64,000 nucleotides of DNA from Mobula hypostoma. Lineage: Eukaryota. Position 1 is the first letter of the stretch; each line of letters opens with the position of its first letter. The position numbers and the translations under genes were made by a program. The stretch spans positions 25,668,001 to 25,732,000 of the forward strand of contig NC_086129.1 in assembly GCF_963921235.1 (NCBI RefSeq), read 5' to 3'. The notes beneath the pieces were generated by a model. That model was not told the origin of the DNA, searched no databases, and saw nothing but the letters and a program-made list of their open reading frames with translations. This document shows positions 1-64,000 of this stretch, in pieces.

Positions 1-829
1 AACCCAGGCCCCATGGAATATTTCCTGCCAGATTGTTTCTGCATTTATCAAGATTCAATGATAGTGACATCACAGTGCAGGTTTAACATTGATAATAATG
101 TGTTTATTTTCAATGGTTTGACTTGCTACATTTTCTCTCTTTTTATTTGGACGCTATGATGCAACCTCATTCCACACTCTTGTACTACAAGAGGAACACC
201 CAAATAGCAGTAGTCAGATACTGAAATCCTGATTGCTTTAAATTGTTTTGGCCTAGATGATATCACACCAATTGCAACACCCTACTGAGCTCAGGAAAGA
301 TCATGGATTGAACCTGCTCTGTATGATCCAATTATACACTGAACAATATGTCCATAGACAGGCTTACTTGATACTTCTCTGTATTTTGTTGCTAGTTGGT
401 GAACCTTGTCAGGCTATTAGGTGACACAGAATCAACGTGGATTTTCAAACCAGTGGGTTTCAGTCTTAAATGATTTTGCAATCATTTATTTCCTATATAA
501 AATTGCAAATTTACTCAATTCAATTTAACATTTATTGTGGCCATGTGACCATAAGGCATAGAAGCAGAAATATGCCATACCATCATGGCTGATTTATTAT
601 CACACTAGGATTTGAACTCAAGATCCCCGAGTTGGTTTTCTAATTAACTACTCACTACCACACCCTCAGTAACAACAATTAATTTGGCAGCAGTGAACAT
701 AGCTCTTGGTTAAACAGAAATCAACCTCCACCTTCACCGTTACTCAAACAGGAAACAGAATTTCCGAAACCTATTCCTTTACAAGGGCAACTGGTTAAAG
801 GATATATTATCACTTCTGAGCCCTACTAA

Positions 830-985
830 ATTGGAAATTGGCATTGTTCTTTCCTAGTTATTGGGTCAAAATCTTGGAAACCTTCCCTAGTACTTCAGAT
901 TACGGCAAAAGTGCGCAGTGGCTCACCATCATCTTAAAGCAGCTGGAAATTGACAATAAATGCTAGCCTTGCCAGTGACACCCAA
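830..985 (+). mobile_element. Old LINE 3' end fragment
   Basis: gggtcaaaatcttggaa...caataaatgctagccttgccagtgacaccc. Related tail at about 37075-37125 and, inverted, at about 35125-35185. Confidence 0.5.
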
Positions 986-1444
986 GTCTCCCAAATTAAT
1001 TAAATAAATAACCCTTTTCAAATTGTGAACTACACTAAATAATAAATTTGAACATCTACCTTCATTATTTAGAATATCTATTTTTAGTCTTTACTTTTCT
1101 TTCCAGCAACATTAAAGTAGTTGGTTTTCAGCAAGAGAGTGCTAATCATCCAGATATGAGAAATCACTGAAGCATCCCTTTATCTGAAATGGTTGCACAT
1201 TTTAGCAGCAAAAGGTTCACTGGTAATTTTGAGTTCTTATTTGAGTGGGTATTGCATTTCACTCTCCATTGAAGATAAAATGAAAGAGATAAACTTACAG
1301 GCATTGTCCATGGCACAAGTGTGACATTTCAGATGGAATGGATTCAACGAGTAATTGCAACCGATTCATTTAGGCATTCAACCTCCTGCCAGGCACCAGT
1401 AAAACTTTTCCATTTACAGTTACAATCACCCTTGTGTTACTCAC

Positions 1445-1468
1445 CAGTAAGTAATTTCCACATCCTTT
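1445..1468 (-). CDS. Candidate 24-nt alternative microexon in the Ig3-Ig4 linker (ERMWKLLT)
   Basis: ttttttcactgttctag|AAAGGATGTGGAAATTACTTACTG|gtgagtaac. Length divisible by 3, phase 1-1, no stop codon. No transcript evidence. Confidence 0.55.
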
Positions 1469-1744
1469 CTAGAACAGTGAAAAAATTCAACATTATGGGA
1501 CACAGTGAGTGGTACGTAATCATGATAATTATTGGTAAATGTTCACCATTTAAATTACAAACAAACAAAAGAATTAGAAAAGAATGATTGTTTTAAAGCT
1601 AATTTCAATGAAAATCAACACTAAGCAAGTTGGAAAATTGTGTCATTGGCTTACTCCTCACCACTATATGGTCATAATCAGAACTTCTGACTCCCATGAA
1701 AGGTGATTCCATCAGTCGTCCTTGGTATCTTGCCCAATTCATGG

Positions 1745-2035
1745 TCATAGAATTTTATAGTACAGAAATGGGCCATTTGGCCTTCTAAGTCTGTGCTGAC
1801 CATCAGCCACTCATACACACGAAATCTACATTAATCCCATTTTTCTTTATTCCCCCAAATTCTCCCACTCACCTACACACAAGGGACAATTTATCATGGC
1901 CAATTAAACTTGACATAAGTTGGAGTACCAACTGGAAACCCACTTGATCTATATAAAGAGAATCAGAGGTCAGGACTGAACCTGGATCACTGGAGATATG
2001 AGGCAGAAGATCTATAGGCTGTACACTGGGCTGCC
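1745..2035 (-). mobile_element. Degenerate tRNA-derived (V-SINE/HE1-like) SINE
   Basis: Layout similar to copies at 26150-26480 and 32345-32810, with a CR1-like tail. Confidence 0.5.
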
Positions 2036-2550
2036 CACTTGGGAGTTTTTTTTTCATATTTTCTTTGCTTGGAACTTATTGAATCTGCAGAAAAATCTGT
2101 TTCGCACCAGAGCCACCCTGCCTTATAGCTTCTACAATTCTCCACTCTCCAATTCTGGCATACAAAGAAAAGCAAGTTCTCTCCATAACGCATGCTGCTT
2201 CATGACCCTGGAATGCAGCCTGATTGCTCCTGCAATGAGTGTTTGTAGGAGTAGTCAGTCCTAATCCCAACCCTAATTTTGCAAGGATAGAGTTAGATTT
2301 CATTGTGATACCCTATCAGGGATTAAACTGGCAACTGTCACTCACTGTAAAGACTCTCAAATCAATAGTCAAAAATCCATCAGTCATTAATCAACACATT
2401 CAAGTCTAATCTACACGTTTCCTTGCCTTGCATCAGTGATAAGATGCTGCCACAAAGGTTGAATGATGGAATCACCCCTCCGTGCAACAGAAGTATTTCA
2501 CTAAATATATACATATTTTCAGTTCAGAAAAATCATCCAGAGATCCTTAC

Positions 2551-2678
2551 CATGCACAGTCAGAGTGCCCGAGAATTCAACGTTACCCACAGTGTTTTCT
2601 GCAATACAGGTGTATGTCCCCTCATCCTCGCTGCTAACCTGTACCAGCCGCAAGCTGTTGTCAGGCTGAATCTCAAAT
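2551..2678 (-). CDS. ROBO3: ROBO3-like coding exon, second half of Ig3, 128 bp
   Basis: Not in the ORF track; reads (R)[42 protein letters not shown] with the DxGxYxC Ig motif. Acceptor tctctttcag, donor gtaagg, phase 2 to 1. Confidence 0.93.
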
Positions 2679-3112
2679 CTGAAAGAGACAGAAAAACTTT
2701 TTTAGTTCATTGTATACCCTGGTGCAAAATAAGAGTTACTCACACTGTTCACTGAATTGAAGTACTCACTTCAAGTGACCTTGCCTTGTGTGATATTGTA
2801 AAAAGGCCATTCGTGAATCAGCAACCGACATTACATCTCTCCTGCATTTTATTTCTATTGAGCTAATGCAGATATAAAATAGACTACTGGTCTACTGTTA
2901 CTCATTTTGCATCATCACACAAAGCCCAAGTGACTCATACGCTTATTTCTTTGTTTTCTCCCTCTTCTGTTTTGAATGTGCTCATTCATAGAGTCATAGA
3001 TGTAAACAGCACACAGACCCTTCAGCCCAACCCATCCATGCTGACCAATTGCCTACCAGAGCTAGTCTCATCTGCCTGCATATGTCCTATATCCCTCTAA
3101 TCCAGGGATAAA

Positions 3113-3455
3113 AACATAGAAAACCTATGGCACAATACAGGCCCTTCGGCCCACAAAGCTTTCCCGAACATGTCCTCAACTGAGAAATTACCTAGGGTTA
3201 CCCATAGCCCTTTATTTTTCTGACCACCACCTGTCCAGGAGTCTCTTAAAATACCCGATTGTATCCACCTCCACCACCATCGCCGGCAACCCATTCCACG
3301 CACTCACCACTCTCTGAGTAAAAAAACTTATCCCTGACATCCCCTCTGTACCTACTTCCAAGCACCTTAAAACTATGCCCTCTCATGCTAGCCATTTCAG
3401 CCCTGGGGAAAAAGCCTCTGACTATCCACACAATCAATGCCTCTCATCATCTTAT
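3113..3455 (-). mobile_element. CR1 LINE 3' fragment
   Basis: Minus-strand FFPRAEMASMRGHSFKVLGSRYRGDVRDKFF (CR1 ORF2 C-terminus), then 3' UTR and tttctatg tail. Confidence 0.85.
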
Positions 3456-4076
3456 TGTGCTATGGACCCCTATCATTAACCGAGGGGTCCATGAACCCCA
3501 GGTTGGAAACCTCTGTTCTAATCCTTTCCTATCCATGTACCTGTCCCAACTGTGTTTTAACTGTTGTAATTACGCCCACTTCAAATGTTCCCTCAGTCAG
3601 AGTAAAGATTCTCAGTCCCACCCATCAGGTCCAGGTATCCATCTCATACATTGGATATCAACTGTTATGCCTGAAAGAAGGAACACATAAAAGCAGATCC
3701 TGAACCAAACGTCCCATTGGGTGGCTGGAATAAGATAATTGGTCCTGCTTTTACTTCCATCTCTCTGGGGTGCTGAGGAACTAATGCCACTTCGTTTACT
3801 GAGAAAGGTCAACCCAAACGGGAGGGGACCACCCTATGGATAAATATACTAAGATCATAAAACAATGTTTTTTGGTTCACTTCCCAAGAACCAGTGTACC
3901 TTAAGACCTCTTCTGATGAGTGCATTAAATTCTGAGATAGTTCTTAACGTATTTCATTCCAATGAAGGACATGGCACTAAACTGCAATGGGGCAAGCTGG
4001 TTAGTTGGATCTTCACTGGCATCTTCTTAGCTGAACAGAAAAATACATTGAAGACTCTAATACTTTAACTACATAC

Positions 4077-4215
4077 CTTTCCCGTGGCAGCTCGCCCTCC
4101 TCCTTGCGCCAGCGGGTGGTCGGCACGGGGTCGCCATGCACCTCGCAATGAAAGTCCACGGTGTCAGCTGCCAGAACCACCTGGTTTACAGGACGCTTGA
4201 TGAAGGTTGGCCGTT
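4077..4215 (-). CDS. ROBO3: ROBO3-like coding exon, first half of Ig3, 139 bp
   Basis: (E)[45 protein letters not shown](R). Acceptor cctgcag, donor gtatgt, phase 1 to 2. [16 protein letters not shown] and [10 protein letters not shown] fit ROBO3 better than ROBO2 (INQVVLEE, CQVQGDP, KKDDADLP). Confidence 0.93.
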
Positions 4216-4689
4216 CTGCAGGATTATGACGGGGCAAGGTGACGAGACCGCAATGAAAATTACAACCAGATAAGTCACTTCCCAGGCAATGCACTGCCAT
4301 TTGGAGGAAGTTTGCTCATGCATTTTTGGCAACTCTTTTGTGAGGCTTTTGCAGGGTAGAGTAAGCTGGTAGATGCTCCCTCATACTGCCAATTTCTGAC
4401 CATCACTCTGCTCTTTACATTCATAGAATCACAGAATTATAAAAATCCATGGCACAGAAAGGGGCCATTCAGCCCCGTTTCATAGCAGCTGTCTAACCTG
4501 ATCCCAATTCATAGCCCTTGGCGACAACTCTTGCAACTTATAGCGCATCAGGTTCTAAACTGGACATGTATTGGATGTCCTGAGCTTTTCTGGCAATATT
4601 ATCCTTTCTGACTGAGTAAACCAGACCCCATTAACACCTCTCCAGGCTTCGTCCTAATAAATGAAATCTCTATCCTCTGTGCACGTTTG

Positions 4690-5497
4690 CTCTGGGCTCT
4701 GAAATTAGCTCATCTCTGCCCAGGGAAAGCTGGTGTTGGAGGAACAGGGTTCATGTCCACTAGTGACAGGTGATTCCTGGTGACACCCCAGGAGCACTGA
4801 AACAATGAGCACCAACATGGCCACCATTAAACTGACATTCACGTCAGTGCACCGGTACTCCTTGTGGGTGGAGACTGGAGGATAAAGGGTGGTACTCTGG
4901 CCACTTTCCAATGTTTGGTCATTGTTGGAGCAGACTTGGAGGTGACTTGAAGTAGCAGAAACGAGGCAAGGTGAGCCGAGGCGGTGGGGCCCCCAGCCCA
5001 TGAGTGAGGAATGATCTGCTGTTTGGCTGATTTCGATGCTGGGTCAGATTGAAAATGTCGGGTACAGGTTAAATTAAGGCACCAGGGTCCGAGTCTGAGA
5101 GTGAAGAACGAGCCGAGGTTTGGTTGATTTAAGTGCCAGGTCAGGCTGTAAAGGTCAGGGTGTCGGGGCTGGAGGAGAGGGACGGGCCAGTGTTCAGCTT
5201 GCTGCTTCGCGAGGTCTGTGCTCAACTGAGGCTGTGGCCTGCAACTAATAGGCTCCTGAATCGGCTGCAGTGATGACTGGCTCCGTGGCTGCGGACTCAC
5301 TTTTCTGAACTTCAGTTCAGATTGCTATTTGCTTACTTTTATTGTTTGCACAATTGTTTCTTTTTCTGCACATTGGGTGCTCGCTTTTTTAAGAATGTGT
5401 TCTATTGTGTTTCTTTGTTTTGTGGCTGCCTATAAGGAGATGAATCTCAAGGTTGTGTATAGTATACATACATTGATAATAAATGTACTTTGAGTTT
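4690..5497 (+). mobile_element. Non-autonomous retroelement with GC-rich body and LINE-like 3' tail
   Basis: The 3' end (gaatctcaaggttgtgtat...aataaatgtactttga) matches the Rex-type LINE tails at 10780-10840 and 49518-49583. 5' boundary uncertain. Confidence 0.55.
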
Positions 5498-6915
5498 TGT
5501 ATGACTGAGCCCAACTCCAGCAGCCCTGATAATAGTATCTTGACCCAAAACATCGACTTACACCTTTTGCCTCGTCAGATGCTTCTCGAGTTCTTCCACT
5601 GTTCTGTTTCAGTTCCAGATTCCTGCACTGCAGCCTCTTTTGTCTGTCTCCAGTGGCCCACCACTATCTCAGCTGAGATGCTTACCACATGGTCTCAGTT
5701 CAGCTAGTCTTATTACCACACGAGGTAAGGAATTTTCCATCCTGACACACTGGGAACCCATGAGCTTTTCCTCAAAACTATACTCGACGTTTTTTCTCTC
5801 CACAGCATTGTTTCCCCTCACATCTCATGTCCTCCCATATTGAAAATGTTCAACCTTTGATGTCATCTAGTTCCATATGCTAATAACACTCAACACTAAA
5901 ATCCTATATTTATGTTGCTGTGCAGATGATGAGCACTATTAACTACATGAACTATCACACCCACTCCCAATCTTCCCAGGTGAAATATTATCATTGCTTG
6001 ATAGGAAGAGAAAAGGGAAGCCATCACTTTGAATGTGAAACCTTTCTATCCAATATCTGACAGGTCCAGCTAGTTACAGGATGTACAGTTTATCAAGTTA
6101 GGGATGGAAAATGGAATGGTTCACTTGACTTCAGAGTCCTGGGGGATGGGAATGCTGCCCAGGGTCCTCTTCACCGTACCATGCCCACATGAGGAAGTGC
6201 ACCATCCTCGCACAGCACCCAGCTGGTTAAACACAGATCTACATTAGGGTCCCTGGGGCTTCAAGTTCTGCCCAGGGAACAGTGAGGGCAAATAACCATC
6301 CTTTGCAGATGGACAAAGGACAGTATATAACATAGGGAGAAAGGGTACTGGGTAAAATAGAAAATTGTTATATCCCCCTTCTGCATAGCCAAATAAACTT
6401 ACAGCAGTCATTGGAAAGGGGGTAAGGTCTTGAACAATGTCCACTTTTTAGTCATGAGTCACAACATTTACCCAAGAAAGGAAAGACAGAAGACAATAAC
6501 TATAGAGAAACAAAAATTTAAAGTAAAACCTAATGGTTTTGATAAACCTGGTGAGTGAGCAGAGCAAGTCATTAACTTTGTTTACATCGGGCTTCCTCTC
6601 AAATGCACAGTGTTAGTGAGGCCTTGAGACTTACAAATAAACTTGCTCGGCGATTGGCTTCAAATGCCAAATGTCTGGATTATGGAGAGCAAGAGTTGCT
6701 GTTCACAGCAGCCGTTCTCCACTTAGCTGAATAGATGACCACCACCGAAGACCTAAAACAACTCATTTTTGCAGTCTTTATCTTTGGGACTGTACATTCA
6801 GCTGGTGCAGTGGGAGACAAAGCAACACTGACCGAGTTTGGGGAGTAATCCCTTACTATCTCTCTATCCTGTGTTGAGAAGATAAAGCAACACAATTCAC
6901 GAAAATGTCACTTAC

Positions 6916-7036
6916 CAAAAACAACCAGGTCTGCCGGCTCACTGTCCCTTTCACCCACCATGTTGGTGGCCACACAGACGTACATGCCAGCATCGGACTT
7001 CCTCGTGTTTGAAATCATCAGCTTTCCCCCTCGGAT
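6916..7036 (-). CDS. ROBO3: ROBO3-like coding exon, second half of Ig2, 121 bp
   Basis: Not in the ORF track; read manually as [40 protein letters not shown](E). Acceptor ttcttttctag, donor gtaagt, phase 0 to 1, in frame with both neighbours. Confidence 0.93.
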
Positions 7037-7544
7037 CTAGAAAAGAAGGCAGTGTCAATATATTCCAATGCTGACTACGCCCATGAGAAATACAAAATAC
7101 CCCAAGAATATATGAGCAAAGAAGATGTGTTTCTTATTCGATGATAAATCCAGTGCTGTCATTTTGTTGCAGGTGGGATATATAAGGAAGTGGTACACTG
7201 AGAAGGTAAAGTATTGCAATCTACCCTCAGATGTGAAGAATATGCTGCAGAATGGTTTAGTAAGACTACATATGGGTTACTGCAACATGTCCCTCACGAA
7301 GGGATCCAAAGTATGGCCTTTGTTAATCTGCAGTATAGGAATGGAACAAAGAGAATGGGATGGGATCAGGTGAAAGACAAATCCTTTAATGGCATCTTCG
7401 AAATATTTTTGAAGTTTAATCCCAGGAGAATAACAGTTCGTATGCCTAAAGTTTAAAGTTTAAAAGTGCAATTCACTATGCCGAAATCCAGCACCACCTG
7501 TCCGTTCCCTCCCATCCCAAATGTTCTGCGATGTCACTACTCAC

Positions 7545-7702
7545 TGTGATCCGCTCCTCTTTGTCGTTGATGCGCACATTGTTTTTCTTCCAGGAGATGG
7601 TTGGCTCTGGATGCCCTCTTGGTGGGAGGCACTCCATCACAGCGGGTTCCCCTGCCGCCACCACAACATCGCTGGGCGCTTGGCGGAAATCGTCACGTAG
7701 GA
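7545..7702 (-). CDS. ROBO3: Roundabout receptor (ROBO3-like) coding exon, first half of Ig2, 158 bp
   Basis: Translates (V)[52 protein letters not shown]. Acceptor ...ctccctag, donor gtgagt, phase 1 in and phase 0 out. Typical ROBO Ig2 sequence; the paralog call rests mainly on the Ig3 exons. Confidence 0.93.
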
Positions 7703-8093
7703 CTAGGGAGGGACAAGGGAGAAAACTGCCTTCAGCCAAAGGACAACAGTTTCAGTGGAGAAATGGAAACAAGGAGAAATTTCTTCACTTCTTGGAGGAT
7801 TGGGGAGTTTTGAAATTTTTTGACTCAGATGGATGTGTTGTCATTGAGAATATTCAGTAAGATAGATTTCTTTACTGTGTGGGAATCAAGGATTATAAGA
7901 AATGGGCCATGTTGAGGACAAAGATCAGGCCAACATCATCCTATTCAATCGTGGAATAAACTCAGGACCACATGTACTACTCTACTTTTGCTCCCCCTTC
8001 TTATGCTCCTGTGACCTTGAAAAGAAACACAAAAGGTCACACCACGTGGTCTGCCCAAGAACTGCTGACTGCTGCCACCTGGACATGCATATA

Positions 8094-8424
8094 CGAGGGG
8101 TGATTGATAATTTTGTGGCCCGAGTTATTAGCTTCAAACTTTCTGCATAATCACTCAAAGAGTTGAACTGCACGTACATGTAACAAGAGCCATATAACTC
8201 ATCTCCTTCTACCTTAGGCCACGAACTTATCAATCACCCCTGCTATGGAACCATCTTCTGAAGGTCCAAGACACCGACTTCGACAAAGAAGGGATCCATA
8301 TGCTCCACGACCGCTGGACTAAATGTGTAAATGTAGGAGGGGATTATGTTGAAAAATAAATGTGCTAGGTTTTCTAAAATCGACTCCTTCTACCTTAAGC
8401 CACAAACTTATCAATCACCCCTCA
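8094..8424 (+). mobile_element. Mariner-derived non-autonomous DNA transposon
   Basis: TA|cgaggggtgattgataa ... ttatcaatcacccctca|TA. Internal KEGIHMLHDRWTKCVNVGGDYVEK* (about 8286-8359) resembles a mariner transposase C-terminus. Extra internal TIR copy at about 8205-8241. Confidence 0.85.
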
Positions 8425-8519
8425 TATGGTAACCTACACTATGCTCATGAATAACTTTGGCAAATAAGTAATTTTGACAGCTTCCCATCAGCACAATTAC
8501 AATTTAATATAAGGGCATT

Positions 8520-9140
8520 CAGACAGAATCAGAGTAATAAAGTTGTGGTAATATGCTGAGGATTATAAAGAAACCAGAAGTGAACTCAAGAGGGGTATCA
8601 GGAGAGCCTGGAAAAGTAGGCAAGTAGGATAAAAGAGAATCCAAAGGCTTTCTCCATACATGAAGAGCAAAAGGATAAGTAGGGAGAGTAGGACCCCTCA
8701 AGGATAAAGAGGGGAACACTTGCTTGGAGGCAGACGCAGTGGATGAGGTCCTAAATGAGTACTTTGTATTTAGCAAGGAGGACGTGGAGGACGGGGAGAT
8801 CAGTGCTAATATGCTAAGGCAATTCCAGATTTTAAAAAAAAAGGTAATGATAGGACTCTTAAAGAACATTAAGTACACAGGGCCTGATGGGATTTATGCC
8901 AGGTTTTTGAGAAAGGCAAGAGATGAGATTGCTTGGGCCTTGATCAATATCTTTGTGCCCTCTATTGTCACAGGCAAGATACTGGAAAATTGGTGAGAGT
9001 AGCAAATATTCCATTATTCAAGAAGGGATAATCCTGGAAACTACAAACTGGTGAGTCACACGTCAGCAGTATGAAAGTTACTGGAGAGGATTATTAGGGA
9101 AAGGATTTATGAACATTTGGAAAACCATGGGTTAGGGAGT
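8520..9140 (+). mobile_element. CR1 LINE internal ORF2 fragment, degraded
   Basis: DEVLNEYF...GPDGIYARFLRKARDEIAWALINIF and NPGNYKLVS motifs. Confidence 0.85.
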
Positions 9141-9454
9141 CAGGAATCATGGATTTATATGAATATAGCAGATATTGATTCAAATGAAAAGCAGTCTTTA
9201 GTTCTTAATGTAAATTGCAAGCAGTAATCAGTTTGAAGCTAAAAGGACAGCTTTGCAAACAAAGAGTACTGACTACAGGCCAGACACATATTGTCACTTA
9301 TCAAACATGGTCAAGGCATATTGTTCTATCAATAGTTGGGATACTTGTGTGCTCAGAGTCTTTAATTTTGAGTGCCTGGGATCTTTGTCCCCAGAAACCT
9401 TTAGACCGCCCTTGTGAATTACTTTGTCATAGCAAAGATGTTTGAACATTCAGA

Positions 9455-9606
9455 CACGAGGAAATCTGCAGATGCTGGAAATTCAAGCAACACACACAAA
9501 AAAATGCTGGTGCACCCAGCAGGCCAGGCAGCATCTATAGGAAGAGGTACAGTATAAATGCTGCCTGGCCTGCTGCGTTCACCAGCATTTTTTGTGTGTA
9601 CGTTGC
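9455..9606. mobile_element. Penelope-like fold-back element, ribozyme loop deleted
   Basis: Inverted arms cacacacaaaaaaatgctggtg..gcagcatctata / tataaatgctgcctggcctgctg..ttttttgtgtgt. Flanked by ttgaacattcaga (9442-9454) and ttgaacatccaga (9607-9619). Confidence 0.7.
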
Positions 9607-9829
9607 TTGAACATCCAGAGGCGTCTCCCATTGTAGACATATACATAGTTCAAAGGAAGCACTGTCAAGACTCAAAATATTTAAGCAAGTGATGTCATTG
9701 TAACTATTGAAAATTGTATTGCTTTCATGTTTGACCTTAAAGTTAGAAAATGTGATGTACTTTGATTTTGGGACATTCGACCATATATCACCAACTTCAG
9801 TGTCACTCTAGTGACTTAGATCAGAGTGG

Positions 9830-10841
9830 CACTGCGCTACTCGCTTCACACTTATGACTGTGAGGCTAAGCACAGATCCAATGCCATATTTAAGTTTGCT
9901 GACGATATCACTGTCATTGGCCAACTAAAAAGGTGGTGACAAATCAGCATATAGAAGAGAGACTGAAAATCCGGCCGAGTGGTGCCAAAACAACAACCTC
10001 TCACTTAGTCAACAGGACCAAGGAGCTGATGATTGGCTTTAGGAGGAGAAAACCAGAGGTCCACGAGCCAGTCCTCATCGGGGGATCAGAGGTGGAGGGG
10101 TTAGCAACTTTAAATTCCTCGGTGTTATCATTTCAGAGGATCTGTCCTGGGCCCAGCATGTAAGTGTAATTACGAAGAAAGCATGGCAGCATTTCTACTT
10201 CCTTGGGAGTTTGCGAAGGTTGGCATGATACCTAAGACTCTGACAAACGTCTATAGATGTGTAGTGGAGAGTATATTGACTGGTTGCATCACGGCCTGAT
10301 ATAGAAACACCAATGCCCTTGAATGTAAAAATTAGTGGATAAAGCCCAGTCCATTACAGGTAAAAAGCTTCCCCACCCCTGAGCACATCTACACGGAGCG
10401 CTGTCACAGGAAAGCAGCATCCATCATCAATGACTCCCACCATCCAAGCTATGCTCTCCTCTTGCTGCTGCCATCAGAAAGAAGGAACAGGAGCCTCAGG
10501 AGCTGCATCACCAGGTTCAGGAGCAGTTATCAACCCTCAACCATCAAGCTCTTGAACCAGTGGAGATAATTTCACTCAAATCACTGAACTGCTCCCTCAG
10601 CCTATGGCCTCACTTTCAAGGACTCCTTATCCCATGTTCTCGATACTTATTGCTTATTTATTATTACTATTTCTTTTTCTTTTGTATTTGCACATTGGTT
10701 GTTCGTCCATTCTGTTGGTGCAGTCTTTCAATAATTCTATTGTGTTTCTTGGATTAACTGTGTATACCTGCAAGAAAACCAATCTCACGGTTGTATACGG
10801 TGATATACATGTACTTTGATAATAAATTTACTTTGAACTTT
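9830..10841 (+). mobile_element. Rex1/Babar (L2-like) LINE 3' part, degraded
   Basis: KFADD at about 9892, RTKELMIGFRR, SLLPSGRR-like C-terminus and aataaatttactttgaacttt tail. Confidence 0.85.
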
Positions 10842-11924
10842 GGTGGAGGCAAATACAATAAATGTGTTCAAAAGGCCCTTAGATAGGCATATGAATGTAC
10901 AGGAAATAGAAGGATATGGACAATATGTAGGCAGAAGGGATTAGTTTAGTTGAGCACGTGATTGGCACAACATCGGGGAAGAGGAAGGCAGAGAAAGATG
11001 GTTGAATGTTCAAATCAGAATTGATGTCCTCCAGAAGCTAGAATGGACAGAAGCTAGAATGCATGCATAAGTATATCCAATATCCTTGTCTGATCTTTTT
11101 GTGCAAGATTCTTGCCTTTCATGTGTCACACAAAACCAATGGAATACACAAACCAAACCACAATCATGTCCCCTGAACTTCACCACAATTGTCTTCCTGG
11201 AGGCACTTTCTGCACAGTAACCTGCACAATTCTATAGAAGTGCCACAGCCACAATATATAAAAAGTAATGATTACATTCTATCAACATGATCTGACTAAA
11301 AAGAGCCTAATCAGCATCTACTAAGTAAATCCTGTATTTATTCAGTCCCAAGCAGTTCCATTAATGCTTGTAATGGCCCACATCACCCTTGATCTATGTA
11401 TGCATTAGTTCCTGTCTGAAACTGTACCAAATTATACCAGCTCATTTTTCCCTCCTTTAGTAATTCAATTTGGTTTCCACTGATCTGAATTAATGAATAT
11501 TCGCAGGCAGATAGATCGGAGACATGCCCATTACCCAAAGTAACATCTAACCCTGCAGTCAGTCAAAAAAACATTCAGAAAGCTAAAGTGGACTCATGGC
11601 TCCCAACCAGCATATATTACAGCAGCCTCGAAATATAGTAATTAATTAGATTCACAAGACATATTCTCAGTAGCTCCCTTGAGAGCTCTGGAAATGCTTT
11701 GGGGACAGTAGTATTATCAATTATTTTGTGGCCTTGTAGGATGAAGGGTACATAGCCAATGTTGCAATTGCTGCATCATCCAGGAAGCTCTCCACTCTGC
11801 TGATGTTTTATGCCATAAAGTAGTCACCACCAACAGTTTGCCTGAACAGTTTGTAAACTGCTTTCTTCCGAGTAGCATAACCAGAGGCAGCAGTGACAGA
11901 AGGAGGTGAAGAAGCATGCCACCA

Positions 11925-12150
11925 AACACACACCCGCTCCACACATACAGAGATGCAGGTGCGTAAAAACACACAATATATACAAACACATGTGTGTCAG
12001 AATCAGATTGAATATCACTGGCATATGTCGTGAAATCTGTTGTTACGTGGCATACACATACAAACATACGTGGGCACAGGTACATGCATGCACTTGGAAA
12101 CACATGGAGACACACACACACGTACCCATATGTAGTTGACCAACACACTA
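11925..12150 (+). repeat. Degenerate (CA/TA)-rich low-complexity tract
   Basis: Dispersed cacaca/catac runs, which explain the V/C-rich 218-aa ORF. Confidence 0.7.
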
Positions 12151-12689
12151 AGACAGAGTCTGGGAGTGTCACTGTGGGTGTGGGGCATCCCTCACCAAGA
12201 ATATTGAAAGCAAGATTGGAGTTATGACAGTTCAATTTAGAATCATACAGCAGAGAAGCAGGCCTATTGACCACTGTGTCCCCAGGCAGGCAGTCCCCAG
12301 GTTGTATGAGGGTTCCTGAGATTTGTCTGCAGCCGATTTCTCTGGAAGTAATGCCACTTCTACAGATACTCATTTTCTATTGCTCTGCATACACTTGCTA
12401 TAATTAATTTTTCATTTCATTGAATGAACTCATTATTAAATAAATGGAATAAATAATGCACCATTCACTAATTAATGTCATGAAACATTTTATTATTATT
12501 ATTATCTTAAAATCACTTTAAAAATGTATGGGAAAATTTGTGTAGTCAAATTTTTTATATTCAGGCCATCCGTATTGTGGAGAGCCCTTGTAATTGCCTG
12601 TATAATTTCATTTTCTAGCACTCAAGCCATAGTCTTTTATGCCATGGTGTTTCAAGTGTTCACATAAATAGTTCATACAGAGCACACCC

Positions 12690-13150
12690 GGCAGCATTAC
12701 CACACAGGCAATACAGTCCAGATTTTTAGGTGAAAAAAAATTCTTCCTCAGATCTCTCTAAGTCTCCAAGCCCTTCCCTTAAATCTATGCCCTATAATTA
12801 TAGACGCTTCTGCAAAGGGCGTTTTACATTCTCTGCCCTATCTGTACAACTCGTGATTATGTATAATTCAATCAGGCCTTTCCTCAGCCTTCTCTGCTCC
12901 TAAGAAAATAAGCACAACCTATCCAGTTTCCTATAACTGAAACTCCCCATTTCAGGCAGCAACCTGGTGAGTCTCTTCTGCACCCTTTCCAGTGCAGTCA
13001 CCTCCTTCCTATAGTCTGCTAACCAGAAATGCACACAATGCTCCAGCTGTTGCATAACCAATGCTTTGTCAAGTTGTACCATAGCCTGATATTCAACACC
13101 CCAGCAAAGGAAGGCTAATGTTCCATATGTCTCCTTAATCACCTAACCTG
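12690..13150 (-). mobile_element. CR1 LINE fragment
   Basis: LEHCVHFW...ALERVQKRLTRLLP motif. Confidence 0.85.
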
Positions 13151-13674
13151 TTGCCTCCAGGGATTGTTGGATATGTACAACAATCCTTCCCGAAAAATAA
13201 CTCAGGTCTTACCATTAATTTTGTACATCCTACACAAAAACTGAAAATGCTGGAAAGATTCAGGTCAGGCAAAATCCATGGAAAGCAAAACAGGGCTAAT
13301 CTTTCTGGTTGAAGATTTTCAGTTTTTACTTCAGATTTCCAGCATCTACAGATTTTGATTGTCACTTTACATATATAAAGCACAGAAAAGAGTACAGCAC
13401 AGGAAGAGGCTTCAGCCCATGATGTTGTGCCAAATTGATTGAACCCTACCGAATGTTGAAAAGAGTGGACATGGAGAAGATGTTTCCAATAGTGAGAGTG
13501 TTCAGGACCAAAGGGCACAGCCTCAGAATAGAGGAATGGCCATTTAGAACTGAGATGAGAAGGAATTTCTTTATCTCAGAGGGTGGTGAATCTGTGAAAC
13601 TTATTGTCTCAAATGGCTGTGGAGGCCGAGTCACTGGGTATATTTAAAGTGAAAGTTGATAGGCTCTTGACTAA

Positions 13675-13875
13675 CACACATCAAAGTTGCTGGTGAACGC
13701 AGCAAGCCAGGCAGCATCTCCAGGAAGAGGTACAGTCGACGTTTCGTGCCGAGACCCTTCGTCAGGACTAACTGAAAGAAGAGCTCTTCCTATAGATGCT
13801 GCCTGGCCTGCTGCGTTCACCAGCAACTTTTATGTGTGTTGCTTAAAATTCCAGCATCTGCAGATTTCCTCGTGT
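13675..13875 (-). mobile_element. Penelope-like fold-back element with 15-bp TSD
   Basis: Perfect TSD taggctcttgactaa (13660-13674 and 13876-13890). Inverted arms of about 45 bp (13675-13719 and 13794-13838). Confidence 0.8.
13734..13769 (-). ncRNA. Minimal type I hammerhead ribozyme motif
   Basis: Minus strand AGUC CUGACGA A GGGUCUCGGCAC GAAAC GUC GACU. Core intact, stem I AGUC/GACU, one mismatch in stem II. Confidence 0.65.
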
Positions 13876-14044
13876 TAGGCTCTTGACTAATAATAGTTTT
13901 GAAGGTTTCGAAGAGAAGGCAGGAGAATGGATTGAAAGGGAAAATAAATCAACTGTGATCAGGGCAGATTTGATGGGCTGCATGGCCTAATTCTGCTCCT
14001 ATATCTCATGGTCTTATGAACTAATTAAATTAGCAATTAAAAGC

Positions 14045-14860
14045 CGAACTAAACCTTCTGTCCAAACAATATCCAGTGCCCTGCATCCTCTGTATATTCC
14101 TGTGCCTATCAAAGGACTGCTTAAACATCTCCATTATACTTGCCTCCACTACTACCCCGGCATCTATATTCCAGGCACCCACCAGTCTCTTTGTAAAACA
14201 TTTGTCCTGCATATATCATTTGAACATAACCCTCTCACATTAAATGCATGGCCTCTGGTATGAAGCATTTCAACAGGAGGAGAAAAGACTGTCTGTCTAT
14301 GCCCCTCTTAATCTTATAAACTTCAATCTCTCTTTATATCCTCCCTTTATAGCACATGCCCTCTAATCTATGCAGTATCCTGGTAAATCTCTTATGCATC
14401 CTCTGAAAAGCCTTCACAGGGGGCAACCAGAACTGAGTGCAATACTCCAGATGTGGCCTAACCAGAATTTTATAAAGTTGCAAAACCTAAACTGTTTATA
14501 TCCTAGCCTTATCTGACACCCAGAATTCATCACCTCACATTCTTCAGGAATAAATTCCATATACCATTTCTCTGTACACCCTAGCAACTCATCAATATTC
14601 TCACTGTCAACAATCCCACCAATTTAGGTGACATTTGTGAACTTACCGATCATAGGATGTATATCTACATGTAGATCTCTCCTGTATATAGAATAAAAAG
14701 CAAGGGTCCTAGCACTAATCAGTTCACAGTTTATAGTTCACAGGCTTCTAATCTCAAAAGCAACCCTTGACCACTACGCTCTGCCTTCTATCATCAAGAC
14801 AGACTTGGAACCAAATTACCAATGGGCTCTTGGCATTTGGGACACCGTCAGACTTTTCTG
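14045..14860 (-). mobile_element. Degraded CR1 LINE fragments
   Basis: ccagaactgagtgcaatactccagatgtggcctaacc is the reverse of the RPHLEYCxQFW motif; also FTKRLVGAWN. Confidence 0.75.
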
Positions 14861-16399
14861 CAGTCTCTGTAGATTACATCAATTGCTTGATCCTCTTCCC
14901 CTCTATCTCGACATTTACAAATATCTTTTCAACTACATTTCAAGGATACTTAGAAGCTTGACAACCTTCATCCTCAGCATCCATGTCTCACAGCTATAAA
15001 TCACCACACTTCATACCAAACTCATCCCTAGTCAGTTATCCACTTATGCAGTCAATAACCTCTTCTGTCTATTAAATGCAACATTTCCCATTAGACAACA
15101 GTGCACTGTAGATTGTTTTACCGCAAGTTATTTCTTAATGAATATGTACTGCATAAATTCTATTGGAATTTTTGGTCTCTCAATGTGCCTGTATTGTAAG
15201 CTGCCAGCAAACTTTCATTGACATTTGAGAACTATTTAAGGAAGCTCTTATCAAACAGAGTACACAATATAATTATCAAATGGGAGTCAATGTCCTGAGT
15301 TAATTTCAGGTCTCTAATGTTGTTCTGGGGTTCTGATGACAGTAATAAATGACCACTGAACCCCTCAATTAGATTATTGATCTACAATCTCTCCCTTGAG
15401 TCTATTATTGTATCTGAATACACATTATAGTGGGTTATGTGTGAACAAGTGTGGCAGAGAAGAAAAAGGACAATAACTACAGTTGCTGGCGGTTAATTAA
15501 CACCAAAGAGGTCATAATTAGTAGGTGTTCAAGTCCCAGTGTTTTTAGATACTTCATTCATTCATTAAGTCCCTTGCATCATCAGGCCAGATGTGGGGGA
15601 TAATTATTTTTAATTATACAGAGGTTAATCTCTCGCAACCTCTGACTTAACATCTGCCACTACTTTGATTAAAATTGTATTATTATTGGTGACATTGTAC
15701 CAGTGATTACATAATAGACACAACCTTAGACCACCACTTTCTTATGGAAATCTTTTAGCCTAGTGCATTGACATGTTACCTGCATTCGGGTTAGGATTAG
15801 CATCATGTCAAGCCGCTCGATATTTACCTCCCAATTTCCTGATCATGGTATCTCATTTTGAAGTACATAGCCTCACTATCTACCCACCTGCTGGGCACTT
15901 ATCATGTGAGATGTACAATGTGCAAGCACAGAGCTATCACACTCAAGTTTAATTCTATCTCCACGCCTTGTCTGTATGTGGCTATTGACAGGAAAGTGTG
16001 TTCATCAATCAGATGGAAAAAATTTGGTCAAATTCTCTTTGCTCTGGAGGTAATGCCAACTATTCTGCCCTTTCTAGCAACACCTAAGGCAACCAGTCCG
16101 TTAATTTACCATGGATTTTGGATTAAAGTCTTAACTCTCCAGAACTGTGGAAACATGTAATTGGGTAACTGATTGATAGGGCTTGCGCTTGATGCTTGTA
16201 AGTCAGAGGCTGACCTGAAGTGAAACAATCAGCTTGAAAATTCTGAGGTTCATGCAAAATTAGAATACATAAACAGTATGAGTTACATATGCTCAGGATT
16301 AGCAAGAGGATGTTGAAAGGGATCTATGGAACTTAACTGGGTGGTTGTAGAAAGGCTAGTGATGTAACTGTTGTATCGTTTGGTAATTATAATAATATC

Positions 16400-16930
16400 A
16401 TCTCTCGTATCAACCCCAGCATCAGTCAGTTATTGACCCCAGCATCATTCTTCAGTTAACTTCTCAATCACTTATTACTTAATTCCAGCATCACTTGTTA
16501 CTGAACTGTAGCGTTATTTGCTAATTAACATTGATAATAATTCCATCGTATCTTGCTAATCATCATTCACTAATGATCCCTAGTTTCCCACTTTAGTGAA
16601 CATCACTTGTTAGTTAGCAGATAACTCTGTCTCACGCACTCCAGTGTCACACACTAACTATTCTTCAGCATTATTTGCTAATTAGCTCCACCTTCCCTTG
16701 CTCACTGATAACATCACTATCACTTGTTAAGTAATTCCAGCATCAATTCTAGCATCACTTGCTAATTAACACTAATATCAACTCCAGTATTAACCACTAA
16801 TTAACTCCATCATCACTCACTAATTAGCACCAGCATTACTCATTAACACCAATAATAACCCCATCATCACTCACTAATTAACACCAACCCCAACCTCACT
16901 AACTAGTTAACTATATCAGTTGCTAATTAA
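16400..16930. repeat. Degenerate minisatellite, unit about 22-24 bp (ttaactccagcatcactcacta-like)
   Basis: Many imperfect cagcatcact...taattaa units. The array continues at 17365-17570 after a LINE insertion. Confidence 0.75.
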
Positions 16931-16936
16931 CTTTGG

Positions 16937-17362
16937 AACATCCATGGGTAAAACCCTCCCAACCATTGAGCACACCTACATGAAATGTTGTCATAGAAAA
17001 GCTGCATCCATCATCAAAGATCCTCACCACTCAGGCCGTGCTCTTTTCTCGTTGCTGCCATCAGGTACAAGGTACAAGAGCCTCAGGACTCGCACCTCCA
17101 GATTCAAGAACAGTTACTACCCCTCAACCATCAGGGTCTTTAACAAAAGGGAATAACTAAACTCATTTAAGGACTCTTACCTTGTTATTTCTTGCTATTT
17201 ATTTATCTGCATTTGCATAGTTTGTTTACAGTTCCTGATGTTTACAGATCTGGTTTACATTAACTGTTCCATAGACTTGTTAAGTATATCCACAGAAAAA
17301 GAATCTCAGCATTGTATGTGGTGATATGTCTTTACTCCGATAATAAATTTTACTTTGAACTT
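16937..17362 (+). mobile_element. Rex1/Babar-type LINE 3' fragment
   Basis: KAASIIKDPHHSGRALFSLLPSGTRYKSLRTRTSRFKNSYYPSTIR, then aataaattttactttgaac tail. Confidence 0.88.
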
Positions 17363-17951
17363 TTAATTAATTCCATCTGACTCACTAAGTTTAACATTAA
17401 TTCCAGCTTCACTTTCACTTAAATATGGCATCACTCAGTAATTCACTCTAGTATCACCCCATCATCACTGAGTAATTAAGTTTCCCAATAACTTCAGCAT
17501 TACTTGTAAATTAATTTAGCATCTCTCACTAAAATCAACCAGAATCAACTCCTTTATCATTCACTAACTGGAACATTGGTACCATTCATGACTGATTGTT
17601 ACTCAAATTTGACCTGCTGTCAAATTCTGAGCTGCAGGCGAACAGATCCAGGTGAGTTATTGTACGTTAACATCAACAAACTCCTGCATTAAGGATGCAG
17701 CCAATTTTTAATAACCACAACACTTCCTTAAGCAGATTCTGCAGTTTAGAAGCTTGCATGGCAGATTAACAAGTGATTGTTTCATTTCAAAACTGGGTTT
17801 GAAGGGAACTGCTGATGGAATGAAATACTTTGCCATTTTCTTTGTGTCTGTGTGCAGATAACACTCAGTACAATTACATTTCAGCCTGGCTGAGAACAAA
17901 AAATGCCTTGGTTAAAACAACATGACTCAAAAATAGCTCTACGATTCTTTT

Positions 17952-18448
17952 AGACCGTAAGACACGGAAGCAGAATTAGGCCATTGAGTCTACTCTGCCA
18001 TTCCATCAGGGCTGATTTATTTTCCCCCTCAACCCCATTCTTGTGCTTCTCCTTGCTTACTAATCAACAACCTATCAACCTTCACTTTGAATACACCCAA
18101 TGACTTGGCCTCCACAGCCATATGTGGCAATGAACGCTGCAGATTCACCACCCTCTGGCTAAAAGAAGTTTCTTCACGTCTCTGCTCCAAAGGGACACCC
18201 TTTTGTTCTGAAGCTCTGTCCTCTGGTCACAGACTCTCACTATTGGAAATGTACTCTCCATGGCCACTCTATCTAGGCCTTTCAGTTCTTGGTGTTTCAT
18301 TGAGGTCCCCCCCACGCACACCCCCACACTCTTCTAAACTTCAATCTAAACCTTGTTATGCACTAACCCTTTTGTATCTGGGTTCATTCTTATAAACTTC
18401 TCTGGACCCTTTCCAATGCCAGCACATCCTTTCCTAGATATGGGGCCC
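17952..18448 (-). mobile_element. CR1 LINE 3' fragment
   Basis: Reverse-complement match to the CR1 3' end at 30850-31355. Confidence 0.8.
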
Positions 18449-18450
18449 AT

Positions 18451-18642
18451 ATCAGGGTCAGACACCCTGAGCCAATAGACTGGTCCTGGACTTATTTTCC
18501 ATCTGACATAGTTTACATTTTGTTGTTTGATTGTTGGGGGGTTTTGTATTGCTATATTTACGCTCTATTCTCGGTTGGTGCGGCTGTAACGAAACCAAAT
18601 TTCCCTCGGGATTAATAAAGTATATCTATCTATCTATCTATG
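18451..18642 (+). mobile_element. Rex-type LINE extreme 3' end with (ctat)n tail
   Basis: gggtcagacaccctgagccaatag...attaataaagtatatctatctatcta; same family as 31393-31838. Confidence 0.8.
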
Positions 18643-18664
18643 TTAGTGTAGTTTATCATATAAC

Positions 18665-18875
18665 ACAATAACAGCGCCAGTGACCTGAGCTTAATTCTGC
18701 CACTGTCTTTAGGAATTTTGTACATGCTCTCTGAAACCACATGGGTTTTCTTTGGGTCCTCCAATTTCGTCAAACATTCCAAAGGCATACAAGTTAGTAG
18801 GGTAATTAGACACATGGGCAGTGCTAGCGCATTGCTCCAGAAGGTCCTTTTACCCAGTTGTTGTTCTAAATAAAT
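18665..18875 (+). mobile_element. V-SINE-like element
   Basis: Degenerate V-domain catgggttttctttgggtcctccaatttcgtc. Confidence 0.55.
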
Positions 18876-20507
18876 AAAACTGCTCATAATATTCTGAATA
18901 TGCCTTAAGCATAAAGAAAATTTAGCCAATTATCTTATTTGTAGAAGATGCCTACAGTTGCAAGGTTGGAGAATGGATTCTGCTGCATATTGCCACACTG
19001 ACACTAACATGGCCAATTTCTACACTGTTTTCAACTGATGTGTTCTTGAATGAAGCCCCACAGGTGCAATCTTTGCAGCCAGTTCTTCAAAGCCACCTGT
19101 CTATTTGACAGCCTTCTGTCCCAGGGGTCAAGTCCAATTGAAATATTCTGTATGCAAGAATATTCTACAAACCAACGCCTGGTAAATAGGATTGGTATAG
19201 AAGACACTTGATGGTTGGCATGGAGCAGATTGGCTGAAGAGCTTGTTTCTGTGTTGTGTGACTGAGTATATACAGCTACTGCACAGCATAGTTTGCTTAG
19301 GAGTCCTACCCTGGCTGAGCAGTGTCTAGCACACTGAAAAGGCAGTTTCCAGCGGTCACACCTTAAAAGCATCCACCACATGCAAGCAGCACATTTTCTG
19401 CCAGAGAGGAGTACTGCTACTCAAAAGATATCTGCTGTCGTAATGTGAAGGTTATGAGGGAATACTCCCAATCATTCAGTGCTACCCAGACAGGCTGGGA
19501 ACTGTATTCAGAAGGGTGTTCTGTCTGTTCAAGGGAATCATGGAAACGTTCCAGAGCCTCAGACAGGTGCTGCTGGGAAGAGGTTCCAGGGAGGCCTCAG
19601 TAGGACATGAATCAATCTGTGACTACCTACACTTTGGGGAAGCCTTGTGATGGATATTCACCTGTAGGGCTCACACAGCAGCTGACTCTTCCAAGGGTCA
19701 ACGAGTTGTTTTCTGAGTAAGTTAAACTTCCAGGTTATATTCCTTGTTCAGCCTCTTCTCGTAAACAATAGGGTCCTTGTTGGTCCAAAGAGAAAACCAT
19801 GTGGTCTGCTTCAGCTTAATTAAGCAATGCATTCACATGGACTGAATGTAAATGAAAAATATCACATGTGTGAAGCCACCAAGTAGCGTAACACAGTATA
19901 ACTATTAGAGAATAGTCAGGCTTGTTAGGAACGGTCAAAAACAAAAAGAAGAATGACACAAAGGTGGGGTTTAACTGAATCCATTCCTCTGCCTTTGATT
20001 TCCACAGTGGACAACTTGTTTGTCTGCAACTCGTTGGTATGTCTTTTTAGCTTGTAGGAATTGTGCCTGTGCTTTGGAAATCATTCGTGTTTTAAAAATC
20101 ATTTAATTTGGAAATATTTTGTAAGATAAAAATCCTGAGCTTTAAATGTGTTAATAATGTATTCTAAATTTAAATGTGTATCACTAAAAACAAATGAACT
20201 GTGTTTGAAACTATCTTCCTCCTGTAAATATCTTGTGTTTCTGATTTTTAAAATGCAGAACCATAATAAAGATGACACCATTATTAGGTCCTGGGGAGAT
20301 TCTTATTATTATGGGGAACTTCCCCAAGAGAAATCTTGCATTCAGCCATATAAGGAATATTAAAAGACAAAAGTAGATTTTAAGTGACTTGAGGGAAACA
20401 GACATATAGAGACAGAGGAGTTTAGAGAGGAAGTTCTTCTTAACTGAGGATTAAAAAGGGATACTTAAAAAGAATAGTATAATTGCAGAGCTACATATGA
20501 GATATGT

Positions 20508-20635
20508 AGGAAATCTGCAGATGCTGGAAATCCAAGCCACATGCACAAAATGCTGGAACAACGCAGCAGGCCAGGCAGCATCTATGGAAAAGAGTACAGT
20601 CGATGTTTTGGGCCGAGGCCCTTCAGCAGGGCTGC
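20508..20635 (-). mobile_element. Penelope-like fragment with a decayed hammerhead motif
   Basis: Same unit as 13675-13875. Minus strand CUGCUGA A GGGCCUCGGCCC AAAAC AUC. Confidence 0.7.
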
Positions 20636-21601
20636 TGAATTAATACTTAAACACGGTCACCAGATGATTTATATACACGGATCCAAAAAAAATCTTTCTA
20701 GCAAGATCATAATATATTCATGCATGAGAGAGACTATTCAGTACCACTAAACCCACTTATCTGCTGGGATCTTTAGTTTCTTCACATAGCAGCACCCTAC
20801 TACTTTTAATTCTTTATCCTTTCACCTGAAAACGCTCTTCCATTTGCTGATCGTGCTCTAGGTGAGAACATCTTGCCATCATTCTGGTTTTGCACTTCCT
20901 TGGTGTGAAACCAATTTGCAATTTCATCACGTCTCAACTTTTCAATTCTATACTCCCCTACACTTCTGTAATGGTACATCTCAGACATCTAAAAGTTCTT
21001 GTCAAACGACTGAATGTTGAGTGCAAATCACTTCAGTAAACTACAGAACAGGGTCACAGAAATCATCTTAAAGGGAAAAGAAATGCATGTTTTCTTGATT
21101 ACCACATGCTATTTGAAGGGGATGTGAAAGACAATTACATCACCTTTCTTTCTTCAAGGGAAATTACTCCAAAGGAATGGATCCTCTGAGATGTTGGTTA
21201 GGGAGTGCACACACTCTCTAACTCCCCCAGTGATGCCTATTTGTGCACCCAGTCGAACTGAATGAAACTAGGTGCTGTTAGGTGGAAGCAAAGCACAATT
21301 CACTTGGGCCATGTTGTTTGTGAACCTATTAACCCCTTTTACAGAGAGGAGGCAGCCAATTAAAAACAATGGCATATAAATCAACAGTGCTATATAGTGC
21401 CCAGCTGCACCATGTGGGGGAAGGGAGCCTTTTACTTCCTTCAATAGCAGATTTGTTCTTTTATCAATTTGTTTGACATTTATGGAGTTACTGAAGGATT
21501 GACATAAATGAGCTTTTCAGTCCACAGTGACTAACCTCCCTATTTGACAGAGATAACCAACTATGCCTAGAATCCAGTTCTTTCTCCATAGCAGGATATT
21601 A

Positions 21602-22885
21602 AACATTGAACCAGTGCAGCCCTTCAGCCCACGACGTTGTGCCGTCCTTTTAACCTACTCTAAGATCAACCTAACCCTTCCCTCCCACGTAGCACTCCAT
21701 TTTTCTATCATCCATGTGCCAATCTAAGAGTTTCTTAAATGTCCCTAATATCCTACCATCACTGGCAGCACATTTCATGAACCCACTGCTCTCTGTTTAA
21801 AAAAAAAACTTGCCTCTGGCACCCCCTTATACATTTCTCGAATCACCTTAAAATTATGCTGCCTTGTATTAACCATTTCTGCCCTGTGAAAAAGTCCTTG
21901 GCTGTACAGATGATCTATGCCTCTTATTACCTTGTATACCTCTAACAAGTCACCGCTCATCCTCTTTCACTCCAAAGACAAAGGCCCCAGCTTGCTCAAT
22001 CTATCCACGTTAGACATGTTCTCTAATTCAGGAAGCATCTTGGTAAATCTCCTCTGCACCCTCTCTGAAGATTCCACATCCACATATCCCACGTGTAATG
22101 AGGTGCCAGAACTGAACTCAATACTCCGATTATGGACTGACCAGAGTTTTATACAGCTGCAACATTACCCTGTAGCTCTTGAACACAATCCACCAACTAT
22201 TGAAGGTTTACACATTATAAGCCTTCTTAACCTCCCTATCAAACTGTGTGGGAACATTGAAGCCCAAATGGACATGGAGCCCAAAATACCTCTGTTCCTC
22301 TAGACTACTAAGAATCCTGCCATTAGCCCTGTATTCAGCCTTCAAATTTGACTTCCATGTGTATCACTTCACACTCTTCTGGGTTGAACTCCATCTGCCA
22401 CTTCCCAGCCCACCTCTGCATCCTATCAATGTCCCTTTATAATCTATGACAAACTTCTACACCATCCACTTCATCAACTTTCATGTCATTTGCAAACTTG
22501 TTAATCCATCCTTCCACTTCCTCATCCAAATCATTTATAAAATTCACAAAGAGAAGGGGTCCCAGAACAGATCGCTGTGGAAGAACAATGGTCTACATAT
22601 TCCAGACAGAATATGCTCCATCTACTGCCTTCTGTTGGCAAGTCAATTCTGAATCCACACAGACAACAGAATTCCATGCCTCCTGACTTTCTGAATGAGC
22701 CTACCAGGGGTAACCTTGACAAAAGCCTTTCTAAAATCTATATACACCACATCCACCACTATATCCTCATTAACGTGTTTTTCACTTCCTCAAAGGATTC
22801 AATCAGGCTTGTGAGGCACGACATGCGCCTCATAAAGCCATGCTGACTATCACTAAGCAGACCATGCTTCTCCAAATGCTTGTAA
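21602..22885 (-). mobile_element. CR1 LINE, RT region to 3' end, degraded
   Basis: Reverse tcagcatggctttatgagg (QHGFM), tttgcaaatgac (decayed FADD) and GDLLEVYKVIRGID. Confidence 0.85.
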
Positions 22886-22889
22886 ATCA

Positions 22890-23345
22890 CTGGGAGATTT
22901 ACCAGACTGGGATGAGTGAGTTGTCCTACCAAGGGAGGCTAGATATTTTGGATCTGTATCCTTTGACGCTTAAAAGATTGCAAGGTAACCTATTTCAAAC
23001 ACATGCAGTAAGATCCTGAGGGGTTTTGATAGGGTAGATGTTGAGAAGATTTCACTGGTGAAAGGGCTGTGAAGAAGACGATGCAACAAAGTATGCAGCT
23101 GGTCATTTAAAACCGAGGTGTGGAGAAGCGTCTTCTCTTGGACTCTCTGAATTTCTTTGCCCTTGAGGGCAGTGGAGACCAGAATGTTAGATAAATTAAA
23201 GTTGGAGATTGAGAAATATTTGGAAGATTGTGGAATTGAAGGACATTAGGTAATGGCATTGAAGAGGAATCAAATGTAATGGTGGGGCAGGCTTGAGGAG
23301 CCTGGTCCTACGCCTGGCCCCCTTTTTTTTGTGTCCTTGTGTAAC
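22890..23345 (+). mobile_element. Old CR1 LINE 3' fragment
   Basis: gagatttaccagactg...aagatcctgaggggttttgatagggtagatg; homologous to 42765-43245. Confidence 0.7.
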
Positions 23346-23489
23346 TATACTTGAACAGGTTAGCTTAAGGCACAAATAGTTCTAGAGTGCAAGTCTTCAG
23401 TACTATACCTGAGATGTTGTCTGGTCTAATAGACTTTTTGATATCTAGTGTTCTCAGCCATTTCTTGACATTGTGCACGTTGTAGCGTC

Positions 23490-24190
23490 GATGAAATCAT
23501 CGGAGAGACAGAGTAGTTGGTCCCCACCATTATACCCAAATCTAAAACTTCCTGGAGGGCTGAGCTCAGGCCTTCCTTCAGCATTTTTCGGAAGACTGGG
23601 TCATCCCTCCCTGGATTATCCAACCTGGAATACTCCTTGTACACTCGGTATCTACATTCTGCATAATCCATGGCTGTCTCGTCAGCCCTCTAGGTCACTG
23701 CCATTATCGTTCCCCAGCTACTCTCCCTTCCCCCCAGCCGCTGCCTCACTTCTCCTTTAAAACAGCGATATCTTTCTTCATTACTGGCACTCTCGGTAGT
23801 TGCCCATGTACCATCCTGCACCCTCTGGGCCATACTGCCCCAGATATTCCTTGGGCACTTCGCTTTCACCAACACGTGTATATCTTTAGGGTGCATCTGG
23901 TGAATTTCAACTATTTCCTTGAGCTTATGCCAGAATTATGAATTCCCACAGGCAACTTTAAGTGAGGGCAACTCAGACAAGATGCTCTGTTTCTCCCTGG
24001 GGCTGAAGGGCTTATGAATAGTCGTAATCAAGGTCAAGGGTTGGCTCGGATCATCAGGGTTCTCAACCTGACGTTGCCTGACCTCAATAGATGCCATTCT
24101 GGTAGATCTATCTGGGTAAACCTCTCCGAGATATCTCCATACTAATTCCCACACTACGCAAAATATAAAACCGCAGAGTATGTATTCCAT
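23490..24190 (-). pseudogene. gag/capsid-like pseudogene
   Basis: ORFs 23936-24190, 23690-23896 and 23426-23671 share one frame, separated by single stops. Contains HKPFSPREKQSILSELP and an MHR-like T*RADETAMDYAEC (QxxxExxxDYxxR after two C>T changes). Lies just downstream of the LTR and PBS. Confidence 0.75.
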
Positions 24191-24569
24191 GATCTGCCAC
24201 TTTTAGGTACCTGAACTCATGATGTCTGCTGTATTCCTTTGCATCACACTTGCAAACGCATACACTAAAATGCAGCTCCCCGAACGAGTATACACTCCCC
24301 TACTCTGGCATCTCGAACCGTACCGTTGGTTACCACCTTTCGCAACTGGTGGTCCAAGTTAACCAAGTTAACATATAAAGATTCCTCACTTACATAAACA
24401 CACACGCACACACTACGCTTATATCTACCAGTTCAGCTCTCCACGTTCGTGATACCTCGCGTTCCTGTGTACCAGCGACCGAACAGATCCAAGTGTGAGC
24501 ATTATTTTAGAAAAATACTCACCAACTTAGACTGCTAGGAACGCTGGCCACATGACGGGTCACGAAGGT

Positions 24570-24587
24570 ATCCCACTCCTGACAGCA
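24570..24587 (-). promoter_or_regulatory. Primer-binding site, tRNA-Leu
   Basis: TGCTGTCAGGAGTGGGAT matches 17/18 to TGGTGTCAGGAGTGGGAT, the complement of the tRNA-Leu(CAG) 3' end. Confidence 0.85.
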
Positions 24588-24589
24588 GA

Positions 24590-25158
24590 TGTTGTAGTGT
24601 GGATTAAATCAGCGGAGAGATAGAGTCACTGGTAGATACAAAGCAGCTTCTTTATTTGACACAACAAGTTACAGCAGGCATCATACGGACGGAGACGCTT
24701 TCGGTGGAAAGGTCTGTTAGCCCAATGTGGGCTCGATACTTATATGCTAAACACAAAAGGCAATCGCTACTTACAAAGTTATAGACCATGCTTCCTTTTG
24801 AAGCTACATCCAAAACATCACACCTTCTGACTTCATCCTTTCCTCCTGATGCCCGTATGTCTGGGTTGATACTCACAGCCTTTAGGAGTGCAAGTCAAAT
24901 CCACAATACATTTATTTGGTATTTTACGTGCTAACATAGAGGACAATTCATATTTATGAAGTATAGATAATACTGTCTTCGAAACTACCTGTAAACTTCA
25001 CACTTCCATCCGCAGCGTCTGGCTAGTATCCCGATATTCACAGCTTTTAGGAAATGCATTGTTGTGAACTCAATCCACGGTACTTTGTCAAACAGAAGGC
25101 TGGTGGCCAGAGTCATTTAAGTGTAAATGAATCATCTACCCAAAAACTCACTCTAACA
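24590..25158 (-). mobile_element. 5' LTR (569 bp) of a truncated LTR retroelement / endogenous retrovirus
   Basis: Minus strand TGTT...AACA termini, TATAA at 24744-24740, AATAAA at 24656-24651, with a PBS 2 nt downstream. Confidence 0.85.
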
Positions 25159-26149
25159 GTGCAGTGAGTCAAATTGGCTAGAGCCTGATTTCTATGATAG
25201 TAGGGATCTCAGGCTAAAGCTTGGGTAGGTCATCTACTAGTTTCGTGAACATGTCCGATAATTTGTCTTTTGATTTGAAGAGAAGATAAAAAAAATACAA
25301 ATTTTACTTGCTGCTCTTGGGTGCCATCTACATTACGATGTGAATCCCACTGCCATAATGCAATGCCTGTCAAAATTGCTATAGAAAAGCAAGTTGTTGC
25401 TGTTATCAATTCAGTAAACTGTCTCAAATGAGATAAAATACCACTCTGAGAGTATGGATGCTTACAGACACTGGGGCACAAAAGTACCAGAATAGGAATG
25501 TGTTTTAAATTTTCTTCAAATGGAATCATCATGTCCCTAGTCCTCAAGTGGCTGAATGTAACTTTTATTGAAACAGTGTGACTTAGTGGAGATTAAATCT
25601 TTAACACTGCTTCCACAGTGTAGCTGTTACAGCTTTGCATGACTGCACATCCCACCCTGTCCCTGTATCAGATCCCTAACAGTATTGCTCTTTAAATGTC
25701 ATTTGGAAATTGCACAAAATTAGAAGCATAGATCCAGCTGTACCCAAGGAGACTAGGGATGGCATTGGGACGCCTGGTGTAGGAGGGTGGAGGTTGGTGC
25801 GTCACTAAGAGTTGATACCAAAGTCAGGCAACAGAAGTTAAGGTCAGAATTTGCAGCAACTGTAACATCTGTTGCTGCTCTGACTGGGGGGGGGGGGGGA
25901 GAGAAAGAAAATCTGGACATACTTCAATGCAGAGAGTAAACAAGAAGCTGATTGCAGTAAACATGTAGGGTTTGCAGACTATAAACAAACCCCATCTGTT
26001 AATGGTCACCACCCAGTCTGCATCCCTTGGTTCTGGCCAGAAATGTAACCATTGACGAGACGAACTGGTCATAAGGGGACTTTAGGAAATATTCCTGGAT
26101 CAAAAGTGGGTTCTTTTCACAGTCGATGATGTTTATGGGTCTCACAGAG

Positions 26150-26480
26150 TCACCGAGAGCTACAGCAAGGAAATAGGACCTTTGATCAACTGAGTCTGCA
26201 CCAGTTATTAAGTACCTATTTTTACCGTGCTACCCAAACCCATTTTCTTTTCCTCACATTTCCTTTAATCCAAACTTCTCCCATTGGATTCTGCCATTAA
26301 ATTTACAGAGGCCATTAACGTACAAGTCTGCACATTTTTTAGGAAGTGGGAGGAAATCGGAGAAATCCCATGCATTTGTAGAGAGAATGTGCAAACTCCA
26401 CACAAACGGCACTGGAGGTGTAAACTGAACCTGAATCACTGGATCAGAGAAAACATCTCCACTAGCTGTGGCAGTGTGCC
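26150..26480 (-). mobile_element. V-SINE-like element
   Basis: gtgggaggaaatcggagaaatcccatgc...gagaatgtgcaaactccacaca, a reverse V-domain. Confidence 0.65.
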
Positions 26481-27139
26481 ACCCAGCTACAGTTCTGTTT
26501 CATAATGAGTGGCACCATGCATGTTACTGACTTAAACTGAGTCTGTCAGCAGTGAGACTGGCGATAACCAAAGAGTGGGTAGGCATCAGTGGTATCACTG
26601 GAGGAAAGAGCTCTCCTGCTATTAATTTGATGAAATCATTAATAATTTTGCATTTATATGAAGCACTGTTCTGTTGCTTTATACTCATCACTGTATTTAT
26701 TGTGTGTCTATTATCACATGTATACTGTTGACTCCGTGAGCAATGAACTTCATTGCATCCTCACCCTGGTGTCTGTAACGATAAACTAATCAAAATATGA
26801 GACGTGCTATCAGATATTTTAAGTTCAATGCTGGTTGAGAAATAAGTGCTAGCCAGGACAGCGCTCCTTTTAAAACTAATTTAGATTATTTTACATCCTT
26901 TTGACAGAAGTTGCTTTGGTTTAATGCCCTTTCCCAAAAACAGCAATGCAGCATCTACTCAGGAGTGTAAGGCTGTCGTCCCAAATCCCCAACAACACCT
27001 TCAGCCTAATCTTAAATTTCCAGAAAGGAATGTGAACTCAATTGAATTTTGCTCCTTTACTTAAAATGGGTGTTGCTTTTATTCCTTATGAGGATTGTAA
27101 ACTGCTGAAATTTAACTTTTAAAGAAATAGTAACTCTTA

Positions 27140-27950
27140 AAGAGTTAGTTGTATAAGACGTTGGTGAGGCCTAATTTGAAGTTTTGTGAACGGCAGTTCT
27201 GGTCACCTACCTACAGGAAAAGATATCAGTAAGATTTGAAAAAGTTCAGAGAAAATTTATAATGATTTTGCTAGGACTTGAGGACCTGAGTTATTGGGAA
27301 AGGTTGAATAGATTAGGACTTTATTCTCTGGAGTGTAGGAGAATGAGGGGAGATTTGATCAAGGTATATAAAATTGTGAGTGGTATAGACAGGGTAAATG
27401 CAAGCAGACTTTCTCCACTAAACTAGAAGTCATGTGTTAAGGGTGAAAGGTGAAATATTTAAGGGGAACTTAAATATAAATCTGGCTGCTCAGGGGATTT
27501 AGGGATTTGGGTCTATGGACTCATTTTGGTTCAAAATACTGGTACTTACTTCTATAGTTTACATGGTTTATGTTTTTTCCTCTATATCTGCGCATTGGGT
27601 GTTGGGCTTACTTTTTTAAAATTGGGTTATTTCGGGTTTCTTGCCTTGTAGCTGCATGTAGTAAGCAAACAAATGTCAAGGTTGCATAATTTATACATTC
27701 TTTGATAGCAAGTGTACTTTGAATCCTTTCACTCAGAGGGTGGTGCGAGTGTGAAATGAGCTACCAGTGGAAGTGGCGGATTCAGCTTCCATTTCAACAT
27801 CTAAGAGAAATTTGGATGGATGGGAGGGGTATGGAGGGCTATGGCCTGGGTGCAGGTCGATGGGACGGGGCAGATTAATATTTCAGCATGGAACTGATGG
27901 GCCAAAGGGCCTGTTTCTGTACAGTAATGCTTTATGACTCTCTGACTCTA
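27140..27950 (+). mobile_element. CR1 LINE 3' part with a nested LINE-tail element at about 27471-27725
   Basis: LYKTLVRPNL and RMRGDLIKVYKI motifs. Interrupted after aggggaactt and resumes at ttcactcagagggtggtg. Confidence 0.8.
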
Positions 27951-28451
27951 TTAGGGTGGCCTGATCCTCCTCCATCAGAATACCGTCTGTGTGCAACAAC
28001 ATGCACAGATTGTGGCAAGCATGTCATTCCTGCAGCTGAGTGAATGCTTTAAGGCACACTCCCAATGGTATCATAGTGACAAGGCGATAGACTGCCATGG
28101 AGATGAAAGTTGGGGAAGAACATACATCTACAGTATTCACGGCAAGAACCCTGCCACTCTCCCCACCCTCAGATGTGCCACATCTTGAGCAATGTCAGAC
28201 ACATTGGATTATGGGCTGAAGGACCAATCTCTAAAGCTAACAGCCAACTCAGACAGCCACTGAAGAAGATCAGTCTTCATCTGCAATGCATAGTGGGAGC
28301 ACACTGCAGTCATATCACAATGGAGACACCTTAATTCACATAATGATTGGTGACTTGGTCTGTGATTGTCTCAGTATTAGACAGTATGGGCAAAACACAA
28401 GCTGTTACAGATTTTTTCACCAATTTCTGCTATTAATGTGGAAAGCAGCAT

Positions 28452-28520
28452 CCTCTTTTTTATGCCATGGACCAATATCATTAAGCAAGGTATCCGTGGA
28501 CCCCAGGTTGGGAACTCCTG
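28452..28520. mobile_element. Small hAT MITE remnant
   Basis: tttttatgccatggacc...gtggaccccaggttgggaactcctg; related copy at about 3456-3514. Confidence 0.55.
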
Positions 28521-29277
28521 GTCTATGTAAATGAAATGGGCTAAAGTAAATCCCTTCCAGAGATGTGTGGCCAAATTTCAGAAAGGAGGGTCTTCAATCA
28601 GAAATGGGCATAATCACAATAAAATGTGCAAAAAAATGATTTTTGTGTGCATTTTATGCATAAAATCGTTCTCAAATGGGTCTACTGTCTTGGCTCACTG
28701 TTCTAATTCAGTAATGGGAACTTTGCCATTGAACTAAGACTGACACAGCAGGAAGATCTCAGCTTTTTGCTGTGTTTCAATTTCATCTGGCTGCTAGCAT
28801 TACTAGAATCGCTGAGAGTGACCCCAGGTCAGAAGAAAGGGAGAAAAATCTGTTCCTATTGCAGTCTCATAGCCGCTGCTGAACCATGCCCACGTGCACA
28901 GGTTAGGTGAAGGGGTGTTGGGCTCAGCTGGGGCTTCTTCCACTGTCACCAGCTGCCAGCGCTGAGGACAGAAAGCTGAGGGGCCTGGGAAAAAGACTGG
29001 AGGCCAATCACACTTAGCCATGATTCAGTAAACAAGGTGGCCACTCTTAGTGTGAGGCTCAGCAACAAAAACTAGGCACAATTCTGTCCTACATAGGCGC
29101 ATCAATGAAAGAAAAATGAGGGCTATTTAGGAGGGAAGTGTTTAGATTGATCATGGAGTGGGTTAAAAGATTGGTACAACATCATGGGCCGAAAGACCTG
29201 TTCTGTGCTGTACTATGTTCTATGTACAATGTTCTAAATCAGTCAGAGAAGAACTAATATTCATTTAGGTGATCAGG

Positions 29278-29845
29278 ATCAGGAGATTTGGTATGTCACC
29301 TACAACACTCACAAACTTCTGCAGATGTAAGTGGAAAGCATTCTCGCTGGTTGCATCACCATCCGGTATGGGGGGGGGGGCGGGGGAGGGGGCTACCGCA
29401 CAGGATCAAAGTAAGCTGCAGAGAGTTGTAAACTTAGGCCATCTCCATCTTCGACACTAGCCTCCATAGTATCCAGAATATCTTCAAGGAGCGGTGCCTC
29501 AGAGAGGCGGCATCCATCACTAAGGACCCCCATCACCCAGGACATGCCCTCTTCTCATTGCTACCATCAGGAAGGAGGTAGAGGAGCCTGAAGGCACACA
29601 CTCAGTGATTCAGGAACTGCTTCTTACTCTCTACTATCCAATTCCAAAATGAATATTGAACCTTTGAAAACTACCTCACTACATTTTTTTATTTCCATTT
29701 TTTGCACTACTTACTTAACTATTTAATATCTATGTACTTACTGTAATTCAGTTTTTTCTCTCAATTATTATGTACTTTATTCTACTGCTGCAGCAAAGTT
29801 AACAAATTTCACGACGTATGCTGATGATATTAAACCTGATTCTGA
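29278..29845 (+). mobile_element. Rex1/Babar-type LINE 3' fragment
   Basis: RRFGMSPTTLTNF...KLQRVVN, SLLPSGRRxRSL and attaaacctgattctga tail. Confidence 0.85.
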
Positions 29846-30719
29846 GGTAGCTTTAACAGTACAGGCGGGAGGGGGGAACTTGGTTGGTTTTGACCTGAGA
29901 AGCATTTCGCCTTGGCTAGAGTCTGAAAGAATGAGATAAAGATGCTGGAAGTATTTTGATAGTTCTGCTTCTGCTGTGGAACAATACACATTAAATATCT
30001 TTGCACAGACTGGTGATCCTATTGTGAACAGTCACTCTGTGTGTAATGAAAACGGGAGCTGTCAACAGTTAAATAACTGCAAGCAGCAATTAATTGTTCA
30101 TTACAAAGAATTACAGATAGTAGCCTGAGTGTGGTGTCGAGGAAACATTCACTCCTGTCTGATTAATCTGAACGAGAGAGGCATCTGACAGGGTTTACCC
30201 AACTTGACAGGCAAATATGATTTTAATTTTTAATGGCCTAATGTCACTGTAATGTTGTTTCCTGTCAGTGTTATACAATGAACACTGAATGAATAATTAG
30301 CAAAAGTTTCTTTCCTGAAGAGGCAGACAGCATAAATGTGGAGCCGCAGGTGATTAACGATGCAGCCGTTCCGTTTTGTTTGCTGTTTCCTGGGATGGTT
30401 GATTCGGATGAAACCCAAATTGGATTAATGATGTCTGATCCTGATGTGATCTCATCAAATTAATAAGGCTTTCCAGATGGAACATAACCCATAGGTGACG
30501 ATCAGTCTGAGACGAACACATATAGCCTACAGGCAAATTCTACTAAAAAAGACTCCTGACTATTACGATTTATATGGGAGTAATACTTAGAGCTGTCAAC
30601 ACTGGCTAATCCAAGGTGTGAGAATTACTATCATGAATGGACTGCAGACCAGAAGTATGAAAAATGGTTGAAAATGACAAGTGGGCACCAAAAAATGGGC
30701 CCCCTGCCTTTTCTCCTGA

Positions 30720-31355
30720 ATGCAATGTTGGCATTCATTTCACGGGGACTAGAATATAAAAGCAAGGATGTAACATTGAGACTTTATAGGTTGTTGGTCA
30801 GATCGCACTTGAAGTATTGTGAGCAGTTTTGAACCCCTTATCTAAGAAAGGATGTGCGGGCATTGGAGAGGTTCCAGAGGAGGTTCATGAGAATGATCCC
30901 GGGAAAGAAAGGGTTAACTTATGAGGAGCCTTTGATGGCTCTGGACTTGCACTCGCTGGAGTTTAGAAGAACGAGGAGGGATCTCATTGAAACCTACTGA
31001 ATAATGAAAGGCTGAGATAAAGTGGATGTGCAGAGGGTATTTCCAGTAGTGAGAGAGTCTGGGGCGAGAGGGCACAGCCTCAGAATAGAAAGACGTCCCT
31101 TTAGAACAGAGATGAGGAGGGATTTCTTTCACCAAAGGATACTGAATCTGTGGAATTCAATGCCACAAGTAGCTGCGGAGGCCAAGCCATTGGTATATTT
31201 AAAGTGAAGATTGATAGGTTCTTAATTAGTAAGGTGTCAAAGGTTACGGGGAGAAGGCAGGAGAATGGGGTTGCGAGGGAAATCAAATCAGCCATGATCG
31301 AATGGCAGAGCAGACTCAATGGGCTGAATGGCCTAATTCTGCTCCTATAGTCTTA
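30720..31355 (+). mobile_element. CR1 LINE 3' fragment
   Basis: MLAFISRGLEYK...VFPVVRESGARGHSLRIERRPFRTEMRRDFF. Confidence 0.88.
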
Positions 31356-31392
31356 AGTACACTTTGAAAACAAAAGTTTCATCGTTGTTTCA

Positions 31393-31838
31393 CTATAGTC
31401 ATAGTCATACTTTATTGATCCCAGGGGGAAATTGGTTTTCGTTACAGTTGCACCATAAATAATAAATAGTAATAGAACCATAAATAGTTAAATAGTAATA
31501 TGTAAATTATGCCAGTAAATTATGAAATAAGTCCAGGACCAGCCTATTGGCTCAGGGTGTCTGACCCTCCAAGGGAGGAGTTGTAAAGTTTGATGGCCAC
31601 AGGCAGGAATGACTTCCTATGACGCTCAGTACTGTATCTCGGTGGAATGAGTCTCTGGCTGAATGTACTCCTGTGCCCACCCAGTACATTATGTAGTGGA
31701 TGGGAGACATTGACCAAGATGGCATGCAACTTAGACAGCATCCTCTTTTCAGACACCACCGTCAGAGAGTCCAGTTCCATCCCCATAACATCACTGGCCT
31801 TTCGAATAAGTTTGTTGATTCTGTTGGTGTCTGCCACC
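31393..31838 (-). mobile_element. Young Rex1/Babar LINE 3' end with (gactat)n tail
   Basis: Intact C-terminal frame NRINKLIRKA...SHPLH...TERHRKSFLPVAIKLYNSS, then AATAAA and the tandem tail. Confidence 0.88.
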
Positions 31839-32344
31839 CACTGTCACTGTAGTAAATACAACATCTAAACCCTCAACAAAGCAAAGTGACAGGACAGCAC
31901 TCCCTCATTACTGCACTGGAGTCTCCGCTCAGATTTCCTAACGTGGAAGCTGAGCCAACAGAATGCTGCCTAAGGCCATGGCTGATACAGTCCCATTAAA
32001 GATGGCTCACAGCTGCTGGGACGCGCACAGGGCCGAAAGAAAACCACCCTATGCTTGTGTTGTTTCTCAATTTATGACAGGGTTGTGTTTCTGGGGGGAA
32101 AAAAAACTCTTGTTAAATCAAAAGGCCGGGTGAATTTTTTTTTGGTATTACGGTACTGCATTTTCCTAAAGGTGGAGGATTGCATGAAATTCATTACGGT
32201 GAAAAATGGATTTGCAAATAAAAAAAAATCTATTCCAAATACTGAATGGCTTGATAGCAAAAATTTGTAAGTCAAATAACTGTAAACCAAGAAATATCTA
32301 TATCTCACTTGTGTGCATTATTGAACAGGGAACTGAACTCAGAG

Positions 32345-32810
32345 ACTTTAAGCAATGAGGCACAGAGGCTCTTTAGCCCACCAAGTCCATAATAGCGATC
32401 AACCTCCCATTTATTTTTATTGAGATACAGTGTGGAGTCGGCCCTTCCAGCTATGCTGCACAGCAGCATACCAATTTAATCCTAGCCTAATCATGCGACA
32501 TTTTACAATGACCAATTAACCTACCAAGCAGTCTGTCTTTGGACTGCGGGAGGAAACCGGAGCACCCGGACAAAACGCACACGGTCATGGGACGAGCGCA
32601 CAAACTCCTCACCCTACATTCCCACCAAATCCCCGAGGTGATTCTGCCCCTCATCTAGACACCTGCGGCAATTTACATTCCAGCTCGCACACCTTCGGGA
32701 TGAGGGAAGGCACCAGAGCGCCTGGAGGCAGCACGCAACATCTCCACATATGCAGTGCCCTTGAACCTGGGACTCTGGAGCTGCAAGGCAGCAGCTCAGC
32801 TAACCGCAGC
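32345..32810 (-). mobile_element. V-SINE elements, apparently one nested in another
   Basis: gggaggaaaccggagcacccgga at about 32548-32570 is a near-consensus reverse V-domain. A second degenerate head lies at about 32690-32805. Confidence 0.7.
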
Positions 32811-34114
32811 TCACGAAACATTATGACAATGGAAATGCACTTTGCTTGCTGCTTGAACCTCTGTGACAATAGTGTCCATAGCAGTAAACTTGACAAGCGC
32901 AAAATTAAATAAGAAACACTTAAACTGGGTAGGGAAGACTGAACCAGGAATGTTCATATTTGTTTCTACACACTTAACGCTAATAGCTGCTCGTGGTATT
33001 GTGAGCGGATAATCCTCTGTTTTCACAATGGTAATGGCTAACAGGTGGTAGGTTAAAAGATAAACCACCATCTGTAAGAAAGGAAGTGTGCCGTCTCACA
33101 CAGCTGGATCAGAGTATGTCAATTCCATGGCTTCGCTGACAAATAAGCATCTCATTACAATCCAGATTATTGCCGGTACTTTCATGGTTATACTTTTGTG
33201 ACTCAGAGTCAGGAGTGATGGTGACACACTCAAATTAAAAAGTGCTCTTTTGGTGATTCCCACAACACATTGGTTGAATCCAAAAAAACTTATAATCTTC
33301 CATCGTCTCTTCTGCCTCCAATATCCAAATAGCAGATGGAATTTATTTCCTTTTAATTTGCTAGGACCTGCCCAGGGGTCACATGGAGAGATATGATCTT
33401 GGTGGGCCCTGCTTGATGCTTCAGTATTTCATGATGCTCACGAGGCTTAATAGAATGCCATGGTATGACAATTGAAACAGAAGCTGACGTCATCTTGGCT
33501 CTCCATTTCCAGGCTTATTCAATCATTAAATTGGATTCTAACCTCCTGGTGGGGCATTTTGGCCTCAAGTGAACATTTTTATTCAATAGTTCGATGTAAT
33601 TCGACCTCCATTCCAACTTTGATTCTATCCTTGCCTCCATTCGAACAGTTCTCATTATGCATTCGACTAGAATGAGAAGGTCCTGGTTGACATCGTTCCA
33701 TCCATAACAAATCATTTTGATTATAGTGAGATCTTAACTCTAATGCCAACATCCAATGGTGCTTCTAGCTCAGTAGTAAAGTCCAACAACATTTTTAAGG
33801 TGCTGGCCATTCTGTCAACAACTCGTCGGTAGTTAATGTCTTTAACCTTTTGAAATGATCCAAATAGCTACTAAAAAGCAAAACTGAGCCATACAGAGTA
33901 GTAACCAAATGCCTCAAAAGTGACTAAAAAGGCAGGTAAGTTTAGGGAGACCTTAGGGCCTGGTAGATTAAGACATGGTCATCAGTGGTAGGATAAGGAA
34001 ATCATACTCACAAAAAGCTGAAGTGGAGGTTTGTAGAGATGTCAGAATACTACAGGAAGGAGGAAATTATAGAGATAAGGAGTGACATAGCATAAGAGGA
34101 ACTTGAAGACAAAT

Positions 34115-34450
34115 TAGAGGCACAGTGGCAAACTGGTAGAGCTGCTACCTTGGAGCTCCTAGGGCTGGGCTCAATCTTAATCCCAGATCCTGTTGTGTGT
34201 ATTCTGCCTGTTCTCACAATGACAACATGTGTTTTCCCAGGATGAACCAGTTTCTTCTCACATCTCACAGACCTGTAGGCTTGTTCGCAAGTTAAATTGG
34301 GCACTCTGAATTCCGTTCGTGCTTAGGTAAATTATAGAATATGGTGTGGGGGGGGGGGGGAAATAGCGTCAGTGCAGGATTTGTGTAAATGGTGGCCATC
34401 ACAGATCCGATAGACCAAAGACCCTCTTCTCATGCTTTATGATTCAAGGA
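34115..34450 (+). mobile_element. V-SINE/HE1-like element
   Basis: tRNA-like head ggcacagtggc...gggctcaatc, degenerate V-domain and CR1-like tail. Confidence 0.6.
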
Positions 34451-35429
34451 TGGAATTTTAAACTGCTGGATGGGAAGCCAATGTAGGTTAGTGGGTCCAC
34501 AAAAGATGGACAAACAGATCATACATAAACCACCTCTCAGTTCAAGTACTAGTCAACATCACAGCATATCACATTGACAGCTCCATGTTGAGAACAAGCT
34601 CAACAATCCCTTGTCCTTCATTAATAATCAGAACTGGGTACCTATGACCACCAACAAGAACAGGTGTGGTAAGCAAAGAGCCTTATTTTCCCTATAACTG
34701 CACAGTCTCAGACAATGCTTCATTGCCATCTGATGCTCTTTTTAATAAAGTGATGCAGGAAAGTAACACAGCAACCTGAGTGGACTATGGACATCACAAG
34801 CCCATAAATAAGAAATGATGGATATACAAAGACATCTAAAAATGATTAACTTCAAGTCAGCATAAAATCAGTGCCATTCGGTTCATTTTACTTTTATGCT
34901 CAGTGCTAAAATGCATTTGCCTGACTGTGCAAGGGGACTTAAATCAGGACTGTGGCCATAACTATTAAGGAGAACACTTGGAACCATTTCTATTTGCTCT
35001 GAAATAATGCTGATGGGCCTCCTCCTCCTGAGGAAAATGTTCTACAAAATGGGCGTTAGACAAAGGAATTCTAGGAAACTGATTAGTATCACTGGAGAAA
35101 TGAGTATTTATTTTTTCAGTTTAATTAGGATCTGGGCCTCACTGGTGAGGCCAATGTTTATTGTCCATTCCTAAGTGCCCCTTAGTAGCAAACGATGAGC
35201 TCCCTTCTTGCAACTGCTGCAGTCAGTCCTTCTGGTGAAGATGGTCAACCAGGATAGGGATACACAGTCTCTGATTGACTATTGCAGCTACGGTACTTAG
35301 GTGGCTATCCAGTTGAGTTCTGGTCAACGGTAATCTCAGGATATTGATGGTGAGGGCTCTTGGCATGGTAATGACATTGAATGTCAGGGGTAAGTAGTTC
35401 GACTTACTCTTGCAATGAATGATCACTGC

Positions 35430-36362
35430 TTGTTTGCTCCGCAGTTGCTCCCTCTGCAACTGGATCCTTGACTTCCTCAAAGGGAGACCACAGACAGTGC
35501 CGACTCACGGCTGTGTGGCAAGGCACAACCCAAATGCTATAAATTTGCTGATGACACAACAGTTGGCAGAATCTCAGATGGAGACGAGGAGGCGTACAGG
35601 AGTAAGATATGTCGGCAGGTTGAATGGTGTCACAACAATCAACTTGCACTCAATGTCAATTGATTGTGAACTTCAGGAAGGGGAAATTGGGAGAACACTT
35701 AGCAGTCCCCATCCAGTGATCAGCAGTGGAAAGGGTGAGCAGCTTCAAGTTCTTGGTTGACAACACCTCTGAGGATCTATCTTGGGCCCAACATATTGAT
35801 ACAATTATGAAGAACGCATGTCAGCGGCTACATTTCATTAGGAGTTTGAGGGAATTCGGTATGTCATCAAAGATTTTAGCAAATTTCTACAGATATACCA
35901 TGGAGAACATTCTAACTGATTGCATCACTGTCTGGTATGGAGGTGCCACTGCACAGGACTGGAGAAAGCTGCTAAAAGTTGTAAACTCAGCCAGCTCTAT
36001 CAAGGGCACTAGCCTCCACGTCACTGAGGACATCTTGAAAAGGCAGAATTTATCATTGAGGACACTGGCCATGCAGGTCATGCCTTCTTCTCATTACTAC
36101 CATCAGGGAGGAGGTACAGGAGCCTGAAGGCACACACTCGATGTTTTAGGAAAAGCTTCTTCCCACCGCCATCGGATTTCTGAATGATCCATGAATCCAT
36201 GAACACCATCTCACTATTTTGCTCTCTCTATACATTGGTTATTTATTTGTTATATATTCTTATTGTAATTTATAGTAATTATATATTATACTGTATTGCT
36301 GCAAAACAGCAGATTGTATGACATATGTCAGTGATAAATAAACCTGATTCTAATTCTAATTC
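35430..36362 (+). mobile_element. Rex1/Babar-type LINE RT to 3' end, degraded
   Basis: LCNWILDFL, KFADDTTV, ERVSSFKFL...QRLHFIRSLREFGMS, and aataaacctgattctaattct tail. Confidence 0.88.
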
Positions 36363-36603
36363 TGCTCCTCCTGTGGCAAGTCCTATTTGCCACTTAACTG
36401 CCCGTGTCTGGTGGTGTTTGTGTCTTGCTGCATGCTGACATCATCTCGAAAAGCCACTGTTTACGTCATCCGCTGATTTCAGCACCAGTACACCATTCAA
36501 CAAAGCTACTTTGCCCATGCTTCTGATGCATACCACTAAGGCAGATGAGGGTAGCATGGAGACGGGAGCAGTACACCTACAAGTATCCCTCCAAGTTGTG
36601 CAA

Positions 36604-36664
36604 TACTGTGCAAATGTCTTAAGCACCCTAGCCATATGTATGTGCCTAAGACTTTTGCACAGTA
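36604..36664. mobile_element. Mini Tc1-like palindromic MITE
   Basis: TA ctgtgcaaatgtcttaagcac ... gtgcctaagacttttgcacag TA. Confidence 0.65.
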
Positions 36665-39600
36665 CTGTATTTGTCAAAATGGAGCGGAGAGTGAGTTTGT
36701 AAACCTGGCGAGAGCAAAGGATGTTGGGAATGGAGAGGGTGGAGTGCCACAGGAGGTGTGTGGAACACGTGGCAGAGAAAAAATGAGAGGGGCAGAGGGT
36801 GGCATGAGGGCGGCATGAGGGCAGACACCAGGCAAGGTCATTTGATTCCAAACAATTGAATTATTGATCATTACAGAATGTCTCTCTGGTGCTTCCTGCT
36901 CCCTCTCCTCTCCCTTCCCCTTCCCACTCTCAGTCCACAATGGAGACCCATATCAGAATCAGGTTTATCATCACATATTATTATATATATTATATACACA
37001 CATATATACATACACACACCTAAGAATATCTACCATTACCAAAAGGACAGCAACAAATCAAAAGGTACTTTCACAAGGGCAATTAGGGACAGGCAATAAA
37101 TGTTGGCCGTGATAGTGATGCCCTTAAATAAAACAAATACACGATTCTGTGACTAGGTTCTTGGCACTGAATCGGTGGGACATGGGCTCAAGTCCCACTG
37201 CTGACCAGCCATGATTCAGACTGAGTGAAGTCTTGTGGGTCAGCCCCACTGAACACCACTTTTTAAATGCAAACTAACTTTTTCTGCTGCACCATTCTGA
37301 GCTTCATGGGTGTGTCTGGGGCCTCGCTCACCTGAGCTGATGTACGTGCTGTGAACGGTGCAGAGACTACAAGCCTCAAGGAGATGATCCCTGACCCACT
37401 CCACTGTTAACGTGGTTCGTACGGTTTGCCTTGTTAAGAATTAAAAACATCTGCAGATGCTGGAAATCTAAAGCAAAAGCAGAAAAAGCTGGAAACATCC
37501 CACAGGTCAGTTAAGTTCTTAACATTTCAAGTCAGACTCTTCCCTTTTCCACCTGTCACAGCGTCTGTTCTCTTCATGACTCCCTGGTCCACTTTTTCAT
37601 CCCTACCAGCCATGCCCTTTCTTAAGGCACTTTCCCTCGTAACTACAAGCAAAGCAACACTTGCCATTACATATTGCTCCTTCCTACCACCCTGAGACCC
37701 AAACTAACTTTCTAGGTGAAGCAGTGATTAATTTCCACTTCTTCCAATTCAGTGTTCACAATGTGGTCCCCTCCACACTGGAGAAACCTGATGCAGATCG
37801 GGTGAAAGCCTTCTCAGCTGTGTAGATTCCAGCAATGGAATAGACTGGCAGATGTCTAGAAGCTGAAAGGAACCACTCACATGAGTCAGTGAGATTCAGC
37901 TGATAATTTTTCTACTGATCCATTGCACAGCGATGTTCAATAATTCTGCAAATCAGCTACCCTGACAATGTCATTCAATAATTACTGGCTATAAACTATA
38001 ATGAGAAAACAAAGAGGGCAATAAATTACCAGGCTAAAATGTCTTTATAAAAAGATCAATTTTTCATATCTATAAATTGCTTGGGGAAGTGACCTCCTTA
38101 ACAACCTGCCAGTGTTACACTTTGGCATGAGGATAACTGGGCTGCTGGATAAGGGTGAAGAGATGATGAAGCCAAGGATTTGTAGCTGCCTTTTGTTTGT
38201 CACAAACCCATTGACTCTGCTTTTGGTACATTGTTGGGGCTGGGATGCTTGATGCCATCAATCCTGCTTTGAGCACTTCCAATAAAAATTATCTTAATCA
38301 AATCTTACAGTCAGAGCACTAGGTTGAAGGTCATGTCTTCTATGCTTGTCACGTACAATATGTCGACCATATGGTCTCCAGATTTTCCATTGAGAGATCA
38401 CTAATCAAAAATATATTAGGCTAACTCCCGATTAGGTACATACAATTACCCACAATACCCTCTGGTTATTGGGAGATTATGATTGTGACCCCTGACCCCT
38501 GAAGACTCCCCTGCGTCCTGTTCTTGCTGACAACTACAAAGTCCTAGCAACCGCTTTGGTCCCCTAACCAAATTATCCAATCAGCACAATTTTAAATCAT
38601 TTAGGGCTCAGCAGAGCTGGAGGACGCAAGGACTGACTATTGTAGAGGCGACGTATTGTTGGTTTGATGTATTATCACATCTGGAGGTTCCGACTGCAGG
38701 CACTGGGACTGCCGTAGTTTAAAAGCAAATCAAGGAGCCAAGATAGAGTAGCACTGATACTACATTGAGACCCCAAGGCAGGCTGGCGTGAGGTAGTTTG
38801 AAAGAAAGGTCATGTGTGAATATATGTTCAGAACAATATGTGCCTTTGTCCCAGCAACAGGGCTTCATTAGAAGGGACATCGTGGCAGATGGCCCCTGTG
38901 CCTCCTGGGAGTTGGCATGCTTCACAGTATGTGATAGAAGATAAACTCTTAACTATCACCACCTCTAAACTCCCCCCTCCCCCTGTCCTACTATAACACC
39001 CCACACCTCCCCCATCCCCAGGGAAAAGAACTTTTAATTAACTGGACCCGCATCAATAAAGGCTCAAACATACAGTAGCATTCCAGCAGAAGACAATAAA
39101 CAGAGTTTGAGGCAATGCACAATGCTTCCAAACAAAAGGCACACGCTTCATGTGGGGCCTTGCATCTGTCCATTCCCTTCCACCCAACACTGCACTCACT
39201 CACTCCTTGTACTCCCTGGTCACTGAACATCAAAGGCATTATCAATAATGAGAATCGAGCCTGTGAGACCAGGGCTAACTGGACAGAACACCTCAGACTG
39301 CCTGAGGGATTTTCAGCGAGACACAGACCATAGATCCTGAGCCACAAATCTCAGAACAAGGCCACATATTCTGCGTGACACTCTCTGCTTCTGGTGTCTT
39401 CATTCTCTCTTGTTCAATAAATAACCCAGCAACTATGTCTTACATAGCAAAACCATCAAGGGAAATTATCTGCTGCACTATTTCCTGTACACTTTTAATT
39501 CTAACAAAGGGGTCACTGATAGTTTAGGAGATAATTGAAATAGTAGGGAATGGTTAAATTGAATTCAACTCAAGGTAAAATAAGGAATACAAAGCTCTTT

Positions 39601-40169
39601 TTGTTTGCAGTTAAATAAATGAATTAATGATATGCTTACAACTTCACTACAAATTCAGGAAACTTCCTTCAGAGACAATTGAGACAATGGAGAGATATGA
39701 CTACAATGAAATATGTTTTGAATTTTTCCATCTTCTACCAAAAACATAATTGATTTAATTTCTCTGAAAAATAATTAGCCATATATTGCAGTCCATGCAT
39801 GAAGGGACACTCTAGGTATCATACAGATTCTACTGCAAGGAATCTAACTTTCTATCAAAGAGGAACTATGACCTACATACAAGATATTTAGACCTGGCAC
39901 ATTCCAGAATAGCTAAAGGCTTATTTTAATTGTTTCAATTGTTCTCACAGCTAGGAACAGGCACCAGAGAGCTGCGAGAGTGCTGGAGAGAAGCAGGTGC
40001 CATTGAGAGTTTGGAAGGCAAAAATTGTCTTTAGGGCTACTAAGCAGTGGCGGCAATGTAGAAACTGTAAATCAGAAAATTAAGGCTTATGTAACGGGCA
40101 TTGCAATCACGATGCTTTCATCGAGATTGGACAAACCATAAATGATAGATTTATGGAGTGTATAAGCAA

Positions 40170-43100
40170 TTGTTTTCTAGCAACAGGTTATTTTACATCT
40201 AGTATTGTCTAATGAGAAAGAGTTAATTGGGATCTATTAGCAAAGGGGCCTTTAGGGAACAATGATCATAATGTGATAGGATTTTATATAAAATTGAAAG
40301 TCGATTCAGTAAATAAATGTAATTGTGTATTAAGCTTAATATGAAGGCACAAGGTATGAATTGGCAATGGTACATTTTGAAATTAACTTTAAATGTATGG
40401 CAATAAAATAAGAACAGCTAAAAATTAAATAATTTATGCATAATTTACAAGTAAATTATATGCCTTTAAGGCAAAAAATACTCAAACAGAAAAAAATGGA
40501 CCTGTTTATGTGAGGGAAATTAAAGCTAATCAAAATGCAAAATGGAAATTACAGGTGCAGATACTGTAAAATAAAACTAGTAGATGTTGGAGATACTCAA
40601 CAGGTCCTGCAGTGTCTGTGGAGAGAGAAGCAGAATTAATGTTTCAGCTGGATGACTTTTGAAAGATCATTGACCTGAAATGTTAATTATGTTTCTCTTT
40701 TGACAAATGCTGCCAGATCTGCTGAGTGTCTGTAGAATTTTCTGCTTTTATTTAAGTTAAGCTTAGCATTAAATCAAAGGAAAATGCTTCTAACCGAGCC
40801 AAAAAGCAATAAGTCTGATGAATGGAAAAATTTCAGAACTCAGCAAACGACCAAGGTGCTGATAAGCAAAAGAAAAGTAGATTCTTAGAGTAAGCTGGTG
40901 ATAAGCATTAAAACAGGCTGTAAGAGTTTCAATACATTATATAAAAGAAAAAGATTAGCAAAGTATGAGCTTCTTATAGGTTGAGAGTGAAAAAAAATAT
41001 CTTTTGCAATAAGGTAATGGCAGGTTACTTAAATAAACATTTTATATTAGACTTCGCAAAAGGAGATACTAGAAACCCCATGAAAACAATGGCAGACTGC
41101 AATTAATGGGGTTGTTATTCTTCAGTGAGTGTAACAGGGTCATCTGAGCACTTACTGAATTCCCATGTCTGTGGAATTCTCTGCCCAGGGAAGCAGTGCA
41201 AGGTTTCTCAATAAATATATTTAAGAACAGTGAGATAGATTTTTGCACTGCAAGAGGATTAAGGATTATGGGGAGAAAGCAGGTAGGTGGAGCTGAATCC
41301 ACGGCCAGATCAGCCATGATCTTACTCAATGGCTGACTCCTGCTCTTGTTTTCTTATGTTCTAATGAAAGGCAATAAGTCCCCAGGTTGATGACCTGCAT
41401 CCTGAGACTCTGATGGAGATGACATTCGAGATAATGAATGTGTTGGCTGCCACCTTCCAAAATTCCAAACATGATAGAATGGTTTCCACAGATTAGAAAG
41501 TGTCAAATGTCACTCCCACTATTTAAGAAAGGAATGAGAAATTAGGAGGCTGCATACCGGTTAGACAGACATTGTAGAGATTGTGTTGGAATCCTTAAAT
41601 TAAATGCGGTTACAGGACATTTTCTGAAATTTAATAATAGACTGGGTAGAGTCATTATGGATTTATGAAAGGGAAATTATGTTTGACAAATCCATTGGTT
41701 TTTTGAGATTGTAGCTATTAAAAGAAAAATAAATGATACATGAGAGATTATTCAACAAAGTTACACCAAATATTGTTGGGGAGTGAAATATTGTGGAGGA
41801 TTCAGAATTGGCAACTGACTAGATGTAAGTGGGTTACCATCAGGTTGGGAGGCTGGAGTTCAAGATGATGCTGAACTGCGCTCTCTGTAGATTTCATGGC
41901 TCAGATTTAGTTAGTTTTTAGGGCTTTTTTAGGTTCATAGGGATGGCTTGGGAGACAGAGAGCAGAGTTAGGGGTCAGATTAGAGTTTAGTGACAGGAAT
42001 GTGGGAGAATTGGAGGTCTAAGGCTAAGTTAGCCTTCACTTCACATTCTTAGGCCAGCACCATGGGCTGACGGCAGTTTGAGGTCTACTTCTTCAGGGTC
42101 CCCTCATTGGCAAGTCTGGCGTTCAAGGCCTGGAATTCAGGCCCTCATCAAGGGTCCTCGTTTGTCATCTGTGATTCCTGGGTCAATTTCAACGACCAAA
42201 GCCCAAAGGTCGATCAGAGGTCCAGATCGAAGCCCGAAGGCCAGTCTGAGGTCTGGATTGATATATATAACAATATATATTAATGACTTGGATGAGGGAA
42301 TTAAATGCAGCATCTCCAAGTTTGCGGATGACACGAAGCTGGGTGGCAGTGTTAGCAGTGAGGAGGATGCTAAGAGGATGCAGGGTGACTTGGATAGGTT
42401 GGGTGAGTGGGCAAATTCATGGCAGATGCAATTTAATGTGGATAAATGTGAAGTTATCCACTTTGGTGGCAAAAATAGGAAAACAGATTATTATCTGAAT
42501 GGTGGCCGATTAGGAAAAGGGGAGGTGCAACGAGACCTGGGTGTCATTATACACCAGTCATCGAACGTGGGCATGCAGGTACAGCAGGCGGTGAAAAAGG
42601 CAAATGGTATGCTGGCATTTATAGCGAGAGGATTCGAGTACAGGAGCAGGGAGGTACTACTGCAGTTGTACAAGGCCTTGGTGAGACCACACCTGGAGTA
42701 TTGTGTGCAGTTTTGGTCCCCTAATCTGAGGAAAGACATCTTTGCCATAGAGGGAGTACAAAGAAGGTTCACCAGATTGATTCCTGGGATGGCAGGACTT
42801 TCATATGAAGAAAGACTGGATGAACTGGGCTTGTACTCGTTGGAATTTAGAAGATTGAGGGGGGATCTGATTGAAACGTATAAGATCCTAAAGGGATTGG
42901 ACAGGCTAGATGCAGGAAGATTGTTCCCGATGTTGGGGAAGTCCAGAACAAGGGGCCACAGTTTGAGGATAGAGGGGAAGCCTTTTAGGACCGAGATTAG
43001 GAAAAACTTCTTCACACAGAGAGTGGTGAATCTGTGGAATTCTCTGCCACAGGAAACTGTTGAGGCCAATTCATTGGCTGTATTTAAGAGGGAGTTAGAT

Positions 43101-44600
43101 ATGGCCCTTGTGGCTACGGGGGTCAGGGGGTATGGAGGGAAGGCTGGGGCGGGGTTCTGAGTTGGATGATCAGCCATGAACATAATAAATGGCGATGCAG
43201 GCTTGAAGGGCCGAATGGCCTACTCCTGCACCTATTTTCTATGTTTCTATGTTTCTAAGCCTGAAAGCCAAGCGGAGGTCCAGTCGAGGCCCAGTGGCCA
43301 GACCCTGAGATTGTGAATCCCTGTGAGTCCACAGGGGAAGTCAGGGCTCACTATCAGTGAATTCATCAGTCCACAGGAGGCTGGAAACTCAAGACAGTCT
43401 GTCCAGGGGTTAGGGGACTGTTTATGTGCATGGGTAGGTGGGTGATAGGGATGCAGAATGGGGCTCATCTTCTTTTTGTTGCTTAGCTGCTTGTTGTGTC
43501 CTGTTTTGTTTGTTCTGTGTCATTCTGCTGAGTATATGGTCAGTATGCTATGCTGATGCCTTAATGGGCAGCAATACCCCTAACACATTTCACTGTATGT
43601 TTTGATGTACATACAATAAATAAATTTGAATCTGAATCTAACTAGTGGGTCTACAGGATTCAATGTAGGGGTCCCAGCTGTTTACAATCCAAGTCACTGA
43701 TTTGAATGTAGGAATAATGTGTAATATATCCAAGTTTGCTGGTGATTAAAAACAAAGGTGACAATATGGACTTGAGGAGAATGCAGAAAGGTTTCAGGAT
43801 GGTACAGAGAGACTAGGTGAAGGGGCAAGGATATGGCAGTCAGGACAGAATGTGGATAAACGTGAGGTCATCCACTTTTGCATGAAAATATAGAGTTTTT
43901 ATTGAGAAGATTTTTATTAAAATGAGAGATTGAAAGCTGTTGAATTCAGAGGTGCCAGAGTATCCTTGCACACAAATTATTGAAAGGAAATGTGCAGGGG
44001 CAGTGAGCAAAGATTGCCTTTATTGCTAAAGGATTTAAATAAAAGAGCAGACATGCCTCACTTCAGTTGTAACAGGGTCCTGGTAAGACTGCATCCGGAA
44101 TATTGCATACAGGTCTGACTTCCTGATTTAAGGAAAAATGTGCTTGCAATAAAGGATGTGCAGCAAGCATTCTCCAGATTTATTCCTGGGACGGATGTTT
44201 TGTCATATGATAAGAGATTAAATAGATTAGGTGTCTACTGTTGAGTTCACAAGAATGACAGGAGATCTCATCTCATTAAAATGTACAAGATTCTTGTGGT
44301 GCCTGGCACAGTAGTGCATTGAAGATGCTGATGATGGCTGGAGTCACAATCTCAAAATAAAGACAGTGATAGGAAGAAATTATTTTGCCGGGAAGTTAAT
44401 GAATCAAGTGAGTTCACTACCTAAGAGGGCTATGAAGGCTGCATTGATGAGTAAATCCAAGACAACAATCAGAAGAGAAATAGAGATTCAAGGTTCGTAT
44501 AGGAAAGTGGTGCTGATGTAAAAAGATCAGCCATGATCTTACTAAATGGCAGAACACGTGTAAGGGGCTGACTTGGCTACTCTTGCTGCGGTTTTGTTAA
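40170..44600 (+). mobile_element. Old CR1 LINE carrying several nested insertions
   Basis: Decayed CR1 ORF2 motifs (aagtccccagg, catTatggatttatgaaagggaaattatgtttgacaaat, tccaagtttgctggtgat). Broken at about 41855 and resumes at about 43640. Confidence 0.7.
42270..43257 (+). mobile_element. Young 5'-truncated CR1 LINE with an uninterrupted RT C-terminal frame
   Basis: IYINDLDEGIKCSISKFADDTKLGG...RPHLEYCVQFWSP...FFTQRVVNLWNSLP open to the stop at 43160; (tttctatg)n tail. Confidence 0.95.
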
Positions 44601-45171
44601 GTGATAAGGCCAGAACAGGAGTCCATTTTTATCACGTTAGGTTATTCTTGGCAAGTCATGTACAGCTGTGCTTAAATCCTTGACAAGCACAGCATCACAT
44701 GAATCCTGGACTCATTAGATTAATCCCGGGTTAGAGTAGTACCTCCCAAAGTATGAGTATGTATTGCTTTATTGCCTGTAGTGGAGAACTTGTGTATTTG
44801 TGTTGCAGGCACATTCCCCACCTCTGCAGCCCACCCCACCCCCCCAGCTATTGTCTTTAGTACATAGAAAGCTTAAGATAAGAACCACTTAGCTTGAAAT
44901 CTTAAAGGGTGATAGATACTTGAAGCCAACCCTACAAGTGTATACATTATACACTGTTATCAACAACCTGCTTAGCTGCCCTTCATTTATTAGAACAAGT
45001 ACTTGCCTTCAGTCAGATGCATCAGTCACAGGAACTAGGAATTTCAAGTGCAGCGAAAAGTAGACCTATCCAGTAAAGATAGCAATTTCTGTGATTCCCA
45101 TACCCGAAGTTTACATTCCTAATTCTTATTACCACTGAGGTCCCTACAAACCAGATGTAAAGAAGACATCT

Positions 45172-45302
45172 GTCTTGATGAAGGGTCTTGGCCCGAAACG
45201 TCGACTGTACTCTTTTCCATCAATGCTGCCTGGCCTGCTGAGTTCCTCCAGCATTTGGTGTGTGGTGCTCAGGTTTCCAGCATCTGCAGATTTTTGCTTG
45301 TT
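45172..45302 (+). mobile_element. Penelope-like fragment with hammerhead motif (C3>U variant)
   Basis: gtc ttgatga a gggtcttggccc gaaac gtc gac, then atgctgcctggcctgctgagttcctccagc. Confidence 0.7.
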
Positions 45303-46429
45303 TCTGCCAAGTTCCTCCATCGTTTCGTGTGTTATGATTTGAAATTACCTATTTAATACCATTACTTAAAGTTATGAATAATCCCCAAATACAACAAGGC
45401 AAGCTAAAATAACAAAAAATTAGTGACCTCCAAATTTAATGTTTTTGTTTCTTATCCAAGGTGTATGGAAAATGCTTGGCTAAAAGATAATCTGGGGGCA
45501 ATAGGCCTCAAAAGTAATTGAGAACAGTAATTTATCATAGGTCACTTACAGTAAACACAATTCTGTATGTAATGAATACTGAAGTTAATGAAAACAAGCT
45601 TCAGAAGAGAATATGCAGCTGCTATTGTATTGCATGCTTAGCACAAGAAATCAAGGATGAATATATACCAATAAATTGAGAACAAGACTGCAGTTGTAGT
45701 CAATGGCAGAATACACCTAGATTTCTGCCTCTCTCAGCACATACTACCCACTGTCTTCATATCTATTTTCTAATGAGAATGCTGAATTCATTTAGGCATC
45801 TCTACTGTGGCATTACTCTCCTTCAAAGCCCAAGTAAGAGGTAGAGCTGGTAAGGTGGGATCAAGTTGGGGAGTGAAATACAACTGTTAGGGCCTGTGCT
45901 TGAGGAAAGACGTGATGAAGGAGAGTTTCCATTTATCTGAATATTGGTTTCTAGTTGTTTCCCTCCCCTCCCCCTGAATTCATCAGTACATGTCAGGTTT
46001 GAGACAGCCCTTTATTACCTCACCTGAATGGCCACTTCAATGGACAACAAATGACCATTCATTTGTAGTTTAATCCTGCTCCGGCCTGACTGTCACATAG
46101 AGTTATTTTTATAGGAATTACTGAAGAAACCCACATGCAGAGAAGATACAGCACAGAAACAAGCCACTTCAAGCCTCCCTCTGTGTAATCTCTCCTGTTC
46201 TTCATGTTCTCATTTTTCATGCACTTCACACAGAACTGGAGGCTAACGGTGCTGTGCAATCCAACAAGTTCCTGACCTCCAAGTCTGCACATAGCAGTGC
46301 AGAAATACAGCATGTGCAAGTGGACTGATGCCAGTACTCCCACTCCAATGTCTTCTGTATTTCATTTAAATACATAACTTGTTACTCAGCTAAATAGTAG
46401 TTTGTCTTTTTTTTAAAAAAATACCATTT

Positions 46430-46526
46430 TAACTGTACCATGAAACTTTGGTTAATTGGGGTAGCCGCTTAGTTGGGCCAAACTGTATTGGTCCCGATGT
46501 GTCCCAATTAACCGGAATCCACTGTA
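46430..46526. mobile_element. Tc1/Tigger-type MITE end
   Basis: Repeated ttaattggg / cccaattaa motifs ending in ggaatccactgTA. Confidence 0.5.
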
Positions 46527-48299
46527 CTTGATTTCAAAATTAATTAGTTAATAGAGGTATGGGAATAGATCAGTTGACTATTTTCAGATGGGACAGCTAT
46601 TACTACATCTTGGAGATATGCCAATTATCCACTCAAAAGCAAGCAGACTTGCAAGACTGATTACCACTTAGGAGAGACATTCAAACATAATTGAATAATT
46701 TGGAATAGATGAAATCCTGCAGGTTTCATCAGTGTGGATCAGAATTCAAAACATGCTTTAACTGAAGGGAGAGGCACCAGCTTGTAGTTTTCAATTGCTT
46801 TTTCAGGGACAGCTTCAAATCTTTTTCAGCTCACATCTAATGTCAGAACTCATCCCAAACTTTCAGTCCTATCTCTCTACAGTGCCCTTTGCCCTGATTC
46901 TTTTTTGTTCCATCTCCTTGTGATTCACTATAAATAGGTTGTTGAGAGCTTGCTTTCTGTTGTGATATACAGCTTGTTTTCCTTACAAGCAGCAGTTCCT
47001 CTCTAATTACACAGTCAATCCATCCGCAGCAACCACAAATGATATTTTTCAGAGCTCTCCTCATTTCCATTTCTCTTCCCAAATCTTTTTTCCCCACTCG
47101 CTGTTCTTCCTCAATTTGAACTCTTCAGTTTCTCCATCCATCTCTCTCTCATCCTGCTCATTCCACACACATCTCTTTATATTTCCTGCAGTCCCGCAGT
47201 CCTCTTATCCCCCTCCTTATATCTTTCTCTTTTATCCTGTCACTCCCCATCCAATGTCTTTACTCTGCCCATGCACTTAATGACTGTGGTTGACTATGCA
47301 TCCAACAACATGGTTCTTCCAGCTTTTTGGTATTACACTGTGTCACTCCTTGCCATTGTCGCTCCTGAGTGCTGAAGGAAATATAGATGAAGTCCACCTT
47401 CCATGAGTATGGAGTCGGGGGGGGGGGGAAACTGTGGCCGTGATCATCATCATCATCAGCAGCAGCCTGGAATGATCCCAGGCTGCAAGGCTGAGCACAA
47501 CCATGACCTTAATCTCTCTGGGCAAAACTATCAAAGCAGACACTCCATTTGTGGTTGTAGATCTCAGTATCAGCAATGGTCACTTTAAGCACCCATATTT
47601 CAAGGGAAATCTATATTCCAGGAGCCAACACAAACTAGTGCTATTCAAAACAGTGAGTTTAAAGAGTTCACTGCAAACAAAGTCTACAAGCTGCACAACA
47701 GTTGGAGCTAGCTTGGGGAATATACTGTAACAACACTGAAGAAATGCTGGGGACAGCACGACCCACTTAAAAGGTTTCCTGAAGAGGGGTGAAGCATTGA
47801 AAAAGTCAGCCCAATCTTCAGTTTCAAAGCATGATTTGCCTCAGACTTGTGTGAATGAATTTGTTACCATGGCCAAATTTACACTGTGGTCTGTAGAGGA
47901 GTTTATTTTTCATTTTAAGTCAACAAATGTCACCAAGCTACCATCAGTACCCAGGGGCTTAAAATCTTATAAAGTCAAAGGGCTCACCAGCTTGACGGCT
48001 GTGAAGTCATTGTTGATATCTTTCAGCCAGTTTTTCAGTCCCTCTATCACAGCACAATATAGCCTAGCAACATCAGATCAGAACAAATCAATTCATCTGG
48101 ACCGCAACAGTCCCCCTCTTATTTGTGCAATAGTCCCTCTCCTATACACCAGTGATAAACACAGCCTTATCACATGACTCAAAATTACATGATACAAGAT
48201 GTTTTAGAAAACAGTAATGATTCTATGTGATGCATTTTTTCCTACTTAGGTCCAGATGTACTGAGTATGGCAGGTGTACGTTGAATCAGTCTGCTAGGG

Positions 48300-49084
48300 C
48301 AGTGGTCCCCAACCACCGGGCCGCAAAGCATGTGCTACCGGGCTGTGAGGAAACAATACAAGTCAGCTGTACCTTTCCTCATTCCCTGTCATGCACTGTT
48401 GAACTTGGACATAGAGTTGCCAACTGTCCTGTATTTGCCGGGACATCTCGTATATTGGGCTAAATTGGTTTGTCCCATACAGGACCACCCTTGTCCCGTA
48501 TTTGCCCCGCTAAGGTAGAGCGTTCCTATGAAACCTTTCATGCTGAAATGGAGTGAAGCAAAGAAGCAATTACCATAAATTTATATGGGAAAATTTTTGA
48601 GCGTTCCCAGACCCAAAAAATAACCTAACAAATCATACCAAATAACACATAAAACCAAAAATAAATAACACTAACATATAGTAAAAGCAGGAAGGATATG
48701 ATAAATACACAGCCTATATAAAGTAGAAATAATGTATGTACAGTATAGTCGGGAAGATGAAGGCAAGAGCGATTTGTGGGGGGGAGGAAATCGGCACTTA
48801 CGCGCATGCGCATATCACATGCGCACGTCATGCATGCGCACACGGGTGTCCGCGCAAGGCTTCATGGTCGTGGTAGTCTTTCCTGGGGTAAAGTGTCCCA
48901 GGATTTGACTGCTACTTTTGTCCCTTATTTGGGAATGAGGAAGTTGGCAACCCGAACTGTAAAAGACATGTTGAGGTGAGTTTAACCCTACTTGAACACC
49001 CCCACCCCTCCCCGGTCGGCTAGTCCGCAAGAATATTGTCAATATTAAACCGGTCCGTGGTGCAAAAAAGGTTGGGGACCCCTG
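48300..49084. mobile_element. hAT (Charlie-type) non-autonomous composite element
   Basis: TIRs cagtggtccccaacc / ggttggggacccctg; perfect 8-bp TSD tgctaggg (48292-48299 and 49085-49092). Confidence 0.92.
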
Positions 49085-49149
49085 TGCTAGGGGAAGCCAC
49101 CAGTCATTTATTCCATTCCACTCATGGAAGGAGGAATAGGACTCCTTGA

Positions 49150-49583
49150 ATATTGTCAGAGGAAAGCAGCATCTGTCAGAGATCCCCACCACCCAGGCCA
49201 TGCTCTTTTTTCACTGCTGCCATCAGGTAGAAGGTACGAGAGCCTCAGGCCCACCAGGTTCAAGAACAGTTACTACCCCACAATCATCAGGCTCTTGAAC
49301 AAAAAGGGATAACTACATTCATCTATTGAGATGTCCCACAACCAATGATCTCACTTCAAGGACTCTCTACCTTGTTATTTCATGTTCTCATTATTTATTG
49401 CTATTTATTTATATTTGCATTTGCACAGTTTGCTGTCCTCTGCACTCTGGTTGACCTTTCATTGATCCTATTATAGTTACTACTCTATAGATTTGCGGAG
49501 TATGCCCATAGGAAAATGAATCTCGGGGTTATACTGTATATGGTGACAAAAATGTACTTTGACAATGAAATTTACTTTGAACT
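49150..49583 (+). mobile_element. Rex1/Babar-type LINE 3' fragment
   Basis: KAASVRDPHHPGHALFSLLPSGRRYESLR...FKNSYYPTIIRLLN. Confidence 0.88.
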
Positions 49584-51039
49584 TTCTTGCATCACTGTCC
49601 CCAATTCCTCTGCCCACAATTAACTCAGTTAGATCATTGCTTACCTTGGCTCTAACTCCATTTGCTGGCCTTAGTTTATATCTTTTTTTAAAAAAGCAAC
49701 AAAGACAACATTTGACTCTGAGTCCACGGGCTTCTGAAAGGGGGAGTTACAAATTTCCACTGCTTTTATGGAAAAGTACTTCCCAATTTCTCTAACCTTG
49801 TTGTAAATTGAAGATCATTTGTCCTTAATTGCTCTACACCTGAGAAAATAGTTTCTTTGTTCCACTTCAATCAAGTCCAGTTATTGTGAAGAGCTCAGCC
49901 AATCACTTACTTTGAAAGCTTCCATATTTAAAGTTTATGCAACTTGTCCTAATAATTTAACCCTTTATGACAAGGATCATAAGCCAATGTCAATTTATTT
50001 GTCCTACAATCATACCAATTAATCTCCCCGAGTTATTAGTGAAAGCAACCAATCATGACAACCCCAGAACCCCAGCCAGCATGCTCTTTCTTCAGCCAGC
50101 TTAAGACTTGTCTGCTCAATCAGAGCAAAGAAAGCCTCGCATTATATATTGCCTTTCAGAACCTCAGGGCAACAGAGAAGTTCTCTGAAGTGAAGCCATG
50201 TTCTAATGTAAGAAATATGAGCTAATTTGTGAACAAAGTTGTCCCACAAAAAAAGTGATGAAATAAATATCCAGTATGTCGATTTTGCATGCTAGATGAA
50301 AGATAAATGATTACTCCAAGACTGAATGTAGACCGAACTGTGGCATAGGATCTTTCATATCTAATCTGAGAACACAGATGAAGTTTAGTTTTACAGGGAG
50401 TGAATATCTTACACTATAGCACTCCTGCAGCAGTCTAATAGAATGTCAATCTGGATTAACAATCTATCATTCCAATCTTCCAAAACAATACTTCATCTTC
50501 TCAAATTTGCTTTGCTATATCATCTTTCATCATCCAACACTCTGAAATTCTAATACTTCCTAAAGGCACAAATCGGTGATTTCAGAGTTCTCAGTGGAAC
50601 ATGTTCTGCCACTTAGTCCATTTCTTCTTCTTTACAGGTGTTTTGGCCCATTGAATCTCAAATGGGAACAATACAAAATGCCATAGATGCTGAAAACTGA
50701 TATAAAAATATAAAATGCTTGAGATACTCATTGGGTCAGGCAGCATCTGTGGTCAAAAACAAGAGTTAATTCAATAGGTTAATGACCTTCAGTCAGAACT
50801 GAAAGAAAATGACAAAACATGTTGGAATGGAGTGGAGAAACTGAAAGGAAATTTGTGATAGGATAGAGACCAGAAAATCCCCAGTTACCAGAAACACCAT
50901 TGGTGGAGACTAACTGAGGAAACAGATGCTCGTCACCCACTGCTGAACAATCTGGAGGAGCATACATAGAACAACGCTGCAAACGATCATCAGGGCAGGC
51001 AGAATAGGTGGGAAGAGAGACATAAGAGACATAAAAGAC

Positions 51040-51122
51040 ATAGTCATAGTCATAGTCATACTTCATTGAACGAAAAGCAATTTCCCCCCGGGATCAATAA
51101 AGTATGACTATGACTATGACTA
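51040..51122. repeat. Inverted pair of Rex-LINE 3' tails
   Basis: (atagtc)3 atacttcattga ... tcaataaagtat (gactat)n; same tail as 31393-31445. Confidence 0.85.
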
Positions 51123-51812
51123 AAAAGAGTTAATATTTCCTGTTGAAGACACTTTGTCAGAGCTGAGGAAAATGAAGTTCAGAAATCTTAATTCAGATTG
51201 TTTAACGTCTTTTCCAGTACACAAGTGTAAGGGGAACAAAATAATTATTACTCCAGATCCGATGCAGCGCAAAAAAAACCCACAATCAAATAAGAAACAC
51301 AATAATGCTACTGGAGCCAAGGTCTATGGTGCTTGTATGTTTCAGCTCATTTTGACAAGATAAATCTCACTGGTTGCTGTTTCCCACTTACTTTAAACTC
51401 ACTGGGTTCGGCAGAAAGTTTAATATACCACTGGGTAACGTATAAAAAGAAGTGATATAAAAGTGCAATTTGGGTATCAACATGGGGAACATCCAATAGT
51501 CCAGAAAACCCAATAATCCCAGCAAGGGGAGTTTTACTGTACAGCACTGGGATGTCAAAGTATTTTTGAAGTTCAATCTTTAGTTTGGGGCTCATTATCT
51601 TTTTGCCTCTTGTCTAGATTTTGAAGCCAAGCTAAAATACTGCACTGCAGCAGGGTTCATTTTGATGACAACTATAATTTTTCTTCAATCCTTACACCGA
51701 ATTATTGACAAAAGAAAATATTTTGCGGATCTCCCCAAGATCACCTGTGGAAACTCTTCCTGCTAAGATTAAGTTTGGCAGCTTTGCTAATACTTGAATA
51801 AAGCTTCTAAAG

Positions 51813-53798
51813 CAGTGATTCTCAAAGTGGGCGATATCACCCCTTGACCAGCAATTTACAACAGTTTATTTTTCACATCAGATTTCCAGCATTAGCAGCT
51901 TTGTTTTTGGTTTTTGTTTTTTTTTAAATGTCGAGTATAGCCTGCTTCAGGATCAAGGATTATTCACCATGTACATTTATATGTATCAGGAAAATGCACT
52001 GAAAATTGAATGTTCCATTAATTTCAAATAAGCAGTATAAATAACAAGTAATAAAAAATGAAGTCAGTTCATTTCAATTATCTTTGAAATAGGAGGTGAA
52101 TGCTGTATCCTCCTTGCAGAGTTGTCTCTAAAATCATTCAACAGCTACTTCTGACTTTTCCATGGATTCTTCTTTAATGTCTTGGCTGGACAATAATCCT
52201 ATAAACTTTACTTCTCCCAAGCCGTAAAACATCACTTCTTCATTCAAGTGTAAAACAGGAACCAATTCCCATCCTATCAATTTCACACTGAGTTGGTACT
52301 AAGTGAAAGTTACCTCCAGTGAGTCACTCGGAACTGTAAGGTTACATATGGAGCAATCATTTTGCACCAATAACATCCAAGTCAAATCAAATGGCTGAAT
52401 GACCAATTAAGTCTATTGTGTTAGTACTGGAGGAAGGGAGAATGGCAGTCAATGACATAGGTGAGTCACTAGCCTCCATTTTTGACCAGCATTAAAGGAT
52501 TTGTTGCATTGACTGAAAAAGCTGGGGCCTATATTAAAGCAGCATTGACTCAGTGCGGTACCTAACATATTTACCATTCACTGTGTAATTCACAGACAAC
52601 ATCTTCTCACAAAAAACCTAAGTGATTGGCTTATCGTTAAATACTGTTATCACAGTGGTAAATAAAATCAAGTCCCATGCTCTCCGTTCTTGACTATTTT
52701 GAGTTTTGTATTGTGAATGAACAGTTTAAATGCTTGCTGTTGCACACAGAAGTCAAATGGTTCTCAAAAGGAAACTGAGATGCTTTTATGTGCTTTTGGA
52801 AACTGTGATAAAATTCTTTGAAGACTAGAATGTAATTCAGTAATCAACTCAAGAATATTAGGCATGACATTGTTTATTTGTCAGAATGATTCGCAAAGTT
52901 TAATGAAATCAGTCTTCAATTGCAAGGAAATGATGTGAATCTTATCAAAGTCAAATGAGTCATCTCTTCATTTTTGTCCAAGTTAACCCTCTTTAAGTGC
53001 AACACTGACCATCATGACCTTTTCCAGTTTCCCAGCCTCTCTAGAGTTGGAAGAGAAAGAAGGAGTACCAGCTGATGATCTTCAAGTACACTGTGCCCAT
53101 GTGGGTGAGCTGCATAAAGATATATCAGAGAGATTTCAGGATCTTCTATCGATCCAAATTCCAGATTGAGTAATAAATCTAGGAAGGATGGAGGAAGAAC
53201 TGATCTCGCTACAAAATGACTGAACTGAAGCTGAGGTTCAAAAAATTATTGAAAAATTATTTTCATTGCAGAAAGAAATCTCTGAATGCTATGCTATACT
53301 GTGGAAAAAGGTTGAGATGTTCTTTATTGCCGTTCCGACGTCGTAGTTAGAGGAGTGCGGTTTCAGTGCAGTCACCCAGCTTCTTTCAAAGCAATGAAAC
53401 AGACTGCAAATTACTGAGCGTGGGGATCTGAGGCTCCTTCTGAGTGACATTCAGCCTGATGTTGAGAAGTTGGTATCACTGCACCAAGCCCGTGCATCTC
53501 ATTGAAAAGTGAATGTACAATGAAGTAGTGAATAGTTGGACTAACAATGTATGCTCTAAAGTTGTTGATGAACATAGTTTTATTGAAATTAAAGAAATAA
53601 TTTTATTTGTAGCTTAAATAAATTTGAAACACTTTTGCAATTACTTGTCAATGCTTTGAATTTGTAGTTCCTATTTTCTTTTGCTCTGCATCGTAAATCA
53701 AAATTCTTTATAATTTTTATGTAATAGGTGGGGGGGGTGCTGGGGATGTGGTCTGGGAGCTAATGGGGTAGTAACTCAAAAAAGTTTGGGAACCACTG
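51813..53798 (+). mobile_element. hAT Charlie/Buster-type DNA transposon fossil
   Basis: TIRs cagtgattctcaaagt / agtttgggaaccactg; perfect 8-bp TSD ttctaaag (51805-51812 and 53799-53806). Confidence 0.9.
52520..53504 (+). pseudogene. Buster/Charlie hAT transposase pseudogene, C-terminal part
   Basis: IHCVIHRQHL, LLLHTEVKWFSKGN and PTS*LEECGFSAV...NRLQITERGDLRLLLSDIQPDVEKL (hAT dimerisation domain); several stops and frameshifts. Confidence 0.88.
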
Positions 53799-56700
53799 TT
53801 CTAAAGTGTTTACATCAGCAAAACCAGTACTGACTTCATCTGATGTCTTTGCCAAAGCTGATCAGGTGGGATCAGTGGAGAGTAATCAGGAGTCCATTCT
53901 CTCCGTCCCTTAACCAGAAGTATTGAAGCTAGTTATCGCACTGTGCCCCTACCCACTTAACAAACTGAAATTAACTAACTCAGCACAGAGTGGAGGAGAA
54001 AGTTTATCCCCTCAAGCTTATTTTAATATCTGCCAGGTACTAATGATCTCCATCTCAACTTCACTTACTCACCATTGCTTCACATTCCTTAATATCCTTA
54101 ACTAACACGGATCTATTGCACCTTATCTTGAACATTTCAACTGAGTCAGCATCCGCAGGGAACTGGAAGGTTCAGATGTCCACAATCCTTTGAGACATGT
54201 TTGATGCATGAAATTGCAAAACTGACTTTAAACAGACTATTGGAAGAGGTCTAGAAACTGGTTGATCAGATATTTCACCTAATATTGGATAGACCCCTCG
54301 AGAATCTGAATTAATCAGGAATACCTACATTAATTACTGCATTACTAGTTACGAGAGAGGAATATTAAGGCCGGTGCATCTTGCTCAGACGGAGAGCAAT
54401 TTGAAGTGGCACAACTCCTAGTTTATTTCAGATTAAGGAATAAATTCCTCTCCATAATCCTGACCAGCAGCTCTGCATCAGCATCTCAGCTGTGAGCACA
54501 GCACAGCGCCGTGCTGCATCCCATCACTGTGTGCAGAGTGTAAGCGGCATTAAGCCTATTATTGCCGCTTTCGGAAGTTTGTGCGTGCTCCTCACCAGTA
54601 TCAGCATTAACTGTGTAATTGCTTGGGAATAAGAGGATTAAGCTAATCTTCCTACAGGGCTTTTTATTGGGGAGGAGGGTAAGGGGCTAATAGAAGCTGC
54701 TGAACTCAGGTAAACAGAAATGACCTGAAAAACATCTGTCACTCCACAAAGTGAAGAGCACACCACTGGTCTTTCAATATTTTTTCGCTCCTCTTCTTTT
54801 CATTTTCTTTTGAAGGTGTCAGTAACAGAAAATATAACATTTCCTTCATATTTTGGGTTACTGGTGAAAGATTGCTACTCAGTTGTCCCTGTGTACACTT
54901 TACACTGGTCACTGAATAATAATTCAGTCAGCCTCTTTGAATGACATTGCTATTATCAGTGACTTGTAGCAAATGGATGTGAGATATTCCAAAAGTGTAT
55001 TTTGTGGAAAGATGCATGACGGGTCAAAGGTACAGATTATTTTATTTACCATTTAGTAAAGTTCAGACCAGAAAAAAAACAGTAAAATGAAAGGAATTAA
55101 AAGCATACTATCAAACATGCTGGCTAGGTACTGTAAGGATTATGGACACACACAAGTATTTGATCTTTATGGATTTGGATCGTTTCACCTGAGACATGGT
55201 GAAAAACCCACCACAACACACTGTCAGGACCACTGGGCACTCAAGCTCTATCCCAGCATGTCAGCACTCCTGGGAGAGAGGGAAATGAAAGAAAAATAAG
55301 TATAATTAATCAGAAATAAAGAAGTTTGCACTTTTCGTGGCAGCTTGAATTTATCAAGTGAAATGAATAAAACATGCAAAGTCAGGTTAAATCAAAGCAA
55401 ATTTCATGTTTCAGCCTGGAGCACTTGGATAGTAATGGATGAACACTGTACAGACATGATTGTCCTTCCACCCAGTGGCTATCTAACTTCCCAGGGTGTA
55501 AGATCCTTGGTAGTTTTGTGCAATTGGGCTGCTGCAATTCTGATACATTATTGATTACTTTCACAAGAGGTTATGAGTTGATTACTCCTCGGTATTCCCG
55601 CTTTGCTTTAACATTTCTTCACTGCACTGACTTGGAATGCAGACTCTGGAATTCACGGAATGGCCATTGTAATTCTCACAAAACAAACATAATGTCAGAA
55701 AGGAAAAGGATTACCTTAGAACATACATTGTAGTGCTCTAGCTGATCGTACTTAAGGGCAAAATGTACTCAATATATCCTCGATGCAATTCGCCCAGATA
55801 CTATCAAAAATGGGAGGTTAGTGTAGCTCATTAATAATTGCAAGGTCTCTGACTATGGACTGAGGTGTAACCCACCAGATCAAGCCAACTGCAAACTGTT
55901 ACTCTAATAGGGAGCACAAGTCTGGCTGGACAAGTATGTCAGCTTATCCAGGCTCTTTGCTAAATGACTGAACAGATTATACCTGTTAAGCTCCAACAGC
56001 AACCCTACACTTCATGCAATCACATAAAACCCTCAATTCTTTCCAACACGTTCTAAATTTCAGTGATCATGCTTGCGTAACTAAGAGATGCAGGGATAAA
56101 ATTTATATTTATATCCACCAGACAGAGAGCATCAAAAACTTCGGGACTTGGAGACACTATCAGAGAAAGAAATGTCTGCGAATGGTCAGTGATCACAAGT
56201 TTAAGGATCAGACTAAGATGATTAAATAAATCTCTGTAATTGGGCGAGACAGATTGGTCATGGTCTACAGAAGACTTAACTTTTGTCCCACTTGTCCTTA
56301 AGATATTAATTCACTTGATCAAATTAGTCAATTTTGTCAGATACATAGTGGATCTCATGCTGGTTTTCATCCCATCTGAAATTACTTCCCATTGAAATAG
56401 GAGATGGCGTGTAAAACTGACACTGCCTGGTCCAGTAGGCCAGTTAGGTTAAAGTTACTTCCAGGCCTTCTGTTTCCAGCAGGACCTCCATGCTAACCCC
56501 ATATTGGCCACTTGGCTGAAATTTAACCTTATGGATGGCCCCTGTAGTCAGGTATCACCCTGGACCATCTTGTAAAAACTCTTTTACAATGAAATAGAAA
56601 AGGCTGTACAAGGTTAAAAACCCATTCTGAGCATTTCAGAAATCAAAAGAGTAATCTAACCAGGGAGAACTGTGTAGGAGAAACTATGCTTACAATGGAT

Positions 56701-56971
56701 TACAATACAAAGACATTGGTGAGCGAAGTCCAACACAAGGATAGGAGGGATCTGAGCAGATGTGCTTTCTCCCAGAGAAACTGCAGAGAGTTGTGGCCAC
56801 AGCTCAGCATATCACACAACCAGCCTCCCCTCCATGGATTCTGTCTGTACTTCTCGCTGCCTCAGTAAAGCAGTTAGCCTAACCAAGGTCCCATGCACTC
56901 CAGGTATTCTCTCTTCTCCCCTCTCCCACAGGGCTGAAGGTACAAAAGCCTGAAAATATGTGACAGCTTCT

Positions 56972-57170
56972 ATAGTGGTGTTAGAAAGTTTGTGAACCAT
57001 GTAGAATCTTCTCTATTTCTGCATAAATCTGACTTAAAATGTGATCAGATCTTCATGTAAGTCCTAAAACTAGATAAAGAGAACCCAATTAAATAAATAA
57101 CACAAAAATATTATACTTCTTCAGTTATTTATTGAGAAAAATGATCCAATATTACAGGTATTTTTTGGAA
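56972..57170. mobile_element. Tc1-like terminal fragment
   Basis: tatagtggtgttagaaagtttgtgaacc...gtgatcagatcttc resembles a Tc1 long TIR. No partner end found. Confidence 0.55.
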
Positions 57171-57269
57171 TACACCATTTCCTCAGTTTAAGCCTGTGTA
57201 ACGCCCAAAGAAGCTTGCCATTCTGTGGAAAAAGGATGATGATTCTGCAGGGATTAAGTCAAATAGCAA

Positions 57270-57545
57270 AAGGGTATAGCTTAAAAGGTGGGGTGGGAGG
57301 ATGAACTCTAAAGGGGATGGAGGGTGTGGAGCAAGTTTTGTTTTACTCAGGGAGTGGTAGGTGTCTGGAATGCACTGCCAAGGATGTTAGCAGAAGTAGT
57401 TACCATATTGATGTTCAAGAGGCTTTTAGGTAGGCACACAAATATGCAGGAAATAGAACCAATTGGTCCTTGTGAAGGCAGAAAGAATTACTTGAATCTG
57501 GCATAGACATGGTTGGCCTATGCTGTACTGTTCATTGTTCTATAT
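57270..57545 (+). mobile_element. CR1 LINE 3' fragment
   Basis: FTQGVVGVWNALP motif. Confidence 0.75.
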
Positions 57546-59049
57546 AAACTTATGCATGGTGCAATTCTGAGTCCTGACTTGGTAACTAAGCCTACCTATG
57601 GGATACATTAAATGTGATCGTAAGCACAAAATGCTGGTATTTTGACATGTTTGCAATGTTCAGTCTGTAGCAGCAATTCCCCCATCCCACAGGTCAGGTA
57701 GGGCAACACAGACTCACAGCACCAACCATCAATCTGTTCACTGAGAAGAGGATCTGCTATTTTTAAACCTTTCAGGCCTGATGGATCCTGATGTGCAGGC
57801 AGCTCTGGTCAAATCATTCAAAATGGCAAGACTCCCATCTGCAAGCTTCCTGCATAGCGTGGCTCCTGGCACAGAGGAGTGCAGTGCATGAGACATGCAG
57901 TGTGCAATGCACTTGGAATTGATGAGCTCCTGATAAGAAATAGTGTCTACTCATATCAAGCTGATAAGACAAACTACATCAAGAGTTACAAATAAATGTG
58001 AACTATTTACTGGCAATTTAGTGCAACTATAACCAGCGATTTAATCACCATTAATGTCTGATCATACCAATCCAATATGAATTTAGCATCTTCAATGCAA
58101 ACAAAGTCAATGCAATATTAAATGTATGACCATATACTGTGATCAAAAACTATGTAGCTTGTCAAGAAACTAAGTGAATAAAGACACCAACTCCACAGAC
58201 CAATCATTTAGTCTTGAACTTCCCAAGTTCAGCTCCCATTTTACATTGTTATCTGAATTTAGTATGGGCAGAAATTGGGGAGTATCATTTACGTCAGAGC
58301 TGAGGAAAGGGGAAGGAATTTTTGTACGTGTAACAGTGTTAGAAACCAGGTGCTGCAGATACTGGGTCAAGAAGCAAAAAATGAGTTTAGCTGTGATGCC
58401 ATTTGTATTCAGAAAATTACTCCCAATTCTTCGTGTCGAGCTGCCTTACATGAATCCTGGTCACTTGGGCAAGGTGCCAAAGGATTGCTATCCTCAGTAG
58501 AACTGTAACCAGGCAACTGCCAGTTGCTTTAGAAAAATAACAAGAGAAATATTTGGTGGGTGGGTGGTAGAGAGCTTGCAGGTTGTCAACAAAACATCCA
58601 TTATGAATTATGTTTACAAACTGCCTCTCCGACATTTCCAATACAGACTTTGTCAGGAGAAAAGTCCTTTTTAAACATCTGGACATCTGTCCTTTTGCAA
58701 GGGCGCTCATCATCATCGTTAGTAACAAATAAGAAGGCACTGTTCAAACAGCTTCTTTCACTCAAACAATAACAAGCACTGGTCAATTAAACTGACGATA
58801 GACAGATGTCTGAGTCAAGTTGTAACTGCTGCTGCTACAAATCTGTGCTCAGCGAACTCGTTTGTTCCCTAAGCCTTTGGCGATTGACAACTTTCTGGTA
58901 ACCAAATGTAATTGTCTGCATTAAAGCAATAATACAAATATTATGGGGAGCTGGACCATCTGACAGGTGCACCTCCCAATATTGAAGGTCTGCATGGTGA
59001 GGCATTGGCATTAAATCCACAGAATCTAGATCAATCACATCAAAGTAAG

Positions 59050-59460
59050 AACTAATATTTTTACCATGTCTTTTTGCAGAATCAGGACGTCATAAAATGC
59101 TTCATGCCCAACTATTTTGGAGATGTTTTTAACTGCTGTGATGCAGGGAAAATTGCAGCAGCTAATTTGTGTGCTTCTACCAGCATCAATGTGATAATGA
59201 TGGTATAATCCATTTTAATGATGTGTTTGAGCAATAAATAAACATTGGCCTGGACGCTGTCAAGAACTCCCTTGCTCTTAAGAGGCCAGATGGTGCTCTA
59301 GTTTAATGTATCATCAAAAGACAGCAACTCCAACTTTGTAGCATCCGCAATAGTGCCTGAAGTCAGTTTAGATGTTTGTACTCAGGTGTGGGGCCTGAAG
59401 ACAGAATTCTGCCTCACATGAGAATGCAGTCAAAGGAACCACAGCTGACACTCATATCCA
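59050..59460 (-). mobile_element. Ancient Deu-domain SINE (SacSINE/AmnSINE-like) remnant
   Basis: cattggcctggacgctgtcaagaactcccttgctctt resembles a reverse Deu domain. Weaker copies at about 26800-26970 and 50135-50450. Confidence 0.5.
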
Positions 59461-60065
59461 AAGAAAAAGATGATTCCAACAAAGCATATAATAAAGAAAA
59501 GAATGATAAAACTGACAAGTATAGATCGGGTATGTAGATGAAGAAACCACCCAGCATAAAACCTCTTGATTTTCTTTTCCATTGATGTTAATGCACCTCC
59601 CCTCAAAAGGATCTAAAAAATTCCATGGCATTAATTGAATCTCTCTAGTCTAAATTAATCTCTCTACTCTTCCAGACTCTAGATGTCTCTCAATCAACAT
59701 CACAAAATATAATTATTTATTTTATTTAACGATACAGTGCATGAATAGGCCCTTCTGGCCCAATGAGCCCAAGCCACACTATTACACCCATGTGACCAAT
59801 TAACCAACTAAACTGTATGTCTTTTCAGTATAGCAAATTTCTGGGGAGCTTGCACTGTGCAAATTGACTTCGGTTAATGGTGTGTATGCTTCAAAAGCAC
59901 TCCAACGACCATTAGATGCTTTGGGATGTTCTGGAGGGGATGTGAATGGTACTTTATAAATGTAGGTCTTTATTTCATTTTACCAATGGTAAATTGCTTC
60001 CTATTGAAGAGAAGGGAGATCAGATCTCAGTGACTATTAAAGGAACCAACTAAGTGACCAATTCC

Positions 60066-60880
60066 AGAGGGCGGAGATTAGGATGATGGCTTAACAGCGA
60101 CTCCTTTGCTTGCATCTTCGGAAACAGCTCTATTTCTATCTTTGATATCTATTTTTTCCCTTTTCACGGTTTGTTTGAAAACCCTGACCTGGAGTTGCAC
60201 ACTGACTTCGGTTCTTTACGGGAGCAGGACCCGCTTTTGGGGTCTCATGACCGGCTGCTTTTTGATATACCAAGGACACGGTCTGAAAGACTAGCACACC
60301 TTCAGGGTGCCAGATTTTTGTGGCTCTGGAGGCAGGCGGACTTGAGGCTGGTGCCGCTGGCAAGTGCATTGTGGGAGACAGATCGTAAGCAGCGAGCTGG
60401 CTGCTAGCTGTGTGCCCAGCGACCAGAGTTCTTTGGGCACAGAGCTCGGAAAAAGTGACGCAACAAACTTTTAACACCATAAATCAGCAAGTTGTTTTGT
60501 TATGTCTCCCCTCTCGCTGTGAAACAGGGACACCTCTTCTTTCCTTATTAGGGAGAGAGAGAGAGCGAGCCTGTGGTATATCGAATTACCAGTGAATGAG
60601 TAGTCTTTGGGGTACTGCAAGTCTGATGCTTTGCTACACGCTTGAGTGCTCAGTGGGGGGTGCCAATGCTCTTTCGCTGGTGGAGGAGGGGGTTCATTGC
60701 CTTGCTGCTGCTTGTGCATGGGAGGGGGGAGCTGGGGGGGCTTTGGGGTTCTAACATTTAACTGTCATTCATTCTTTGGGGCACTCCTATGTTTTCGTGG
60801 ACGTTTGCAAAGAAAAAGAATTTCAGGATGTATATTATATATATTTCTCTGACATTAAATGTACCTATTGAAACCTATTA
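60066..60880 (+). mobile_element. Non-autonomous retroelement with CpG-rich body and LINE-like tail
   Basis: Ends aaagaatttcaggatgtat...attaaatgtacctattgaaacctatt (poly(A) signal plus tandem tail). 5' boundary uncertain. Confidence 0.6.
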
Positions 60881-61296
60881 GCTTGGTTTGTTGCTTTAGC
60901 TTTTTCCTGCTTCTCAGTGCAGGTTCTCTATGAAGAGCCAAAAAAATTAACTTTCATAGAGAAGGTGCAAAGATCATTTGGTTTATACTATCTAGTGTCA
61001 TCAGCTGTATGGCGACCCTTCTACCAATGACATGCCACCCACTGCAAATTCTAGATAATTCCAGTTGCATGGAACCCCTTCCTCCTCAGAAACATCATTT
61101 CCATCTGCTCCAGGGGTCTTGTCATCAATCTTTACCCTGCACAAATCCTTCCATTCACACGAAAGCACAGTGCTCTGACACTCCTGTTAAGAATGCGTTA
61201 AGAGCTTATTTGCTGAAAAACACAATTCATCAATTTACTACTACTAGATAAGAGCCACTTGCATCCCAATTTCTCTCAGAGGATGGCCATCTAGAC

Positions 61297-61911
61297 CAGT
61301 GGTCCCCAAGCTCCGGGCCACGAAGCATGCAGGGGTGCAGCGGTAGCCGGAGCGCACCCAGCACATCTTTAAGAAAAAAGCCAAAATAAACAAACTAATT
61401 AATTAGGTGCCACCCGGCACGTAAATGTTGGCCCAGATCAGAGGCCATTGCCGATTTCACTTACTCTACGCGATGTTCACTCCTCTCTCCAGGGCGCTGG
61501 AGCCTTTAGCTGTTCCATTGTTTGGTCAATTTAAACACCAGTCCAGACAGGCTGAAAAGACAGGACTGTCAATATCAAGGTGACATGTTGAATCTACACA
61601 AGCTTCTAATAAAGTATTGGCGCTGCTGCACTTTCTTTGTAATGACAGTTATGTGCTGGTCCCAGGACAGATCCACTGACACTTTGCAGAGAGAGAAATG
61701 TCGATCCTTAATGCCAAAAAATTTAAAGTTATTGACCCTCCCCACCTCAGTTCCTCTAATGAAGACTGGCTTCTGGGTGGCACCTAATTAATTAGCTTGT
61801 TTATTTTGGCTTTTTTCTTAAAGATGTGCTGGGTGCGCTCTGGCTACCGCTGCACCCCTGCATGCTTCGCGGCCCGATATCGGTCCACGGCCCAGAGGTT
61901 GAGGACCACTG
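61297..61911. mobile_element. hAT MITE with long (about 100 bp) subterminal inverted repeats
   Basis: TIRs cagtggtccccaagct / aggttgaggaccactg; arms at about 61314-61416 and 61773-61876. Flanks atctagac / gtccagat form a degenerate nTCTAGAn-type TSD. Confidence 0.88.
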
Positions 61912-62678
61912 GTCCAGATAGTCAGGTTGAGGCCTTCAGAGCTACGGATGTCCAGAGCTGAAATGCACCATATAAATTAAGTAATGTCTGCTACCACATG
62001 TAAGGAACTGCAGCCCCTTTGACCTCTCCCCTGCTATTTCATTGCTGCAGGGAGACTTGTGGAAATACATTTCCACTCTCACCATTCACTCCTGCACCGC
62101 TGATGCACTGTGATTTCAGTATGCACCACCTAATATACGATACAACTCATCAAAGCTTCCTTGACAACCAATGCACAACCTCTATCCACTGGAGGGAGAA
62201 AGAACAACAGGTTCTTGAGGATACAAAGTTCCCAGTCAAGTCAAACAGCTGTCATGGACAGATTATGCCACTGTGTCTTTATGAAGACATAATGGTCCTC
62301 TCTGAGCTGCTTGTTGCTATTACTGAGGGGGGGGGGCAATGTCAATATTACATCCTAGAAGATGTACACGGCACAAACGTCTGAATAAATCATTATTACA
62401 TTGCTATTGGTGAGCTTTTTTTGTGTAGTTCACACTGGCACTGAATATTGGTTCATCCTGAACTACCAAAAGATGTCATATTGAAAGTTGTTTCCTTCTA
62501 AAAAGTCCATTGCAGGTATTGCTAGATTTCCTCACATACTGTATCTGGCATAGTTGACCCCAACAGAATATAAATGTGCTCTTCTATTCTATACCCCCAA
62601 GAAGAAATACCAAATGCCAAGTCCATATATCAGTATAAAAAAATTAACACCCCTCCCCGAGTTACCTCCCTTACTGTA

Positions 62679-63507
62679 TGCAACGCTTTCACCAGGCTCA
62701 TATACAAACTTGGCTGTTAGCTAACTCTGCTAACAACCACGTGGCTCAGCGGTGAGAAGGACACGTTTCATAAGCAAGCTAAGTCTAGGGTCAGTATGAT
62801 TTGGGGTTCAACCAAACCAGAAAGTTGGGATGTTCCGATTAAAGAACAGTGATTTTCGCAAGTTCTGTGTAAATACTGCCCATACACAATTATTGGCCAC
62901 CAAGAAATGACAGATCATACACCATCATAAAATTACAAAAAAAGTATATTTACCGATTTCCAACTTTATCAAACAGTTAATATGAATAGAAAAAGAAAAA
63001 TAAACAGGCTATTTCAGTTAAACCAGTCCAATAAGCACATAAACATTGGAGCTCGTTTCTGTAGTAGCTGGGTGTATCACTTTACTCACGGCGCTGAATT
63101 CCTATCACCAACCACAGGTAGAACTCCCCTTCTCAAAATCCTTTGTCTCACAAAGCACTCCTTGCAATAGGATCTCTCCTTCGAACAGCATTCTGCAGCA
63201 TCTTCCTTTGTGCCCCGTTCAGCAGCTCCTGCTCAAAGACCCCAAACCAGACCTACTGTCTTTCAGAAATCTCATCCCACCCAGCTCTCGAGTACGTTCT
63301 CTTGCATCTCACTGGGCACAAGGTTACAACACGTACCCAGACAATCCTGATTAGCTGACACAACATTCCTAATTTAGGCAACACGGCACCTTATCTTCAG
63401 CCGAAGCCAAAACACCCTTACTAGCAGGACACACTGCTTTTACAGAAAACTGCTAAAATAAAAATACCTCACAACATAGCAGTAGACACCTTACCCAGGG
63501 CTTTACA
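62679..63507. mobile_element. Solo LTR (829 bp), Gypsy-like
   Basis: tgcaacgc ... gctttaca inverted termini with 4-bp TSD tgta (62675-62678 and 63508-63511); no internal coding region. Confidence 0.7.
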
Positions 63508-64000
63508 TGTACAATATCATTCCAGGGTGGAGCAATATTCCATTACGGAACATCATATTCCATCATCCTGTTGGTACAGACACTATTGTCAACTCTTGCC
63601 AAGTTCAAGGCTAAACAGTAAACAGCATAAGGGACAGGCCAAAGGCTGGGATCACAGCTTGAATTCTAATGGCACAGGTTTAATACTATTGATAAATCAG
63701 TTGAAAGCCTCTTAATCACTGATGTCGCCTACATCATATACTAAAGACTTTTGAACCTGTTCATAACTGTGGGCAACTGTTTAACAATTTCTGTGACATC
63801 CATCTGTCCATTGTTTTAGTAAAGGCATTGATCTTTTTAAAATAACTGACTTGATGCCTGTGCAGTATACAGGGATGTCCTTGGATTACTGGAACAGAAT
63901 GGCAACATGGAAAAGATCCAGTTTTCTCAAATAGATCTTAAGACCGCACGGCAACAGCAACGTATAACATTATAAAAATCCCACCATAGCCTGCACAAGA

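Follow-up and report, generated by a model that had tools for sequence, protein, structure and literature searches.

The closest described system is microexon 6b (e6b) of Robo1 and Robo2 (Johnson, Junge and Chen 2019, eLife 8:e46042; PMC6687390), which codes for sequence of the linker between the third and fourth Ig domains (Ig3 and Ig4) and measures 9 bp in Robo1 and 12 bp in Robo2. Its conservation extends across mammals and chicken, and NOVA represses it via YCAY sites on either side, in introns with 7 to 10 YCAY repeats as candidate NOVA sites; the Ig3-Ig4 intron spans 25 kb in the genomic sequence used in that study (PMC6687390). The original prediction from which the present analysis started was thus right in placing microexons of ROBO1 and ROBO2 in this linker. 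It had known of no equivalent in mammalian ROBO3, and on that point the literature speaks against it: the plasmid-construction methods of a 2024 paper describe a human ROBO3 ectodomain cDNA from brain as containing microexon 6b (e6b+) (PMC11848016). If this wording is correct, mammalian ROBO3 has an e6b equivalent; the wording may also be a carry-over from a ROBO2 construct. Beyond this one methods sentence (PMC11848016), we found nothing in the literature on a ROBO3 microexon, and the supplements of zebrafish microexon papers list robo1 and not robo3.

The window that we analyzed, i.e., the whole stretch of 64,000 nt, comes from Mobula hypostoma (GCF_963921235.1, contig NC_086129.1, forward-strand positions 25,668,001 to 25,732,000). 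Its minus strand carries four exons of a ROBO-type gene, with canonical splice sites and consistent phases throughout, followed by part of the intron of interest.

7545..7702, minus strand: ROBO3 exon, first half of Ig2, 158 nt, ending in ...KEERIT
6916..7036, minus strand: ROBO3 exon, second half of Ig2, 121 nt, leaving one G
4077..4215, minus strand: ROBO3 exon, first half of Ig3, 139 nt, ERPTFIKRP...GELPRE+AG
2551..2678, minus strand: ROBO3 exon, second half of Ig3, 128 nt, FEIQPDNSL...GTLTVH+G, donor CATG/gtaagg, phase 1 out
1..1444, minus strand: Ig3-Ig4 intron, remaining part up to the window edge, no Ig4 exon

The last Ig3 exon (2678-2551) has the 3' end ...ACTGTGCATG/gtaagg, from which one G is carried over. 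Between the 24-nt candidate discussed below and coordinate 1, we found neither an Ig4 exon nor an Ig-like reading frame, and the Ig3-Ig4 intron leaves the window at this edge. At the other side, the minus strand of positions 7703-64000 (i.e., upstream of the Ig2 exon) contained no ROBO-type Ig1 exon, and the intron before the Ig2 exon would therefore be larger than 56 kb. When scanned in full against Rfam at gathering thresholds, the window gave no match to any family.

Both Ig3 exons aligned as single full-length stretches to human ROBO2 (6iaa) and ROBO1 (5o5g), with the second-half exon matching residues 260-300 of ROBO2 chain 6iaa and residues 245-285 of ROBO1 chain 5o5g; the PDB constructs of ROBO1/2 are e6b-minus. 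By a hand count on the printed alignments, the first Ig3 exon was approximately 60% identical to each of the human ROBO1 and ROBO2 PDB chains. A ROBO3-like contig from another fish (L001, described below) was 84% identical to the window over the first Ig3 exon and 69% identical over the second, and it showed the same distance pattern toward ROBO1/2 as the window gene. The terminus of Ig3 reads ...VH in the window, in L001 and in two further fragments (L003 and L004), ...VQ in ROBO1 and ...VR in ROBO2. Since the host gene is closer to the fish ROBO3 type than to ROBO1/2 and has the ...VH terminus, and since ROBO4 lacks Ig3, it is, as judged by sequence comparison, a ROBO3 ortholog. Three other searches were less informative: a representative protein search with the 42-aa Ig3 exon yielded mostly giant multi-Ig proteins and not a single ROBO, a look-up in the ESM Atlas gave generic I-set clusters only, and a homologous-protein search with the frame that contains the second Ig3 exon had no matches. 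The intron that follows this exon is the one that holds exon 6b in Robo1/2, as is clear from the RT-PCR primers of the earlier study, which anneal to the second exon of Ig3 and the first exon of Ig4 (PMC6687390).

In this intron, which the original prediction had thus correctly equated with that of ROBO1/2 exon 6b, the minus strand reads ttttttcactgttctag/AAAGGATGTGGAAATTACTTACTG/gtgagt at 1468-1445 (with extended flanks, ...gaattttttcactgttctag/AAAGGATGTGGAAATTACTTACTG/gtgagtaa), and the gap to the last Ig3 exon (2678-2551) is 1,082 nt. The predicted arrangement of 24 nt between a pyrimidine tract plus TAG and a G/GTGAGT donor, 1.08 kb past the last Ig3 exon, is therefore present as described.

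1469..1598, minus strand: putative 3' splice region with TAG acceptor, interrupted pyrimidine tract TTTTTTCACTGTTCT, possible CTCAC branch site and 130-nt AG-free zone
1445..1468, minus strand: candidate 24-nt cassette exon AAAGGATGTGGAAATTACTTACTG, phase 1-1, ERMWKLLT, leaving one G
1436..1444, minus strand: putative 5' splice site CTG/GTGAGTAAC, donor score 6.7

Translated with the carried-over G, the element gives E R M W K L L T, without a stop and with one G left, which would keep Ig4 in frame; the phase (1-1), the stop-free frame and the peptide that had been proposed all held. Its putative junctions would run from ...ACTGTGCATG to AAAGGATGTGG... and from ...TTACTTACTG to the first Ig4 exon. 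Positions 1-2550 had no repeats elsewhere in the window (the scope of this comparison being the window and not the whole genome), so the claim of nonrepetitive DNA is borne out at that scale and, with no second copy of this segment, an origin of the candidate from a repeat or transposon was rejected within the window. Recursive splicing was likewise rejected, because the acceptor is not directly followed by GT. Four RNA runs from one organism (X1 to X4) contained 11 to 31% of the words of window positions 1300-4400. Elsewhere in the visible intron, we noted a 9-nt in-frame pair, tgcttttctttgtatgccag/AATTGGAGA/gtggagaa (ELE; 2146-2154, minus strand), with a good acceptor, UGC motifs, a GCAUG approximately 40 nt upstream and a weak GTGGAG donor, which is probably due to chance.

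The strength of the splice signals was weighed against chance expectation. Under a simple criterion (10 or more pyrimidines out of 15, AG, 3 to 51 nt, GTRAGT), the gene strand of the window contained 25 AG-to-GT pairs, six of which both were a multiple of three nucleotides long (3n) and were open in phase 1. When scored with approximate splice-site matrices, the candidate had an acceptor value of 3.7 and a donor value of 6.7 (sum, 10.3), and the totals of the four real ROBO3 exons ranged from 7.3 to 14.3. Among the GTs of the strand, its donor ranked in the top 0.16%, and it exceeded the donors of all four real ROBO3 exons in the window. Pairs scoring as high as the candidate numbered four on the gene strand and two on the other strand; among in-frame, microexon-like AG-to-GT pairs in the visible intron, the candidate was the best, with the runner-up at 3.9. 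A 3-Mb order-3 Markov simulation, used as background, yielded 3.2 pairs of this strength per 64 kb, or 0.66 per 64 kb when the pair also had to be 3n and open, which corresponds to 0.026 per 2.55 kb, the length of the visible intron. Such elements are therefore common per window and uncommon for the visible intron, and anyone reading a whole window will often meet a strong, 3n, open pair, given the 0.66 expected per 64 kb. In short, the splice signal of the candidate is good, not decisive.

The surroundings of the candidate were examined for marks of regulated splicing. The 130 nt before the acceptor contain no AG, which ranks it among the top 0.14% of AGs on the gene strand; of the 223 AGs on both strands that look like good acceptors, only 2 follow an AG-free zone of at least 130 nt. 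Long AG-free zones are enriched upstream of alternative exons. YCAY occurs four times in the 50 nt that precede the candidate (top 0.9% of windows) and five times in 100 nt (top 4%); the 100 nt downstream contain none. The 60 nt upstream are free of UGC. A single GCATG occurs in the visible intron, at position 2195 (approximately 700 nt upstream of the candidate), and this part of the intron lacks pyrimidine runs of 10 nt or more as well as any motif cluster comparable to that of the fish exon candidate described below.

With these features, the element could be read as a real 24-nt cassette exon of ROBO3, alternatively spliced without a change of frame, that arose within the cartilaginous fishes or a subgroup of them, adding ERMWKLLT to the Ig3-Ig4 hinge independently of an e6b-type exon and possibly repressed by NOVA via the upstream YCAY sites. 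Speaking for this are a combined splice score that is the best among the in-frame pairs of the visible intron and comparable with those of real exons, a donor that beats all four of theirs, the mere 0.026 in-frame decoys expected in the visible 2.55 kb, and an open, 3n frame that passes on the same G to the codon that follows and so keeps Ig4 in frame. The 130-nt AG-free zone and the four YCAY sites in the 50 nt upstream lend it mild support. The favorable extras, however, were chosen post hoc, from about six features tried after the sequence had been seen; UGC, UGCAUG and downstream YCAY are missing; the peptide is hydrophobic for a linker; and a high score is itself weak evidence, since the probable real microexon of fish ROBO3 (see below) scores low. 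On balance, we consider a cassette exon of this kind unlikely. By the same measure, it is doubtful that a 24-nt cassette would supplement or replace the 12-nt e6b-type exon of other fish ROBO3 genes.

Use of the acceptor alone would have a different outcome. Past an unused donor, the frame continues directly after the 24 nt as GGT GAG TAA, i.e., ...T G E and a stop (...ERMWKLLTGE followed by the stop codon), and read-through would thus yield either a secreted protein cut short after Ig1-3 or a transcript that is unstable. The proximity of this stop fits such a scheme, but the donor is very strong, making read-through improbable once the acceptor is used, and we deem this outcome very unlikely.

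Evidence on where a ROBO3 microexon might reside came from other fish. A homologous search with the frame holding the first Ig3 exon returned three Logan fragments (L001 to L003), and a metagenome scan added a fourth (L004). Both L001 (Logan SRR31175846) and L004 (MDSQ01027804.1) are of the ROBO3 type; they are related to each other and probably derived from bony fishes, as judged only from their TG-rich introns and a similarity to the window that is limited to the exons. L002 represents a related cartilaginous fish, with introns approximately 73% identical to those of the window, in a contig that stops 2 kb short of the candidate position. The Ig3-Ig4 introns of L001 and L004 can be aligned, with one block at 93% identity and 40 to 67% elsewhere. 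The block includes ccat[a/c]acag/TCGGCCCATCCA/gt[a/g]agtatt, a short exon candidate with its splice sites, which was examined with its flanks (L001:3540-3710).

L001:3640-3651 and L004:3261-3272: 12-nt exon candidate TCGGCCCATCCA (VGPS), phase 1-1, with exon, AG and GTRAGT identical in both

This candidate lies 1,356 nt (L001) and 1,768 nt (L004) from the Ig3 exon. In both species, the 100 nt upstream contain 11 to 15 YCAY motifs, against about 2 in the background; UGC comes after a long pyrimidine tract ahead of the exon, and UGCAUG is found at +27. We looked upon the element as probably a real e6b-type neural microexon of fish ROBO3, and it was used as a positive control for the appearance of a conserved microexon at this site. 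Its score with the same matrices that were applied to the 24-nt candidate is only 3.6, and a high matrix score hence does not mark real microexons in the Ig3-Ig4 intron. Further blocks with 85 to 93% identity between the L001 and L004 introns were seen at L001:2864-2929, 2963-3016 and 3789-3834, the first of which overlaps a weak 27-nt in-frame AG-to-GT pair (EPQLIIPLE).

In the window, neither a pattern search allowing three mismatches nor a profile search found a match to the fish 12-nt exon block; these fish are too distant for intron alignment. This result bears on the possibility that the 24-nt element is the direct ortholog of ROBO1/2 exon 6b, inherited from an ancestral ROBO and expanded to 24 nt. 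Intron and phase are indeed those of e6b, and ROBO3 probably carries an e6b-type exon in other vertebrates. The conserved exon candidate in fish, however, is 12 nt long and has neither sequence nor flanking motifs in common with the 24-nt element, the known e6b exons measure 9 and 12 bp, and nothing resembling the fish block was retrieved from the window, which makes direct orthology highly improbable. The claim that the microexon switch may be ancestral to all three paralogs accordingly fared in two ways: the idea as such gained support from the 12-nt fish exon candidate and from the human cDNA (PMC11848016), and its second part, that the 24-nt element is the retained exon, was weakened by the lack of similarity and the absence of the expected marks. 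Two other searches concerned the candidate itself: a homologous search with the 88-aa opposite-strand frame that runs over it gave no matches, and a degenerate pattern for AG+ERMWKLLT+GTRAGT had 0 matches in metagenome contigs, a result that is uninformative.

We consider it likely that the 24-nt element is an intronic pseudo-exon, unused in mature mRNA or used at noise level only. A TAG that resembles an acceptor and a GTGAGT that resembles a strong donor would here happen to lie 24 nt apart, in frame, within the ROBO3 Ig3-Ig4 intron, and the sequence between them would be left out of the mature mRNA or included only at noise level. Nonuse is suggested by the base rates, by the missing control motifs of neural microexons and by the lack of any relation to the conserved fish exon candidate. 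If M. hypostoma has a ROBO3 counterpart of e6b, it would more likely be located further down the intron, beyond the window edge. A large Ig3-Ig4 intron is plausible, since the intron before the Ig2 exon exceeds 56 kb and the Robo1/2 intron spans 25 kb. Since the fish 12-nt block is unmatched in the window, the boost that comes from a paralogous position belongs to that exon, which probably lies beyond the window edge. Without this boost, the candidate keeps only the general prior for a new microexon, set against a nontrivial decoy rate.

A microexon between Ig3 and Ig4 of ROBO3 is thus plausible, but the 24-nt element is probably not that exon. Should the element be spliced after all, cartilaginous-fish ROBO3 could change the hinge before Ig4 by alternative splicing; the e6b principle of ROBO1/2 would then extend to the third paralog, with an unusually long insert, and M. 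hypostoma ROBO3 would have its own splice-controlled change of hinge geometry. The more useful result is an indirect one, namely, the conserved 12-nt exon candidate in the ROBO3 genes of two other fish. Together with the human e6b+ cDNA, it suggests that an Ig3-Ig4 microexon is common to ROBO1, ROBO2 and ROBO3, and, as it carries NOVA-, RBFOX- and SRRM4-type motifs, it provides a concrete search model for the rest of the intron.

How the 24-nt candidate relates to known systems can be put as follows. Like e6b of Robo1/2, it is situated in the Ig3-Ig4 intron, preserves the frame, would lengthen the linker and has some YCAY upstream. Unlike e6b, it comprises 24 nt (8 residues) rather than 9 or 12 bp, placing it outside a range of 9 to 12 nt (3 to 4 residues); within 100 nt on each side, it has five YCAY upstream and none downstream, whereas e6b has 7 to 10 in both flanking introns; its peptide would put a hydrophobic M-W-K-L-L core into an interdomain linker, which sets it apart from the known e6b inserts; and it belongs to ROBO3, while e6b belongs to Robo1/2 and is conserved in mammals and chicken. 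With the 12-nt VGPS exon candidate of fish, it shares the gene (ROBO3), the Ig3-Ig4 intron, phase 1-1 and a similar distance from Ig3 (1.08 kb versus 1.36 and 1.77 kb); that exon differs in its length of 12 nt, its 11 to 15 upstream YCAY motifs, its UGC and its UGCAUG at +27, and no sequence is common to the two. In contrast to neural microexons of the SRRM4/RBFOX type, the candidate has no UGC between pyrimidine tract and AG and no downstream UGCAUG. Intronic pseudo-exons, finally, are similarly made up of good acceptor-like and donor-like sites at exon-like spacing inside an intron; compared with most of these, the candidate is stronger (scores this high are reached by approximately three pairs per 64 kb), and the AG-free zone before it is unusually long.
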